A stretch of DNA of 63,905 nt, counting the filler, from Vannella sp. (taxonomy: Eukaryota): assembly GCA_023345925.1 (NCBI GenBank). It is 7 parts of 7 records of this genome, joined end to end, with 100 filler letters (N's around TTAATTAATTAA, not from the genome) between each part and the next. Parts side by side here need not be neighbours in the genome. Positions count along the whole stretch, not along the records: positions 32,934 to 43,409 come from JAJQQN010000757.1; 6 more parts are not named here. One strand, written 5' to 3'. The position numbers and the translations under genes were made by a program. The notes below the pieces were generated by a model. That model searched no databases. It was not told where the DNA came from and saw only the letters and a list, made by a program, of their open reading frames with translations. The number at the start of each line of letters is the position of its first letter. The stretch's first letter is position 1. Shown piece after piece: positions 1 to 63,905 of the stretch.

Positions 1-53
1 ATATCATGGCATTGCGCTTTAATATCTCTCAATCACCGGCTGAATGTCTGGGG

Positions 54-665
54 CTAAGCGTTGGTGACTTGGCGAATGAAGTCATCATCTTCGTTACACC
101 CTTCTGCTTGCATTCGCCTGATTACTAGACGCTCCTCGGCCATCTCCCACGTGGTTCTCATCTCGTCCGTCTCCACCCACTGAACGCCAGACACACGGTC
201 CTCCAGGGTCCATACAAACTCCTGCTCCTTGTGTGCTTCGTCTGTGATGTCAACCATGTTGGAGGGAGGCTCTGAACGGTAGGTAAAAGGGTGGTCGGGA
301 TTGCGGAGGGGGTTACGCAAGTCCTCCCTTATCTTGGTGTGGATCGCATCCAAGCGCTCTTGCTGAACAGGAAGAGACTCACGTTTGATGGATAAACACT
401 CCTTCCACATTTTAAACCGCTTCTCGCTGTCTGGGAGGGTCCCTTCGCGATAGAAGGAGCGGATGGCGCTCGATAAACCGGAATGGTTGATGAAGATGGA
501 GAACATGGAAGTGCAGTTGAGCCTGTAAGCTTCCGTGGGCCATCGCAGAGAGTTATAATGGTTCACAAACAAGCCCAGGATCTCATCCTCGTTCTGCTTC
601 CGCAAGATCTCCTCCCTCCTCAACTCCTCCGCGTTCTTCTCCATGCCCTCTTTGAATGCGATCAA
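54..665 (-). CDS. Hypothetical protein, Emi1/C22orf39 (DUF3128)-like
   Basis: 203-aa ORF. LNCTSMFSIFINHSGLSSAIRSFYREGTLPDSEKRFKMWKECLSIK resembles the DUF3128 core (C..F..C....G.....YR.G....C...W..C), with some Cys replaced. Confidence 0.45.
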   Translation of the reverse strand: MIAFKEGMEKNAEELRREEILRKQNEDEILGLFVNHYNSLRWPTEAYRLNCTSMFSIFINHSGLSSAIRSFYREGTLPDSEKRFKMWKECLSIKRESLPVQQERLDAIHTKIREDLRNPLRNPDHPFTYRSEPPSNMVDITDEAHKEQEFVWTLEDRVSGVQWVETDEMRTTWEMAEERLVIRRMQAEGCNEDDDFIRQVTNA

Positions 666-2060
666 TCCAAATCACTTTGGTGTTCAACAATATAAAATCG
701 TCATTCGCGTTGATGCCAGTCGATTTTAGAAGCACTTTTCAGTGGAGGCCCGCGGACATGGTTTAGTGGGCCGTGAACTCTCTCCTCCCAGCTTTATCAA
801 TGAAGACACTTTTCGCTCCACTCTATTACTTCATTCGCATTAAGAGAGCTTGGGAGAAGACGCGTAAACAAGAAAGAGCGACTCCAAGAGAGGGTTCATG
901 GAGTCTCCCTCCAGTCTCCCTCCTGGTCCTCATGGGCGAGCCCTCCTGCGTGGAACTGTTCTCTGAAGCATGTTCTCTTTCCACATTGCTGAAGGAACCC
1001 AGCTTTTCGAGCCACTGGATGATCTGAAGCGTCACTCAGAGTAATCAAATATACAAATACTCAATGGTCAATCAGAGAATGCCTTCAAGCCCTTCGAGAT
1101 CGTGTTGCGAAGGCAGGAATTGGCATTCGGTCCGACCGATCATTCCTTGTCCCAAGTCTTTCATTGATTGTGATCGGCTCAAACAAGAGTGAGAGGTGGA
1201 ACCAGCATTTCGCGTCCGCCAGCCATCAGAATTGCATTCGGAATCTCTCCCTGGAGTTCTGGCTCATCCTTTGGTTGCGCAAACCGAGCTGCAACCTTCC
1301 TTGGGTAATAGTATCTCGCTAGGATACTATAGAGAGGATGCGAGGCGCTGTCTCAGAGTGTGTGGCAGAGTTGAGAGATCATAGTCGTCTTCACCAACTC
1401 AATCTCGATTCGCAACAGCCTTTGAACGCTCTTGAGAGGATACAGAGCTCACAAAGCTCTTGCTAACTCAGTAAGGCGTGCTTTAAGTGTGATTATGCGA
1501 AGAAAGGGCACGGGGAGCTGCATGAAACAGTGCTTTCTCGTTTCTCTGACTGCCAACAGGCTATTGGTAAGTACACATGAATTAGTCTTACGTAAGACAA
1601 CCCGTCCGGCATGTTCTCAGCTCTCAAACTCTCTCGAAGGAGAAGCTCTTCCACCTTAGATGCTCTTGAGGAGAAGGAGGAAGGTTTCCCAGTTCTCCCA
1701 GTCCTTTGAACAGTGTTGAACCTCTTTCTCACTCCGTACCAGAGCCATTCGCGCCAAGTAGCCAGCTTGATGACGAGAGGTTCTACCATTACGCGAAGGT
1801 CCTCCCACATACCCATCTCCTACGACGCCCACCCCACAATGAAGTGCCTCCTAGTGAAAGGTAGACAAGTGCGATGAACGAGTTCGCTGCAATCCGCCTG
1901 AAGAGCGAAAGGAAAGGTGAAACACCCGACATCCCAGCCTCGAGCTTTCGACCGAATAAGGGCTCCTTCATCGTTCGTAGGAACGAATAGAAAGCCAAAG
2001 AATGCGAAGGTACGTCCATGAGGGACTGCCAGGAAGACATTTTTCTCTGCGTCGGTGGCC

Positions 2061-3537
2061 ATGGCAGAGGGGAAGACCACAAGCTTTGCTAACATGCACG
2101 GAGAGGAGTGGGAGACAAAGGAGATCTCTGTGTATGGTGCAGCGAAAGCGTTTATCTCGCAAATCAGCGTGGGGATGGATCTTACCCATGTGAGCATCCC
2201 CGCCATCTTCCTTCTTCCCTACTCCATTCTTGAGTTTGTGTGTGCTCGTACAACGTCTGCGTTCCACATTCTCCTTCCTTTGGGACAGGAGAAAGATCCT
2301 CGCAAGAGACTGGAAGGTTTGTTCGCGCAGTTTGCTGTTTCGACTTTGCAACTCACTGGGAGGGCCCTCCAGGCATCCTTCAGTACGTCTTGGGTAGTGG
2401 AAAGGACTCTGACCTCATGCTGAACCACAAGCCCTCCAACCCTATCCTGGGAGAGATTCACAAAGGCCGCATCGACCACCCCGATGGATCCCACTCGTAC
2501 TTCCTTGCTGAGCAGGTACGTCATCCTTTAGCATGTTACCTATGCTCTTCTTCTTGGAGTACTTTAGTAACACTCTCCTTTGCCTCTAGACCAAGCACCA
2601 CCCGCCCACTTCAGCTTTTGAGATCAACAACACTACGCATGGCGTTCGCTTGGCTGGTAACATGCTCTTTGGAGTGGTGTTCCACTCCAACTCTGTTACA
2701 GTTGAGATTAAGGGTGGCCTGAAGATCTACTTGACTCTTCCCGACGGAACCCAAGAGATGTACCTTCTTGAGGAGGGTATCCCCGACATGTTCTTGAAGA
2801 ACGTTCTCTTGGGTACCAAGTACGTCTACTGGACTGGACAGCTCACCGTTAAGTGCCCTAGCACTGGCTACCGCGCTCAAATGGTCTTCGGTTTCAACGC
2901 GGGCAAGAACACCGTGAACGGTCTGATTTGGAACGAGAACGAGATGGAGGAGGTGCAAGATACCAAGGCTGAAGAGGCCCCCAAGGGAGGCTGGGCCTCT
3001 CGTTGGGCTCGCGGTGCTGTCAACGCTGCAAAGGCCACCGCCAAGTTCTCTACTGGATGGATCTACGACTATGAAGGAGAGGACGCTTGGTTGAACAACC
3101 TGAAGCTTCCTTTCAACCCCGCTACAGTATCAGCCAAGTTCCATGGAACGTGTGGCCGCGAAATCTGGGTGTTCCCTGGCCCCCTGCCCAAGAAGGATGA
3201 GGTGAAGGAGTACGCTGACAAGTACGTCCTCATCAATGGCAAGGAGGTGGCAAGCCAAGAGTGCGACATTTACCCAACGGAGGAGAACTTGGAAGAACAC
3301 TCGTCCATTCGTGTGTGGCGTGCTACCGGTGCCGCCATTGTGGCTGGGGATGTGGAGACCGCCGATATCGAGAAGACAAAGGTGGAAGAGGCCCAACGAG
3401 AGCGCCGAAAGGAGGGCAAATCATTCGCTCCCGTTTACTTTGAGGAAGAGAACAAGGACGGATGGCCCTTCTGGTCTATCCTTGACCCTCAGTGGTTCGT
3501 CAACGACAAATGCCAGCTTTACGTCAAGGACAAGTAG
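2061..3537 (+). CDS. Oxysterol-binding protein (short OSBP/Osh-Kes1 type), 3 exons
   Basis: GMDLTHVSIPAIFLLPYSILE, HKPSNPILGE, and the spliced fingerprint AEQ|TKHHPP. Introns at about 2317-2372 and 2516-2590. C-terminal ADIEKTKVEEAQRERRK. Confidence 0.92.
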
Positions 3538-3732
3538 AGAGTGCGACCCATTTGCTCTATTTGGTTGTCCTAACGGTTTCATACACACTTTCATCTCTTT
3601 GGAGGCATTCCTTCTTCCTTAGGACGGGAACTGAAGAGTGTATTTCTCCTCTGATGGAAGAGAATAAGAAAGAATCTGGGTGGGGGGATAGTATCAAGAT
3701 CAGCAGTCGAAAATCACTCTGGCTAATACCAG

Positions 3733-4755
3733 TTAGTTAGAATCTCCTTCTCCTGCCATCCAGATAGACTTACCCTGAGTGTGTCTCACCTTGTAAGCTT
3801 TCCATTGATAGTGCATTTCGATAATCCCCACACTAATGATGAGATTGATGAATAACAACGAACCCGACGATCAGGCCTAAAGAGATCCAAGGCAGAACAT
3901 TGTTTCGGCTATCAGATCGACATGGATCCTCTCCACCACTGTTTCCTGACAACAGCAGAGCAAAGTTAGTCAAATGGTCCGTTTGGCCACACAATTGGTT
4001 GCCCTTAGTGATAAGACATTTGTCTTTGTCTTGGCATTTCCATTTCTTCTTGATTTCGTCAAAGTAGCTCAGACACTGAGAGTCTCCCTCCTTAGTACTG
4101 TTTGATGGAATTAAGCAAATGTCAATAAGGTTGGTCAGTAACGTTGCTTGATGAAGTGACGATGCTCAAAGTAGTGTTAGCGCCATTGCTCAATGAAGGA
4201 GGTATCACTATACTGCCCACTGCTTCTCCATCAGGAGAAGAGGGCAGCTACACGAATCCAATAGGCGTAGGATTGAGGTTGATGACCTCAGAAATCCACT
4301 CCATAAAGGGAGAAGAGCTTTGCGACCCAGTCGGCGATTCTGATTGCACCTTCCGAAGTTCGGTTCGCAATCCGGATGCGCTCGCCTTCTCACTTGATGT
4401 CTGCATCATCTGGGACACACTGGATGCACTTCTAGTAGGAGAAGGACTGGATGTCCAAGTAGGAGTGGCAGAAGTAGTTGGAGAGAAGCTGGAAGTGCTG
4501 GATGCACTTGGAGTCATGTTTTGAGAAGAACTTTGTCCAAGTGGGAGTGGCAGAGGTACTTTATGTCCCAGTAGAGCTTTGAGAGGGACTAGTTGTCCCA
4601 GTGGGAGTGGTGGAACGACTGACGGACGCACTGGAAGTTTGAGAATCACTCGCGGTTTGGCTGGCATTGGAAGACACAGAGAGTGGGGCCCTCTTTGTGG
4701 TTGCTCTGACAAGTAAGGCGTCTGATTGTGTCTGTAGCGTTGTTCTCACCATCAT
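3733..4755 (-). pseudogene. Decayed Ser/Thr-rich (mucin stalk) + GPS-motif single-pass membrane protein
   Basis: An S/T-rich frame with in-frame TAA (4561) and TAG (4248) and frameshifts, then CLSYFDEIKKKWKCQDKDKCLITKGNQLCGQTDHLTNFALLL (HLTNF at 3976-3962), then a hydrophobic TM segment broken by a frameshift. Confidence 0.7.
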
Positions 4756-5374
4756 ATCACAGCCTCTTCGTGGCTGGTGAAGGCGAGAAGGTGATCGGCC
4801 TCACGTCTAGCACCTGCGGGCGTCTTTGGCAACATCGTTCTCAGCAGCTAGAGACCGCATCCAGGAGCGATTGGACGGACTTAAATTCTGTGGGGTGCTC
4901 TTGTTCCTGGCCTAGCCGCACTCCCAACAGCGATTGGGTTCCGGAACATACAAGACAACTCAAGAGGATTGTTTAGCGTGTTCACAAAGAGATGCCGAGG
5001 CCGAAGCAGCCAAACAAGCGCGGAAGGTACGGAGAGTTGCTCTTCCTTGAAGACTGACGGAACAAAAAGTGCCCCAAATGCCTTCCAATCGAATACAACC
5101 TCACTCAAATGGGCCCATGAGTCGTGTAAGGACTTCAAAAGCGAAAGAAGGAGGATTAGGCAAGCTATTTCACTTTCTTTGAAATGCCGGAATATTTCCT
5201 ATTCGGGCCTTAACTATGGCAACATCCTCAGCCAATCGGTGGATCGATACCATCCATCGCCTTGGTCCAATGAGCGAGGGCGAAGTCAATCTACTGGAAA
5301 AGATCTTCGCTTAAAGGGCCTGTCAGTGTTTTTGACATGTCGCTCATTCTTTTCCTCGACCTAGTCCCTGACAG

Positions 5375-5941
5375 ATGAGTGGTAAGATATCTCCATTATT
5401 GCGTGCTTGGTCCTCCGTGCTGGATCATGTGGAGGAGAATCAGCCGCCGATTCAAGAGAGTCTATCCCTCAAGGACTTGACAGTGGATGGAGAAATCCTC
5501 CAATTCGATGGTCAACTGGAAGTGGGACATCTCCCAAGCTCTACGACATGGCGTTGGAATCAGACGAGGAAGCGCCAAACACTCTCCCACGGCCCTGACG
5601 TCCTCATCACCGGTGTCAAGGCCACAATAAGAGCGAAGACGCAGTTTGTTCGTTCAGCGTCTTATCGTCCGTCAGGCAACTTGTTCCTGTTCACCATCCT
5701 CCGTGGCCAATTGTCCTTCACGACAGCGACTTCCTTCCTCGTGGTCCAGAAAGGCCTGTCAAGTCACAACCTGCTCCCTCTGGTGAGCACAGTAGAAGAA
5801 GAACCTCCGTGCTCGGACATCCTCCCCTTTGATGGGGAGGAAACTGTGATTCAAGAGGGCCACCTCGACCAGTCTTCCTTTGATGCTTTGTTGGAAGACC
5901 TCTTCTCAAACGACGAACCTGCTCCCTCTTGGATGCAATAA
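5375..5941 (+). CDS. Hypothetical protein (188 aa, acidic C-terminus)
   Basis: Clean ATG-TAA ORF with protein-like composition; no family recognised. Confidence 0.5.
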   Translation: MSGKISPLLRAWSSVLDHVEENQPPIQESLSLKDLTVDGEILQFDGQLEVGHLPSSTTWRWNQTRKRQTLSHGPDVLITGVKATIRAKTQFVRSASYRPSGNLFLFTILRGQLSFTTATSFLVVQKGLSSHNLLPLVSTVEEEPPCSDILPFDGEETVIQEGHLDQSSFDALLEDLFSNDEPAPSWMQ

Positions 5942-6786
5942 AGAGCTCCTTTCCTCTCCTCCTCACTCCTTCCAGCAGGCTGAGACCCCCTTGGACGATG
6001 GACTTTGCTGCAAGGATCTTGCGGCTCACTGGAGTATACTGAGTGAGAGGGCTTCTTATTCTATGGCTGCTATAGTAGCGTGCTGGACGTGAGGATGCTT
6101 GCTGGGAAGGAGAATGGCGGCTCTCGTGTCTTCAAGGAAGGTATTCTCGAGCCAGCTCCTTGCAATGGCCACGCGTGCAATCTCAAGCTGTTCAATAGCG
6201 TCCAGTACGTGGTATTCACTGGCATTAGGGTCTTGTAGGAAGGTCACGACCTGTTTCTGCTCCTCCTTGGTGGACAGACCTCACGATATCACGCGTTTGC
6301 GCATGTTATCGCATACTACAAGTGCAATGCAGCTTCTGGAGTCTTCAAAGACCCATTCGAACTCACAGCAAGCTGGAGAGAGACAAGGAATCCCTTCTGA
6401 GGCCCCATCACTGAACAAGGACAACAACGCCGGCTGTATGGCGTATACTCTGGCTCACTTGGGTGACACAAAGACTGACTTGAACGCCGTGATTAACACT
6501 CTTCGTGCCGAACTCGAGCAGACTCGTTTGAACGTCCGCCATGTTGCCGAAGCATCCAAAGCTTCGACTGTGTCTCAGAACATCCCCAGTTCTGCACCCA
6601 AGAACTGATCCTGTTCCGCCTTAAACCAATGAACCCCTCTTGGTGCCTCTCTTCCTTGCATGCGGTCCGGAAGAAGGAACAATAATCAAGCCCTTCAAGA
6701 GGATTTAAACAGAATATTGAAAAACAAGATGGCAAGTTCGGTATCTATTAGAGATAGTCTCGTCCCGGTTCCTCGATTTCAACGAC

Positions 6787-6886
6787 NNNNNNNNNNNNNN
6801 NNNNNNNNNNNNNNNNNNNNNNNNNNNNNNTTAATTAATTAANNNNNNNNNNNNNNNNNNNNNNNNNNNNNNNNNNNNNNNNNNNN
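6787..6886. other. Artificial contig linker
   Basis: 44 N + TTAATTAATTAA (stop codons in all six frames) + 44 N. Confidence 0.98.
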
Positions 6887-7711
6887 ATGGAGCTCTCAAT
6901 TCGGCGGTTCATTGTAGGCAACATCAGGTTCGCTCCTGATGCCGTCTACGATCTGGCGTGTCAAGATCTACTCCCGGTCTCGTCCATGTTGTGTTGTTGA
7001 TCAGGGAAGACGAGTAGGTTCTCTGTGCAGCAGATTCCTCGTTTGCGAAAGAAGCGGAGCCAAGGTACCTCACATCATTCCCATCACAATCGACAATCTC
7101 AATTTACGGCCTATTTGATCACGGCATGAACAGTCGGGCTCCTCAATGGAAGGCTGGGTGCGCCTTGAAGCTCACGAGAGGGTGAGGGCGTGTCAAGTTG
7201 AGACAATCGACTTGTTCCTTTCACTGAAGGTATTGGAAGCCAACATCAGAGTATCTTCGGGCTCTTTGACCAAGTAAAGCATCCCCGCTGAGCGACCCTT
7301 TTGTAGAAGGGGCGAAGGCTGATTGCGTTCCTGAAGATTCTGCTTGAAGAGCAACAGAGATGGAAGAAGGCTTCGCTTTCCATTGATGACAATCCCTTTG
7401 CTCTTCCAGCTGAATCTTCAGGATCGGAACCAGGCTTCGCTTTGGCCGACCTGTTCTCTTGACCACACTTGGAACGATCCTCTCCTTCGATCGTTGATGG
7501 GAATGTGTTTCCTCACAGTGTTACACACAAACTGTACTCCGTGGTCGACCAAAGCCTGTGCATCAGAAGCCAACAGACGCAGAAGAAAGTCCTTTCCAAC
7601 CACCGGCCGTCTCAACAATGATTTATTCATCAAAGTTATCAAAAAAGGAGAGTTTTATGGATTCAGTTATTTTTCGGGGCTCCGTTCCGCGCTTGCTGCG
7701 GACGGGAGCAG

Positions 7712-10700
7712 ATGACGGCGATTGTCAAGTTCGAGGGCGCTAATTTGCATGATGGAGAGGTTGTAGTGGACTTGGTCTTCATCCGGCAAGGGCTCAGTGA
7801 TGAGGCTGCGGGGAGCTCTGGTGTGAAACCTTGGAAGAACTTTCACAAGACTGAACTCTGGACGAAAGACTGGTTGTTGGACGAGTTTGAGTTCCCTTGT
7901 CGAGTTTTTGATGCAAGCTACTACCCTACCACAGAGTGTTGGCAGGAACGCTTCCCTTTGCTCGAATGCAGCAAGATCATCCTCCACCAACTGACGAAGC
8001 AACGCGTGGGGGCGTTAAATCACATCACCTTCTTCTTTGCCTGGAGTCTTGACGCTCTCTTTCTCAAGCAGATCCTCCACACAGCACTGCTTGACTCTCT
8101 TGAGGTTAGTCTGGCCCTTCATTTGCTCCTGCCTTCCTCTCTCGCTCCCTTTCCTTTGGTACCCCTTTGTCTCCTTCCTTCTCTACAATGGGTACCATAT
8201 GGCGACGTTCCAGCCATAAGGTAGTGACCAGTACTCACTATGATGGGAAACGCAGCTGTTCTCGACTGTGCGTGGTGCTGGGTTCTTCTCCGCTCCTCAG
8301 AAGATGAGCGACTTGACTACCTTCACAGGAATGATCGAGTTCCTTGCTAAACACCACAACTTCTGTCGCGGGGACGATTTGAAGCTTCATGTTCCGTACT
8401 TCCAGGGCTTGAACTCCAGCTTCCTCGAGATCGCTCAGCAGCACCGGATCTCCTGTCTTAGCTTTGGTATCAAGAACGACCCTGTCATGGTATGTCGTGC
8501 GGGGCAGGAAGAGGCAAAAAGGTGCTGACATGAGCGGTTGCAGCGCGGTGTTGAGCTCCTGTACGATCCTGGCTTGGGAGAGACGCACTATTGCCCTATG
8601 CGCACACACTACAACATCACTAACTTCACTACTCGCGAGGAGCTGACTTATCTTCGCGTCTGCGGCTTTCTCCAGCGTCAGTTTGGTACGTCCCTCGTTC
8701 GCGCGCCTTCTTCTTCATTCAGGTGTCTTACTATGACTATTCTAGATGCTGAGATGAAACACCGCGCCGATACGAAGCAGCTGGAAGCTGAAAAGGCGGA
8801 ACGAGAGAAGAAAGCCATCCAAAAGAAGACGTTTACTCTCGCTATCCGCAACAAGAGCGTCGTTCTGGCCTTCGGAGAGCATTCCTCAGAGTCAGACTTT
8901 GCCAAACTGAAGAAAGATCGCCGCGCAGAGCACCCGCAAGTTATCCAACGGTTCAAAGCGCCTTCTCTCTTCATCTCTCTGCAAGATGTCCTCCTCAAGC
9001 TGGCATCTTTCCAGTCTCTTGGATCAGAAGAAGAGGCTCGTGTGAACAAATCACGGCCAGGAGAGCGTGACAAGCTCCGCCGCGAGCTGCAACTTCGTCG
9101 GTTGGCGGAAGCTCTTCAGGAAGGCGATATCACTCTCCACATTGTAGGAGAGTATCGCCACGTGTCGCTATCTATCGTATTCATCTGTCTGACGTTCAAC
9201 TTCGAGATCAAAGTCAAGAACAAAGAAGTCCGCATCCCGCAAGCTATCGAAGTCCATCAGATTGAGAGTGTTACGTGTGGTTATGACATGGACGTCGAGC
9301 TACGTCACTCTCGTATAGTTAACCGCTTAATCACGCGCTGGAATGACCTCAACCAGTGGGGAATGGCCAACAACGAGGAAAGTGAGCAACTTATTGCCGA
9401 GTTGCGTCGCTTTGCTTCCGATCCACTGAAGATAGCCATCGTTGGCAAGTCCAACGTTGGCAAGAGCACCTTCCTCAATGCCCTCCTTCGCAACAATGTG
9501 CTGCCAGAGTCTCATGAAGCCTGTACTGGTTGCGTCCTTGAAATTCGTTATGCAGAGACTGTCGAGGACGAGAACGTGGAGCTTCAGTTCATCTCTAAGA
9601 AGGAGCTTGATGTCATTGTTAAACGCTACAAGAGTGAAGCTCTGGCTCCTGACCAGGCAGAGTACAACGAACTTACTGGGGAGCGGGAACATTGGAATCC
9701 TGAGCGCACGGCCGTCTTGAAGGAGAAGATTACTATGCATAAGCAGTTCCTTAAGGACCTTTCGAGTGAATATGCTGCTATTGTTAAGGAGCATCCCAAG
9801 TTAATGCAGTATTGGGACCAAAAAACGCCAATTAAGCAGTTCATCTCTGACACAGCCGTGAACACTTCAAAGGCGCGCAGTCGGCTCATCAAATCGGCTT
9901 TCCTTTATCTACATAACCCACTGCTGCGTTCAGTCACATTGGTTGACACGCCCGGCATTGGAGAAGACAAATTGAAAGGGCGCGACCATCTTACAGAGCA
10001 AGCTGTGCGCGCTGCGGATGTCCATGGTTGGATCTACCTTACTGTTGTGATGGACATGGAAAAGAACTTCAAAGAAGACCTCAAACTCCTCAGTGAATGG
10101 AGTCCCAATGGGATTGTTTGCGTCACAAAGTTCGACCAACTCTGTAATCCCAGTGCTACTGGTACTCAGAAGCCCATTCACGACAAACTGAGCGGGAAAA
10201 TCAATGCACTGAAGGATGATGTCCTTCAGCGCCAGATTCCTGCTGTATCTTCATTAGCATTGTTCCAAATGACAACAAACTTTCCGGGCAAGAGTGGGAC
10301 TGGCATGCGCCGAGCTGAGAAGCTAGGACAAGAGGCCAATCGATTAATTCACGCTCACGTGGGTGAATACCTTCACTCTCTCATGCCTGATGACATGGAC
10401 GAGGAGATGAGCTTTGATAGTGACGAAATCTCCCTGGCACGATCATGCTTTGATCTCTGCTACCGCGATTGGGAAGACTTCCAACAGCTGATGTGTGACT
10501 TGGCTGTCGAAGGCTCCTTGTTAATGGTTTTGATGAATCTGGTCTACGACCTGATAGACAAGCGCTTCGTGGTCAAACGATTCGACCAGGTCTTGGCTGA
10601 CATCTCCACCCATTTATCACGCCGCCTGACCATCCTCACCGACGAGTTGCAGCTCACTCAGAGGGATCTCAACCATGCACTGAGTGTGGATGAATTCAGT

Positions 10701-11927
10701 AATCCTGGCCTTTCACAGACAACTCTGAATGATTTTGAACAGCAAATCAATTCTCGCATCCGCGTGCGGCAACAGCTTGAAGAGGACTGCCGAGCGCGTG
10801 AAGCAGAAGTAGAAGACATTGTCACAACACTCGGAACTGACATTTGTAATAAGATTGCGTCTCGCTTCATCGCCAAGCCCAATCCCAAGTCACCAGGAAT
10901 GTTTGACAAGCTCAAACGCTTACTATCCAAGCCTCCCGAACACCTGAGCTTGTACAAAGAACTGGATAAGAAGTTGGCTGCAGAAGTGACATCGTACCTA
11001 ACAAACACAATGCTCTGCACACCCACAGTGGAGACTCTCATTACGAACATGTTCGACTCCATCAAACACAATGTCCTACTCCAAGTCGACCGCGCTTCCA
11101 TGAACATCAACTGTCTGCGGGAGGCAAACGCGAACATTCCGTTAAGTGACCGAATTGACCTTCTCGACACAACTTCAAAAGAGGCCCACGAGAACCTTCC
11201 TGGCTTTATCTTGGAGCATTCCCGCGCAAACATCAAAATCATCGGCACTAACGCTCGGGCGCATCTCAACAATGTGCATATGATGATCATCGGGATGGTC
11301 GACAAAGAGATCTCCCATCTCCAAAGCCGCTTGATTACCCGCCGGAACAAAGTGCAGCAAGAACACGTTAAACTGAGACAACCTGCTGATGTTCTGCAAG
11401 TCCGCCAGGACAAACTCACTCGCGAGTTTGAGCAGTTGCAGAAGCTTTACTCTGCTGTGTTGCATATCGCTCTTCAGAACACGATTAAGAGTAACAAGAT
11501 CTCGCAAGTCATCCAGTCACGCAACACATTGTCGAAACCAGAGAAAGAGTACGTCTCGCGCGTGATGAAGCTATATTTGGATGAGCCAGTGGAAGATGAT
11601 GCTGCAGACGAAGAGAACGTCACTCTGTTGGACACCTATCTGTCCATTGAGGCAGTGAGCAAGTACATTTCCAACACCTACGCCAAGATCTTCACAGTGA
11701 TCACCATGGAAGACTATTTCAAGTACAAACCAGAACGAGTTATTGTGCGCAATCGCCGAGCTCTGTCGATCTTCATGCAGGCGTTCCATATGATGATCTC
11801 TCAGGTTTCCATAGATGGGTCTCAGTTCCACACAGAAAAAGACTTGGAAGAGTTGTTCTCTTCCATTGATTGCAAGATTCTGTGCGAAAAGGACAAGTTG
11901 GATGCCGCCATCGCCGCCGCCTCCTAA
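7712..11927 (+). CDS. SERAC1/SesB-like alpha/beta-hydrolase domain fused to a bacterial-type dynamin-like GTPase with helical stalk (multi-exon)
   Basis: N-terminal exons: VDLVFIRQGL, WTKDWL, FFFAWSLDALFLKQIL, VRGAGFFSAPQKMS, DPGLGETHYCPMRTHYNITNF. Introns at about 8105-8255 and 8490-8543. GTPase motifs: G1 VGKSNVGKSTFLNALL, G2 ACT, G3 LVDTPGIG, G4 TKFD, then long coiled coils. Confidence 0.8.
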
Positions 11928-12032
11928 GCAACTCCGTCCCCTCTGTATCCTATCCGCTTTCTTCCCAATAAACTCGGCAACTGCCAGATTGTCAAAGGTT
12001 AGCCTATTACGGAAGAGAGCTGTTTGGGGTGG
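11843..12032 (+). repeat. Direct repeat copy 1 (about 190 bp; 3' end and 3' flank of the dynamin-like gene)
   Basis: cttggaagagttgttctcttcc...tgtttggggtgg recurs at 12733-12905 with scattered substitutions and a short deletion. Confidence 0.9.
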
Positions 12033-12732
12033 AGATTGGGAAGCCAAAGTGAAGAGGGTCAGAAGGAAATCCTGTCCGTCTTCCCTTGGATAACTCCTTG
12101 GAGGGTTGTCCTTCACCTGAGTTCTTGCCTCACCTTGTCAAATTCCGCAGCAGCTTGTTGGTAGAAAAGATGCAGAGTGTAGCTGGTGACAGCTTCCTGT
12201 AAGTTCTTCATTTTTTCTTTGGTCGCTCCTGATGAGAATCAGCAACAGCGACTCTCTGGTCATAGCTTCGGTGATCATTGGTGTAGGTGCTATTATTGCT
12301 GTTGGTGTAGGTGGTGTAGGTGCTATTGTTGTGGCAATGATCATCAACAGACAACCAAGAGATCCCCCAGTTGCCGCTCCTCAATATCCGTAGAAAAGTA
12401 CCCCGCTCGCACACAGATCCTCCAGATGAAAACAAAACTAAAAGCCTTTCTGATGTTCTCCTATCCTTTCCTTAGAGGGCAAAAAACAAACTAGTTCCGG
12501 TGGTCAGTCAAGTGCTTTTTATGTGTTAGTCTGAAGCTGCGCGTGGCTGATGGGAACCAGACGAAGTTGAAGGGAAATTGTTACTCGGTTATATTGCTCC
12601 AGAGGGGTTTCTGGGAGGAGGAGGGGCAGAGTACTCATAACCCACCAGGTGGGGATGGAGGTGGATCTTAGAACTCTGAGGCGCCAAGAAGGAGTGGGCA
12701 ATGATTAATTGAGAGACTAACCCTCCTTCATT

Positions 12733-12905
12733 CTTGGAAGAGTTGTTCTCTTCCATCAATTGCAAGATTCTGAGCGAAAAGGGCAAGTTGGGCGCCTCCT
12801 AAGCAGTTCCGCCCCTCTGTATCCTATCCGCTTTCTTCCCAATAACTCAGCTACTGCCAGATTGTCAAAGGTTAGTCTATTATGGAAAAGAGCTGTTTGG
12901 GGTGG
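12733..12905 (+). repeat. Direct repeat copy 2 (about 173 bp)
   Basis: Diverged duplicate of 11843-12032. Confidence 0.9.
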
Positions 12906-15149
12906 CACTCTCACTCCTTTCGGTGGGTTTCTCCCACCATTTCTGTGCGCGAATGAGTCTCCTTTTGGATAAAAGATAGAAAAAGAGTGAAAGGAGAGAT
13001 TCTCACTTACCTTCGTACGTTGTAACTTCTGGGAAAGGCCGAGGTCCCACCAACTCTTGCATCTCCTCGCGTCGGAGGACTTCATGTTTGAGGAGATATT
13101 GTGCCACGATCTCAATGAGCTCGAATTTGTCTTGCAAAAGAGCCAAGGTCTTCTGATATGCTTCTGAAACCATCCGACGCGCTTCTACATCAATCTTGTC
13201 TGCCGTGGACTCGCTGTAGGACTTTTGGCGGTGGCCAGTTTCTGAAGGGAAAGCCAAATTGCCAATCTCCTTATTCATACCGTACTGGACAATCTGGGAG
13301 TAGACAATTTGAGTCACTTTCTCGAGGTCATCACGCGCTCCGGTAGAGATGTTCTTGAATTTAAGCTCTTCACAGGCTCTACCAGCTAACAAAGTGCACA
13401 GTTTGTGCTCCAGTTGCTCGGTGCTGAAAAGATTTTGGTCTTTTGGTTGATACTGAGCATAGCCAAGTGCGCCAATCCCACGGGGGACGATAGAGACTTT
13501 CAGTAAAGGGTAGGCATGTTGAAGGAACCATCCTGCAATAGCGTGGCCAGCTTCGTGGTAAGCCACTCGAGTCTTCTCCTCCAGAGAAAGCACCCGAGAC
13601 TTCCGCTCCAATCCTGCAATAACCCTTTCAATAGCTGCCTCAAAGTCTTCAAAGCTAACAGCCTCCTTCTCATGGCGAGCAGCAATAAGCGCGGCCTCAT
13701 TACAGATGTTGGCAATCTCAGCACCAGTCATTGACGGTGTCAACGCCGCGAGTCTTTTCGAGTAATTCTCATTGTTTTCCACCAAAGTCAGCTTGCGGAG
13801 GTAGACCTGGAAGATTTGATGGCGCCCAATGATGTCTGGCGCATCCACTGAAATCTGTCGATCAAAACGACCAGGTCTCAACAATGCGCTATCCAATACA
13901 TCCGCTCTATTGGTTCCTGCCATCACAATGACGTTGGTTCGGCTATCAAACCCGTCCATCTCCACCAGCATTTGATTGAGAGTGTTCTCCCGTTCATCAT
14001 TCCCTCCACCATTGGCTCCACGCTTCCGCCCAATTGCGTCAATTTCATCAATCCAGATGATGCAAGGCGCCTTCGCACGCGCCTGTTTGAACATGTCCCG
14101 CACACGAGACGGTCCCACGCCCACAAACATCTCCACAAAGTCTGACCCGGAGATAGAGAAGAAGGGTACTTCTGCTTCGCCAGCAATGGCCTTGGCAAGG
14201 AGAGTCTTGCCTGTCCCTGGGGGCCCCACAAGAAGGGCTCCTTTGGGGATCTTAGCACCGAGACTCTGGTACTTGCTGGGGTTCTTCAAGAAGCTGACGA
14301 ACTCCATGACCTCTTCCTTTGCTTCGTCCATCCCCGCCACATCACTGAAGCGCGTCTTGAGGCTGTCTGCTGTGGCTACCTTGTGCTTTGACTGTCCCAC
14401 TTCGTTGAACATGTTCTAAGACCCGACCTTGTCCGTTAGCTATTCCTTCTACTCATAAGAGGACAACGTACACCCATTCCTCCGCTTCCAGCACCTCCAC
14501 GTCGGCCCAGAGCCAAGAAAATCACTCCCATGAGGGTGATGGGGAGCAGAGTGGACACCAGGGAGCCAAGGAAGCTGCTAGTGTTGTATGTAACAGGCAC
14601 ATAGTCTGTGGAGCTGATTCCCATGTCCATTTGGAACTCCTCGAGCCTCTCTACGAAGCGCTTCTCGTTGGGGATGCCCAGCGTCTTCGGCGAGCCCCCG
14701 TGGTACAGCACGATGGCTGAATGACCTCCTTGCGAGACAATGAAGCTCTTGACCTTTCCAGCAGCAAGATCCTCCTTGAGCTGGTCCCAGTTGAAGGTTT
14801 CCCCTCCAGCGTTGCTCACCAACCTCCAAAGGACGTACACAGCGGTTGCAAAGGAGATCACACCGTACGCCAGGATAGCGTACACCGTTTCTTTAGGTGG
14901 GACAGGTCCTTGTGACCCGCTACCTCCTCCTCCTCCTTCTGGTTTGTTCTGGGGACCGGCGCCGGAAGGGTCAGAGGATAGGAGAAACCCGTTCTGGGGA
15001 AGTGTAAGTGGTCGTAGCAGGGACCAAGAAGGATCTCCTCGCCAGAGAGCCCGTTGAATAGGGCGATAAGAGCGCAGCAACGATAATGGCGGGGGTCGGG
15101 CCCAACGAGCCATCCCCAACATCACGTCAACAGGAAATGCTCCCCACAA
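12880..15149 (-). CDS. Mitochondrial m-AAA protease (FtsH/AFG3L2/paraplegin family); last exon uncertain
   Basis: N-terminal transit peptide and 2 TM segments; intron at about 14418-14471. [14 protein letters not shown], Walker A GPPGTGKT, Walker [21 protein letters not shown], Zn motif HEAGH. Confidence 0.95.
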
Positions 15150-15585
15150 GCCGCTTTATGTCCCGCCAAGAGGACCACTTCGTTGGACTTCAGTTCTGAA
15201 CCGTACGTGGATCTGGAGAGCCCACCTGGCGTCCAGCCAGCACACCAGAGTCCCACTTTTGTGTCAACAGGGCAGGGCAGAAGGGGATATGCGATGAGCT
15301 GGATGGAGAGAGACAGGAACTGTCTTGTGGTGGCATGAACGTTCATTTGAAGGTCGGCACCATCGCCCATACCTTCACCAAAGGGAGAGAAGTTGGTTTC
15401 GCCCCTTTTTGACCTGGTCCCGGACGATCTACTGTGGCCAGTAGATCAGAGTTGCTCTGCACTTGACAACCAACTGGCTCAACTCCAAAGAGAGTTGGGA
15501 TGCTTAGATAAAGGTTCTCCAAGCCAGCCTGAATCATCCCCTCATCGTGACTCACTCACAGTGACTGAGTTGGTAGCCTTGATCT

Positions 15586-16317
15586 TTAGTAGCAACAACT
15601 CTTGATGAGAATAAGGAGGAAGATGAGAAATGCAAAGGAAAGGCAGTTCCGGAGGGTGAATAGGAAAGAATGTGGGAATTGAGTCAAATACATTTCGTGG
15701 ACTTGAGTTTTGGTGTCCTCTATGGAACCGCTGTTGTCAATGACCAGCACTGTACGCTTTCTCTTCTCGTCTACGCTCATTTGTGAAGCAATTCGGCGTT
15801 CAGCTTCCTCCTTAAGTTCCGGGTTTCGAGTGTGCAATCGCTCTAACTGAATCTCTGGAGGGACGTAGACGACGATACATTTGGAGCAAAAGCGATCTAA
15901 CTTGCTCTCATACAAAAGAGGGATATCCAACAGCACTGCAGCTTCTCCTCGGAGAAAGTGGCAGAATACTTGCCACGCCATCCTCTTCCGAATGGCACCG
16001 TGTGTGATAGCGTTGAGCAGTTTGCGCTTTCCTTCATCCTGAAAGATGATAGCACCAAGCTTAGCCCTATCAAGAGGTGCTCCATCAGGGAAGGGGCCGC
16101 CCACTTGCAACACTTCCTCCCCAAAACTGCGGACAATCTGAATGTACGCTGGTGTACCAGGCTCCACTACCTCCCTTGCAATGACGTCTGCATCTACAAC
16201 AGCCACACCAAAGTCCTCCTGAAACAAACGCCGAACTGTACTCTTCCCCGTCGCAATGCCGCCAGTCAAGCCCACCAACCGCATGGGAGAGCGGGGAAAT
16301 GAAGGGGAAATGTCCAT
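15586..16317 (-). CDS. coaE: Dephospho-CoA kinase (CoaE/DCAKD/Cab5) with C-terminal TM anchor
   Basis: VGLTGGIATGKSTV, VVDADVIAREVVEPG, LDRAKLG, DIPLLYE, RIASQM, VIDNSGS. Confidence 0.95.
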   Translation of the reverse strand: MDISPSFPRSPMRLVGLTGGIATGKSTVRRLFQEDFGVAVVDADVIAREVVEPGTPAYIQIVRSFGEEVLQVGGPFPDGAPLDRAKLGAIIFQDEGKRKLLNAITHGAIRKRMAWQVFCHFLRGEAAVLLDIPLLYESKLDRFCSKCIVVYVPPEIQLERLHTRNPELKEEAERRIASQMSVDEKRKRTVLVIDNSGSIEDTKTQVHEMYLTQFPHSFLFTLRNCLSFAFLIFLLILIKSCCY

Positions 16318-16346
16318 TTCGGAGGTGAAATGCGCTTCATTCGTTC

Positions 16347-17453
16347 ATGGACCAGCTCTTGGCGTCGTATGGGGAGGCGAGAGAACAGGCTGTTGCTCCC
16401 AAACACGTTCGGAGGGTGAAAAGTGATCTTTGGGCGGTTCTGCTGAGGTTGCAGAGGATGTTGGAAGGCCAAGAGCCCTTGAGTGACGAGCACAGGAGGG
16501 AGCTAGTGCCCCAACCTCCCTCAAGAGAAGAGATATCAGCCTCACAAGCCTTGCGAAGAAGGTGTGTTCAGCTCTTGGAGAAGAAACTACAAGAGGAGAT
16601 ACCCAGCATAGAACTGCAGCTATTTGGGTCCACAGCAACTGGATTGTGCCTCCCACACTCTGACATTGATGTCAATGTCTCCCTTTTAGGTCCAACCACT
16701 CCCGCAGGACTACTTGCACTGGTCCAAAGGGTGATTGAGAGAGGCTTCAGCACAACAGGTACCCTGTGTGAGCTTAAAAGTGCCCGAGTACCACTCCTCA
16801 AGGTGCAAAAAGCCTTCTTCTCGGAGCTAAACGTCACCTTCGATCTTGATATGACAGCACTTCCCCAGGACGATGAATTGAGACTCCATCATGACCAAGT
16901 GACTCAGTGGACTTTCACCCAAATCAGGGCCCACAAGGCCTTCGAGTTCGAGAGAGTGTCTTTGGTTGTTAAAGCTTGGGCTAGGCAAGCTGGTCTGGAT
17001 TGTACATACCAGGGAACGCTGCCTTCGCTAGCCTTTGTGGTAATGCTCTCTTCGACTGCTGAGTGTCTGAGACAGAGAATGGAAAAGACTTTAAATGCAG
17101 ATGAATGGCCCTTTTGGAAGGAACTACTGGATGTGGTAGACAACCATCCAGAGGAGCAAAGCAGCGTTCTACCGGCAGTCTTACTGCTTGCGTTTTGTCT
17201 GCGTTTTCGGGATTGGCAAACGCGGCAAGTGATAAGAACCAGCGATAGCGTTGGCGAAAACTCAGAGCGCCATATCCTTCACCTGCAGACATCATGGCCT
17301 GACCCTGACCATTCTGGGTTTGGCAAAACCTGCTTCGTCCAAGATCCTTTCCTCTTGAATGTCAATTTGGCCCGCTTTGTCACACGAGCAACCCGACCTT
17401 GTCTAGTGAGAGCGTTCCGTCGGTTATACCTCCAATGGACTACAATCCCTTGA
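16347..17453 (+). CDS. Non-canonical poly(A) polymerase / terminal uridylyltransferase (Cid1/Trf4 family)
   Basis: LFGSTATGLCLPHSDIDV (hG[GS]x9-13DhD), SARVPLLK, VKAWAR...GTLPSLA, PAP-associated VQDPF..NLAR. Confidence 0.85.
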   Translation: MDQLLASYGEAREQAVAPKHVRRVKSDLWAVLLRLQRMLEGQEPLSDEHRRELVPQPPSREEISASQALRRRCVQLLEKKLQEEIPSIELQLFGSTATGLCLPHSDIDVNVSLLGPTTPAGLLALVQRVIERGFSTTGTLCELKSARVPLLKVQKAFFSELNVTFDLDMTALPQDDELRLHHDQVTQWTFTQIRAHKAFEFERVSLVVKAWARQAGLDCTYQGTLPSLAFVVMLSSTAECLRQRMEKTLNADEWPFWKELLDVVDNHPEEQSSVLPAVLLLAFCLRFRDWQTRQVIRTSDSVGENSERHILHLQTSWPDPDHSGFGKTCFVQDPFLLNVNLARFVTRATRPCLVRAFRRLYLQWTTIP

Positions 17454-17493
17454 TGGCCCGCTTCCCTGGGACAGGAAATTCGACATTCTTTGG

Positions 17494-18814
17494 ATGGCGG
17501 GAGCGGAGCGTCCCTCTCTTGAGGACAGCATTGCTCGGGATGCGCTCCAGGACTTTCTGAAGGGGTTCTTTGGTTATGCAGTACCTGCATGTCTGCTTAC
17601 AGGCTCAGTGGGTGACAATCTTCGCAGGTAAGGGGAGTGGGGCTGGTTCGTGCTGCTGAGGAACCGTGTAGAGCGACTGCAGTGGGTGGATTCCTTGGGT
17701 CTTTTCGTCTGTTGTATCGTTTACACCTTCGACATGGAGATGAGCTCCCCGAGTTCATGCAGAAGCACAAGGAAGCGGTTTCTGCAGGAATCGCCACCGT
17801 CCTACTCCTTAAAGTGGACCCTGCGCTGACGGACTGGACCGTCGTCTCTAGTTACCTGCTTCTACGAGCAATCAGGTTACTATGGCCAGAAAAGCTGCTG
17901 TCAGAAGACCTCCCAGTTCTCACAATGTGTGGCTCTGCCGCCCAGCTCATTAGTTCGTGGGCCCTGGCTCCCACAGAGCTCTCTGTAAGGTACCGTGACT
18001 CTCTCACTGAACGCTTCGACTTGTCAGAAAGGCGTAAGTCTCCCCTCGAGAGGCGATTCTCCATTCATTTGGAAGGAACGGACAGATACTTGGAGGAGTG
18101 AGCTCCAGCAGCACCTGGACCCTTGTCAATCCATCCATTCTACTCACTCTTGCACGTGGAAGACAACGAGCCTCTTCGTGGGCAACTTCCGAAGAGGTCT
18201 TCGTGTAAGAAGTGCTCCACCCTCGCCCTCTTGCTCTATTGACTCGGGTGTAGCTCTATGGGATGTTTGCACTGATGAGAACCATGAGTGGTTTGGCGAA
18301 ACGGACACTCAACATCCCAGAGGTCCTCCAGTTGTGGCTACGCTCAGCTTTCTACTACGCCACCTTCATGGCCATGGCCATGAGCTCCATGTAAGGCCGT
18401 CCTAGCCTGCCAGAGATGCTCACTAGCTTGCCAGATGCGTGGCCAACAAGTGGAGCCCTGGGAACATGAGTAGAGGGAAGCTCTTCCTCCACTGTTGGAC
18501 AGCCGGCCTGTCTCTCTACGTAGAGTCACCAAAGTAGGCCCTAAAGTATCTCCCTGCCTGCCTTTCTCACTATCTATAGGAATCGAGTCGATCAAGCCAC
18601 GTACGTTGGCGCATACGCCCTCGAAAGTGTCTGGCGGACGACCAAAGTGCATCTTCTTCGTTCACTCCTTGAGCAGCATCCTGCTCTTCATCAGAACCTT
18701 TCAGTTGCTCTTTGGGTAGCTTCCATCTCTGTTTTGGCTCACAACGCGCACACTTCAACTTACATCTCCAAGTTTCTTCGACTTTCTGCACCATCTGAAC
18801 TCAGTACCAGGTAA
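17494..18814 (+). CDS. TMEM135/PMP52-like multi-pass membrane protein (multi-exon, boundaries approximate)
   Basis: Spliced segments include YLLLRAI, VLTMCGSAAQLISSW, DPCQSIHSTHSC, GNFRRGLR|LYG and AGLSLYVESPK|NRVDQATYVGAYALESVW, matching the TMEM135 pattern. Confidence 0.65.
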
Positions 18815-19431
18815 TCGAATCTCCGCCTAACAAAGGCTGTAACGTGAGAACGGAACATCCCAGCTAAAGTGTCGAATATCCTAAAGTGCGTTTATCTCCT
18901 TCTTTGGCTTGCAGCCGGACGATTCCCAGAAACCATCTCGATTGGGAGTTTCGGAAAGGGCGTTGGCCACATTCTTCGCATTCTTTTCCCCCTCTCTCCC
19001 AGCAGTACTGACAGTCTGGCGGCCCTTCATGAGAAACAACCATTCAGCGCAACGTAAACCCATTCTGATTACCACGTCCCCAACTGGCCCTCTGTTGCAC
19101 ATCAAGAAACCCAACTATTCTCGTATCAGAAGGTGCCTCTTCCCCGAAGCTATGCCATGCCTGAGCAGACTCTCACCAAGCATCAATGAATCAAAGTCTC
19201 AGTAGAAAGAAGAGAGTCACTTTCTGTTACGAGCCAGAGAACCTCGAAGAGACCTCCCTCCTGAACTTTAACGACTTTCTAAACCTTCTTTACTCCAGGT
19301 GACTTTAAGTGAGTGAGTGATTGGGGAGAACTGACTGCGTTTGGAGTAAGTCAGTTACATGTCTGAGAACCGTGTCTCTATCGAAGGCACTGGAAACGAG
19401 AGTTCCAACGCCCTTGGAGGTGACTGGGTGC

Positions 19432-19456
19432 CCCTAAACCCTAAACCCTAAACCCT
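19432..19456 (+). repeat. Interstitial telomere-type repeat (CCCTAAA)3CCCT
   Basis: ccctaaaccctaaaccctaaaccct, which reads TTTAGGG on the minus strand. Confidence 0.85.
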
Positions 19457-19575
19457 GGGATCAGGTACCTTTACGACACGGCCCATGAGTAAGCCTTTCA
19501 CCTGCATTTCGTAGGAGAAAATATTCACTATTGCAAAGATAAAGCTCTTGCTTTGGATTATTCGCTTCAGCCCTG

Positions 19576-21696
19576 ATGATGAGTGTGGTCTCTTTCCTCT
19601 TGCTGGGGAGCCTCTTGTGGAGCGGATGGGGAGTGGAAGGATCTGTCTCGTGTGTGGAAGTGAACCCGGCGAATGGGTTGACGTACAACCTGACGGGATT
19701 GAGCCGTTCCGATCTCCAAGCAGACTGGACTTACGTGGGAAACGATACAACCTACGTTCGAGTGTTCTATACCAACATCTGTGCCAACAGCAAGGCTAAC
19801 TGCGCTCCAGCCTCTCCTGTGTGCCAAGAAACCTTCTCCGCGACCTGGCCCAACGCTGTCGTTGTTAAGGCGTGGGGAGACGTGAACATGGCTACATGGC
19901 TTCCCTACGAGTACAACGTAACAGCAGATGGTATCACAGTCCAGTACTCTTCAACGACTCCGTGCGATAAAGGGTCCTCGACCGCCCGGACCCAAATTAA
20001 CATCCTTTGCGATAACTCTGTCGAGGCAGAGGTCACCAGTGCAACTACTACTGTCAATGGCTGCCTGGCTATGATCGGAATGCGCTCCAAGTACGGCTGT
20101 GGCTTCCCTGCGGGGCAACCTCTCACCTGCAAGGACACCGACAAGCCCAAACCATCGACCTGCACCCTTGTTAACGACGCCTTTACATGCCAATCACCTT
20201 CCTTCAGTGTCTCCGTGAAGAATGCGCGCTCTGCGCCTGCGTACACCTTCTCAGCGACCTCCAACTACAACCCCGACAACTACGACCCAACCAGCTACGC
20301 CGGAGACAACGAGCCCCTCCCAGAGGTGTACACGCTGAAGTTCGTAGAGTTGTTAGAAGTGAGTGCCGCTAAGAACATCGAAGCGCGGGTCCGTTTGGAC
20401 ACTCTTCCGTGGATCTTCACGAAGCCCGAAGTTATCGTCCACAACGACAAGAGCTGCTCTCAGGAGACTACCTTCAACCTAACAAGTGCCAATGCTACCC
20501 TCTGGAGTCGTCTCACGTTGGTGAACCACGTTCCTCTGAGTGCTTTGGCGAAAGCCAAGTTCGACGTTGTGATCGAGGATTACGTGTGGCAGAGCCCTAA
20601 CACTACTCATCTTGTGTTTACCTTCTCCCTCAACTCCACTTTGGGTGGATTGGCGAAGCTGGACAATGCTACAAGAGTGACTTTGGGATACTCTTACTTT
20701 AGTATTGTGCCCACAGCAACCGCCTATGTCAATGGTAGTGCCTCTGCTGCTGTTAGTGCAAAGCTGGTCAAGTTAGATACGGCATTGGAGTTGGCCTACT
20801 CGAGATTTAATGGGTCTCTTGTTCATGACCCCCAGATTGGCATCAATCTGCCTTCTCCTGTTCCCCCTGTAGTGCCCTGTGATGAGGATGTTTGTGAAAT
20901 ACCAAGCCTGACTGTGACAAGGGATCTTTCTGGATATCCCAAATTGACTCTGGAAGGGAATAGCACTTGGATTGTCGAGTTTGTTCGTCTCCAAGAGATC
21001 TTAGTGAATACTCAAGGGTATTCTCCAGTTCGCTCGAGTATCGTTGAATTTGATGATGCGGAATGGACCACCAAAGACCCCATCACTGTGGTCCTTCCTG
21101 ATGGATCCGCCCATATCCGCTACACTATCTACAGCGGGCTCAGTGACCATTGGGACAGCATCTCCATCAGTGTGGATATCCCAATGAAGAAGACTAACTC
21201 CCATATCACTGCGGCCCTGACCATTGCCAACTATAAGTGGCGTCTGGCCTCTCTCAGTTCCTCTCTCCAACTTGAGATCTCTGTTGGAGGACCCGGCATG
21301 ATCTCCTACTCTTATACTACAGTCCTTGTAGGGTATGGATACCTCCAAACTACTCCAATAGTTAGTGCCGTTTCAACCTCTGGTGCCAAGCAGAGCCCAA
21401 CGCTGATGTTGTCTTATCACGACGAGGTCGTTTATGCAGCCATTTCCCACTTCAATGGAACTGTCACTGTCCCTTTCACTATCGGTATCAACACGAATGC
21501 AGACCTGGCCTACATTCCCCCTGGTATGATCAACATTGCAGGTAAGGCAGAAGTTGAAGAAGGAGGCGCTTCTATTGTGTGGCTTTGGGTTCTTGGCGCG
21601 ATCGGTATTCTTGTCCTCATAGTTATTCTCGTCGTTGGCTCCGTAGCTGTTTACCGTCGCTACAAGAGATCTTCGTACGAACCCATTTCTGGTTAA
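19576..21696 (+). CDS. Type I membrane glycoprotein: signal peptide, mannose-6-phosphate-receptor homology (MRH/ATG27-like) domain, two tandem beta-rich domains, TM, YxxPhi tail
   Basis: YNLTGLS...FYTNIC...C...PVCQ...GITVQYS...C......RTQINILCD...GCLAMIGMRSKYGC (MRH pattern), many NxS/T sites, TM WLWVLGAIGILVLIVILVVGSVAVY, tail YEPI. Confidence 0.8.
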   Translation: MMSVVSFLLLGSLLWSGWGVEGSVSCVEVNPANGLTYNLTGLSRSDLQADWTYVGNDTTYVRVFYTNICANSKANCAPASPVCQETFSATWPNAVVVKAWGDVNMATWLPYEYNVTADGITVQYSSTTPCDKGSSTARTQINILCDNSVEAEVTSATTTVNGCLAMIGMRSKYGCGFPAGQPLTCKDTDKPKPSTCTLVNDAFTCQSPSFSVSVKNARSAPAYTFSATSNYNPDNYDPTSYAGDNEPLPEVYTLKFVELLEVSAAKNIEARVRLDTLPWIFTKPEVIVHNDKSCSQETTFNLTSANATLWSRLTLVNHVPLSALAKAKFDVVIEDYVWQSPNTTHLVFTFSLNSTLGGLAKLDNATRVTLGYSYFSIVPTATAYVNGSASAAVSAKLVKLDTALELAYSRFNGSLVHDPQIGINLPSPVPPVVPCDEDVCEIPSLTVTRDLSGYPKLTLEGNSTWIVEFVRLQEILVNTQGYSPVRSSIVEFDDAEWTTKDPITVVLPDGSAHIRYTIYSGLSDHWDSISISVDIPMKKTNSHITAALTIANYKWRLASLSSSLQLEISVGGPGMISYSYTTVLVGYGYLQTTPIVSAVSTSGAKQSPTLMLSYHDEVVYAAISHFNGTVTVPFTIGINTNADLAYIPPGMINIAGKAEVEEGGASIVWLWVLGAIGILVLIVILVVGSVAVYRRYKRSSYEPISG

Positions 21697-22645
21697 TCTC
21701 CCAATAACAGAACTTCCATCACCCCATCCCAACTGTCTAAGGTCCAGGGAACCGTTTATCATCTTCAGTAGAAGCTTGTTATTTATGCCACTTTTGGTTG
21801 TCCTCAGGTACAGTTTGCCGTCAAATCAAGTTTAGAAACAACATCCAAAGCGCGACCAACGTCACGCTTTGTCACACGCGTGTCCTAATTTAGGCAACTC
21901 GTGCACGTTCAGCCATTGGTAGGTAACGTAATGTTCTCTCATTGCTCAGGTCGGGAGTACTCGCTTGTTGAAGGATAAATGGGGCTTTGCTATTGGTCAA
22001 TCCGGCAGATGAAGAAGCCAGGGTGCGGCATGTCCGAGACCCTCCCTTTGGATCTTTTTGCTCCCTTATTTGATCTAGGCGGGAAAAGGTGAAAGCAACG
22101 CCCCTCTGACTGTGTATCAATAAGTGACATCAAGGGATGTAAAGAGCCTCAGTGCTTTGGGGAGATCGAAAGATATCGTTTCCAATTCCTGACAAAGGTC
22201 CCTCTCCCAGTGAGGAGGTCTATTTCAGAAACTCCTTTGGCGCTATCGTGTGTTCAAACACACTCACCGCGATCTCATGATGTACAATTGTTCGAAGCGG
22301 CAGAGCGATGCTCGAAGCAAGGATCTATCACCATCTCTGATTCTCGAGCCAATTACATCGCCAATGGATCTCGATCCCGCCAAACACTGCTTGTCAAGGA
22401 AGCCCGGCAGCTACATCCCTCAAGCCGCCCCCAAAGAAAGCACGCACCATCAAGGAATCAGAGTCAGTGATACATTGCACAACGCACAACGCACCACCAA
22501 GAACCGAAAAAGATTGAAGATGAAAATCAACGTTCATAAACTCGGATGAATTGAAGCTAGCCAACCAGCGAGTGGAGAGGGGCAATAAATATCTAACAAA
22601 GTGATTGAAAGGGGACGGAAAGGGTCATTCCCAAGCCCGCCCTTC

Positions 22646-23782
22646 ATGTCGGCCCCGAAGATCCTCCCTGGAGCGAACGACCACGAGAAGCTGCAAGCTT
22701 TGGCCAAACTGACCTACAAGCAACAGGCTGTCTGGTTCCTCAACTCCTTCTGGGAGATTGGAGAGAAGGACGCCGAGACTTTGTGGAAGTTCGTCCACAC
22801 CTGCTCTGACCTTGACCTCCAAGATCACGCGGAGGGATGTGGCTTGGACGAGGTCAACGCACATCGTTTCTTGGAAGTCTATGGCGAGACCTTGACCGTG
22901 CGTGAGCTCCGTGGTAAGCTTCGAAGCACCGGAGCTCTGGAAGAGTCTGAAAGACCCAAAGTGGTTCCTTTGACCCACTTCCTGCTCTTCAAGTACAACG
23001 TTGACTGGCATGTTCTGGTGAATGCCTCCCAGGGAGACAACGCCAAGGAGATTGAGAAGGCCCAACAGCTCCTCAATGAGGTTCAAGCCGCCTTCCGCGA
23101 GTCTGACGAGAAGCACAAAGCTGCAGCCTCTAGTTTCCGTGCTGCAGAGAAGTCTGCGAGTGAAGCTGCTGCTCGTGAAGCGAGCGCAAAGGCCTCCGAA
23201 GCTGCTGCAGTTGCCAAGGAGGAGGAGGCAATCCGACAGGAAGCTCCCTTCAAGGCCGCCCAAGAAGAGCTCGAGACCGCCCTAGCTGAGGTTAAGAAGC
23301 AGGAGGACGAGTATCAGGGCAAGATTGACGACTGCCTGAAGCGCAGTGAGGACGGAGGTGTCGTTCAGCGCAACAAAGCCAAGGCTGAGCTCGCCCAGCT
23401 GCAAGCAGAGGACCCTCTCCCTCTCCAGAGAGCCAAGATTACTCTAGAAGCTGCTCGCAAGCGCGCAGAGAAGGCTCGCGCTCCCTTTGATGCTGCCACC
23501 AAGGTTGCTCAAGAGGCTCGCGCTGTGGCTCAAGCTGATGCCCAACAAGCTTCTCAAGCCCGTCAAGCTGCTGATGCTGCCCGAGCAGAGTCCGAGAGAG
23601 CCAAGATCGTGGCCGAGCAAGCCGTAGAGGAAGCCAAGCGCCGTGTGAAGGAGGCAGAGGACTACCTTGATGAGATCAAGAAGCAGCCTGGCTGCGCTCA
23701 CGGAGCTTTGTGGTGGATTGATCGAGAGTTGCACGACGCCAAGGCTTACGTGCCAGAGAGCAAGGGCGGCTACCGCAAGTAA
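22646..23782 (+). CDS. Calcium-regulated actin-bundling protein (Dictyostelium ABP34/Entamoeba TolA-like family)
   Basis: YKQQAVWFLNSFW, LDEVNAHRFLE, AKAELAQLQAEDPLPLQRAKITLEAA, HGALWWIDRELHDAKAYVP. Confidence 0.85.
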   Translation: MSAPKILPGANDHEKLQALAKLTYKQQAVWFLNSFWEIGEKDAETLWKFVHTCSDLDLQDHAEGCGLDEVNAHRFLEVYGETLTVRELRGKLRSTGALEESERPKVVPLTHFLLFKYNVDWHVLVNASQGDNAKEIEKAQQLLNEVQAAFRESDEKHKAAASSFRAAEKSASEAAAREASAKASEAAAVAKEEEAIRQEAPFKAAQEELETALAEVKKQEDEYQGKIDDCLKRSEDGGVVQRNKAKAELAQLQAEDPLPLQRAKITLEAARKRAEKARAPFDAATKVAQEARAVAQADAQQASQARQAADAARAESERAKIVAEQAVEEAKRRVKEAEDYLDEIKKQPGCAHGALWWIDRELHDAKAYVPESKGGYRK

Positions 23783-23912
23783 GGACTTCCTTCCCAATAA
23801 ACCGGATGCAAGCGTGAGCAAAACTGTTTAAGGAAGAGCACCAGTCGACAGTCAGTGTGAGCGGACTCGTTTGAAAGTACAAAGGGAAGGCGAGATCGGG
23901 ACCTTGCACGGT

Positions 23913-25694
23913 TTAGTTGCCCTCTGGTGCAACCTCTTCAGTAGCTGGGGCGTCCTCCTTCTTCTCTTCTGTGGGGGTGTCCTCCTTGGGTTGTTCAGCT
24001 TCCTCTGCTTGAGCAACAGGCTCCTCAGCAACAGGCTCAGCCTCGACAGCAGCTTCGGCAACAGGCTCTGCAGCTTCCTCAGCTACCTCAGCAACCTCAG
24101 CAACCTCAGCCACCTCAGCAAGAGGTGCTTCCGCAGCAGGCTCCTGAGCAGCGATCTCAGCTGCTTTGGCTTGAGCCTCCTTGGCTTCGGCCTCCTTCTT
24201 CGCAGCTTCAATAACGCGCTTCTCCAGAGCATCCTTTTGGAATGCGAGAATTTCAGTTCTCTTGGTCTCAAGGGAGGCAATGGATGCTGCAACTTGGGTG
24301 CCGGTTGTTGGTGGCTTCACGCCGAAGGTGCCAAACTGGCCGAAGGCCTCGAGGCTGTGGGTAAGCTTGGTGTTGGGTTTCTTCTTGTTGTACTTCAGAG
24401 ACTTCATGTAGCTGATGAGTTCCTCGCACGCCTTGAGCTCAGCTTCCTTGGGGGGCTTCAGAAGCTCCTCTTGCTTGCGAGCCTTTTCTTCCTCTTCCCA
24501 AGCTGCAGCCTCACGGGCCTTTCGCTCCTTGTACTCTGCATCGCGCTGCTTGCGAAGTGCATCCTGTTCCTTCTTCCAAGCCTTGAACTTCTCGTCGAAA
24601 AGAACGCGCTTCTGATCGTATTCAGTGTTGAGAGCATCACGCTCAGCCTTGAGAGCATCCAACTCCTTGCGGATGGCAGAGACCTTCTTGTAGTTCTCGT
24701 CATGGAGAGCCTGGTTGTCTGCGATGATCTTCTTCTGAATGCCCACCTGCTCTCCCACCTTGCTTCGCGTCTCGCGGAGTTGCTGTGTTACAATGTCAGT
24801 AACTTCTCCCCACTTCCCCTAACCACGTACGGCCAAGCGTTCAGTGAAGTTGGTGGCAGTAGGCCCTGTTGTGCCACGGGTCTCGTACTCGCTGCCAGTC
24901 AGTGAGTATTTTCAACGTGTTTCTCACGCAAGCTTCACTCACATGACCTTGCGGCGTTGGACCTTGACTCTGTCGATCTCAGTGATGATCTGCTTCTGCT
25001 CTTGAAGGCTCTGAACCGAGAGAAGTTCCTGCTCCAAAGACCTGTGGAGAACATCAGCCTTCCTTCTATCAAGATGGATCGTCCTACGCGAGCTTTTTGT
25101 TGAAGTGCTCCATGTTCTTGGTGATAAAGTCCGCAAAGCTCTCCTCCTTGCCCTTGCGCACTGGCATGGCCTCCTTCATCTCGTCGTTCTACAAGCGAGT
25201 GAGTGCTATTTCAACCGCTTGGGAAGAACATGAGCCTACCAGAGCATGACGGGTCTCCTTCTCCCGAGTCTGGGTCGCAAAGATTTGAGTCTCTTCCTCC
25301 TTGATCGCGTTCATCTTGGGGTAGAGTTGGTCCTTCAGGATCTCACGAGCAGCGCGTGTTTCTTTCAAGAACTCATTGTTCTCCAGCTCGCGAATAGCAG
25401 CCAGCTTCTCGGCCTAGAGTAGATAGTTAAGGAAGTGGATGGATGTCTCCCAGAGAGTCCACATACAAATGCATCAGAGATCTTAGTGGTACGGACACGA
25501 ATAGCGTCGAGTTCCTTCTGCAGGGGGTCCTTTGCCAAAGGGTTCTTCTTGGGGGCGTCACCCTTCTCGCGGGGTCGATCCTCACGGCGCTCCCCTCGTT
25601 CACCACGTTCACCACGTTCACCGCGTTCACCACGTTCCTTACGTTGAGAATCACCGCGTGGCTGTCTCACTTTCTTCTGCTCTGGGGCGCTCAT
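23913..25694 (-). CDS. Coiled-coil protein, Bfr1/proton-pump-interactor-like (multi-exon)
   Basis: Starts MSAPEQKK with an (ERG)n repeat; several short GT-AG introns. C-terminal ELKACEELISYM...KLTHSLEAFGQFGTFGVKPPT and an acidic E/A/P tail. Confidence 0.7.
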
Positions 25695-25806
25695 GTTTGG
25701 GAGTGGCAAGGAAAAGGAGGTGCCAACCAATAGGCTCCGAAAATTCTCCCGCTCCAAGCATCTGATTGGTCCAGCACTCCGCTGTCGAATGGAGGAAAGG
25801 AGATGT

Positions 25807-26760
25807 TTACTTCAAATGTTCAACGTGAGGCAGTCCAGACGAGACCAACCGACTTCTAAACGTCCGATGTCACGTTAGGATCGGTTCGGAATGAGATCGG
25901 TGAGGTTGGCTTACCTGAACGTCAACTTCAGATTTGGACGCTGAAGATGTAATGCGACCTGCTACGTCTATCTCCTGAGGATGTTGATTGGCGCCGTGGA
26001 CGATCATAATGTTGATTCCCGACTCCTCCTCTTGAAGAGTTTCGAAGAACCCTGCGCCAGTGTGTCAGAATGAGGTCCAATCAAGATCAGCACGTACCTA
26101 TGACAGCTCCACGTGCGGCATAATACAGTGAGTCGGTGGCATCCTGCCCTTCCTCGTGAAAGGACGAAAGGAGGATGACGCGCCCTCGGGATTTTCGGAG
26201 AAGAGAGAGGGCAGCATGGGTGAAGTACACAGGTGTGTAGTAGTTGACTTTCATAACACTTTCAATCACTGCAGTAGGGTCATCAAGCTCGAGGATATCT
26301 CCGCGGAAGGGCTGTTCCAGCATTATTACAAGAGCATCCAACGTGTCGCTCTGTGAAGAGAGAGCTCCAACGAGATCCCTGATCTTCTCCTCAGAGCCTA
26401 TATCATATTCGAGAATCTCTGCTGTAGCGCCTCTATCCATCAATTCCTTGCTCAGCGAGTTCAACGACTCTCCCAGGCTAGAGTTGTTGGCTAAAGCGAT
26501 TCTAGTGCACTGGTGAGTGATATGATGCACATTTTGGTATGCATACTTGTGTCCCTCCTCGGCAAGGCGAAGGCAAACCTCGCGACCGGCCGCTGACTCC
26601 GCTCCCACAACAAGAAGGCTTTTCACTCGTGCCTGAGCGTTTAGCGTGACTTTAAACAGTCAATGCATCGTCCATCTCAGCGGCTTCACTTACCCTCTTC
26701 CTCGCTCTTAATCATCCCTCGAAGGCCTCTAAAGAAGCCCTTCATCCCTCCTGGTGGCAT
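25807..26760 (-). CDS. Short-chain dehydrogenase/reductase (divergent, multi-exon)
   Basis: LLVVGAESAAGREVCLRLA (degenerate Rossmann), LDALVI, MKVNYYTP, GRVILLSS, YYAARGA (YxxxK variant). 3' end approximate. Confidence 0.7.
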
Positions 26761-26865
26761 GGTCAAATAAGAATACTAAAAATCCATATAAAATCGATCA
26801 AATCATAGTAAGGAAAAAACTCTATTTGCGGCTCTTGCAAATGCCGCAAAACAAGGTTGGCCGTG

Positions 26866-26965
26866 NNNNNNNNNNNNNNNNNNNNNNNNNNNNNNNNNNN
26901 NNNNNNNNNTTAATTAATTAANNNNNNNNNNNNNNNNNNNNNNNNNNNNNNNNNNNNNNNNNNNN
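26866..26965. other. Artificial contig linker
   Basis: 44N-TTAATTAATTAA-44N. Confidence 0.98.
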
Positions 26966-29792
26966 TATTGCGTCGGGGCAGACTGCAGGAAACCCAACTG
27001 TGGTAGAAAGTGTGGGAGAGCGCACTGAACCACCGAAGATGCAGCGCCCGCTTCCTCCAACCACACGGCCCAGCTCCGTCCGCTATGGGCGAGCACGATT
27101 AACCGCTGGAAACACAGGAAGGGCACTGCCACAAACAGGTGCAACCTCAGCAATCCGCCTTCCGTCTCGACCTCCTCCATCACCCGTTCCAGACCCACCT
27201 GGAATGGGCGAGACCCATCAAGTAGTGGAGACAGCCGCAGCCGAGGAGGAAGAAGCTCGTTCAACTCTGGAGGAGGAATTGCCACAAAGCTGTGAGGAAC
27301 CAAGTAAGTTGGTCCTCGGCTCCACCCTCTTTGGTATCGACACTCAAAGTTGTCCACAAGATGCAGAGCCTGTTCCAGACAAAAGGCTGAATATTGCGAA
27401 AGAAATCATTTCCACAGAGTCCACCTACCAATTGGCTCTTGATCTGATGATTAATGTAGGTACCTCTTATATTCTGAGCTTTCGCCAAATAATTATGCCA
27501 TCTTCTCACTGTGCTGTCTGTGATTAGCATTATTGTAACCCAATCACCAAAGCTGCTGAAAGTGTTCTCCTCCCAAACACGACTAAGGAGGACGTCAGCG
27601 CGATCTTCTCCAATGCTTCTCATATCCTGCCCATCAGCCGCACTCTCCTTGAATCTGTGAGGCAGCGCGTGGAGTCATGGACTCCGGAAACACAGTTAGG
27701 AGACATCTTTCTCAAGATGGTGAGGAAAGCAAAGCCAGCCGAGAGACAAATCTGACACAAACACAGGCACCCTTTTTTAGGATTTACAACAAGTACCAGA
27801 ACAACTATGAGAACGCCTGCCTCGCCTTCGAGAAGTGCCAGAAAGACGAAGATTTCATGAAGTTTGTTGATGTGAGTCCAGTGCTTCATTCATCAGGATA
27901 TACTTCTTATATAGGAGCAGGCCATTGAAGCTGTCGTTAAGGCAGAGATGAAAGACGACAAAGCAACAGTCAAGTTAGAAAGCTTGATTATCATGCCTGT
28001 TCAACGCATTCCTCGGATTATTCTTCTTCTTACTGAACTGAGCCGGAAGACACCAGAGGATCATCCAGACAAGAAGTTATTAGACGACGCGGTAGTGGCG
28101 CTCGATGAAGTTATGAACTTCCTCGACAAAGACATTACGTCAGAGGAGTTCCGTGCCAAATTCCTTAACATGGGCTCGAAAGTCAAGGGTGGAGCTAATC
28201 TCATCAAGGCACATCGAGTCTTGGTGGAAGAGGGCTCTTTAGTTCTCAAAGAAAAGTTCAACAAATTGAAAACTCAGTCAAAGATTCGCATCTGGCTCTT
28301 TAACGATGTTCTTGTTCATCTGCTGAGTAGCAAAAACAAACGAACGACAGATGTCTCCACCACAGAGTACACTTGGCCACTGCCTTTAGTCTGGGTAAGA
28401 GACGAACCAGACGATCCCTCAGATGCCAAGATGCCCTACAATTTCATGCTGGTCGGACCTCGAAAGGTGTATTACGTCCGCTTTGCAGAGGAAAGTGAGA
28501 AACGCCTGTGGTTTGGGAAAATCCAAAAGCAGGTGGAGTCAACCTTGACTGCTGAGAACTGCTTGGACAGTGAGCGACTAACAAGATACTGTTACTACAA
28601 ACTTCATGGCAAGAGAGATGGAGAGTACGAAGGATGGTGGAGCTTTGGCCGATTGCATGGACAAGGAGTTTTCAAAACCAGGGGGAATGTCTACAAAGGC
28701 GAGTTCGAGTTTGATCGCAAAGTCGGAACCGGCACTTTCTCCAGCATCTCTGGTGAAGTTTATCAGGGTGACTGGGTGGCAGACAGACCTCGTAAGTACA
28801 GTAAGGTTTGAGATTATGGATTGGAGACTGATTTGATTGGCGCAGATGGTTATGGCCAACTCACTTACACCAACAAAGACCGATACGAAGGTCACTGGGA
28901 GGAAGGTCTCCGCCACGGCAAGGGGGCGCATTACTACGCCAACGGAGACTTTTACGAAGGAGAGTGGGCTGCCGGCTTGCCAAATGGCTCTGGGACGTAT
29001 ACCACAACGAATGGGCTATTCTACACGGGCCAGTGGATGAATGGGAAGGTGAATTACATCCCTGTTTGAACTCATTACATCCACACCAACTCAAATGTGA
29101 TGCAGATTCACGGCTCTGGTTCTCTAAAGGCTCAGAATGGGCGAACGTACAGTGGAGAGTTCGTAGAAGGCCTTAAATCTGGCGAAGGATGCCTTGATTA
29201 CAATAATGGCGATGTTTACACTGGCCAATGGAGCATGGACAAGCCCCATGGATTAGGTGTGTTAGAAAGCGAGATGAACGGAACCTACGCAGGCGCCTTT
29301 GTTATGGGCATGAAGGAAGGCACTGGCCGATTGATTTATCCCAATGGTGATGTCTATGAAGGAGGCTGGCGCCGTGATCTTTACCACGGAAAAGGACAAC
29401 TAATATGTGTGAGTGGACCGCTAGAGAGCTTCGATGGACGATGGGAAAACGGGAAGAAGTGCGGCAAAGGAGTTTGCCTAATCCGAGGACTCGGTCAGTT
29501 GGACGGCGAGTTCAAAGATGACAAGGTACCTCTTCCTCTCCAATTGGATGTGATCTAACAGTCGCGGTGGCAGCCTCATGGGTGTGGTATCTGGACAAGT
29601 ACAAGCCTTACGGAGTCCATCTTCTATCAATTCGATGGGAAATGGGTCGACGGGCGCCGGGATGGAAACGCCACTATTTGCACGGACAACGACAAAGTGA
29701 CTCTTTCTTGCAATGGCGGAATCATGTCCAAGAACGACTCCACTTATCTCGTCACCCCCGATCCTCCTCTCCTCCGCCTCCTTCTCCAATGA
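26966..29792 (+). CDS. RhoGEF (DH-PH) + MORN repeats, alsin/ALS2-like; 5' truncated, multi-exon
   Basis: Pro-rich N-terminus, RLNIAKEIISTESTY, LESLIIMPVQRIPR, PH segment IWLFNDVL, and many YxGxWxxGxxHGxG MORN repeats across introns. Confidence 0.9.
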
Positions 29793-30008
29793 GCTATACA
29801 GCATCGTCTACTCCGTCAACCCACATGTGCCGTGGCTTGGAGTGGGTCCACAATCGCGGGAAGGATAGCCCTTGTCTTGGCCGTACCAATGCTGATCGCT
29901 CCAAAATACCTAATTCTATTGAATGGAACTTCATAATGAAGGTGTGGAAGGGTCATGGAGGCAATAAGGGCAGGAACGCCTCTTCGTTGACTTGTCCATT
30001 CCTTTCGG

Positions 30009-30941
30009 ATGGCGCTCCTCGCGACTGCTGGCGTGATCAGCTTAGGCGTAGCAGTCACTACTGGTTCGATTAGTATCACCCGTAAGTTACAGGGGCTAGG
30101 GAAGGAGGTCGGCTTGCATCTGTTTGGTACAGATCTGGAGAAGATCCCAAAGTTCTATTGGGGAGCGGGCGGTTTCGTTCCCCTTGTCATCGAAGTGTGC
30201 TGCGGAGAGCTCGAGAAAAGGTGCAACAAAGCCAAGCCTAAAGATCCTTTGAACTGGACTGCTATCTTTCAGTCTGCTCATGCAGAGAACGGCGAGATCT
30301 CGCCCGTGTTGGACGTAATCAACCAATTCCGCGACCCCACGACCAGGAACGTCCGTAACATTCCGTTGAAGCCACTGAACAACACACAACTACTTGAAGT
30401 GGTCCTGTTCTTCCTCTGTGCCATGCCGCAGGCCCTCTGTACCGAGAAGAAGTACGCCATCTTTGCGAGGATGGAGAAGAAGCAGGAAGATGCTGCTGCT
30501 CATGAAGCTACCTTGGTTGCCAAGTTAGCTACTCTTCCTCCTCGTTCACGTATGACCATGCTCAGGGTAGCTGAGTTGTGTAACAAGCTGTTAATGAAGA
30601 CTCCCGAGGCGGATCGCCCTGCCCTGGTACAAGCGATGACTGAGTCGATGGCTCCGATGTTCTTTTCTGCAGCGTATCCTCCTTTGGAACCAGAGGAGCC
30701 TCAACCTGCTCCTGACACCCCATCTGAAGCGCCGACTGAACCATCCGTTCCCACAGAGCCTGCTACAGCGGACCAAACTGAGGCGGTTGAAGAGCATCAT
30801 GGACGCTTTGCGATTCACCACGGTGTGGGTGATCCTCTACCACGAACCTTTGCTCTCCTTATCGAAAGACAACCGCTCATTTCAGTTGCCCTTACCAAGC
30901 GCGCTGAAGCTAAAAGAGCAGCCAAGCAAGCTCCTGCTTAA
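30009..30941 (+). CDS. RhoGAP-like domain protein with N-terminal hydrophobic segment, arginine finger apparently absent
   Basis: LFGTDLEKIP...VPLVIEVCCGELEKR...AIFQSA; LLEVVLFFLCAMPQALCT; LATLPPRSRMTML; MAPMFF. Confidence 0.65.
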   Translation: MALLATAGVISLGVAVTTGSISITRKLQGLGKEVGLHLFGTDLEKIPKFYWGAGGFVPLVIEVCCGELEKRCNKAKPKDPLNWTAIFQSAHAENGEISPVLDVINQFRDPTTRNVRNIPLKPLNNTQLLEVVLFFLCAMPQALCTEKKYAIFARMEKKQEDAAAHEATLVAKLATLPPRSRMTMLRVAELCNKLLMKTPEADRPALVQAMTESMAPMFFSAAYPPLEPEEPQPAPDTPSEAPTEPSVPTEPATADQTEAVEEHHGRFAIHHGVGDPLPRTFALLIERQPLISVALTKRAEAKRAAKQAPA

Positions 30942-31132
30942 ACACGTCAGCTCTCAACAAAACAATGTCTTATTCTCCTACTTATGCTGTCTTCTGTTTG
31001 CCCTCATGGACGGAATGGGAAGAACAAAAGGGAAAATGGGAAATGTCCGTTTGGCCTTTTCGGGTCAGAGTCTGCGGGATTCGTATCTAAAGCTACATTT
31101 ATACGTTGGCAGAGAGGGCTAAGCTTCATCTA

Positions 31133-32104
31133 TTACACCATCCGCATCTCAAGGAACCAGGGGTCTCGCAAGACGGAAGTGATTTTGGGACGATCTTTTG
31201 GTCGGATTTGGAGCAAACGAGTTAACAAGTTCTTTCCTCTTGAAGAGAGATCACTCTCGTTCAGCGGAGAAAGATGTAGTCGCGACTGGCGGTAGTTATT
31301 GAGCATCAAACGTTCCGTTTGCCCTGCAAAGGGAAGAATGCCACAAGCCAGCACAAAAAGAAGGATTCCCAGCGACCACATGTCCGCAGCAGGCCCAATC
31401 CGAGTCTTTGGTATCAGAATCTCTGGCGCTTTGTAAAAGTCAGAGCCGGGCCGAAAGGAAGGATCAAACACCGTTTCAGGTCCGATTCTGTGAGCTGATC
31501 CAAAGTCGCACAGTTTGGGGTTGTCGTGCTCATCTAGGAGGATATTCTCTGGCTTGATATCAAGGTGAGAGATCCCATGGCGGTGGCAAGCGAGCACGCC
31601 GTTGCAGATCTGGTAGAAGAGGAATGCCAACTTCTTTTGTGGCAAAGGGCGTCCAATAAACCGCTCGTAGAGATCCGTAGTCATATGCTGGGAAACAAGG
31701 ACACCTTGATACGACTCTGTGAAGCTTTGAATGGTCTTAACAATGTAAGGAGAAGAGCTCAACTGCAAAGCGATGCTTTTCTCCTCATTAAAGCGAGCTT
31801 CCACTCCCTTTTGCAGCAACGGGACGACCTTCAACACAACGAATGAACCAGAGAGACGATCAAAGGCGTAGTAAACCCGCGAGCAACCGCCTTGTCTCTC
31901 CAAAAGGCTGATCACTTCAAAGTCCTCGAAGCCCCCGGCCCTTCGCCCCAGCCACTTTGCGATCGGGTACGTTAACACGTCATAAAGCCCATTGAAAGTC
32001 GAGGGTACACCACTAACCACGGCCATCTCCACAAGAATGAGAAACTCGCGGGACAACCGGACTCTCGAGAGCTCCCACGAGCGAGCGTCCATTCTTTGAC
32101 TCAT
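31133..32104 (-). CDS. Ser/Thr protein kinase (CAMK-like, non-RD)
   Basis: QGGCSRVY, VVLK, HLDIKPENILL, LCDFGSA, YKAPE, ADMWSLG, PKDRP. Start codon uncertain. Confidence 0.92.
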   Translation of the reverse strand: MSQRMDARSWELSRVRLSREFLILVEMAVVSGVPSTFNGLYDVLTYPIAKWLGRRAGGFEDFEVISLLERQGGCSRVYYAFDRLSGSFVVLKVVPLLQKGVEARFNEEKSIALQLSSSPYIVKTIQSFTESYQGVLVSQHMTTDLYERFIGRPLPQKKLAFLFYQICNGVLACHRHGISHLDIKPENILLDEHDNPKLCDFGSAHRIGPETVFDPSFRPGSDFYKAPEILIPKTRIGPAADMWSLGILLFVLACGILPFAGQTERLMLNNYRQSRLHLSPLNESDLSSRGKNLLTRLLQIRPKDRPKITSVLRDPWFLEMRMV

Positions 32105-32181
32105 TTGGACTTTTTGTTTTCTTCTCGTGGGCCCACACCAGACTTCCGACACCTTTTTTTGCCCCAAAGGCTGTTAGTAAT

Positions 32182-32247
32182 CCGATTGGCAAGAAGCCCA
32201 ATTAATTTGGCAACTACGGCAATCGCGATTGGATAAATGGACCAATC
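32182..32247. promoter_or_regulatory. Cluster of CCAAT/ATTGG boxes upstream of the kinase gene
   Basis: ccgattggc, cccaatt, cgattgg and accaatcg within about 65 bp. Similar CCAAT pairs occur in other intergenic gaps (about 25727-25770, 40744-40795, 60013-60057). Confidence 0.45.
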
Positions 32248-32833
32248 GGAGACGAGATTGAAAATTTCTCTCAACAGAAAGAGAGAGTCAAGGAGCGAAG
32301 GGAGAGGGAGAAGCCGAAACGGCTCAATACTCCGAAGGACAAACCCGCCCCGAAAGCTCCAGCTGAACAGGTTCCAAAGAGCGTCCAGTTTCTTCTCTAC
32401 CAAGCCGATAGCTTTGGCAGACATCGAATCCTGCTCAGAGGACCGGCGCTCCAAGGGGAAGAGGGTTCCAAAACGCGTGTTTGCGTAGAGTGCCCTGATG
32501 ACCTCCATCTCTTCAGGATAAGATTTTGGCCTGATTTCATTTTTTCACTTTTGGGTGCTCAGAGGACCCGAACGAGGTGAAATTCCTCGCCTCTGGTGAC
32601 TTTTCTTAAAGTATGCGCATACTAACCCGCTGGGGAAGGCATGCCAGCTTTGGTTGCCAGAGACACTCACGAATTCATTAAGATGACGGAAGTAACCTTA
32701 TCCTCTACCTTCGCGGTACAAGAGCTGCTAAGCCGGGAGCTCTACGAACCCTCGATATCTCCCGCCCCAGTACTGGAAAGGAAGTGAGTGGGTGCTCAGG
32801 ATTTGGATGCCATCTTATCTTCTTTAGATTGTT

Positions 32834-32933
32834 NNNNNNNNNNNNNNNNNNNNNNNNNNNNNNNNNNNNNNNNNNNNTTAATTAATTAANNNNNNNNNNN
32901 NNNNNNNNNNNNNNNNNNNNNNNNNNNNNNNNN
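32834..32933. other. Artificial contig linker
   Basis: 44N-TTAATTAATTAA-44N. Confidence 0.98.
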
Positions 32934-33348
32934 TGGCACCGCACTGTGGAAGATTGGATCGACCAATTTGCTTATCCCTCTGCCTAAGTACTTGTGATGC
33001 TGCCTAAAAAGGTTCAAACTTCAGTTTTGGTCACGCTTTTATTCCCTTTGAATCCATGTTGTGATGCAGTGTGCCCAGAGAGTGCTCATTAAATCAAGAG
33101 AGCGACTCCAACCTGATCTCTTCAGTTCGCTTGGAGGCCAAGTCTGTTGAAATCAAAAAGCCACTTAATCTAAGGCCCTTTTTGGTCTCCCTCCTTCTGG
33201 CTCCATTTGCGTGTTTCTTTTCCGAACGAAAGCGAATTGACTGGGACATCTTTCAGAAAGGGAGGATGGTTGAATCTGACGAAGCTGGAGTAAATGTGAG
33301 TCTTTTCTGGCCATTCTGTTATGGATGAAGCAAGAGACCGTTCCCCAC

Positions 33349-33433
33349 AAACGGGGCTTCTGGCGGGGTTGCTTCTCTCTTCTCTTCAACCCCTCTCAGA
33401 CTCTCCCATAATGCCCCGCCAGAAGCCCCGTTT
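33349..33433. repeat. Perfect 20-bp inverted repeat with 45-bp spacer
   Basis: AAACGGGGCTTCTGGCGGGG (33349-33368) / CCCCGCCAGAAGCCCCGTTT (33414-33433). Confidence 0.9.
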
Positions 33434-33532
33434 TTCGAAGCCTACTATTGAGGGGTTAGTTTACCTTGATGCTACTGTAGGGGGGGGGGCAAGTAACTAA
33501 TTGCCTCTCTTATTTTATTCCTCTCGTTCATC

Positions 33533-35985
33533 ATGGACGCCAACTTCGAAAGCATCGTTGGTGGGGGGAGTTTGATCGAGTTGAAGGAGTTTTTGAACGC
33601 TCATCCAGAGTATCTCAACCAAGTGCGTCCCTTTCTCCTTCTACTTCTCAGCTCCCTTTCCTAGACCGGAGGATTGCCCTTCTGGGGAGAAGGACTCACC
33701 AAAAGCTCTCCTTTTAGGTTGTAAGTGACTGAACCATCAACCTTGAAGGAGCCTTCCATGTGAAAGAAGAGGAGGAGGACAAGAACTCACCCAAAGACTC
33801 TCATTAGGCTGTAAGAGACTGATCCACCGCCCATTGAGGAGAAGAACGACTCTTTGAGAAGGAGGAGATCAAAGAGGAGAAGGACTAACCAAAAGGATCT
33901 CTTTTAGTGGGTAAGTCACTTCATTCGTCACCCCTTAGATCGTACCAAGGGACACGAGAGAGGACTCATCGGCAGCCTTTTTCATAGGAAGTAAGTGGCT
34001 GATCCCTCACCTCTCTGGATGAAGAGGACCCCAAAGGGACTCACAAGGATCTCATTTAGGATGTAAGTGACCTCCTCCTTTGAAGTGACCTACACCTTTG
34101 TTATTGAAGGAAGAAGATATTGATAAGAGGGGCCCTTAGGATGTAAGAAGGAGATGAACCGTCGCAGGAGAAGAACGAAAAGAACTCACCAAGGGGATCT
34201 ATTTTAGAGAGTGAGTGACTTGCACCTCATCTCTTTAAAAGTGTCTCTCGCCGGAGGAGATTACTAATAGAAAGGGGTCTATAGTTGGTAAGTGGCTGAT
34301 TTTACTGCTATTGATGGGAAGAGAGAATGGAAGGAAGAAGAGGTACTCACCAAAAGAACCACTGTTTAGGAAGTAAGTGACTTTTCCATCCCTTTTTCTT
34401 TAGAACTTCTTGAAAAAAAGGGCGAAAACTCACGACATAGGTCTCTTTTAGTGGGTCAGTTGTTATACACAGTCTCCTGGGGGGTCGTAGAAAAGGAAAC
34501 TTACCAGGAGGGTCTCTTTTAGAGCGTAAGTGACTGAATAATACCTCTTTTGAGTAACTGGACTCTCAAAAGAAGGAGAGGAGGTGGACCTCACAAATGG
34601 TGTCATTTAGCAAGTAAGTGACCTTCCAAAAGGTGCTTTCTCAGAAGAGGGGACTAAGCCAAAGATTGTCTAGAAAGTAAGAAGCTGATTGATCAGCGAT
34701 TTTGAGGGAGATTCTCCCAAAAGATGAAGAAGAAGGAACTCACCAAAAAGGATATCTAGGCAGTAAGTATCTAATCTTCTCCTTGTCTTTAGGAGAAAAG
34801 AAACTCACCGAGTGAATCTCTTTTAGTGGGTAAGCGATCGATCCAGAAGTAGGGAGGCTTACCGTCTTCCCAGGTGAGTTGCTAGAGATGTCTGGAATGT
34901 TAACTTTCTGCTTTAACACTATTTCATTCACACCGAAGATCGCTAACAAGTTGGAAGACCTCTTTAGGATGGGCTTCGTATCAAGGATGGGCTGAAATCG
35001 TGGAGTTATTAGTTTCTCGGCGTGGTATTGACCTTCAAAAGGGAGTAAGTTCTCTACTTTGAACAAATGAATTCCCCTTACCTCAGCGATTCTCAGAATG
35101 TAAGTTTGCTTCGCATCTCATCACTCCAGAAGGATTGGGACATTCAACTTTGGTCATTCCAAGTGTTGGACTTTGTAACCATTAACTTTCCTCCCGAGAG
35201 GATACTATCGAACATTAGAAGAGGAATAGAGTGGAGAGTAGCTCACCAAAAGGACCCTTTTAGGCAGTAAGTCCATCACCCGAGCAGAAGGACTATTTGA
35301 AGGTAGAACTCACATTAAAGGGTCAATCAAGATCGTAAGGGCCAGTCTACTCTATGACATGGATAGGAGGAGAGCTCTCAACAGAGAAATTGTACTCATG
35401 CAAAAGGATCTCATTTAGGGTGTAAGTGACTGACAGATCGCTCCTTCCTTGGAAAAGGTTTCCTTTTTTAATTGAAGTGGAAGGAGACCAAAAAGTACTT
35501 ACCAAAAAAGGGCCATTATTTAGGGAGTAAGTGAATGATACCTCCCCGTTAAAGGAAGAATGGGGCAAACTGAGGTTGTAGAGAGTGAGTTCAGGAGATG
35601 AGCCGAAAGGACAAACAGAGCTCACCAAAGGATGTGGTTTAGGGAGTAAGTGATTCTTGCATAATCTGAGGAGAACCGCTGCTAATCGTAAAATCCTTTT
35701 CAGCTTGTAAGTGACTAATCTTTCGTCTCTTTTTGAAGAAGATAACTAACTGGAATCATTTAGACCGCATTGGATCTTGCTATTCGCAAGGAACCTTCAA
35801 TCCCTGATTCGGTTGTTGAGATTCTTATCTTTGCAGGGGCCAGGTGCGAGGATGTAGGGACATCTATTCCATGGAAATAGAGGGCTCACCTTCAGAAGGA
35901 GAAACCCCTGCTCGCCAAATACGTGGCGAAGGAGAAACCGGCAACCAAGAGTCAGAAAACTCGGCAACAATGCATGATGTCTTAA
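33533..35985 (+). CDS. Small ankyrin-repeat protein with 23 single-codon (3-nt) micro-exons
   Basis: Constant exons: 33533-33622 (MDANFESIVGGGSLIELKEFLNAHPEYLNQ), 34958-35044 (TSLGWASYQGWAEIVELLVSRRGIDLQKG) and 35764 onward (TALDLAIRKEPSIPDSVVEILIFAGARCED...). They are separated by arrays of AG|NNN|GT units. Ends at TAG 35880, or at TAA 35985 (CMMS) if a 42-nt intron is removed. Confidence 0.88.
33718..34829 (+). repeat. Micro-exon array 1 (15 x 3 nt: V A W E D D R L E W S Q K A W)
   Basis: Codon starts: GTT 33718, GCT 33808, TGG 33908, GAA 33988, GAT 34060, GAT 34140, AGA 34208, TTG 34285, GAA 34370, TGG 34452, AGC 34523, CAA 34611, AAA 34674, GCA 34760, TGG 34827. Each is preceded by a TAG acceptor and followed by GTAAG/GTGAG (one GTCAG). 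Confidence 0.9.
35097..35706 (+). repeat. Micro-exon array 2 (8 x 3 nt: N A I G G R G L)
   Basis: Codon starts: AAT 35097, GCA 35264, ATC 35332, GGT 35419, GGA 35524, AGA 35582, GGA 35643, CTT 35704. Each is flanked by AG and GTRAG. Confidence 0.88.
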
Positions 35986-36399
35986 TGAGGTACTTCAACG
36001 AATCGGCATGATTCCAGCTTTGCCGAAACTGAGTGGAAATGAATCATCCTTTTCACTAATGACTGGTTTTGATTGGTGTATACAATGGTCGTCTCGAACG
36101 GGCAAAGAATTCTGAATTGACTGATGGAGTCAAGGCCTCATTCCCAGAGGCTCATGCATCTCACTATCGGAGGTTGTAAACTGGTTTTCAAGATCTCGAG
36201 TGTGCTGCAAAACCTGTTGCGTCGGATACCTGCGAAGTCCTGAAGGTAAGAGCCAAGATGAAGTGCCCCAAGCATACAACAGCTCAGGTATATAACTTAT
36301 ACTTTAGGCTGAATAGTCTGATTCTCTTCCTGGCATTTCTCTAAAGTACCTATGACCAGTCATTCCATAGCTCTCTTCAAGAGCCTCTTTTTCCATGCC

Positions 36400-37305
36400 C
36401 TTTGGTAATCACACGCTACTTCTCTCCCCTGGAGGCCTTTGGGCTTTCGGATACAACTATTACTACCAACTCGGTCTTTCTGACAGGAATGACCAATTGT
36501 AGCCAGTCAAGGTTCCTTGGGATGGCCCGCAGCCACTTAATGTGGACTGGGGAAAGAAACACTCTCTTGTTCTCGACGAAGAGGGCGTTGTGTGGGATGC
36601 TGGAATCTGCCGATTTAACACCTTCCAAAGAGTTACCGGACTTCCTTTGATCGTTTCGGTGGCCGCCGGCCTATTTCACAGATACTGAAGGCGGTCTTTG
36701 GGTGTGGACGAGCAAGAGGGCAAGCTCTATTCCGCAGCGAGTAGAAGGCCTCCCTCCACTTCTTAAGGTAGCGTGTGGTAATGAATTCATGGTGGTGGAG
36801 TCCGACGAAGGTCTCTGGGCTTGCGGCAGGAATTCTAAAGGACAATTGGGCCTCGGTCATACCAATCCTGTCAAACGACCTTCTCCTGTCCAGATTGAGG
36901 GACGTTCTCCTGGACCACTACGATCTCTGGCTGCACTGGAAGACGGAACGATCCTCATTGCAAGGAGACGTCTTCTCTTGTGGGGGCAACCGCCGTAACC
37001 AACTGGGGCGCTCTTCTGGGGACCTGACAAAGCTTCAGAGAATCAATGGCATTCCTCCCATGCTTTCAGCATCCTGTGGATTGAGACACACACTCTCTCT
37101 GGATGAGAACGGCGCGGCCTGGTCTTGGGGATGCGGCATGACTGGGGAGTTGGGGACTAGCCGGTCTGATAATGGCGAGCCACTTCTCATTCAATCACTC
37201 AAGGAACTGAGAGAAGTGAACGCAGTGCAAAATTCAAACAAACGCACCTTTCACGGTCGGAGCTCTTCTGCACCAATCAGGATAGGCAGCCACCGACACC
37301 GATAA
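36400..37305 (+). pseudogene. RCC1-repeat gene remnant
   Basis: KVACGNEFMVV...LWACGRNSKGQLGLGH and VFSCGGNRRNQLG...SASCGLRHTLSLDENGAAWSWGCGMTGELG lie in different frames (frameshift near 36960); the upstream portion is also broken. Confidence 0.75.
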
Positions 37306-37412
37306 CGTGTGACCCACTAAACATAGCGTTTTGCCTCGAATCTCATTTATCCAGATTCCCCTTCATCATCAGGCCAGTCATTGAGCTTCTCTGAGGCGTT
37401 TCTTTGTCAGAC

Positions 37413-40400
37413 TCAGCATCTAGCAAGGAAGGCTGGGACGGTGACTCGCTTCATCTGGTACATTGCTTTGGCCCCAGCGTCGTCGCGTTCGTAACCTCCC
37501 GGGCGAGTGCCGAGGAGTTGATCTTGAGCTTGCGCTTCTCTCATGAACTGGTCCAGCTTCTCTGCTTGGACAATGTAGGAAAGATAGCTCTGCTGGTTCT
37601 CCGAGGTCTTCATCGTTCTTTGGAGCATTCGCTGCGTGGAGATGAGATTGATTCGGGCATCAAAGTAGCGCCCTTGTTGAGCATGGTTTGCACTCGCTTG
37701 AATTGTCTGAAGAGCTGTGACAATCGAATTCACCCCCGCTTCCGCTTCAAGGCGGTCTACAGAGACCGGCAATCGGAAGCTCTGCACCCGCAATCTTCGT
37801 TCTCCAGTGCTGCTTGTCCATTCTACTTGCACCTGGATAGGGACTCCCTCTGAAAAAGGCACTTTCATGCCAGCAGCCTCCTCGTCGGTTGCTTGGTGAT
37901 AGGAAGAAAGGAGTGAGAGGGCCTGAGAACTGAATTCCAAAGCGAAAGTGGCGTTGGCGGAGGGAGAAACTGAACCAGCTTCTACTTGGAGTGTCTGGAG
38001 TTCTGTTCCCGCAAACTGAAGCCCTTCGCCAAGGAGAACAGTTGACCGGACATTGGTGGCGACTGTGGTGTCTTTGAGCATGTTTTGGAAGGCTGTGCCC
38101 AGATTGAGAGGATTAACGATCTCAACGCTTCCTGAACTCAAGTCAGCCGCAGTGCCCAAGTGCTCGAGTCCGGATTCCTCCCCTTCAGTAGCAATGACGT
38201 GGAGCTGAACTCCAGAGGCTTTCGCGATCTTTCCGATCTCCGAATAGAAAGCGTTGTCTGACCCAAGAGATCCCATGCCTTCATTGGCTGCTCCATCCGT
38301 ACATAGAATGACCTTACTCCCAGGGAAGGCACTGGCCACTCCTGTTGATAGGGCCATGGCAGGCCCCAATGCCGTCATATCGACAGATCTTAGGCTTGCG
38401 ACAGCCTTCTGGAGGTTATCATAGACTTCAGCAACACTACGAGCATGAGCTGCGAGGTTCCTGCCCTCAGCAAGAAGTTGAGTTTGTGTGAGAGCGGAGG
38501 AAATAGATTTGAGCGTTATTCGGCGGGACGAGACTTGGTGGAAGCTCAGTGTGGATGCAAATGAGATCAAAGCGACCTTTGTTTCAGGTGACGTCTTCAA
38601 GAGGTGATTCAGTTGCTCTTTGACGGCAGCCTTGACGCATTCTAGTCGTGATTTAGAGTTGTTCACGATGGCGTCCATGCTTCCGCTCACGTCCACACAA
38701 AAAACAACAAGAGAGGAGCTCTTCGTAGTTCCTACATCTTGGCCTGCTTGCAAGAGGAAGCTGATAGCAGTCTCTGCCTTTGGAAGACAGTCTCCTTCCT
38801 CCTCAACGTCATTCAGCTCCTCACAAATTGCACAAGTCCAACAAGTCCCACTGACTTGCTGGGAAGAGGTAAGAATAGCCGAACATTCCTTGCAAAGAGA
38901 GGGATCTCCTGTCTGCATTGGGAGGTCCTCCGAAACACATTCTCCAACGTGAACCAAAAGGGAGTTCACTGAAGTCAGTGGCTGAGTTTTGACCACGCTT
39001 GTCTTCTTCTTCTGGACAGGTTCAGCAGGTTCAATTCCCTTTGTTTGAGACGTTTCTTCTGGGACTGGGTTGATGGCCTTAGAGGAAGGAGTCACCACTA
39101 CCGGGGGAGCTTTAGGGGTTCCAGAAAGCACGTATAAGTTGCTGTCGAACTCCCTAGGTCCAGTTTCGTTGAAGTCTCCCTGAAGATACCAATTAAACTT
39201 GGAAAGGCTCCCCAGAATAGAGCCACCAATCCAAGAGGAATGCCTTCGCTCTGGCAACGAAAGCACTTGAACTGTTAGTGCTGAAGGGAGCATGGCTTTG
39301 AGGTCTCTTTCAATGCGCTCTGAGATGCCACGGAACAATGACGAGCCTCCGGCGAGTACAATTCGTGAGCAAAGCGCCTGGCGGTAGTCAGGATGGCACT
39401 TCATAATCGAAGTGAAGATTGCATCACTGAGGCCAATACTATCGTCGCTTCCGAAGGCCGGTTGGAAGAGGAGTTCGGGCGCACGGAAAAGTTCCGAGCC
39501 CAAAGAGATCACTTGGCCATCCGGAAGCTCGTAAGAGTGAGCTGTTGGCCTTTGGCGCTTCATTTCCTCTTCAAAGTTCGTGGCAACGAAGCAGAGTTTC
39601 TCCTTAATGTCCCGTACAATCTCCCTCTCTGCTGTGGTGGTAAAGGAGTAGCCACGCTCTGTTGTGATCTTCATCAGGTAGTCTGTGACACTCCTCCCTC
39701 CTAACTTGGTGTAGACGCCAGCTTCTGTCAGAGGCGCTCCTCCGAAGACAGGAACGACACTGATTCCTGAGTCCGTCATGTTGACTGCAAGTCCATCGAG
39801 TGCTCCAGAAGCTATGATCGTCAGAGACGATCTGCTGATGACACTACAAGCAGGCACGTTGAAGTTCTCGAAGAGAATCTGGACAATCTTCTCCTGGTCC
39901 TTTCGTGGCAAGTTTGGATGGATGGAGAAGAGGACAGGATGCTCCTCGGGGCCCACCCGAAGCTCATTGTAGAGGACATGGTGGATGATCTTCTCGTAGT
40001 CATCCCAGTTGCTGACCTGATCCCCCTCGACTGGATACTTCATCGTAAGGACGCCTCTCTTGGATTGCGCCTCGTCTCCAACGTAAGAGTCCTTCTGGCC
40101 CATTCCAACCATCACTCCACAGTGCCTGGGACGCCCTACGATGGACGGTAAGACACAACGAGGCGCGTCATCACCAGCAAAGCCCGCGCTGGTCCATCCA
40201 GACCCAATCTGCACCACCAGTGCGCAGTTGCTGAGCTCTTCGTTGGCATTGGACGTCATTTCTTGGAGCATAGCTCTGTAAGGCTTCCATCCGTTGTGGC
40301 TGTTGGCGTTCATCCGTTCCCGAGACTCTAGGATGGACTTCTTGGCAGCCAGAGCAGCTGACACGCGCTTCTGTTCGTTCTGGTTTGCGATACGGTCAAA

Positions 40401-40682
40401 GTAGTCGCTTCCCTTCTGGTAACGAGGTTGTAGGCGCGTCCGGCAGCCCATTCCTCCTGAACGGGAACGCGCAGCTTGGTCGTACTTGCCAGCGAGTTGC
40501 TGGAGCTCATGGACGAAAGCCGCGTTCGAAGAGTCACTCCCTTCCTCCTCTAGTGCTTGAGCCCAAGCCTGAGCCTGCTCCTGTGCAGCAAAAGCAATGC
40601 CATCGTTGATCTCCTCCTCGAAGATGTCTTCGACCTCCTTGTCAATGTCCGCGAATAAAAATGCGCTCGCAAACTCTGCCAT
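37413..40682 (-). CDS. Actin-domain fusion protein: N-terminal extension + actin + Sec23/24-type Zn finger + vWA (CPRas1-like C-terminal module)
   Basis: Intronless, about 1089 aa. Actin: AGFAGDDAPR, VGRPRH.GVMVGMGQKDSYVGDEAQSKRG, TERGYSFTTTAEREIVRDIKEKLC, YELPDGQVI, SWIGGSIL. Then CKECSA...WTCAICEELN, the vWA MIDAS VFCVDVSGSM, TALGPA and ILCTDGAANEG. Confidence 0.92.
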   Translation of the reverse strand: MAEFASAFLFADIDKEVEDIFEEEINDGIAFAAQEQAQAWAQALEEEGSDSSNAAFVHELQQLAGKYDQAARSRSGGMGCRTRLQPRYQKGSDYFDRIANQNEQKRVSAALAAKKSILESRERMNANSHNGWKPYRAMLQEMTSNANEELSNCALVVQIGSGWTSAGFAGDDAPRCVLPSIVGRPRHCGVMVGMGQKDSYVGDEAQSKRGVLTMKYPVEGDQVSNWDDYEKIIHHVLYNELRVGPEEHPVLFSIHPNLPRKDQEKIVQILFENFNVPACSVISRSSLTIIASGALDGLAVNMTDSGISVVPVFGGAPLTEAGVYTKLGGRSVTDYLMKITTERGYSFTTTAEREIVRDIKEKLCFVATNFEEEMKRQRPTAHSYELPDGQVISLGSELFRAPELLFQPAFGSDDSIGLSDAIFTSIMKCHPDYRQALCSRIVLAGGSSLFRGISERIERDLKAMLPSALTVQVLSLPERRHSSWIGGSILGSLSKFNWYLQGDFNETGPREFDSNLYVLSGTPKAPPVVVTPSSKAINPVPEETSQTKGIEPAEPVQKKKTSVVKTQPLTSVNSLLVHVGECVSEDLPMQTGDPSLCKECSAILTSSQQVSGTCWTCAICEELNDVEEEGDCLPKAETAISFLLQAGQDVGTTKSSSLVVFCVDVSGSMDAIVNNSKSRLECVKAAVKEQLNHLLKTSPETKVALISFASTLSFHQVSSRRITLKSISSALTQTQLLAEGRNLAAHARSVAEVYDNLQKAVASLRSVDMTALGPAMALSTGVASAFPGSKVILCTDGAANEGMGSLGSDNAFYSEIGKIAKASGVQLHVIATEGEESGLEHLGTAADLSSGSVEIVNPLNLGTAFQNMLKDTTVATNVRSTVLLGEGLQFAGTELQTLQVEAGSVSPSANATFALEFSSQALSLLSSYHQATDEEAAGMKVPFSEGVPIQVQVEWTSSTGERRLRVQSFRLPVSVDRLEAEAGVNSIVTALQTIQASANHAQQGRYFDARINLISTQRMLQRTMKTSENQQSYLSYIVQAEKLDQFMREAQAQDQLLGTRPGGYERDDAGAKAMYQMKRVTVPAFLARC

Positions 40683-40887
40683 TGAATGGCTCTTTCTAAT
40701 GAATACCACCCATTCCCGTCCGCATTAAATAGAGGTCTGTTTCGCCAATCTTTTTTTCTTGGAAATGAAAATCCGCTAATTTTGCGCCCAATCACAGCGC
40801 GTCTTGGATCTTGATGCAAAACAAATCAAATCCTGATTGTGGCGTTTGCAAATCATTTATTGACATTTATTTGTTTGTTGAGCAGGA

Positions 40888-41349
40888 ATGACGAGGGTCA
40901 CTCTGTTGGTGCTTGTGTTGATTGGGGTTTGTTTTGGTGGCAATGCTGGGAAGGATGTGATGTACCAGAAGAGGATTGGCTTGGTCTTTCAGCAGCTATT
41001 TGCTCCCAACGTGACCTGCGCGCAGTGGGCGAGCAACAACTTTGAAGAGGAAGGTGCGTGGTATCACCCCAACCTGCCTGAAGGGGCCGTTGGTTGGTCC
41101 CAGATACAGTCTTTCTGTGAAGACACTCGCTTCTCCTTCCCACAATCGGTCTACCTTCCCACTGTTCTCCCCCAACTCACCCACTCTGGGGACTACGCCT
41201 TTGCGTCAGTGGACTACGTTTTCTCCTCCAACCAACCAACATCACCCTTCTCCAACTGGGGGAACGTCTTCTTTGCCCTAAACGACGATTACATCATCCA
41301 CTACGCGGTTGAAACGTGGACCCGCCGCGTCTGGCCCGCCCAGCTGTAA
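40888..41349 (+). CDS. Secreted small protein, possibly SnoaL/NTF2-like fold
   Basis: Signal peptide MTRVTLLVLVLIGVCFG; W...F.E.G.WYHP....AVGW..I..F pattern. Confidence 0.6.
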   Translation: MTRVTLLVLVLIGVCFGGNAGKDVMYQKRIGLVFQQLFAPNVTCAQWASNNFEEEGAWYHPNLPEGAVGWSQIQSFCEDTRFSFPQSVYLPTVLPQLTHSGDYAFASVDYVFSSNQPTSPFSNWGNVFFALNDDYIIHYAVETWTRRVWPAQL

Positions 41350-41550
41350 TCCCTCTCAACTCACTAAAGTGGCTAACATCTCTCCAGTCACTGAAGAAGG
41401 GGATCGTTGAGGACGAGCCCCTCAACTCGCTTACCATTGGTCAGAACACTCCTCTTCACTGATTGGTCCAACGGGCCCGAGGAAGGTCCCGAGATGAATC
41501 AGATGATCTCGGCTTTGAAAGGTTCTTTTTTTCCATTTTATTGTCTCCTG

Positions 41551-43149
41551 ATGCAGTCGATTAACCCTGCGACCGGCGAGACTTTGGCTCCAGTTCCGTT
41601 GACGCCGGAGGGGGAGTTCCCTGCAGTGTTTGAAAGGGCGAGAGAGGCGCAGCGTGCATGGAGGGAGGTTTCTATGAAGGAGCGTGCTCGTTGTGTGCAG
41701 AGGGTGCGCCGTTTCATTGCTGATCATGCGGAGGAGGCGGCTGAGATCGTCTCTCGCACGACTGGTAAGACAAGGGTTGATGCCCTTGCAACAGAGGTTA
41801 TACCCTGCACATTAGCATGCGACTGGTATGCCAACAACACCCAGCAAGTCCTCAAACCGCAGCGTATCCCGAATGGTTCAATCCTCTTTGTGAACAAGTC
41901 CACCTTCCTGGAGTACCAGCCTGTTGGCGTGGTGGGGATCATATCGCCATGGAACTACCCCTTAAGCATCCCCCTTGGAGAGGTGGTAATGGGTCTCATG
42001 GCAGGAAACGCCGTCGTGCTCAAGGTTGCAACGCCCACTGTGCTGGTGGGAGCATTCATTGAGAGGTGCATTGATGCTGGTGGCTTCCCTGAGGGACTCT
42101 TCTATCACATTGTCGGGGGCGGTGCGGCGGTGTCTCAGGCAATGTTCACCCACCGCGTGGACAAAATCTTCTTTACTGGCTCCGTGCGAGTAGGGAAGGA
42201 GCTCATGAAGATGGCATCAGATACACTCACACCCGTATCCCTGGAACTGGGAGGGAAGGATCCAATGATTGTGTGCCGCGATGCCAATCTGGAACGAGCG
42301 GCCAACTGCGCCTTGTGGGCAGGATACCAGAATGCCGGGCAATCTTGCGGAGGTGTTGAACGGATCTATGTTCACGTCTCCCGATACGATGAATTTGTCC
42401 GTCTTCTGGCAAAGAAGACAGCTGCCCTTCGCCACGGAGCAGATCAAAATGGCCAGAGAGTGGATATGGGCAGTATGACTACCGAAGCACAACTCAATGT
42501 TGTCAAGAAACAGGTGGAAGATGCTGTGGCTGGTGGGGCAACGGTGATTGCGCAATCTCAGCCTGTTGGAGACGTTTCCGTAGGATTCTTCTTTCCTGCA
42601 ACTCTGATGACGAATGTGACTCACCAAATGAGCATTATGAGAGAAGAGACATTTGGTCCAGTTCTTCCAGTGATGTCTTTTGATACTCTGGAAGAAGCTA
42701 TCTCTTTGGCAAACGATTCCTGCTTTGCATTGACTTCTTCTGTATTCTCAGAGAACCGCTCCACGGCAACCTGGATAGCTAAGAGGATAGAATCAGGAGT
42801 GGTCACGATTAATGATCATTTGTACACTCACGGACTGAGTGAGACACCTTGGGGAGGTTGGAAGGAAAGTGGAATTGGAAGAACTCACTGTGCGTTGGGC
42901 CTGAGGGAAATGAGCAATGCTAAGGCCATTAACTACGAGTTACTGCCTTCCTGGCTGATCCCACGGAACATTTGGTGGTATCCCTTTGCTGAAGACTCTT
43001 ATCAGGCTTGTTTGGGGATTGTCCGCTTTGCTGCACCAAGATCACCCCTCGACTGGATAGGAGGCGCCCACCAACTCATCCCCTACGCATTGCGTAGAAT
43101 GCTCACTCGTTGGTCAGTTCCTGAATCTCCAATTCCAACCGAAAATTGA
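41551..43149 (+). CDS. NAD(P)-dependent aldehyde dehydrogenase
   Basis: SINPATGE, ISPWNYP, FTGSVRVG, LELGGKDP, catalytic Cys in NAGQSCGG, EETFGPVL, PWGGWKESGIG; intronless. Confidence 0.96.
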   Translation: MQSINPATGETLAPVPLTPEGEFPAVFERAREAQRAWREVSMKERARCVQRVRRFIADHAEEAAEIVSRTTGKTRVDALATEVIPCTLACDWYANNTQQVLKPQRIPNGSILFVNKSTFLEYQPVGVVGIISPWNYPLSIPLGEVVMGLMAGNAVVLKVATPTVLVGAFIERCIDAGGFPEGLFYHIVGGGAAVSQAMFTHRVDKIFFTGSVRVGKELMKMASDTLTPVSLELGGKDPMIVCRDANLERAANCALWAGYQNAGQSCGGVERIYVHVSRYDEFVRLLAKKTAALRHGADQNGQRVDMGSMTTEAQLNVVKKQVEDAVAGGATVIAQSQPVGDVSVGFFFPATLMTNVTHQMSIMREETFGPVLPVMSFDTLEEAISLANDSCFALTSSVFSENRSTATWIAKRIESGVVTINDHLYTHGLSETPWGGWKESGIGRTHCALGLREMSNAKAINYELLPSWLIPRNIWWYPFAEDSYQACLGIVRFAAPRSPLDWIGGAHQLIPYALRRMLTRWSVPESPIPTEN

Positions 43150-43409
43150 AACTGCTCACTTTGCATTGTCTCTGTTGAAGCGCGCTGAGCGAAATTCTCT
43201 CGAATGATTGTAATACAAATCATAGGAATCAGTTCATCCATAGAAGTCACTTTTGATCGCTCTGATGGAATCTGAGCAGAGAAGAAAGTGACATTATTCC
43301 ATCCCCCAGCTCAACAAAATGGAAAGAATCGCTTCGAGATGATATTGAGAAGTTGGTCCGTGAGGAAGTTCTCTCGTGAGAGTAAGCTGCATTTGGATTG
43401 GTAATCAGG

Positions 43410-43509
43410 NNNNNNNNNNNNNNNNNNNNNNNNNNNNNNNNNNNNNNNNNNNNTTAATTAATTAANNNNNNNNNNNNNNNNNNNNNNNNNNNNNNNNNNN
43501 NNNNNNNNN
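43410..43509. other. Artificial contig linker
   Basis: 44N-TTAATTAATTAA-44N. Confidence 0.98.
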
Positions 43510-43553
43510 CGCAATATCAGGAAGGAACGAGCGGCGCCACATACTATCACAAC

Positions 43554-45197
43554 ATGACCCTCAAGGAGGTGTCGTGGGATCGTCCAATCTCCTTTCCCTT
43601 CGCAATGCTCCCGCCACTGCCGGGAATGCCAAGCCCTCCCCAACCGACCGTCGAACCGTCTCCTGACCTAGAGGATTGGTTCATTATCCCTGGAACGGAC
43701 TGGCAGGTGGTCTTGACATCAACAAACGAAGAGTACTTTCACAACCTCATCACTCACTCCACCTGCTGGGAGCCTCCAGAAGAAGCTCTCGCTTGGATAG
43801 AACGAACCCAACCTGATGCCATCCCAGACACTCACGCAAAAGAGCTAATGGAAGAGGATCAAGAGGAGTTTCTGATGCAACAGCAAATGCTGTTCTTTCC
43901 CGTGGAAGTGGAAGAGTACGAAGAAGAAGACGAAGAAGAGGAGGGAGATGACGTCACCCACACAGGGAAGCGTTCACGCGAAGAAGAAGCGTTGGAGGAT
44001 ACAGACCCGAAGCGCCAAAGGACTGATCAAGCTGAGAGCAACGCTGCCCTCTTCAGGGAGCTGCTGCAAGAGCACAAAGTCAATCAGTTCTCCTTCTGGA
44101 GTCTGATAGAACCCAAAATCAGCTCCGATCCCCGGTTCCTTCTGATCGACTCCCCCAAAGACCGCAAACGAATCTTTGAAGAGTTCTCGCAGGCTCAAGC
44201 AAGGCAGCGCCAACAAGGCGTTCAGCTAGCCGCTGATCTCTTTGCAGATCTCTTGGAAACCGCCGCCAAGGAAGGTATCGAGCGCTTCTCGCGCTTTACC
44301 AAGCGCTTTGCCGGCTCTTCGGCGCTCAAATCCTTGCCCGTTACCGAGCAGCGGTCCCTTTTTGAGGCTCGAATAGGTGCTCAGTTGAAGGCTAAGAAGG
44401 CCAAGGAGGAAGAAGACCGCGCACACTTTCAACAGATGCTGAGAGCTTGCAAGTCAATTCACTCTGACTCTCGCTGGTCCAGTAAGATCAAAGATCTTCT
44501 CCGGAAGGATGAGAGATACGAGCTTCTGTCTTCCCAGGAGAGAGAGGATGCTTTCTATAAGTTCACAGACCAACTATACAAGGAGGAAAGGGCATTAAGG
44601 AAGGCGCAGCTCGCTCCAGAGCGGGAACGGAGTCAAAGGGAGCATCTCAGCAACCGCCGCTCATTCCAAGAGAAGGAGGCAGAGATGCAGCTCAGTTGCT
44701 TATTTGTAGAGTTCCTTACAAAGCCATGCAGTTGGCCTGAGGCTTGTGAGCGTCTTCAGGATAAGCCACGATTCGAAACGAACCACATTTCGTCTCGACG
44801 GAAGCAAGAACTGTTTGAACAGCACCTGAGTTTCTTACAGCAGGCCCAGGCGGGAGAGTTCTATGAGCTGTTGAAGGGATTCCTTCCTCCCATTGCCTTG
44901 GGGGCAGTTTATGAAACGTGCCAGTTCCGCCTCCAGCGAGATGCGCGGTTTCTGACCGTGAAGAGTGATGAAGAGCGCAAAATCATCTTCCAAAAGTACC
45001 AAGATGATCTGCTACGGGAAGCAGAAGCGGGTTTCCGTGCCCTCCTCAAGAATATGATGACGGAAATCACTCTGTCCAAGACTGGCAAGCAGTTTGAGAG
45101 CGCCCTTCTTATCATTCAGAAAGATCCCCGCTGGCGCGCTCTGGATCTGCGCCCTGAGCACCGAAACGCCCTCTTGGAAGAATACAAAGCCTCCTGA
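43554..45197 (+). CDS. WW + FF-repeat protein (TCERG1/CA150/Prp40C-like)
   Basis: WW domain IPGTDWQVVLTSTNEEYFHNLITHSTCWEPP; several FF repeats (FRELLQEHKV...W...DPRF...RKRIFEEF). Confidence 0.88.
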   Translation: MTLKEVSWDRPISFPFAMLPPLPGMPSPPQPTVEPSPDLEDWFIIPGTDWQVVLTSTNEEYFHNLITHSTCWEPPEEALAWIERTQPDAIPDTHAKELMEEDQEEFLMQQQMLFFPVEVEEYEEEDEEEEGDDVTHTGKRSREEEALEDTDPKRQRTDQAESNAALFRELLQEHKVNQFSFWSLIEPKISSDPRFLLIDSPKDRKRIFEEFSQAQARQRQQGVQLAADLFADLLETAAKEGIERFSRFTKRFAGSSALKSLPVTEQRSLFEARIGAQLKAKKAKEEEDRAHFQQMLRACKSIHSDSRWSSKIKDLLRKDERYELLSSQEREDAFYKFTDQLYKEERALRKAQLAPERERSQREHLSNRRSFQEKEAEMQLSCLFVEFLTKPCSWPEACERLQDKPRFETNHISSRRKQELFEQHLSFLQQAQAGEFYELLKGFLPPIALGAVYETCQFRLQRDARFLTVKSDEERKIIFQKYQDDLLREAEAGFRALLKNMMTEITLSKTGKQFESALLIIQKDPRWRALDLRPEHRNALLEEYKAS

Positions 45198-45221
45198 TTG
45201 TTCCCTATCTGGCACGAAAGT

Positions 45222-45969
45222 TCATTCAATCTGTTGCCCGAGCCACCGGAAAGCATCCTCTACGCCTACTTCTTCTAACACAGAACACATGAACACCTGA
45301 GAGTGGTCAGATCATGGGAAAGGGAGGAGGAAGGGACATTCTCACTCGAAGTTCCCGCGGGGCGTCGGATGGGGAGGGATGTAAGGTGCCATAGAGGTCC
45401 AGATGATGTATGAGATCCTCCATAGACACTGCTTCTTCACAGTCGATCTTGTTGGCAATCACTAGGAACGGCAAGTTCTCTAAAGCCTTCTCTTGGAGCA
45501 ATTGGTGAAGTTCCTGTCGCCTTGTTGGACATCTGGTGCTCACTGATCAATGATACACACCTCTTTGGCCTCAGAGAAGCGATCAGAATCAGCAGTATCA
45601 ACCACAAAGACGATAGCGTCCATCTGTACAAAGAAGTCCTCCCAGAGGCGGCGCACTTCTTGGTGTCCGCCCATATCCCACGTGCGGAACTTGACGTTTC
45701 CCACTTCCTATTGACTATCAGATCCTTTCATACAACCTACGTAGCCATTCGTACGATCACCTCGGCTTTGGGTCGTTGAGTTGGGACAAAGTGGTGAATA
45801 GAATTGAACAGAAGCTTGTGACTGCACTCTCTGTCAAAGAACTCCTTTCCATACTTCCTTCCACTCACAGCAACGTCGTCTTTCCAGCATTATCAAGCCC
45901 CAACAACATGATCGAAGCATTCTTCTTCCCAAACCACCAACCAAACAGTCCCCACAACCAAGCAAACAT
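45222..45969 (-). CDS. SAR1: Sar1-like small GTPase (5 exons)
   Basis: Aromatic amphipathic N-terminus, GLDNAGKTTLL, PTQRP, WDMGGHQEVRRLWEDFF, ANKID, VFMCSV, FRWLGQQI. Confidence 0.85.
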
Positions 45970-46131
45970 GTCAATGAACAAGGAGCTCAAAAAGAATAAA
46001 AAGTAAACCTGGATTGATGAGGGGAAATGCGGAACAGAGAGAAAGAAATTTCTTTCTCTGTTTGGAAAGTTCGGGGCTGTCTGGGAGCTCATTGGTTGTT
46101 CGGCAGCTCGCGCAGGGTCACTCGCTGCATC

Positions 46132-47710
46132 ATGGCTTCTCGCATCATGTTTGTTGCCTTAGCTCTTCTGTTTGTTTCTTTCGCCACTGGTACGATGGTT
46201 GGCTTGGGGATGGGACGGAAGGCTGATGAACGTTCTAGCTCAGGATGGTTTCCTTGTTCTTCGTGGTACTGCCGACCACCAGATCAACTCGCTTGCGGAC
46301 ACTCATGTGATCGACTTGGTAATATCTTCATGCAATGGGGTGTTCCGTTGGGCTTCCTAACCAAGTTGTAGTTGTCGCATGTAAGCGGCCTGGCTCCCGT
46401 CCACCACCAAACCGACCGAAGTGCATTCCCCCACACCAATCTGTTCTCCTCCCCCTCTCTCAATCTTCTGGTTGCCATTGATGCTATCACTGCTGGTATG
46501 CGGCACCTTTCCAGGACCCCGTTTCCAGACTCACCGCGGATTCAGACGCTCTGAACAACGCCCAAACTAGCTTCTTGAACATTGAGAAGGATCTGAAAGT
46601 GCGCTTGATGAAGGCCAACTATCCCCAGGACTCTTTGGCTACTTTGACCAACATCATGACTGGCGAAGTGCCCTCTACCCACGGTATTGCCGGACACTCC
46701 TGGAGATCTTATTCTGGTAGGTGAGATCCTCTTAACTAACTCACTGGCTCACCTGCATTTCCAGCCAGCATCCACGCTTTCGGTGCATCTGGCAACTGCC
46801 AATCCCCTAAGATCGTTGATCGCATTGCCACTGCTTCTAAGGTTAGTTCTTAGCGAAGGAAAACATCCCTTCTATATCAGTAACATCTGTTCAGGGCTCT
46901 GCTCGCGTCTTAGCTGTCTCTGGAGGCCAGAAGATGGCTGCTGCTTTGGGTGTCCACACTGAGTTGATGAAGAGCCACCCCGAGTGGAACTGCGATGCCC
47001 TGTACTTTTCTAAGCAAAAGGTAAACAGGGCAGCCACTGCGATACGAAGGGGGCTCACGTTGTGCTTGATTTAGGGAATCGTCAGCCTCTTCAGCGAGAA
47101 AGTCGTCGCAGACATCAATGCCATCCGCGCCGAAGCTAAAGCTCGCTCGATGAGCCTTAACACAGCTGAGGGCTACATTCTCGCCTCCGAGTTGCTGTCC
47201 ATCGCAATGATCCCCAAGCGCTTAGCTTCTATGCCCGCTAGCACTTCCGACGTCCCCGACTTTGTATCCATTGGTATCAACAGCATCAAGCAGTTGACTA
47301 CCAAGTTCGGGAAGGACTCTATTCAGGTCCGCGAGGCTCTTCGCCTCCTTGACGCCGCCCTTGTTCAAATGCAAGCTGAACTCGCGGTCATGTACAACGG
47401 AGACATGACCACTGAGATCATTGGCCTCTCAGAAAGCACTGTGGAGCACACTTTCTACACCCAAGGGAAGCAATTGCAAACGATGCACAAAGCCACCGAA
47501 TTCAACTCCTCCGCCTCCCCAGCTCCTGTCGCCACTGGAGGCTACTCTCCTGACGCCATTACCGCCTTCCAGACCCAGTTATGGGTGGCTGTTGTCCTCA
47601 TTATCGTGGTGATCCTCGTCGTCATCACTCTCGTGAAGATGGACAAGTTGGAGACTTCTCTCATTTACCGCACCACGGACGGCCCACGCCCCATCCAGGA
47701 TGTTCAGTAA
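46132..47710 (+). CDS. (Pro)renin receptor / V-ATPase accessory protein ATP6AP2-like (multi-exon)
   Basis: Signal peptide; SGLAP...FPHTNLFSSP; C-terminal TM and tail FQTQLWVAVVL...MDKLETSLIYRTT (compare MDPGYDSIIYRMT). Confidence 0.75.
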
Positions 47711-47752
47711 GCCAATAAAAAGAGGACATTGACATTCATTCCTTTTTGGCTC

Positions 47753-49771
47753 ATGGCCGAGGCTCCAGTGGGCTCCGAATCGGGCACGACCTTGCCGGAG
47801 GCTCGTTGGAAGGTGAGATACTCTTCCTGGTGGGAGCGTTCTTTCCTATTCTTAAAGAGAGGCTTAGGTCTCCTTTGCAGCGCTCCTGAGCGAGCGGGAC
47901 CGTCAGGAAAGTCTCCCATTTCGGAGTCTCGTCTCTTCTTGTGAGCTTCTCTCCACCTGGCGATCTCCTTCCTGACCGTACGAAGACAGTAACGCTATCT
48001 CGAAAAGTGCACAGCCTGTGCAAGGCTTCAAAGAGCAGACACAGAGACTTCTGGCAACCCAAACGGAGCTGGCCAATGCAAGGAAGGACCTCACTGAGTC
48101 CTACTTGCAGAGCTCCAAGCACGCGCAGCAGCTTTACCAGTACATTGAACAAGCCAAAGAGACGGAAACTCGCCTTCTCCGCACCAACTTGGCGCTCGAC
48201 GATGCCGCGCACAAGAACAAGATTCTCCAACAGCGCCTCCTTCACGCTGAGAACGATGCCAAACAGAAGGGGGACGCCATAGAAGTTCTAAAGAGCGAGT
48301 ATAGGAGCCTTCAGGAGGCCTATCGAACCTTGGAGGGACGTTTAAAGGAGCAATCGGACTCGACCTACAACGTCCGAGAAAAGTCCGATTCTGACCAACG
48401 CAAACACGAGAAGATGGAAGAGCAGATCTTCGCAAGTGCCAAGATCATTGGAGATCTAACGGAGGAGATTGCGGGCTTACATCGAGCTCTTCATGATCTT
48501 CGGAATGCACAGAAAACTGGGGAGGCCCTTGTGGGCTCTCCCTTGGGATCTAATCCACTGTTCACTGTAAAGCCGTCTTCACTGGATGGAGAAAGCATCT
48601 GCATGGCCATATTTGATCAGCCCCCCACGACCAAACACCGGTCTATCGAAGCTCATCCGGACGCAATCACTCAACTTCGATACAACGCTCAAGGGACCGT
48701 CTTGGCCAGCTGTTCTAATGACAAAACTGTCAAAACTTGGAGCGCTCTCAGTGGAAGACTCAGCCGCACTTATCTTGGCTCCACAAAGTCCGTGCGTTGC
48801 GTTGAGTTTTCCATCGACGGTCGACTTGTGGTTGCTGGAAGCTCAGGTTGGAATTTCTCTATGAGGTGAGGATCATTCTAACGATACTGGTCTGCTAGAT
48901 AATTGCATCTACCAATGGGGCCGCGGCTCTGCTCAGTTACAACACAAGCTCAATGGACATCGTGACAAAGTCACTAGCGTGCGTTTCTTGGATGTGAATC
49001 TACTTATCAGTGCCAGTTTGGACAGGACTGTTCGAACGTGGGACTTGGTGAAAGGAAGGAGTGTCGCGACCATGCCTTCGTGTGGTTCCCGAATCCAGGA
49101 TATGTGCACGACTGCGTGAGTCTATTCATCCCATCTCCATGAGATCGCTCATCCTGTTACCTCCTTTCAGTGTCGGAACGATCGTGACTGCGAATGCGGA
49201 CAACTCCATTCGGTTGTTCGATGTGCGAAACCTGGAATTGATTGAACGAATTGAATGCCATTCGGACATTGTTACTTCTGTCAGTTGTTCTTCTGGTGAG
49301 CAAGCCCGTGGATGGCATAACGAACGAGTAAGATCTAATCAGTTGGTTATAGATTACACTTACATCTTAACCGCGTCTCGCGATGGAACTTTACGAGTCA
49401 CTGACACTCGCACTTCCTCTCCGCTTTATACTTACTCGTACGTACGTTCACTGGTCGATATAATCCACTCATACATGGGGTAAAGAAACTCGGAGTACTC
49501 CAACCGGCAGGAATTCAATCAAGCTTGCTTCAGTGGGACTGAAAAATACGTTATGGCGGGAAGCGCCAGCGGGAAGATCTTTGCTTGGGATCTCCGGTCC
49601 ACAGAACTCTTTTCTTCAACTCAGAAAGTTCAGTAAGTCGCAGTCTTGCCTTTGTTCTTGGCTGATGAGTGTTCCAGTGGCACCAATATCACTACGATGA
49701 CTTCCGCTATTTCGGGGTTCCAGATGGCTGCTGGGGGCCACGACGGATCTATCACTCTTTGGGATCAATAA
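47753..49771 (+). CDS. ATG16: ATG16L/TipD-like autophagy protein (ATG5-binding helix, coiled coil, WD40; multi-exon)
   Basis: RWK|VSFAALLSERDRQESLPFRSLV N-terminal motif, a long coiled coil, then about 7 WD40 repeats ending DGSITLWDQ. Confidence 0.8.
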
Positions 49772-49789
49772 CAAACTGTCAGCTTTATC

Positions 49790-51133
49790 CGCTAGTGGAA
49801 GCTTCTCATGGGAAGTCCCAAGGATCTTCTTATTCCTCGCTGATTACTTTGCGCTGCAAAGCTGCCTTGAGAAAGGCGCGGATCACCTATTTCCATTGTA
49901 AGTGGGTTTCAAGACTTATTGGGCCATGTACTTGTCTCTCCTCGCGAGCGTCTTTGCCCAAATGGGTCGCTATCTTCTTGATCAAGGAGACAAAGTACTG
50001 GTTTCTCTTTGGTTAGTGAACCATCAGCGCCATAGATCTCACCTCCAGGGAACTGGGGTCTACTTCTTTGGCTGCTTGCTGGCAAAGTGCCTTCAAACCC
50101 CCTTCTTCGATGATGAGCTCGACAAGCTCACTTTGATGGCAGGTAAGTTAGCGCCTTGCTTATCTGGATGCTTGGATTACCTTTGAGCCAGGAAGTTGAA
50201 GATAATGTCGAGGATCATCCACTTAACCCTCTTACTCTGCATCGCTGGAGAAGTGAGAAGTCCCACCACGATGGGAATCACCTTCAACCCTCCAGTGGTC
50301 TGATCTCGTAGGACCTGGACCGCTCTTGGGTTTCCAGAAAGATCTTAGGATGGTTAAGGAATCAGATAACGATGATCAAGAGAGAAGAGAGGTTTGAAAG
50401 GATACTGACGACGATGCCAATGCACGCTGTAAGAACAGGGTTCTCTACGAATCTAGAGCTCGATTCGTGGAAGCCAGTCTCCTCCAGGTAGGTCTGCATG
50501 CCCTCGAAGCAGTCCCGAACAAACGCGGTCGTCACTTCAAGAAGGTCTTCCAGCTGTTTGGCCTCAGAAGTGCTACACGGCATCAGTTCTGAATTCAATG
50601 GGGAGTTTGCTTCATACACTTGCCAAAGAGCAATGAGAAAGGACTCATTTGGGCTCTTGCTCTTGGTCGGAGGCTTCTCCTTCTTGGCGGAAGCAAGCAA
50701 CGCTTTCAGATCCAGCGCTTCCTGTTCGGTGGCTAGTCTACGCTCGACCTCCTTCCTGAGAGCTTTCTTGCACTCCACATAACGATCCTTCATGATACTA
50801 TCCTCTGCCAAGGCCTCCAGTTGGAGGGTTTGGCCCGCCACAGTTTCCTTGAGGTCTGGACCAGTCAAAAGACGAGCAAGTTCATAGGTGGAAGACTCAC
50901 TCGATACAATGGATTGGTAAGCTTCATGGAGGGATTGGTTCTCGCTCTCCACCGATTGGACAATCGTATCGAAGCGGGCAGATTCTTCCTTAAGTTCCCC
51001 TTGGATGCGGTTCACCCATCCCAACTCAGCTTGAGAGGCCAAGAGTCCTTCTACCTTCTTCAAAGTATCAGCTTTCTACCTTTCAAGTCACGGACGAACC
51101 TGCTTCTCAGAGACACCAGTAATCGCTTCGAAG
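49790..51133 (-). CDS. Hypothetical coiled-coil/helical protein, 3' part (5' truncated by contig end)
   Basis: A 233-aa coiled-coil exon (50362-51063) plus downstream short exons; family not recognised. Confidence 0.55.
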
Positions 51134-51233
51134 NNNNNNNNNNNNNNNNNNNNNNNNNNNNNNNNNNNNNNNNNNNNTTAATTAATTAANNNNNNNNNNN
51201 NNNNNNNNNNNNNNNNNNNNNNNNNNNNNNNNN
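51134..51233. other. Artificial contig linker
   Basis: 44N-TTAATTAATTAA-44N. Confidence 0.98.
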
Positions 51234-52113
51234 GTGGACAAAGGAGTTCCGAGACAGTTGGATCTACATCCAGATTCCCAAGATCACCTCTATCCAAGAG
51301 AAGGAGTTCTGCTTCTGAACGGCTGACCCAATAAACACGTAATGTTTTTCCATAATTGTGTAATAATCTCTTGAAGCTCACTTTTCCCTCACGCCCCAGT
51401 GGATACCAGCGACATAGGTACGGGAACTCTTGACTCTTGAGTCCATTCACTGAATCATGTGCAAGTCCGAGAGGGCTTGCCAGGAGCGGGTCGACCCGTC
51501 CCCGTGTTGGGCCCCACTTTAACTTGTGCAGAAGTTGTCATCTACTTTGCACACCAATTCTCTCAAGCGCGGAATGGGGGTGAGCTCAGTCAGCAGGAGA
51601 TCCAAACTCTGTTTGCTCTGCACCAGAGGGGTATTGATGGTGGGTGACCCTTAATCCCTGTTTAGTTAGTGTGGTTGCTCTCATCTCATCCCTGATGTTG
51701 CAGGTGTTTATCTTTTCGGCTTCTCCAGCCAGGAACAGTTATTGGAGGGGTTGGCTGGGTCACGTCATTACGACAGTTAACGCATCCAACGCCAATCTAC
51801 CTGTTACCTCTTCTGAAAGGTGACTGGTCTCCTCTACTCACATAAACCACGAATTAGGACTTTGTGCATCGAATCCAAGAATCTTACGAGGGGCTTCTGA
51901 CTGGCTTGGCTGGGATATTGCTTTCCTAACCAGTTCAGCCCTTACGAAGAGGCCCAGTTGCACCCTTTTGGAACAAGCTTACTATGAAGGATGATCCTTC
52001 CTTCCAACAGAAAGCCTGGAAGCTCCTTTCAACAAGACTTTTCGTTTCTTCTTCGCCGTTTGGCTGACTGGTTTGTCAGGGAGAGTCTCAGGAGGTATCA
52101 CGTGGACTTCCAT
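51234..52113 (-). CDS. 5' part of a multi-exon gene, possibly PP2A B''-type EF-hand regulatory subunit
   Basis: MEVHVIPPETLPDKP first exon; the last visible exon REGKVSFKRLLHNYGKTLRVYWVSRSEAELLLLDRGDLGNLD weakly resembles PPP2R3C/FASS. Confidence 0.3.
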
Positions 52114-52295
52114 GTATGTACGTATGGGATAGATATCCAAGATGAACGGATACTGAGCTTGTCGATGATTACCCCTTGAAGGCCCGCCTGTCCGGCCCTT
52201 CCTGATTCTCACCTTTTACTTGGCGGCCCTGATTTCTCTCCTGCTGAGCCTCGAGGAGTGCATGTAAGTTACGAGAGAAGCTCAGGGTCATTTGA

Positions 52296-53585
52296 ATGTC
52301 GGTGAGGGTGCGAGGGCGGGTCTTCCGCTCCCGCAAGCGTCGATATCAGAGCCTCTTGTTCTTTGACATTCTGCCAGGTATAGAAGTCAAGGAGAAGTCA
52401 CCACATGCTCTTCTATCTGCTTGTGGGACGGTGCAAGAGAGGGAACGACTGTTGGAGACCTTTCGGGTGCTGGAGAAGACCAGTGTTGCGTGTACCGTGC
52501 GAGCTGGGACAGCCTTTACGCTTGAGGACATGCAACTTCTTCGAGGAACTATCCATGCAGGAGATGAGGTCGAAGTACACGGGGAAGCTGAGACTCTTCG
52601 GGAAGATGGCTCCGTCGAAGCTATTCTTTGCTCTCACGTCGAGGTCATCGCTTCTTGGTCATCGCATCATCCAGCTGGGGATCTTTTCTCTTGGCCCAAT
52701 GCTCTACAAGTGCCAAACTCAACTGAATCACCCCCAAAATCGCCCCTTCCAAGCCTCCAAGCCTCTCTACCGCTGGCTCAGTGGCTAGATCAGGTCTGTA
52801 AGTCTTGGATTAACACAACACGTTGCTCTATGATTGATTGCACCCGTTTCCATGGGCTGCCAGACGGTCAGAGCCTAGGACAAGCCAAACACACTTGGGT
52901 GACTTGCCGTTTGAAACTTCGCCAAGGAAGCGACTCCCACTCTGGCCCCAAGTGCCAGAGGGCTGTGTTGTTTTGTAACTGGCTTGAGCAAACCTTCCCA
53001 GCTTCTCTCCTGTCCAAAGGAGTGCTGGATGTGGCGGGGGGACACGGGGACATTTCATTTGAATTGTCAGTAAAACGGAAGCTGCGCAGCGTGGTGGTCG
53101 ACCCGCGCCCAGTGAAGCTCTCCAAACAGCATTTTAAGTATTTCCGGCAGCTGGAGAAGCAAAGAAAGGCCGCTGCGTCACTCCAAGGCATTCAGTATCT
53201 GACTGCCCCGTCTCCCACTTCTCAGCTGATAGAGCAGAGGCAGTGTCTATTCGATGCATCGTTTGTCTGTGGCGAGTCCTCTTTGCTGGAAGAGCTGGGA
53301 GCTGTCATTGGAATGCACCCGGACGAAGCGACTGAGCCCCTTCTGGATTGGGCATTGGGCAGTGGAAAGCCGTTTGCGATTGTTCCGTGTTGTGTCTTTG
53401 CTGCTCAGAATCCCCACCGGCGTCTGCTTGATGGGAGTGTTGTCAAGACCTACGAGGAGTTTGTCCAATTCCTCCTCGAAAAGTCTCCAGATATCTGCAC
53501 CGACCAACTCCCCTTCGCTGGTAGGAACATAGTCCTCTATAGTAATCAACTTAGAACACCCCACAACGCCGCTAGCTCCCAGTAA
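52296..53585 (+). CDS. OB-fold + CCCH zinc finger + class I SAM-dependent methyltransferase
   Basis: VRVRGRV...LLFFDI...GDEVEVHG (OB fold), CKSWINTTRCSMIDCTRFH, VLDVAGGHGDISFEL, GMHPDEATE, KPFAIVPCCVF. Confidence 0.8.
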   Translation: MSVRVRGRVFRSRKRRYQSLLFFDILPGIEVKEKSPHALLSACGTVQERERLLETFRVLEKTSVACTVRAGTAFTLEDMQLLRGTIHAGDEVEVHGEAETLREDGSVEAILCSHVEVIASWSSHHPAGDLFSWPNALQVPNSTESPPKSPLPSLQASLPLAQWLDQVCKSWINTTRCSMIDCTRFHGLPDGQSLGQAKHTWVTCRLKLRQGSDSHSGPKCQRAVLFCNWLEQTFPASLLSKGVLDVAGGHGDISFELSVKRKLRSVVVDPRPVKLSKQHFKYFRQLEKQRKAAASLQGIQYLTAPSPTSQLIEQRQCLFDASFVCGESSLLEELGAVIGMHPDEATEPLLDWALGSGKPFAIVPCCVFAAQNPHRRLLDGSVVKTYEEFVQFLLEKSPDICTDQLPFAGRNIVLYSNQLRTPHNAASSQ

Positions 53586-53800
53586 GAACAAACGAGAACC
53601 TCAAAAGCCACCGAGAAGATAAAGTGACATTCTGCCTTCCCTTGTGACTTGCCCTCAATGCTGTCTCCTCCATCACTCATAGGACTCTGAACACTATCCT
53701 TGAAGCTCTAGAAAGTCAGAGGAAGCTCTGGGGGAGGAGAGAGAAGTCTGTTTTGGTGAAAGTAAGAAATTGTCCATTTCTTGGGACACTTGTGGGAGCA

Positions 53801-54364
53801 ATGTCCCTCACTCCTGTCAGGTCCATCTTGAAGAACGCTCACCCCAGGTAGGGTTGTTTGGTGGCTACTGTTGATAGCATCTGAGAGGGGACAGCCGCGA
53901 GCTGCTGGAGGGCAAAGGCATTCAGTGGGATGAGGAGAACCTCACGTACAACGAGCAGAACAAGTCTTCTACGATGAAGATTGACGAAGCAGATACACCA
54001 TATCGCTACTCAAGTGGTACGTGTCGTACAGGGACCAGAGGGACAGGGATTCGCGGTCTTAATCTGCTTCAAAGATGGGGAGGACGAGGAGGACGAGGAG
54101 GATGTCGCTACGCAGACCTCTATCAACACCAAACTCAATGCTGCCCTTATGGATATCTCTGAAGATCCTGTGGAGCGACAGACAGTCTCCTTAGCCCTGG
54201 TAGAGGACAAAGAAGGTGAGAGACCTCGCTCCAAGCTCACTTCTGAAGCCTCCAGTCCTCACACATCATCAGAGAAGGAAAGTGAGTTTGCTAGGAAGAG
54301 AAAGCAACACTACAACGAGTTCCAGCGCGTCAAAGAGCACCGGGAGAAGCAGTTTACAGAGTAG
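53801..54364 (+). CDS. Protein phosphatase 1 inhibitor-2 (IPP-2/Glc8), multi-exon
   Basis: SILK, IQWDEENL, MKIDEADTPY, FARKRKQHYNEF. Confidence 0.9.
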
Positions 54365-54385
54365 AGCTCGTGTTAACAAAGAGGT

Positions 54386-57300
54386 TTACTGGATCTGAGC
54401 GAACTTCTTGGCAAGAATCTTGAAGGCCTGATCTCTAGTAGTGTCTAGAGAGGTACCAGTCTCCTTGTCATGGGACAAAGAGCGAGTGAGAGCAACGAGG
54501 AGATCGCCGTCGATCACAAGATCACAATGAGGCGAGTTACCGCGATACTCTTGATGAGAGTTGTTCAATAGAGGTATGGACTTGGTGTGATGGCGTTGAA
54601 CATACTCCAATGCGGCGTGCTCCTCTTGATCCAAGGGGATGAGACAAGTCATCGTCCCAAGGATCCCCAGTAAGACCACAACGGGGCCTCTTTGTCCCGT
54701 TGTACTATCCAACGATAGGTTAGCTATTCTAGCTTGCAAGGGCATCTCGCTCAAGCGGAAGCGGAACTCGCTTTTGAGATCTTCATAGTTAGTACCTCCG
54801 ACTTCGCCATGTTGGAGGCCGTAGATGCTTCCCTCCATAGATGTAACGATAACCCTTGTTGGAGAGAACCGTTCCAATGATGTCACAAGAGTAGACTGGC
54901 GTTCTCGTTGGACCAAAACGAGCTCTGCCGTTGCCATGTTCAAGTGGTACACACAAACACCCACAGAGACGCAGCCCACGATCACTGTATCCACTCCACA
55001 GCACTGTATATCCTTCACTTCGCCTTGAGTAACCGCTTTGGATCCAGGAACTGGCTCCAAGATACCATTTCCCGACACCCGGTACAATTCGATCCCACAG
55101 AGGGCTCGAGCAACTACTAGATGCCTTCCCCATTCGTATGAGAATTGATCTGATAGAAGCTTTGTCCCTGAACTTCCCGCAGCCACCTCCAAGGGCAAGA
55201 AAATGAGCGAGAAGGGAGAAGTTTGAAGTGACTTACTTGCCAGATAGTGGCCTCAGAGCAACCACAGAGAGATCTACTGATGAAAAGGAGTGTCGATGAA
55301 GAACGCATTCGCTGTCTTCTCCTCTTTCGAATTGAAAAAGAAAGATTCCGCCGGAATCGAGACTTTCCGGACTGCTTTTCAGAGAAGCTCCGACCACAAT
55401 CCACGTGCCACTCTCTGCTACCCACAGGCATAGGCAACGTGCTTTGTAATCTTCAAGGTGAGCGGAAGCGAGCAATTTCCCGTGTACTGGATGGTACGCG
55501 AGAAGCCAGTGGTCAGTGATTACCAATAAACAAGCCTCGTTCTCTCTTAATCCAGGTAAGAACTCCATCTTCTTGAATGGGCCACCAAAAGTTCCCTCCT
55601 CTCCACTTTCCAGGACAAACGGGTGGAACCTGAAAGAGTTTGCCCAAGTGGGAGCGAATTGACTTATTTGGAGATCTCCATCCCTTATCAACGCCAATTG
55701 CTCCTCGCCCTTGAACGAAAGGTGCTCTGAAAGCGCTGAAATCTCGGCTCTGTCAATCAGAGACATGTGGAGTACCTCACTCTGAGGCTTCTCGACGCTA
55801 ACTATCAGCCAAGATTGATTGCTTCTTGCAAAGACACTAGGTCGGCCATTGTATACTATGGGCGTTAGTCTAACAGGGAGAATTCCTGCGCGACATCGCT
55901 GTTGAAGAGTCAATGAGAGGGACAAAGGGAACCAATTCTCGTCGAAATCTGTCATAAGTGGGTCTTGAGATTCTTCATCTTGGACTTTTGGTAGTTCTTG
56001 GAGCGAGGCCGTATGCCCAACCTTTGCAGTGAGAATCTCTCCATCTCTGAGTCCAATAAAGAGGGTGTAGTCTACACCAAAGGCAATAAGGCACAAAGAG
56101 TGTATCCGGGATTCCTCTCCAGAAGAGCTCAAAAGGAGAGTTGCTGAAGATTCTAGTTCTGGGGAAAGTAAAGAAATGATTTCAACGCAAGGCTGATAGG
56201 TTCCGACCAACGCAAAGTTTGTAAACGACAAATCTTCCGGTCCAGAGACTCTCTGTGGGTAGCTGCTGAACTTTGATGACGGTAAGGACAAGCAACTTAT
56301 CTCGTAGCTCATTCTCCGTTCGCTAACTTGGACCAATTGAACGCCAATCGAGGATTTAACCACGCGAATGTAAGTCATCCACCATTCATTTCCAGTAGAG
56401 ATGGACAGAAGAACCTCCGAGTCTCTGACATCTGCATGGTTAATGACACTCCCAGAGTGCGATTTCTGACAACTCCATGAAGCGCTGGGATGATCCTTTG
56501 AGGGCGAACTGACGAAAACTCCGGAAGAAATGACTTGGATGAGAGTGCCTTCCTGAGGAACTGAACCAGCTGAGACTGTGGATTGATCTGCTTGAAACTC
56601 GAATTGATTGGTAACGTCTTCCATGTGCTCGTCCTCAGAGACGGCCAAGATCCGACTGGAATGTGTGAAAGAGAGAACGATGAAGCGAGAGCTACCAATC
56701 CTGACAGACCACATTGCCCTTGCCGAAGAGAAGTAGCCATTAGAAGAGCCAGAGGACATGACGTTCTCAAGGTTGACCCCTCCACGGAAGGCGAAAATCT
56801 CTGCTTTGTTGTGGTTCCCCCCGCAGGCATAAATTGACTGGTGGCCATCAGAACATAAGTCCAGGAGTGGGCACCAATTCGGAATCTCATAGAGCAAGTT
56901 AAATTGCCCGGGAACCTCCTCCGAGTCAGTTAAAGTAGTCTGATAGACTTTGCCATCGGATTGCTCCCCAAAAACAAGAAGAAAGTGCCCGCCTCGTACG
57001 ATTTGTAAGGGGCCGGCACTCTCTTCATGAGAAACCAAATGAACCCTCTTCCGAGAGGATTGGAAGTACAAGAGAGTTCCTTCTCCAGTGATTGCAAAAA
57101 AGTCTTTTGGCTTGCTTGGATGAAATTGGATGTGCTCGATGAGTTTTCCAAACTCACTATGACTGAGTCGGTCATTAGCATGTACTTGGTAGCCTTCCTC
57201 TGAACTTAATAGGAAGAATGCACCTTCAGTCAACAATAGGATATCGTTTTGGCTATCAGGAACCACACAGAGGCGGTAAGGTAAATCAGAGACTTGGGAA

Positions 57301-57983
57301 AGATCAACTTCTAGCACAGGAGACCAGTCCAAGTGCGACTGGCTCGACGTCTGGTGGTCCAAAGGGAAGAAGAGTAAAGTGCATTCGCCAGAACTTCGAT
57401 GTACCAAGCAGGAGAGGAGAATGCGATCCCTCTGGGAGATGATCTTCATATCCCAAAGAGACGTGGTGATGCCTGAATGCGCCTTGCCCTTCGACAGCTG
57501 CGTGGTGAGGGGAAGGCGATTTGGGTCAAAGATACCTTGGCTGGTTCGGTGGACTACGATGGAACCGTGCAGAGTACCGCATGCTACAAACTCCCCTTTT
57601 GATGCCAGAAGAGTGTGTGTACCCGAAGAAAGGAAAGGACGAAAGAAATCCAACAAACTGACCGTGATGAAGCGCCCTTCCTCGACGCTGAAGCGGATGA
57701 TCGCTATCCTCCCACTCTTCGATGCTAGAACAGCGGAGACACGTTCTTCTTCCAAAAGGTGATCATCACAGAAGCCATCGAACGGCAGAAACGCTCGAAT
57801 CGAACAAAAAGTGGACTGTCGATGGACCAACACCAAGCAGCCATTCTCCTCGACCCGCACAAGCTCCAGATCGTCTCCCTTTACTAAGATCAAGAAGCTC
57901 CCTTTACATACAACATGAGACACCGCACTGACGCCAGCAAGCGTCCGCGCCATCCACTTCCCGCCCAAGGCGCCCTCCTCCAT
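54386..57983 (-). CDS. DDB1/SF3B3/CPSF160-family triple beta-propeller protein (2 exons)
   Basis: NWCPLLDL...IYACGG...FRGG, IVLSFTHSSRIL, YEISCLSL, LVGTYQPCVEI, LFIGLRDGEI; C-terminal HQEYRG...VIDGDLL. Intron near 55190-55237. Confidence 0.8.
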
Positions 57984-58091
57984 CCCCAAGCGGTCAAAAA
58001 ATGAACATTCAAGGTCCCTGTGAGCTGTTTCAGCTTTACTCTTCGTTGAGGACTTGTCCAGAGTAGGTCCTAAGCAGGAATCGGTTCGTCC

Positions 58092-59217
58092 TCAGAAAGT
58101 GTCTTTTTGTGGGGAACCGAAACGGTGGCGACCGGGCGCCGCCGGCAGTGGCGGACTAAGGCAGAGTTGTACTCGTCAGACTTCTCGTTCATAACGCCAT
58201 GGCCGCAGTCCTCCCAGACGATGAACTCTACCGGGTTCAACATCTGAAAGATTCTGTCAGTTCAAATGATTTGCTCAGAAGCTTTGTTCCAGACCTTTGC
58301 GAGATAGTGACTGGCTTCAGTCTTCACCATAAGGTCCATGGTGCCAGTGCAAATGAGAATTGGGATGCCGGAATCCCGCAACGCAACCAATCTTGCTTTG
58401 CCAACGGAGTGCGTTTGGACGGCAAGTGTTTGCGACCTCATTCCCTGAGGATTGGGTATGGGCAGTGCTTTAGCGGTATCATAAAAGCGCTTGGTGAGAA
58501 CCTCCCTCTGCGTTTTGCCCCCTCCAGCATCTGAATCGAGGAACTTGGGCGTGTACATGACTGGCAAGATCGCTGCGATCTTCTCTTGAGGTGTCTTCGC
58601 AGCAGAGGAAGCGAGGATGCCTTTGACACCTTGGATCTACAACAGTCATTGGCCAATGTCCTGCTTTCGCACCCTTTCGTGCACTTACTGGAGGGAAGGA
58701 CCCAGTGCCACCCGAATGAGTGACTCCCAAGTTGAGCGTCGCTATCCTACGAGGGATAGCGAAGACAATCTCCTGCGAGATCATCCCGCCCATGCTGATG
58801 CCCACCAAATGGATGTTTTCCCACCCGAGATGGTCTACTACGGCGACGGCATCCTTTGCCATCATGCTCGTACTGTCCCCGTATGTTAAGGACCATCCGA
58901 GACCGATGCTCAACGCACGTGTAACGTCCAGAAGGGACGGAACTTCGCCCCACTCCACGGTTGTCGTAGATGCAGATTTGGAAGTCCTTCTCGTTGTCCA
59001 TGATCCAATCCACCTGTGTAGTGGTTAGTGGGAAGGTTAGCTGAGCCAGGCACGTACAGTAGGAAGCCAAGCGATCGCTGAAGTTCCCAAACCCATGACG
59101 AGAAGGATCTTCTCAGGACCCTCTCCGTAGACCTCAAAGTAGATGTCTACGCCTGGCTCAGTGGTAACCTTCCCAGTCCGAGAAGGACAAGCCTTCGACA
59201 GAGATGGACCTGCAAGA
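58092..59217 (-). CDS. Alpha/beta hydrolase (5' truncated, multi-exon)
   Basis: YDNRGVGRSS, HLVGISMGGMISQE (GxSxG), CTGTMDLMV, GHGVMNE. Confidence 0.88.
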
Positions 59218-59317
59218 NNNNNNNNNNNNNNNNNNNNNNNNNNNNNNNNNNNNNNNNNNNNTTAATTAATTAANNNNNNNNNNNNNNNNNNNNNNNNNNN
59301 NNNNNNNNNNNNNNNNN
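59218..59317. other. Artificial contig linker
   Basis: 44N-TTAATTAATTAA-44N. Confidence 0.98.
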
Positions 59318-59968
59318 GGAAGCTCTTCAGCATGGAACTCCTTTTGCGACGTGTTTAGCTTCCTTCCACTTGCTGCAGTGATAGTCAAAGGTAGTTTGAT
59401 CGACCAGTCAAGATAGAATACCTTCTGAGTGGGTTTGCCAGATCTTTTGTGCCCACGGGGGCTTGTCTCCTGCCATCGAGTCCCTGGATCAAATCAATCA
59501 GCTGGATCGGTTCCAATGGATTCCCAATGAAGGTGCCATCAATGACTTGATGCTCTCTGAGCCCAGCGATCAAGCGGGATGGGGCCAATCCTCCCGAGGA
59601 CCTGTTTGCACGTTTGGACAAGTGAGTGTCCCATCACCCAACGGGAGGCCTCTTCTGAATTGATGCCCCAAGGACGTCTCCCGCGAGTTCAACCAGCGAA
59701 ATGGCCTGGACTTGATCTGTCGCTCGCACACTTTGGAGATGGAAGGATTCCGATGGTCCCACGAAAAGAACGTTCTGACTGTCTTCAGTGCACCCAACTA
59801 CTGCGGCAATGTTGGCAACAAAGCTGCTGTCTTGCAGGTTGATGCTGAATCGAATTGTGAGGTGTAAGTGACCTTCTCCCACTCCTTCTTCTCTAACCAA
59901 ATGCCCGCTCTCTGCCATGGCTTCTAAGACTCCAATTCCACTCTCCCTCTAAAAAAGAAGTCAATTAA
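59318..59968 (+). CDS. PPP-family (PP2A/PP4/PP6-like) Ser/Thr phosphatase, 3' part, divergent
   Basis: [52 protein letters not shown]. Confidence 0.88.
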
Positions 59969-60097
59969 TGCGAACTTGGTGCAAAGTCATCAAGTCATCA
60001 GATACTAGTTGGACCAATCAGGTGACGAGAAAGTGGGCGCCACTGATTGTGATTGGCAGAATCGCTCATTCGGTTAGACACCTCCCAAAGCGCAGTG

Positions 60098-62263
60098 ATG
60101 GAAGTCTTCCGCAAGTTTGATGAACCAAGAGGTGCTGTGAGTGTCGAGATCCTTCAGGGCGTCTATGCGCAGATGGGAGCGGACGCGCCATCGAAGGAGG
60201 AGCTGGCGGAGTTCATTGAGAGCGTTTATCAGGAGAGAGAGGTCGCGGAAGAGGCTTCCAAGAGCCTTCCTTCCATTGTTTCTGTACCCATTGGAGATGA
60301 AGGTGATGAAGGTGCACGCCCTCGTCGACGATACAACCACACCGAGTCTCTCCAAACTACTTTCGAGGCGGGTGTGGCCAGTGTGGCTCACCAGGTGGGC
60401 GCCAAGTCCATGTGGGAGATCTTCAACAACACTTTGAACAAGTTCCCTTCAAACAACTTCTACGGCACCTGCTCTGGTCCTGGAAAGCCTTACACGTACG
60501 AGACTTACGCGCAAGTCGCCGAACACGTGAAGAACCTCGCTTCTGGCTTGGTTACTGCGGGTTTGAAGCGACAGCAGTTCGTTGGTGTCATGCTTGACAC
60601 CTCCCCAGAGTGGGGCATCATCGAGTTGGCCTTGTGGCGCCAGGCGATGGTGCCTGTCACCTTGTACAGCACCTACGGACAAGAGGCTATCGGCTACATT
60701 GTCAACCACTCCGAGTTGGAGGTCCTCTTTGTTGGTGGCAAGAGCTTGGACATGCTGGCAGGCATTCTCCCTCGCTGCCCCACCTTAAAGGAGATCATCT
60801 TCGTCGGGGAGGAGGCGGAAGTGGCAAAGGCAGCTATCCCTGAGACTATCAAGGTGTCTTACTATACTTTGGTCGAAGCTCAAGGCAAGGCCACGCCTGT
60901 GGAGGTCTCAGCTCCAGTCCCCGAGGATCTCGCCCTCGTCATTTACACCAGCGGGACGACTGGTAACCCCAAAGGTGTCCTTCACCGCCACTCTGGCCTG
61001 GTAGCCAACTGCGCCGGAACTGTGACGTTGGTGCCCTTCCAGGCCCATGACAGCCATATTGCCTTCTTGCCCATGGCGCACATCATGGAGCAGTTCCTTG
61101 AGTCCATTATCTATGCTGTAGGAGGCTCCATTGGCTTCTGGTCTGGAGGTAGGTCACTCGAGCGCTCTCTTTCCCACTTCAACGTGACTCACTCCTTCCT
61201 TCCAGACATTCGTGCTCTCATGACTGACGTGAGCTCCCTTCGCCCCACCATCTTCATTGGAGTGCCTCGTCTCTTGAACCGCCTTTATGGTTCACTCAGA
61301 GGTGCATTCAACGCTCTTGAAGGGCCCAAGAAGGCCGTTTATGACGCTGCCATTGCCAGTAAGAAGATGTGGCTGGAGAAGGGAGTTTACAAGTCATTCT
61401 ACGACTTGTTCGTCTTCAAAAAGGCAGCTGCAGCATTGGGAGGGCGCTGCACCTTGATTGCCACAGGTTCTGCTCCCATTGACCCCAGCATGCTAGAGTT
61501 CTTCCGAATAGTGTTCAGCTGCCCCGTGCTGGAGGGTTATGGCATGACAGAAGTGTTAATCACGAACCTGACATTCCTTCACCACTCCTCAACCCGCTCT
61601 AATGTGGGCCCGCCCAGCGCTTCCTGCGAGATGAAGCTCGTTGCGGTTCCAGAGATGAACTATCTGACCTCCACCAAGCCCCCTCGAGGTGAGGTGTGCT
61701 TCCGTGGGCCCATGAACATGGTAGAATACTACAAAGACCCTGAAAAGACGGCCGAGGCCATCGATGCTGATGGTTGGTATCATTCCGGTGACATTGGAGA
61801 GCTCTACGAGGACGGAGTTCTGCGCTTGGTGGACCGAATCAAGCACATCTTCAAGCTCTCTCAAGGGGAATACGTGGCACCTGAGAAGCTGGAGCAACTC
61901 TTTGTGCATTCCAAGTATGTTGCTCAAATCTTCATTAACGGCTCCTCCTTGCGCTCTGCGTTAGTGAGCGTGGTCGTGCCTGACCCCGATGCTGCGGCAT
62001 TGGCAATGAAGGAGCTTGGTTTGTCTTCTCAAGAGGAACTCCTCGCCAGTGAAGCCTTCAAGAAGATCGTCCTTGAAGATCTCAATCAAGTTGGGCGCAA
62101 CGCTGGAGCCTTTGGCTTTGAAATCCCTCGGGCAGTGACTCTTGTGGCAACCTCTTTCGAGTCTTTGGACCTCCTCACTCCCACTTTCAAGATGAGACGC
62201 AACGAGGCCCGCCAAGCCTTCGCTGCCGAGTGTGACGCGATGTACGCCTCCATCGACGACTGA
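60098..62263 (+). CDS. Long-chain fatty acyl-CoA synthetase with N-terminal EF-hand-like extension
   Basis: IYTSGTTGNPKGV, FLPMAHIME, EGYGMTE, RGEVCFRGP, YHSGDIG, DRIKHIFKLSQGEYVAPEKLE, LTPTFKMRR; probable in-frame intron at about 61149-61206. Confidence 0.95.
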   Translation: MEVFRKFDEPRGAVSVEILQGVYAQMGADAPSKEELAEFIESVYQEREVAEEASKSLPSIVSVPIGDEGDEGARPRRRYNHTESLQTTFEAGVASVAHQVGAKSMWEIFNNTLNKFPSNNFYGTCSGPGKPYTYETYAQVAEHVKNLASGLVTAGLKRQQFVGVMLDTSPEWGIIELALWRQAMVPVTLYSTYGQEAIGYIVNHSELEVLFVGGKSLDMLAGILPRCPTLKEIIFVGEEAEVAKAAIPETIKVSYYTLVEAQGKATPVEVSAPVPEDLALVIYTSGTTGNPKGVLHRHSGLVANCAGTVTLVPFQAHDSHIAFLPMAHIMEQFLESIIYAVGGSIGFWSGGRSLERSLSHFNVTHSFLPDIRALMTDVSSLRPTIFIGVPRLLNRLYGSLRGAFNALEGPKKAVYDAAIASKKMWLEKGVYKSFYDLFVFKKAAAALGGRCTLIATGSAPIDPSMLEFFRIVFSCPVLEGYGMTEVLITNLTFLHHSSTRSNVGPPSASCEMKLVAVPEMNYLTSTKPPRGEVCFRGPMNMVEYYKDPEKTAEAIDADGWYHSGDIGELYEDGVLRLVDRIKHIFKLSQGEYVAPEKLEQLFVHSKYVAQIFINGSSLRSALVSVVVPDPDAAALAMKELGLSSQEELLASEAFKKIVLEDLNQVGRNAGAFGFEIPRAVTLVATSFESLDLLTPTFKMRRNEARQAFAAECDAMYASIDD

Positions 62264-62284
62264 AGAGACTCCTTTACAATACAT

Positions 62285-63905
62285 TTAATCCACTAACCAA
62301 TACACATGCAAGCTGGCTCTCTCTGATAGGTCCCGCAGCGGTTTGTACGTCAGACACTCGGACCGGCGTCGGTTCGGGCGGAGCAATCGAGTCTCGACGA
62401 GATAAGCTCCTCCGGCCACTGCTCCACCCACAATGATGACAGGAGATAGTAAAACAGTTGCCACTACGGCAACAGCCTTCTTACCCCGGCAGTGGTAAGG
62501 TCCTTCTGAGGCTGGGGCCATACACCGCCAACAAAACTCGTGATTGCACGTCGTACAAGCCACATGGTGACATCCTCCATTCTTTTGGATGATTTCTCCA
62601 CAGCTAGGGCACCCTTTGGTATGCCGCGAGGCCCAGCGCTTGGAGTGGCGGTCTTCCTTGAAAGAGGGAAGGTCCTCGCCTCCTCCTCCTTTTCGGAGCT
62701 GCCTTTTGGCCTTGGCACATGACTTGCCCTGGTGACTGGGGCCACGGCATTTGAGGCAGAAAGGGCGGTTGCAGGTGGTACAGGTGAGCCATTGGTCCCC
62801 TGAGAGAAGCGCACACCCGGAACAATCCAATCTTGGACACCAAACCTCGTTGTTGTGACGCCTCCGGTACCTCTTGTCTTTCACACGAGAGAAGCGGAAG
62901 TAATCCTCTGATGGTAGAATACAAAGAGCGTCAAAGTCACTCAAAGGCAACCCACAAGAGAGTTCTGGACACACTATTTGAGAGGAAGGCGTCCCAGCGT
63001 CCATACAGACTCGTAGATAAGACACAAGACACTGCATGCAGAAGAGATGTCCACACTCTAAGATGGAAGGCTCTGTAATGAGCTCATAACAAATGGAGCA
63101 GTTCGATGAACGCCAATCCTGTGACTGCCATTGTCTCCCGTCTACGGGCTCTGTTTGGCTCTCCTCTGATACCTCAAAGGTTACCTGTGAGATTGGAGCG
63201 ATGGTTCGGGAAGTATGCAGGGGATCTGGTGACTCAGCGGGGAGAGGAGAGCTCAAAAGGAAGAGTTGAGAGATGTTCTGATGAGCTGATTTGGGATGGA
63301 GCGGTCCCCGATGGCTCTCCAGATGTGAGCAATCTTCATCAAAAGAGGCATTTGTGCTGGGTGGAGAGCAGGAAGGAGGGTTCGACAGGATCCCCAGAAG
63401 ATCCGCGAGGACCAACTCCGTCGACTCCTCTTCAGAGATCCAGTCTGCTGTCCTTTCTTCCAAGCTCTCATCATACTCATCATCAGTGTCTTGTTCTTCT
63501 TGAGGGGTATTCAGCGAAGCTGGAGGGAGAGCGCGACAGGAAATGGGGATGTTTTGGTTGTTTCTGTGAGAAAGAGATCCCAGTTGCCCGAATCCATTTG
63601 AGCCAAAGACAAACAGATCTCCTTCGTCTCCATAGATGAGAGAGTGGTTACATCCAGCTACTACTGAGGAAATGGTCGCTTGACACGCCAAGAGAATGGG
63701 TTCAAATTGATTAGCTTCGTTACCCTGGCCCAGTTGTCCGCAGTTACCAAGTCCCCATGTCCAAACGTATCCTCTCTCATCCAAAGCGAGGGTGTGGGAA
63801 GAGCCACAAGAGACATTGCGCATAGGAGAAGGGCAGTTGAGCCGTTGGAACACTCGATTGTCTCCAGTCCTTCCTAATTCACCATTCGAGTTGTTGCCAG
63901 AGGTC
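62285..63905 (-). CDS. RCC1 repeats + RBR E3 ubiquitin ligase (RING1-IBR-RING2) + C-terminal TM; start beyond window
   Basis: VSCGSSHTLALD...WTWGLGNCGQLG; CSICYE...CGHLFCMQC...CPELSC; WCPRLDC...CTTCNRPFCLKC...H...C; KGCPSCGEIIQKNGGCHHVACTTCNHEFCWRC; VATVLLSPVIIVGGAVAGG. Confidence 0.92.
   Translation of the reverse strand, partial: TSGNNSNGELGRTGDNRVFQRLNCPSPMRNVSCGSSHTLALDERGYVWTWGLGNCGQLGQGNEANQFEPILLACQATISSVVAGCNHSLIYGDEGDLFVFGSNGFGQLGSLSHRNNQNIPISCRALPPASLNTPQEEQDTDDEYDESLEERTADWISEEESTELVLADLLGILSNPPSCSPPSTNASFDEDCSHLESHRGPLHPKSAHQNISQLFLLSSPLPAESPDPLHTSRTIAPISQVTFEVSEESQTEPVDGRQWQSQDWRSSNCSICYELITEPSILECGHLFCMQCLVSYLRVCMDAGTPSSQIVCPELSCGLPLSDFDALCILPSEDYFRFSRVKDKRYRRRHNNEVWCPRLDCSGCALLSGDQWLTCTTCNRPFCLKCRGPSHQGKSCAKAKRQLRKGGGGEDLPSFKEDRHSKRWASRHTKGCPSCGEIIQKNGGCHHVACTTCNHEFCWRCMAPASEGPYHCRGKKAVAVVATVLLSPVIIVGGAVAGGAYLVETRLLRPNRRRSECLTYKPLRDLSERASLHVYWLVD

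Follow-up and report, generated by a model that had tools for sequence, protein, structure and literature searches.

A gene interrupted by arrays of three-nucleotide units

The window analysed here is a stretch of 63,905 nt from Vannella sp. (assembly GCA_023345925.1), in which seven pieces are joined by N linkers. Piece 32934-43409 carries a candidate ankyrin gene, starting 600 nt from the left edge of the piece, in which constant exons are separated by two arrays of three-nucleotide units (Table 1). An in-frame stop lies shortly 5′ of the ATG of exon 1, with no AG between stop and ATG. The continuous plus-strand frames across the locus contain 38-51 stops each, and continuous-frame coding on that strand was rejected on this ground; open stretches on the minus strand reach up to 132 aa. 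No second copy of the gene was found in the window.

Table 1. Features of the ankyrin locus and of other parts of the window.
Feature	Coordinates	Strand	Description
Dynamin-like frame	8538-11927	+	1129-aa open frame with dynamin-like GTPase domain
Marker protein	22646-23779		used for host placement
Constant exon 1	33533-33622	+	30 codons from ATG; frame and GTGCGT donor at 33623
Array 1	33718-34829	+	15 three-nt units, introns 60-97 nt
Array 1 unit starts, first eight	33718, 33808, 33908, 33988, 34060, 34140, 34208, 34285	+	
Array 1 unit starts, last seven	34370, 34452, 34523, 34611, 34674, 34760, 34827	+	
Zero-length unit	34873-34874	+	branch-like motif, CAG, directly followed by GTGAG donor; inside 128-nt intron 34830-34957
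Constant exon 2	34958-35044	+	29 codons; helix pair and linker of an ankyrin repeat, without the hairpin
Array 2	35097-35706	+	8 three-nt units, introns 52-164 nt
Array 2 unit starts	35097, 35264, 35332, 35419, 35524, 35582, 35643, 35704	+	
Longest array 2 intron	35100-35263	+	164 nt
Constant exon 3	35764-35853	+	about 30 codons; acceptor and frame seen, 3′ end predicted
Predicted intron	35854-35895	+	42 nt (45 or 48 with the next acceptors); GTAGGG donor, branch-like CTCAC, three in-frame acceptors
Predicted exon 4	35896-35985	+	lysine/arginine-rich tail, CaaX-type motif, TAA; same frame as exon 3
RCC1-repeat stretch	36300-37300		broken; adjoins the ankyrin gene
Actin-Sec23/VWA fusion	37413-40709	-	1098-aa open frame; actin-like domain fused to zinc finger and Sec23/VWA-like domain

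Between 33533 and 35985, 24 of the 26 GT[ACG]AG donors have an AG exactly 3 nt upstream, and these 24 are the 23 micro-units together with the end of the middle exon. All other AG-donor spacings from 0 to 12 nt occur 0-4 times on the plus strand, and 1000 dinucleotide shuffles gave a mean of 0.9 and a maximum of 6 donors with an AG at 3 nt, compared with 24 in the real sequence. A sequence-only reading of this DNA had placed 15 + 8 units at this locus; every one was recovered as AG + 3 nt + GT(A/G/C)AG, including the single GTCAG donor that it described, and its exon sizes of 30 and 29 aa, in phase 0 throughout, were correct. It was also right that no unit is a stop codon, although by itself this carries little weight, 23 random codons being free of stops with probability 0.33. 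Full inclusion of all 23 units gives an open, stop-free reading.

The intron lengths, which had been put at mostly 52-102 nt, agree with this range for most introns, but two are longer (128 and 164 nt). The zero-length unit divides the first of these into 44 + 84 nt; it is the single spacing-0 match in the region (34873/34874) and could possibly act as a recursive splice point. The other long intron, at 164 nt, spans roughly two ordinary unit lengths and may contain a unit since lost, of which no relic was recognised. A search of both long introns found no additional unit that combines a GC or weak donor with a credible acceptor.

The arrays are present in DNA samples of several studies

DNA runs carrying the window comprise three biofilm metagenomes of one study (X1-X3), possibly the source of the window, covering shares of 0.54-0.79, and three freshwater metagenomes, each from another study (X4-X6), covering 0.06-0.08. 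Contigs of X1-X3 span most of the ankyrin gene with 0-2 differences, while 151-nt pieces from X4, X5 and X6 correspond to parts of array 1, to the last unit with exon 3, and to the tail, with 0-1 differences. Because these contigs and pieces match at 0-2 differences, the micro-unit array is present in the DNA and is not an assembly artefact.

The neighbours of the gene on its piece are eukaryotic (an RCC1-like fragment, the actin-Sec23/VWA fusion and an aldehyde dehydrogenase). For the marker protein, Vannella (Amoebozoa, Discosea) is the best named match at 65%, and relatives closer than this reach identities of up to 84%. A quick tree built from 52 of the 120 proteins listed gave no placement in a named genus. 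The host is thus likely an uncultured amoebozoan, assuming that all pieces come from one organism. In run X1 the RCC1-repeat stretch has a summed depth of 36-75, compared with 1-9 elsewhere, and is represented by many divergent contigs, indicating a large multi-copy family.

Splice signals of the micro-units differ from those of candidate ordinary introns

For comparison we used 22 candidate introns predicted ab initio from the rest of the window, some of which are surely false. A branch-like motif before the units had been described, and CT-N-A-Y is found at -20 to -26 in 20 of the 23 upstream introns. The motif starts at a median of -23 before micro-units compared with -16 in the 22 candidates (Mann-Whitney p 0.0002), a contrast that p-values overstate since the micro-units share ancestry and are not independent. 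The gene also provides an internal control, as the motif stands at -15 and -18 before its own constant exons. Median intron length is 77 nt for micro-unit introns and 48.5 nt for the candidates. GTAAGT donors make up 16/24 at the micro-array versus 2/22 among candidates, purines account for 83% versus 52% of the 13 nt preceding the branch motif, and the acceptor is TAG in 20/23 micro-units versus CAG in 17/22 candidates. In vertebrate neural microexons a longer branch-to-acceptor distance has been reported, which the authors, in the accessible part of their paper, interpret as room that promotes inclusion (PMC12871342). The long distance seen here is in line with that report and supports the units being real exons, without favouring skipping.

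A CT(A/G)A branch-like motif was additionally observed at +9 after 9 of the 23 micro-unit donors (33721-35720) and after none of the 22 candidate donors; as background, 15 of 261 donors have a branch-like motif within +7 to +16. This motif could compete with donor recognition, or could be inherited.

Comparison of the units with one another gave junction identities of 51% within array 1, 44% within array 2 and 47% between arrays. The three exon columns lie at 0.26-0.30 identity, which is the random level, and intron interiors are barely above shuffled sequence (scores of 14.7 versus 12.3). By these measures the units descend from a common unit but are old. A simple satellite was rejected: TRF detected no tandem array at the locus, the units are about 50% identical and their interiors barely exceed shuffled controls. 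The spacer is constant at 3 nt while intron lengths vary from 52 to 164 nt. Because the interiors have decayed while the 3-nt spacer and the splice signals have been kept, the units do not behave as a neutral repeat; from their sequence they look like maintained splice cassettes.

Intron folding showed no signal (mean z -0.44, 7/25 below -1), and no specific long-range pairing that could drive skipping was found in the micro-unit introns. Docking-site pairing of the Dscam type was rejected for now, own-intron pairing scoring -8.5 compared with -7.3 and -8.4 for cross pairing. Rfam returned two matches on the locus, both far below gathering.

The arrays lie at predicted hairpins of a probable ankyrin scaffold

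The identification of the middle exon as an ankyrin repeat was borne out by PDB alignments, a weak Pfam Ank match and language-model clusters. Residues 3-26 of exon 2 align to positions 6-28 of the 33-position Pfam Ank model (E 0.061), with a score of 14.1 bits that is below the cut-off of 21.1. In the PDB, 136 sequences matched at E up to 10, and the best 60 consist almost entirely of DARPins and further ankyrin proteins; DARPins and Kidins220 stand on top, with whole chains reaching E values of 2e-8 (Kidins220, 3e-6) and single stretches being weak. By language-model features, 10 of the 10 best named matches belong to the ankyrin clan, at a low recognition value. Neither exon 1 nor exon 3 has an ankyrin match in Pfam or PDB. 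Exon 3 has language-model look-alikes in ankyrin clusters (0.90-0.94) and is probably the last ankyrin repeat; exon 1, assigned by eye, is likely an N-terminal capping repeat and shows no hydrophobic leader on inspection. The product would be about 120-145 aa long, with about three repeats.

In the Pfam and DARPin alignments, the first residue of exon 2 is the Thr with which helix 1 starts, and the exon contains a one-residue insertion. The same alignments place array 2 at the hairpin, and both arrays fall at hairpin positions, as had been proposed. DARPin libraries include the beta-turn among their randomised positions, and engineered LoopDARPins tolerate an added loop, according to the available sections of one report (PMC4384111). 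Where about four codons had been thought to complete the repeat after the middle exon, the alignments give five; the related claim that more codons are offered than a repeat needs holds for both arrays, with 8 versus 5 in array 2 and, in the same register, 15 versus about 6 in array 1. The first unit of array 2 encodes Asn and its last two encode Gly and Leu. These residues fit the conserved ends of the turn in the ankyrin consensus. With the fixed turn positions filled in this way, five units would be left for two variable places. Array 1 ends in Trp, and because it has no Gly codon among its 15 units, no subset of it gives a fully canonical turn.

Ordered subsets of the units would encode 23,556 distinct peptides for array 1 and 160 for array 2. 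Since residues recur among units, the ceiling falls from the 2^23 subsets originally counted to 3,768,960 combined peptides; likewise, 4-by-4 choices give 36,000 rather than 95,550. Choosing six units in array 1 and five in array 2 yields 3480 x 36 = 125,280 peptides.

A predicted fourth exon ends in a CaaX-type motif

The third exon had been described as 30 aa or more. Its acceptor and frame stand, but the frame meets a TAG at 35878, so that an extra short intron is needed. Beyond the TAG the same frame runs on to a basic stretch and a CaaX-type end at 35985, and an intron of 42-48 nt starting at 35854 takes out the TAG in frame. The 42-nt size agrees with the candidate ordinary introns of the window. 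A CaaX motif is a C-terminal Cys-aliphatic-aliphatic-X, here following a basic stretch; the motif terminates only 5 of 1602 stop-terminated segments in the window. A fourth exon with basic stretch and CaaX motif is therefore probable, dependent on a predicted intron with a modest donor. We consider it somewhat likely from this sequence that the tail undergoes prenylation and thereby anchors the protein to the cytosolic face of a membrane.

Paralogue-like contigs and similar arrays elsewhere

Contigs of X1-X3 that are about 80-88% identical to the gene cover exon 2 without indels, and 7 of 14 among the changes listed are synonymous. One non-synonymous change in these paralogue-like contigs affects a variable position of a helix. 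The same samples contain at least two divergent versions of exon 2, as well as further units, at a depth similar to that of the gene. One contig extends into a GTAAG donor placed at the identical boundary of exon 2, and at several loose contig ends a purine run, a branch motif and a unit are set in different intron sequence. These contigs point to a gene family, with related strains as the alternative.

Protein searches yielded no relative. Exon 2 with its flank, a short query searched against longer proteins only, gave 0 related among 19 candidates, a weak negative. Exon 3 had four matches among 1.84 billion representatives, and the two inspected are repeat proteins that share a short word; exon 3 with the tail gave no candidate, again a weak negative with queries of 30-70 aa. 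A phage search with an exon-sized query returned no match.

A pattern scan had been suggested earlier as a means of finding paralogues. The two-unit pattern hit 24 loci in metagenome contigs, at least 17 of which have chains of 4-26 units. It did not find relatives of the ankyrin gene, as none of the 34 pattern loci matches its four exons (tblastn, best E 0.26). Among the matches listed, the 17 chain loci contain 268 codons with no stop; one further locus is a simple repeat and six are without a chain. The two-unit pattern had 0 matches in prokaryote genomes and viral contigs. Ten viral loci obtained with a three-unit pattern were rejected, as their near-fixed periods resemble those of ordinary tandem repeats.

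A P-loop GTPase-like family with weak MMR_HSR1/Arf matches accounts for 13 of the 24 loci (L012, L017, L020, L023, L024, L027-L034). These are intron-containing genes that end in chains of 10-23 three-nt units with a period of about 70 nt (for example L033:2070-3400, L017:1858-3566 and L032:3468-4460, all on the plus strand). Homologues have the first units in common and then differ in unit number (13-23) and codons. From its intron style we would guess that the family is fungal. Elsewhere, in genes of unassigned kind, L022 carries two chains of 18 + 26 units on the minus strand, L014:598-815 has a chain of 4 units, and a chain of 9 units with low codon diversity is seen at L018:2984-3619 and L019; L018 also contains a reverse transcriptase fragment.

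How the units might be used

On the sequence evidence, the 23 units are very probably spliced as exons. A 3-nt exon would be too small for acceptor and donor factors at once, and because it could not hold both, introns would be removed one after another and some units would be passed over. With good probability, such sequential removal would produce ordered subsets that differ in the length and content of the loop. Skipping of single-codon exons would always be in frame, and the loop variants would be carried on a fixed ankyrin scaffold, likely prenylated. The whole reading that we favour on balance, in which spliced micro-exons and their skipping vary two loops of a small anchored binder, is a probable one. 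Several observations weigh against it: exons 1 and 3 lack a profile or structure match to ankyrin and exon 2 is below cut-off; the short candidate introns suggest intron definition, which favours the joining of neighbours; and the purpose of such near-perfect donors and of the lengthened branch distance may be inclusion.

If all 23 units were always included, the gene would make one protein whose two hairpin loops exceed the canonical length by 9 and 3 residues, and the arrays would be an oddity of intron proliferation. Strong donors together with a long branch distance would help towards this outcome, the genome has short introns, the reading is open without a stop, and engineered LoopDARPins carry an extra loop in the portion of the report available (PMC4384111). 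We nevertheless judge it unlikely, for about 2.1 kb of intron would be spent on 23 codons placed only at hairpins while the helical cores are unbroken, both arrays exceed the canonical need, and one published ankyrin case, in Tuber, is described as alternatively spliced in what is available of the papers citing it.

Diversity could instead reside in DNA: through unequal exchange, alleles and paralogues would gain, lose and mutate units, each copy having one loop sequence. The unrelated GTPase-like arrays, whose homologues vary in unit number and codons, offer a parallel, and in some same-sample contigs the matches to two distant units are separated by different sequence. The joints in these contigs have short sides (20-22 nt), however, and fit paralogues equally well; units only about 50% alike are a poor substrate for exchange, and the sequence of the window recurs in the X4-X6 pieces with 0-1 differences. 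This explanation, which would be compatible with skipping, is quite improbable. Slightly less probable still is that the units are stepping stones of recursive splicing, or relics, with constant exons joined directly, or that the gene is dead. The zero-length AG/GT unit, the in-frame TAG unless the predicted intron is used, and the absence of a protein relative in searches with exon-sized queries all lean that way. Stepping stones, however, have no need of the fixed 3-nt spacer kept in 23 units, direct joining would delete both hairpins and leave a 29-residue repeat, and splice signals have stayed intact in all 23 although the interiors have diverged.

Relation to known systems

The NLR genes of the nank class in Tuber melanosporum, with 3-bp mini-exons, were reportedly described by Iotti et al. 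in 2012. Papers citing that work describe, in the sections available, NACHT-ankyrin genes with tens of alternatively spliced 3-bp exons (PMC4986451, PMC10197012, PMC3689799, PMC9815663, PMC13449251). They confirm the precedent named in the sequence-only reading; on these accounts nank is the closest one, and the use of codon-sized exons to diversify ankyrin sensor domains was already known. The present gene resembles nank, as so described, in having tens of codon-sized exons in an ankyrin gene, here known from DNA alone, in a recognition domain that alternative splicing is proposed to diversify, and, if the paralogue-like contigs are copies rather than related strains, in belonging to a multigene family. 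It differs in that no NACHT or other effector domain was found, in having about three repeats and a probable CaaX anchor, and in its likely amoebozoan rather than fungal host; splicing is reported for Tuber and predicted here. No long open frame that might encode a NACHT domain lies upstream of exon 1 within the 600 nt to the contig edge, and because none was found in this available DNA, the gene would not be counted as a nank member.

Micro-exon genes (MEG) of Schistosoma, as far as the accessible text describes them, have exons of 3-81 bp, introns of up to 5 kb and secreted products, the solved case being disordered (PMC10526429). They share rows of very short in-frame exons with the gene studied here, and many isoforms per MEG gene are reported (PMC10526429, PMC10399815). 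All 23 exons here are instead 3 nt long, with introns of 52-164 nt, and the units fall in loops of a predicted folded scaffold that has a predicted CaaX-type end and in which no secretion signal was seen. DARPin and LoopDARPin libraries offer a structural likeness, a capped ankyrin scaffold with beta-turn variation; in the part of that report available, they are engineered, of fixed length and also randomised in helix 1 (PMC4384111). The present gene is natural, its helices are fixed, and its loops are predicted to vary in length under a constraint on order.

Within the literature covered, mostly outside subscription journals, no amoebozoan and no stand-alone ankyrin micro-exon case was found. 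Dscam is a splicing-based repertoire that swaps whole repeats or domains, whereas the unit here is one amino acid. In brown-algal NB-ARC-TPR and ROCO genes, a splicing-based repertoire of candidate receptors, exon shuffling likewise swaps whole repeats or domains in the excerpts available, compared with single residues here (PMC13449251). What appears new is a stand-alone, probably membrane-anchored ankyrin gene with one-codon exons in another lineage, along with its probable fourth exon with CaaX and the paralogue-like contigs.

Implications

By analogy with these systems, we tentatively suggest, at clearly less than even probability, that the repertoire might serve to recognise ligands of various kinds, such as those of microbes that are ingested or live inside the cell. 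A wider reading would hold that a free-living amoeba possesses a family of stand-alone, membrane-anchored natural DARPins, in which stochastic skipping composes both binding loops one residue at a time into 10^4-10^6 possible binders per gene, serving the recognition of engulfed or intracellular microbes and arisen independently of truffles; this is rather doubtful. It would imply, with the same doubt attached to the two jointly, that a unicellular eukaryote has an anticipatory repertoire of receptors and that codon cassettes are a design used repeatedly among eukaryote lineages.

ORF callers and short-read aligners overlook genes with one-codon exons, so that these may be common, one narrow pattern having given at least 17 more array loci. 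At 2.5 kb the gene is a compact test bed for how 15 successive 3-nt exons are dealt with by a spliceosome, and it brings its own controls in the branch distances of micro versus constant exons and in the one zero-length unit. If cDNA showed ordered subsets, this would be a second eukaryote lineage with the truffle NLR solution, pared down to a minimal binder. If true, the finding speaks for a generally available way of diversifying receptors somatically that leaves the DNA unrearranged.
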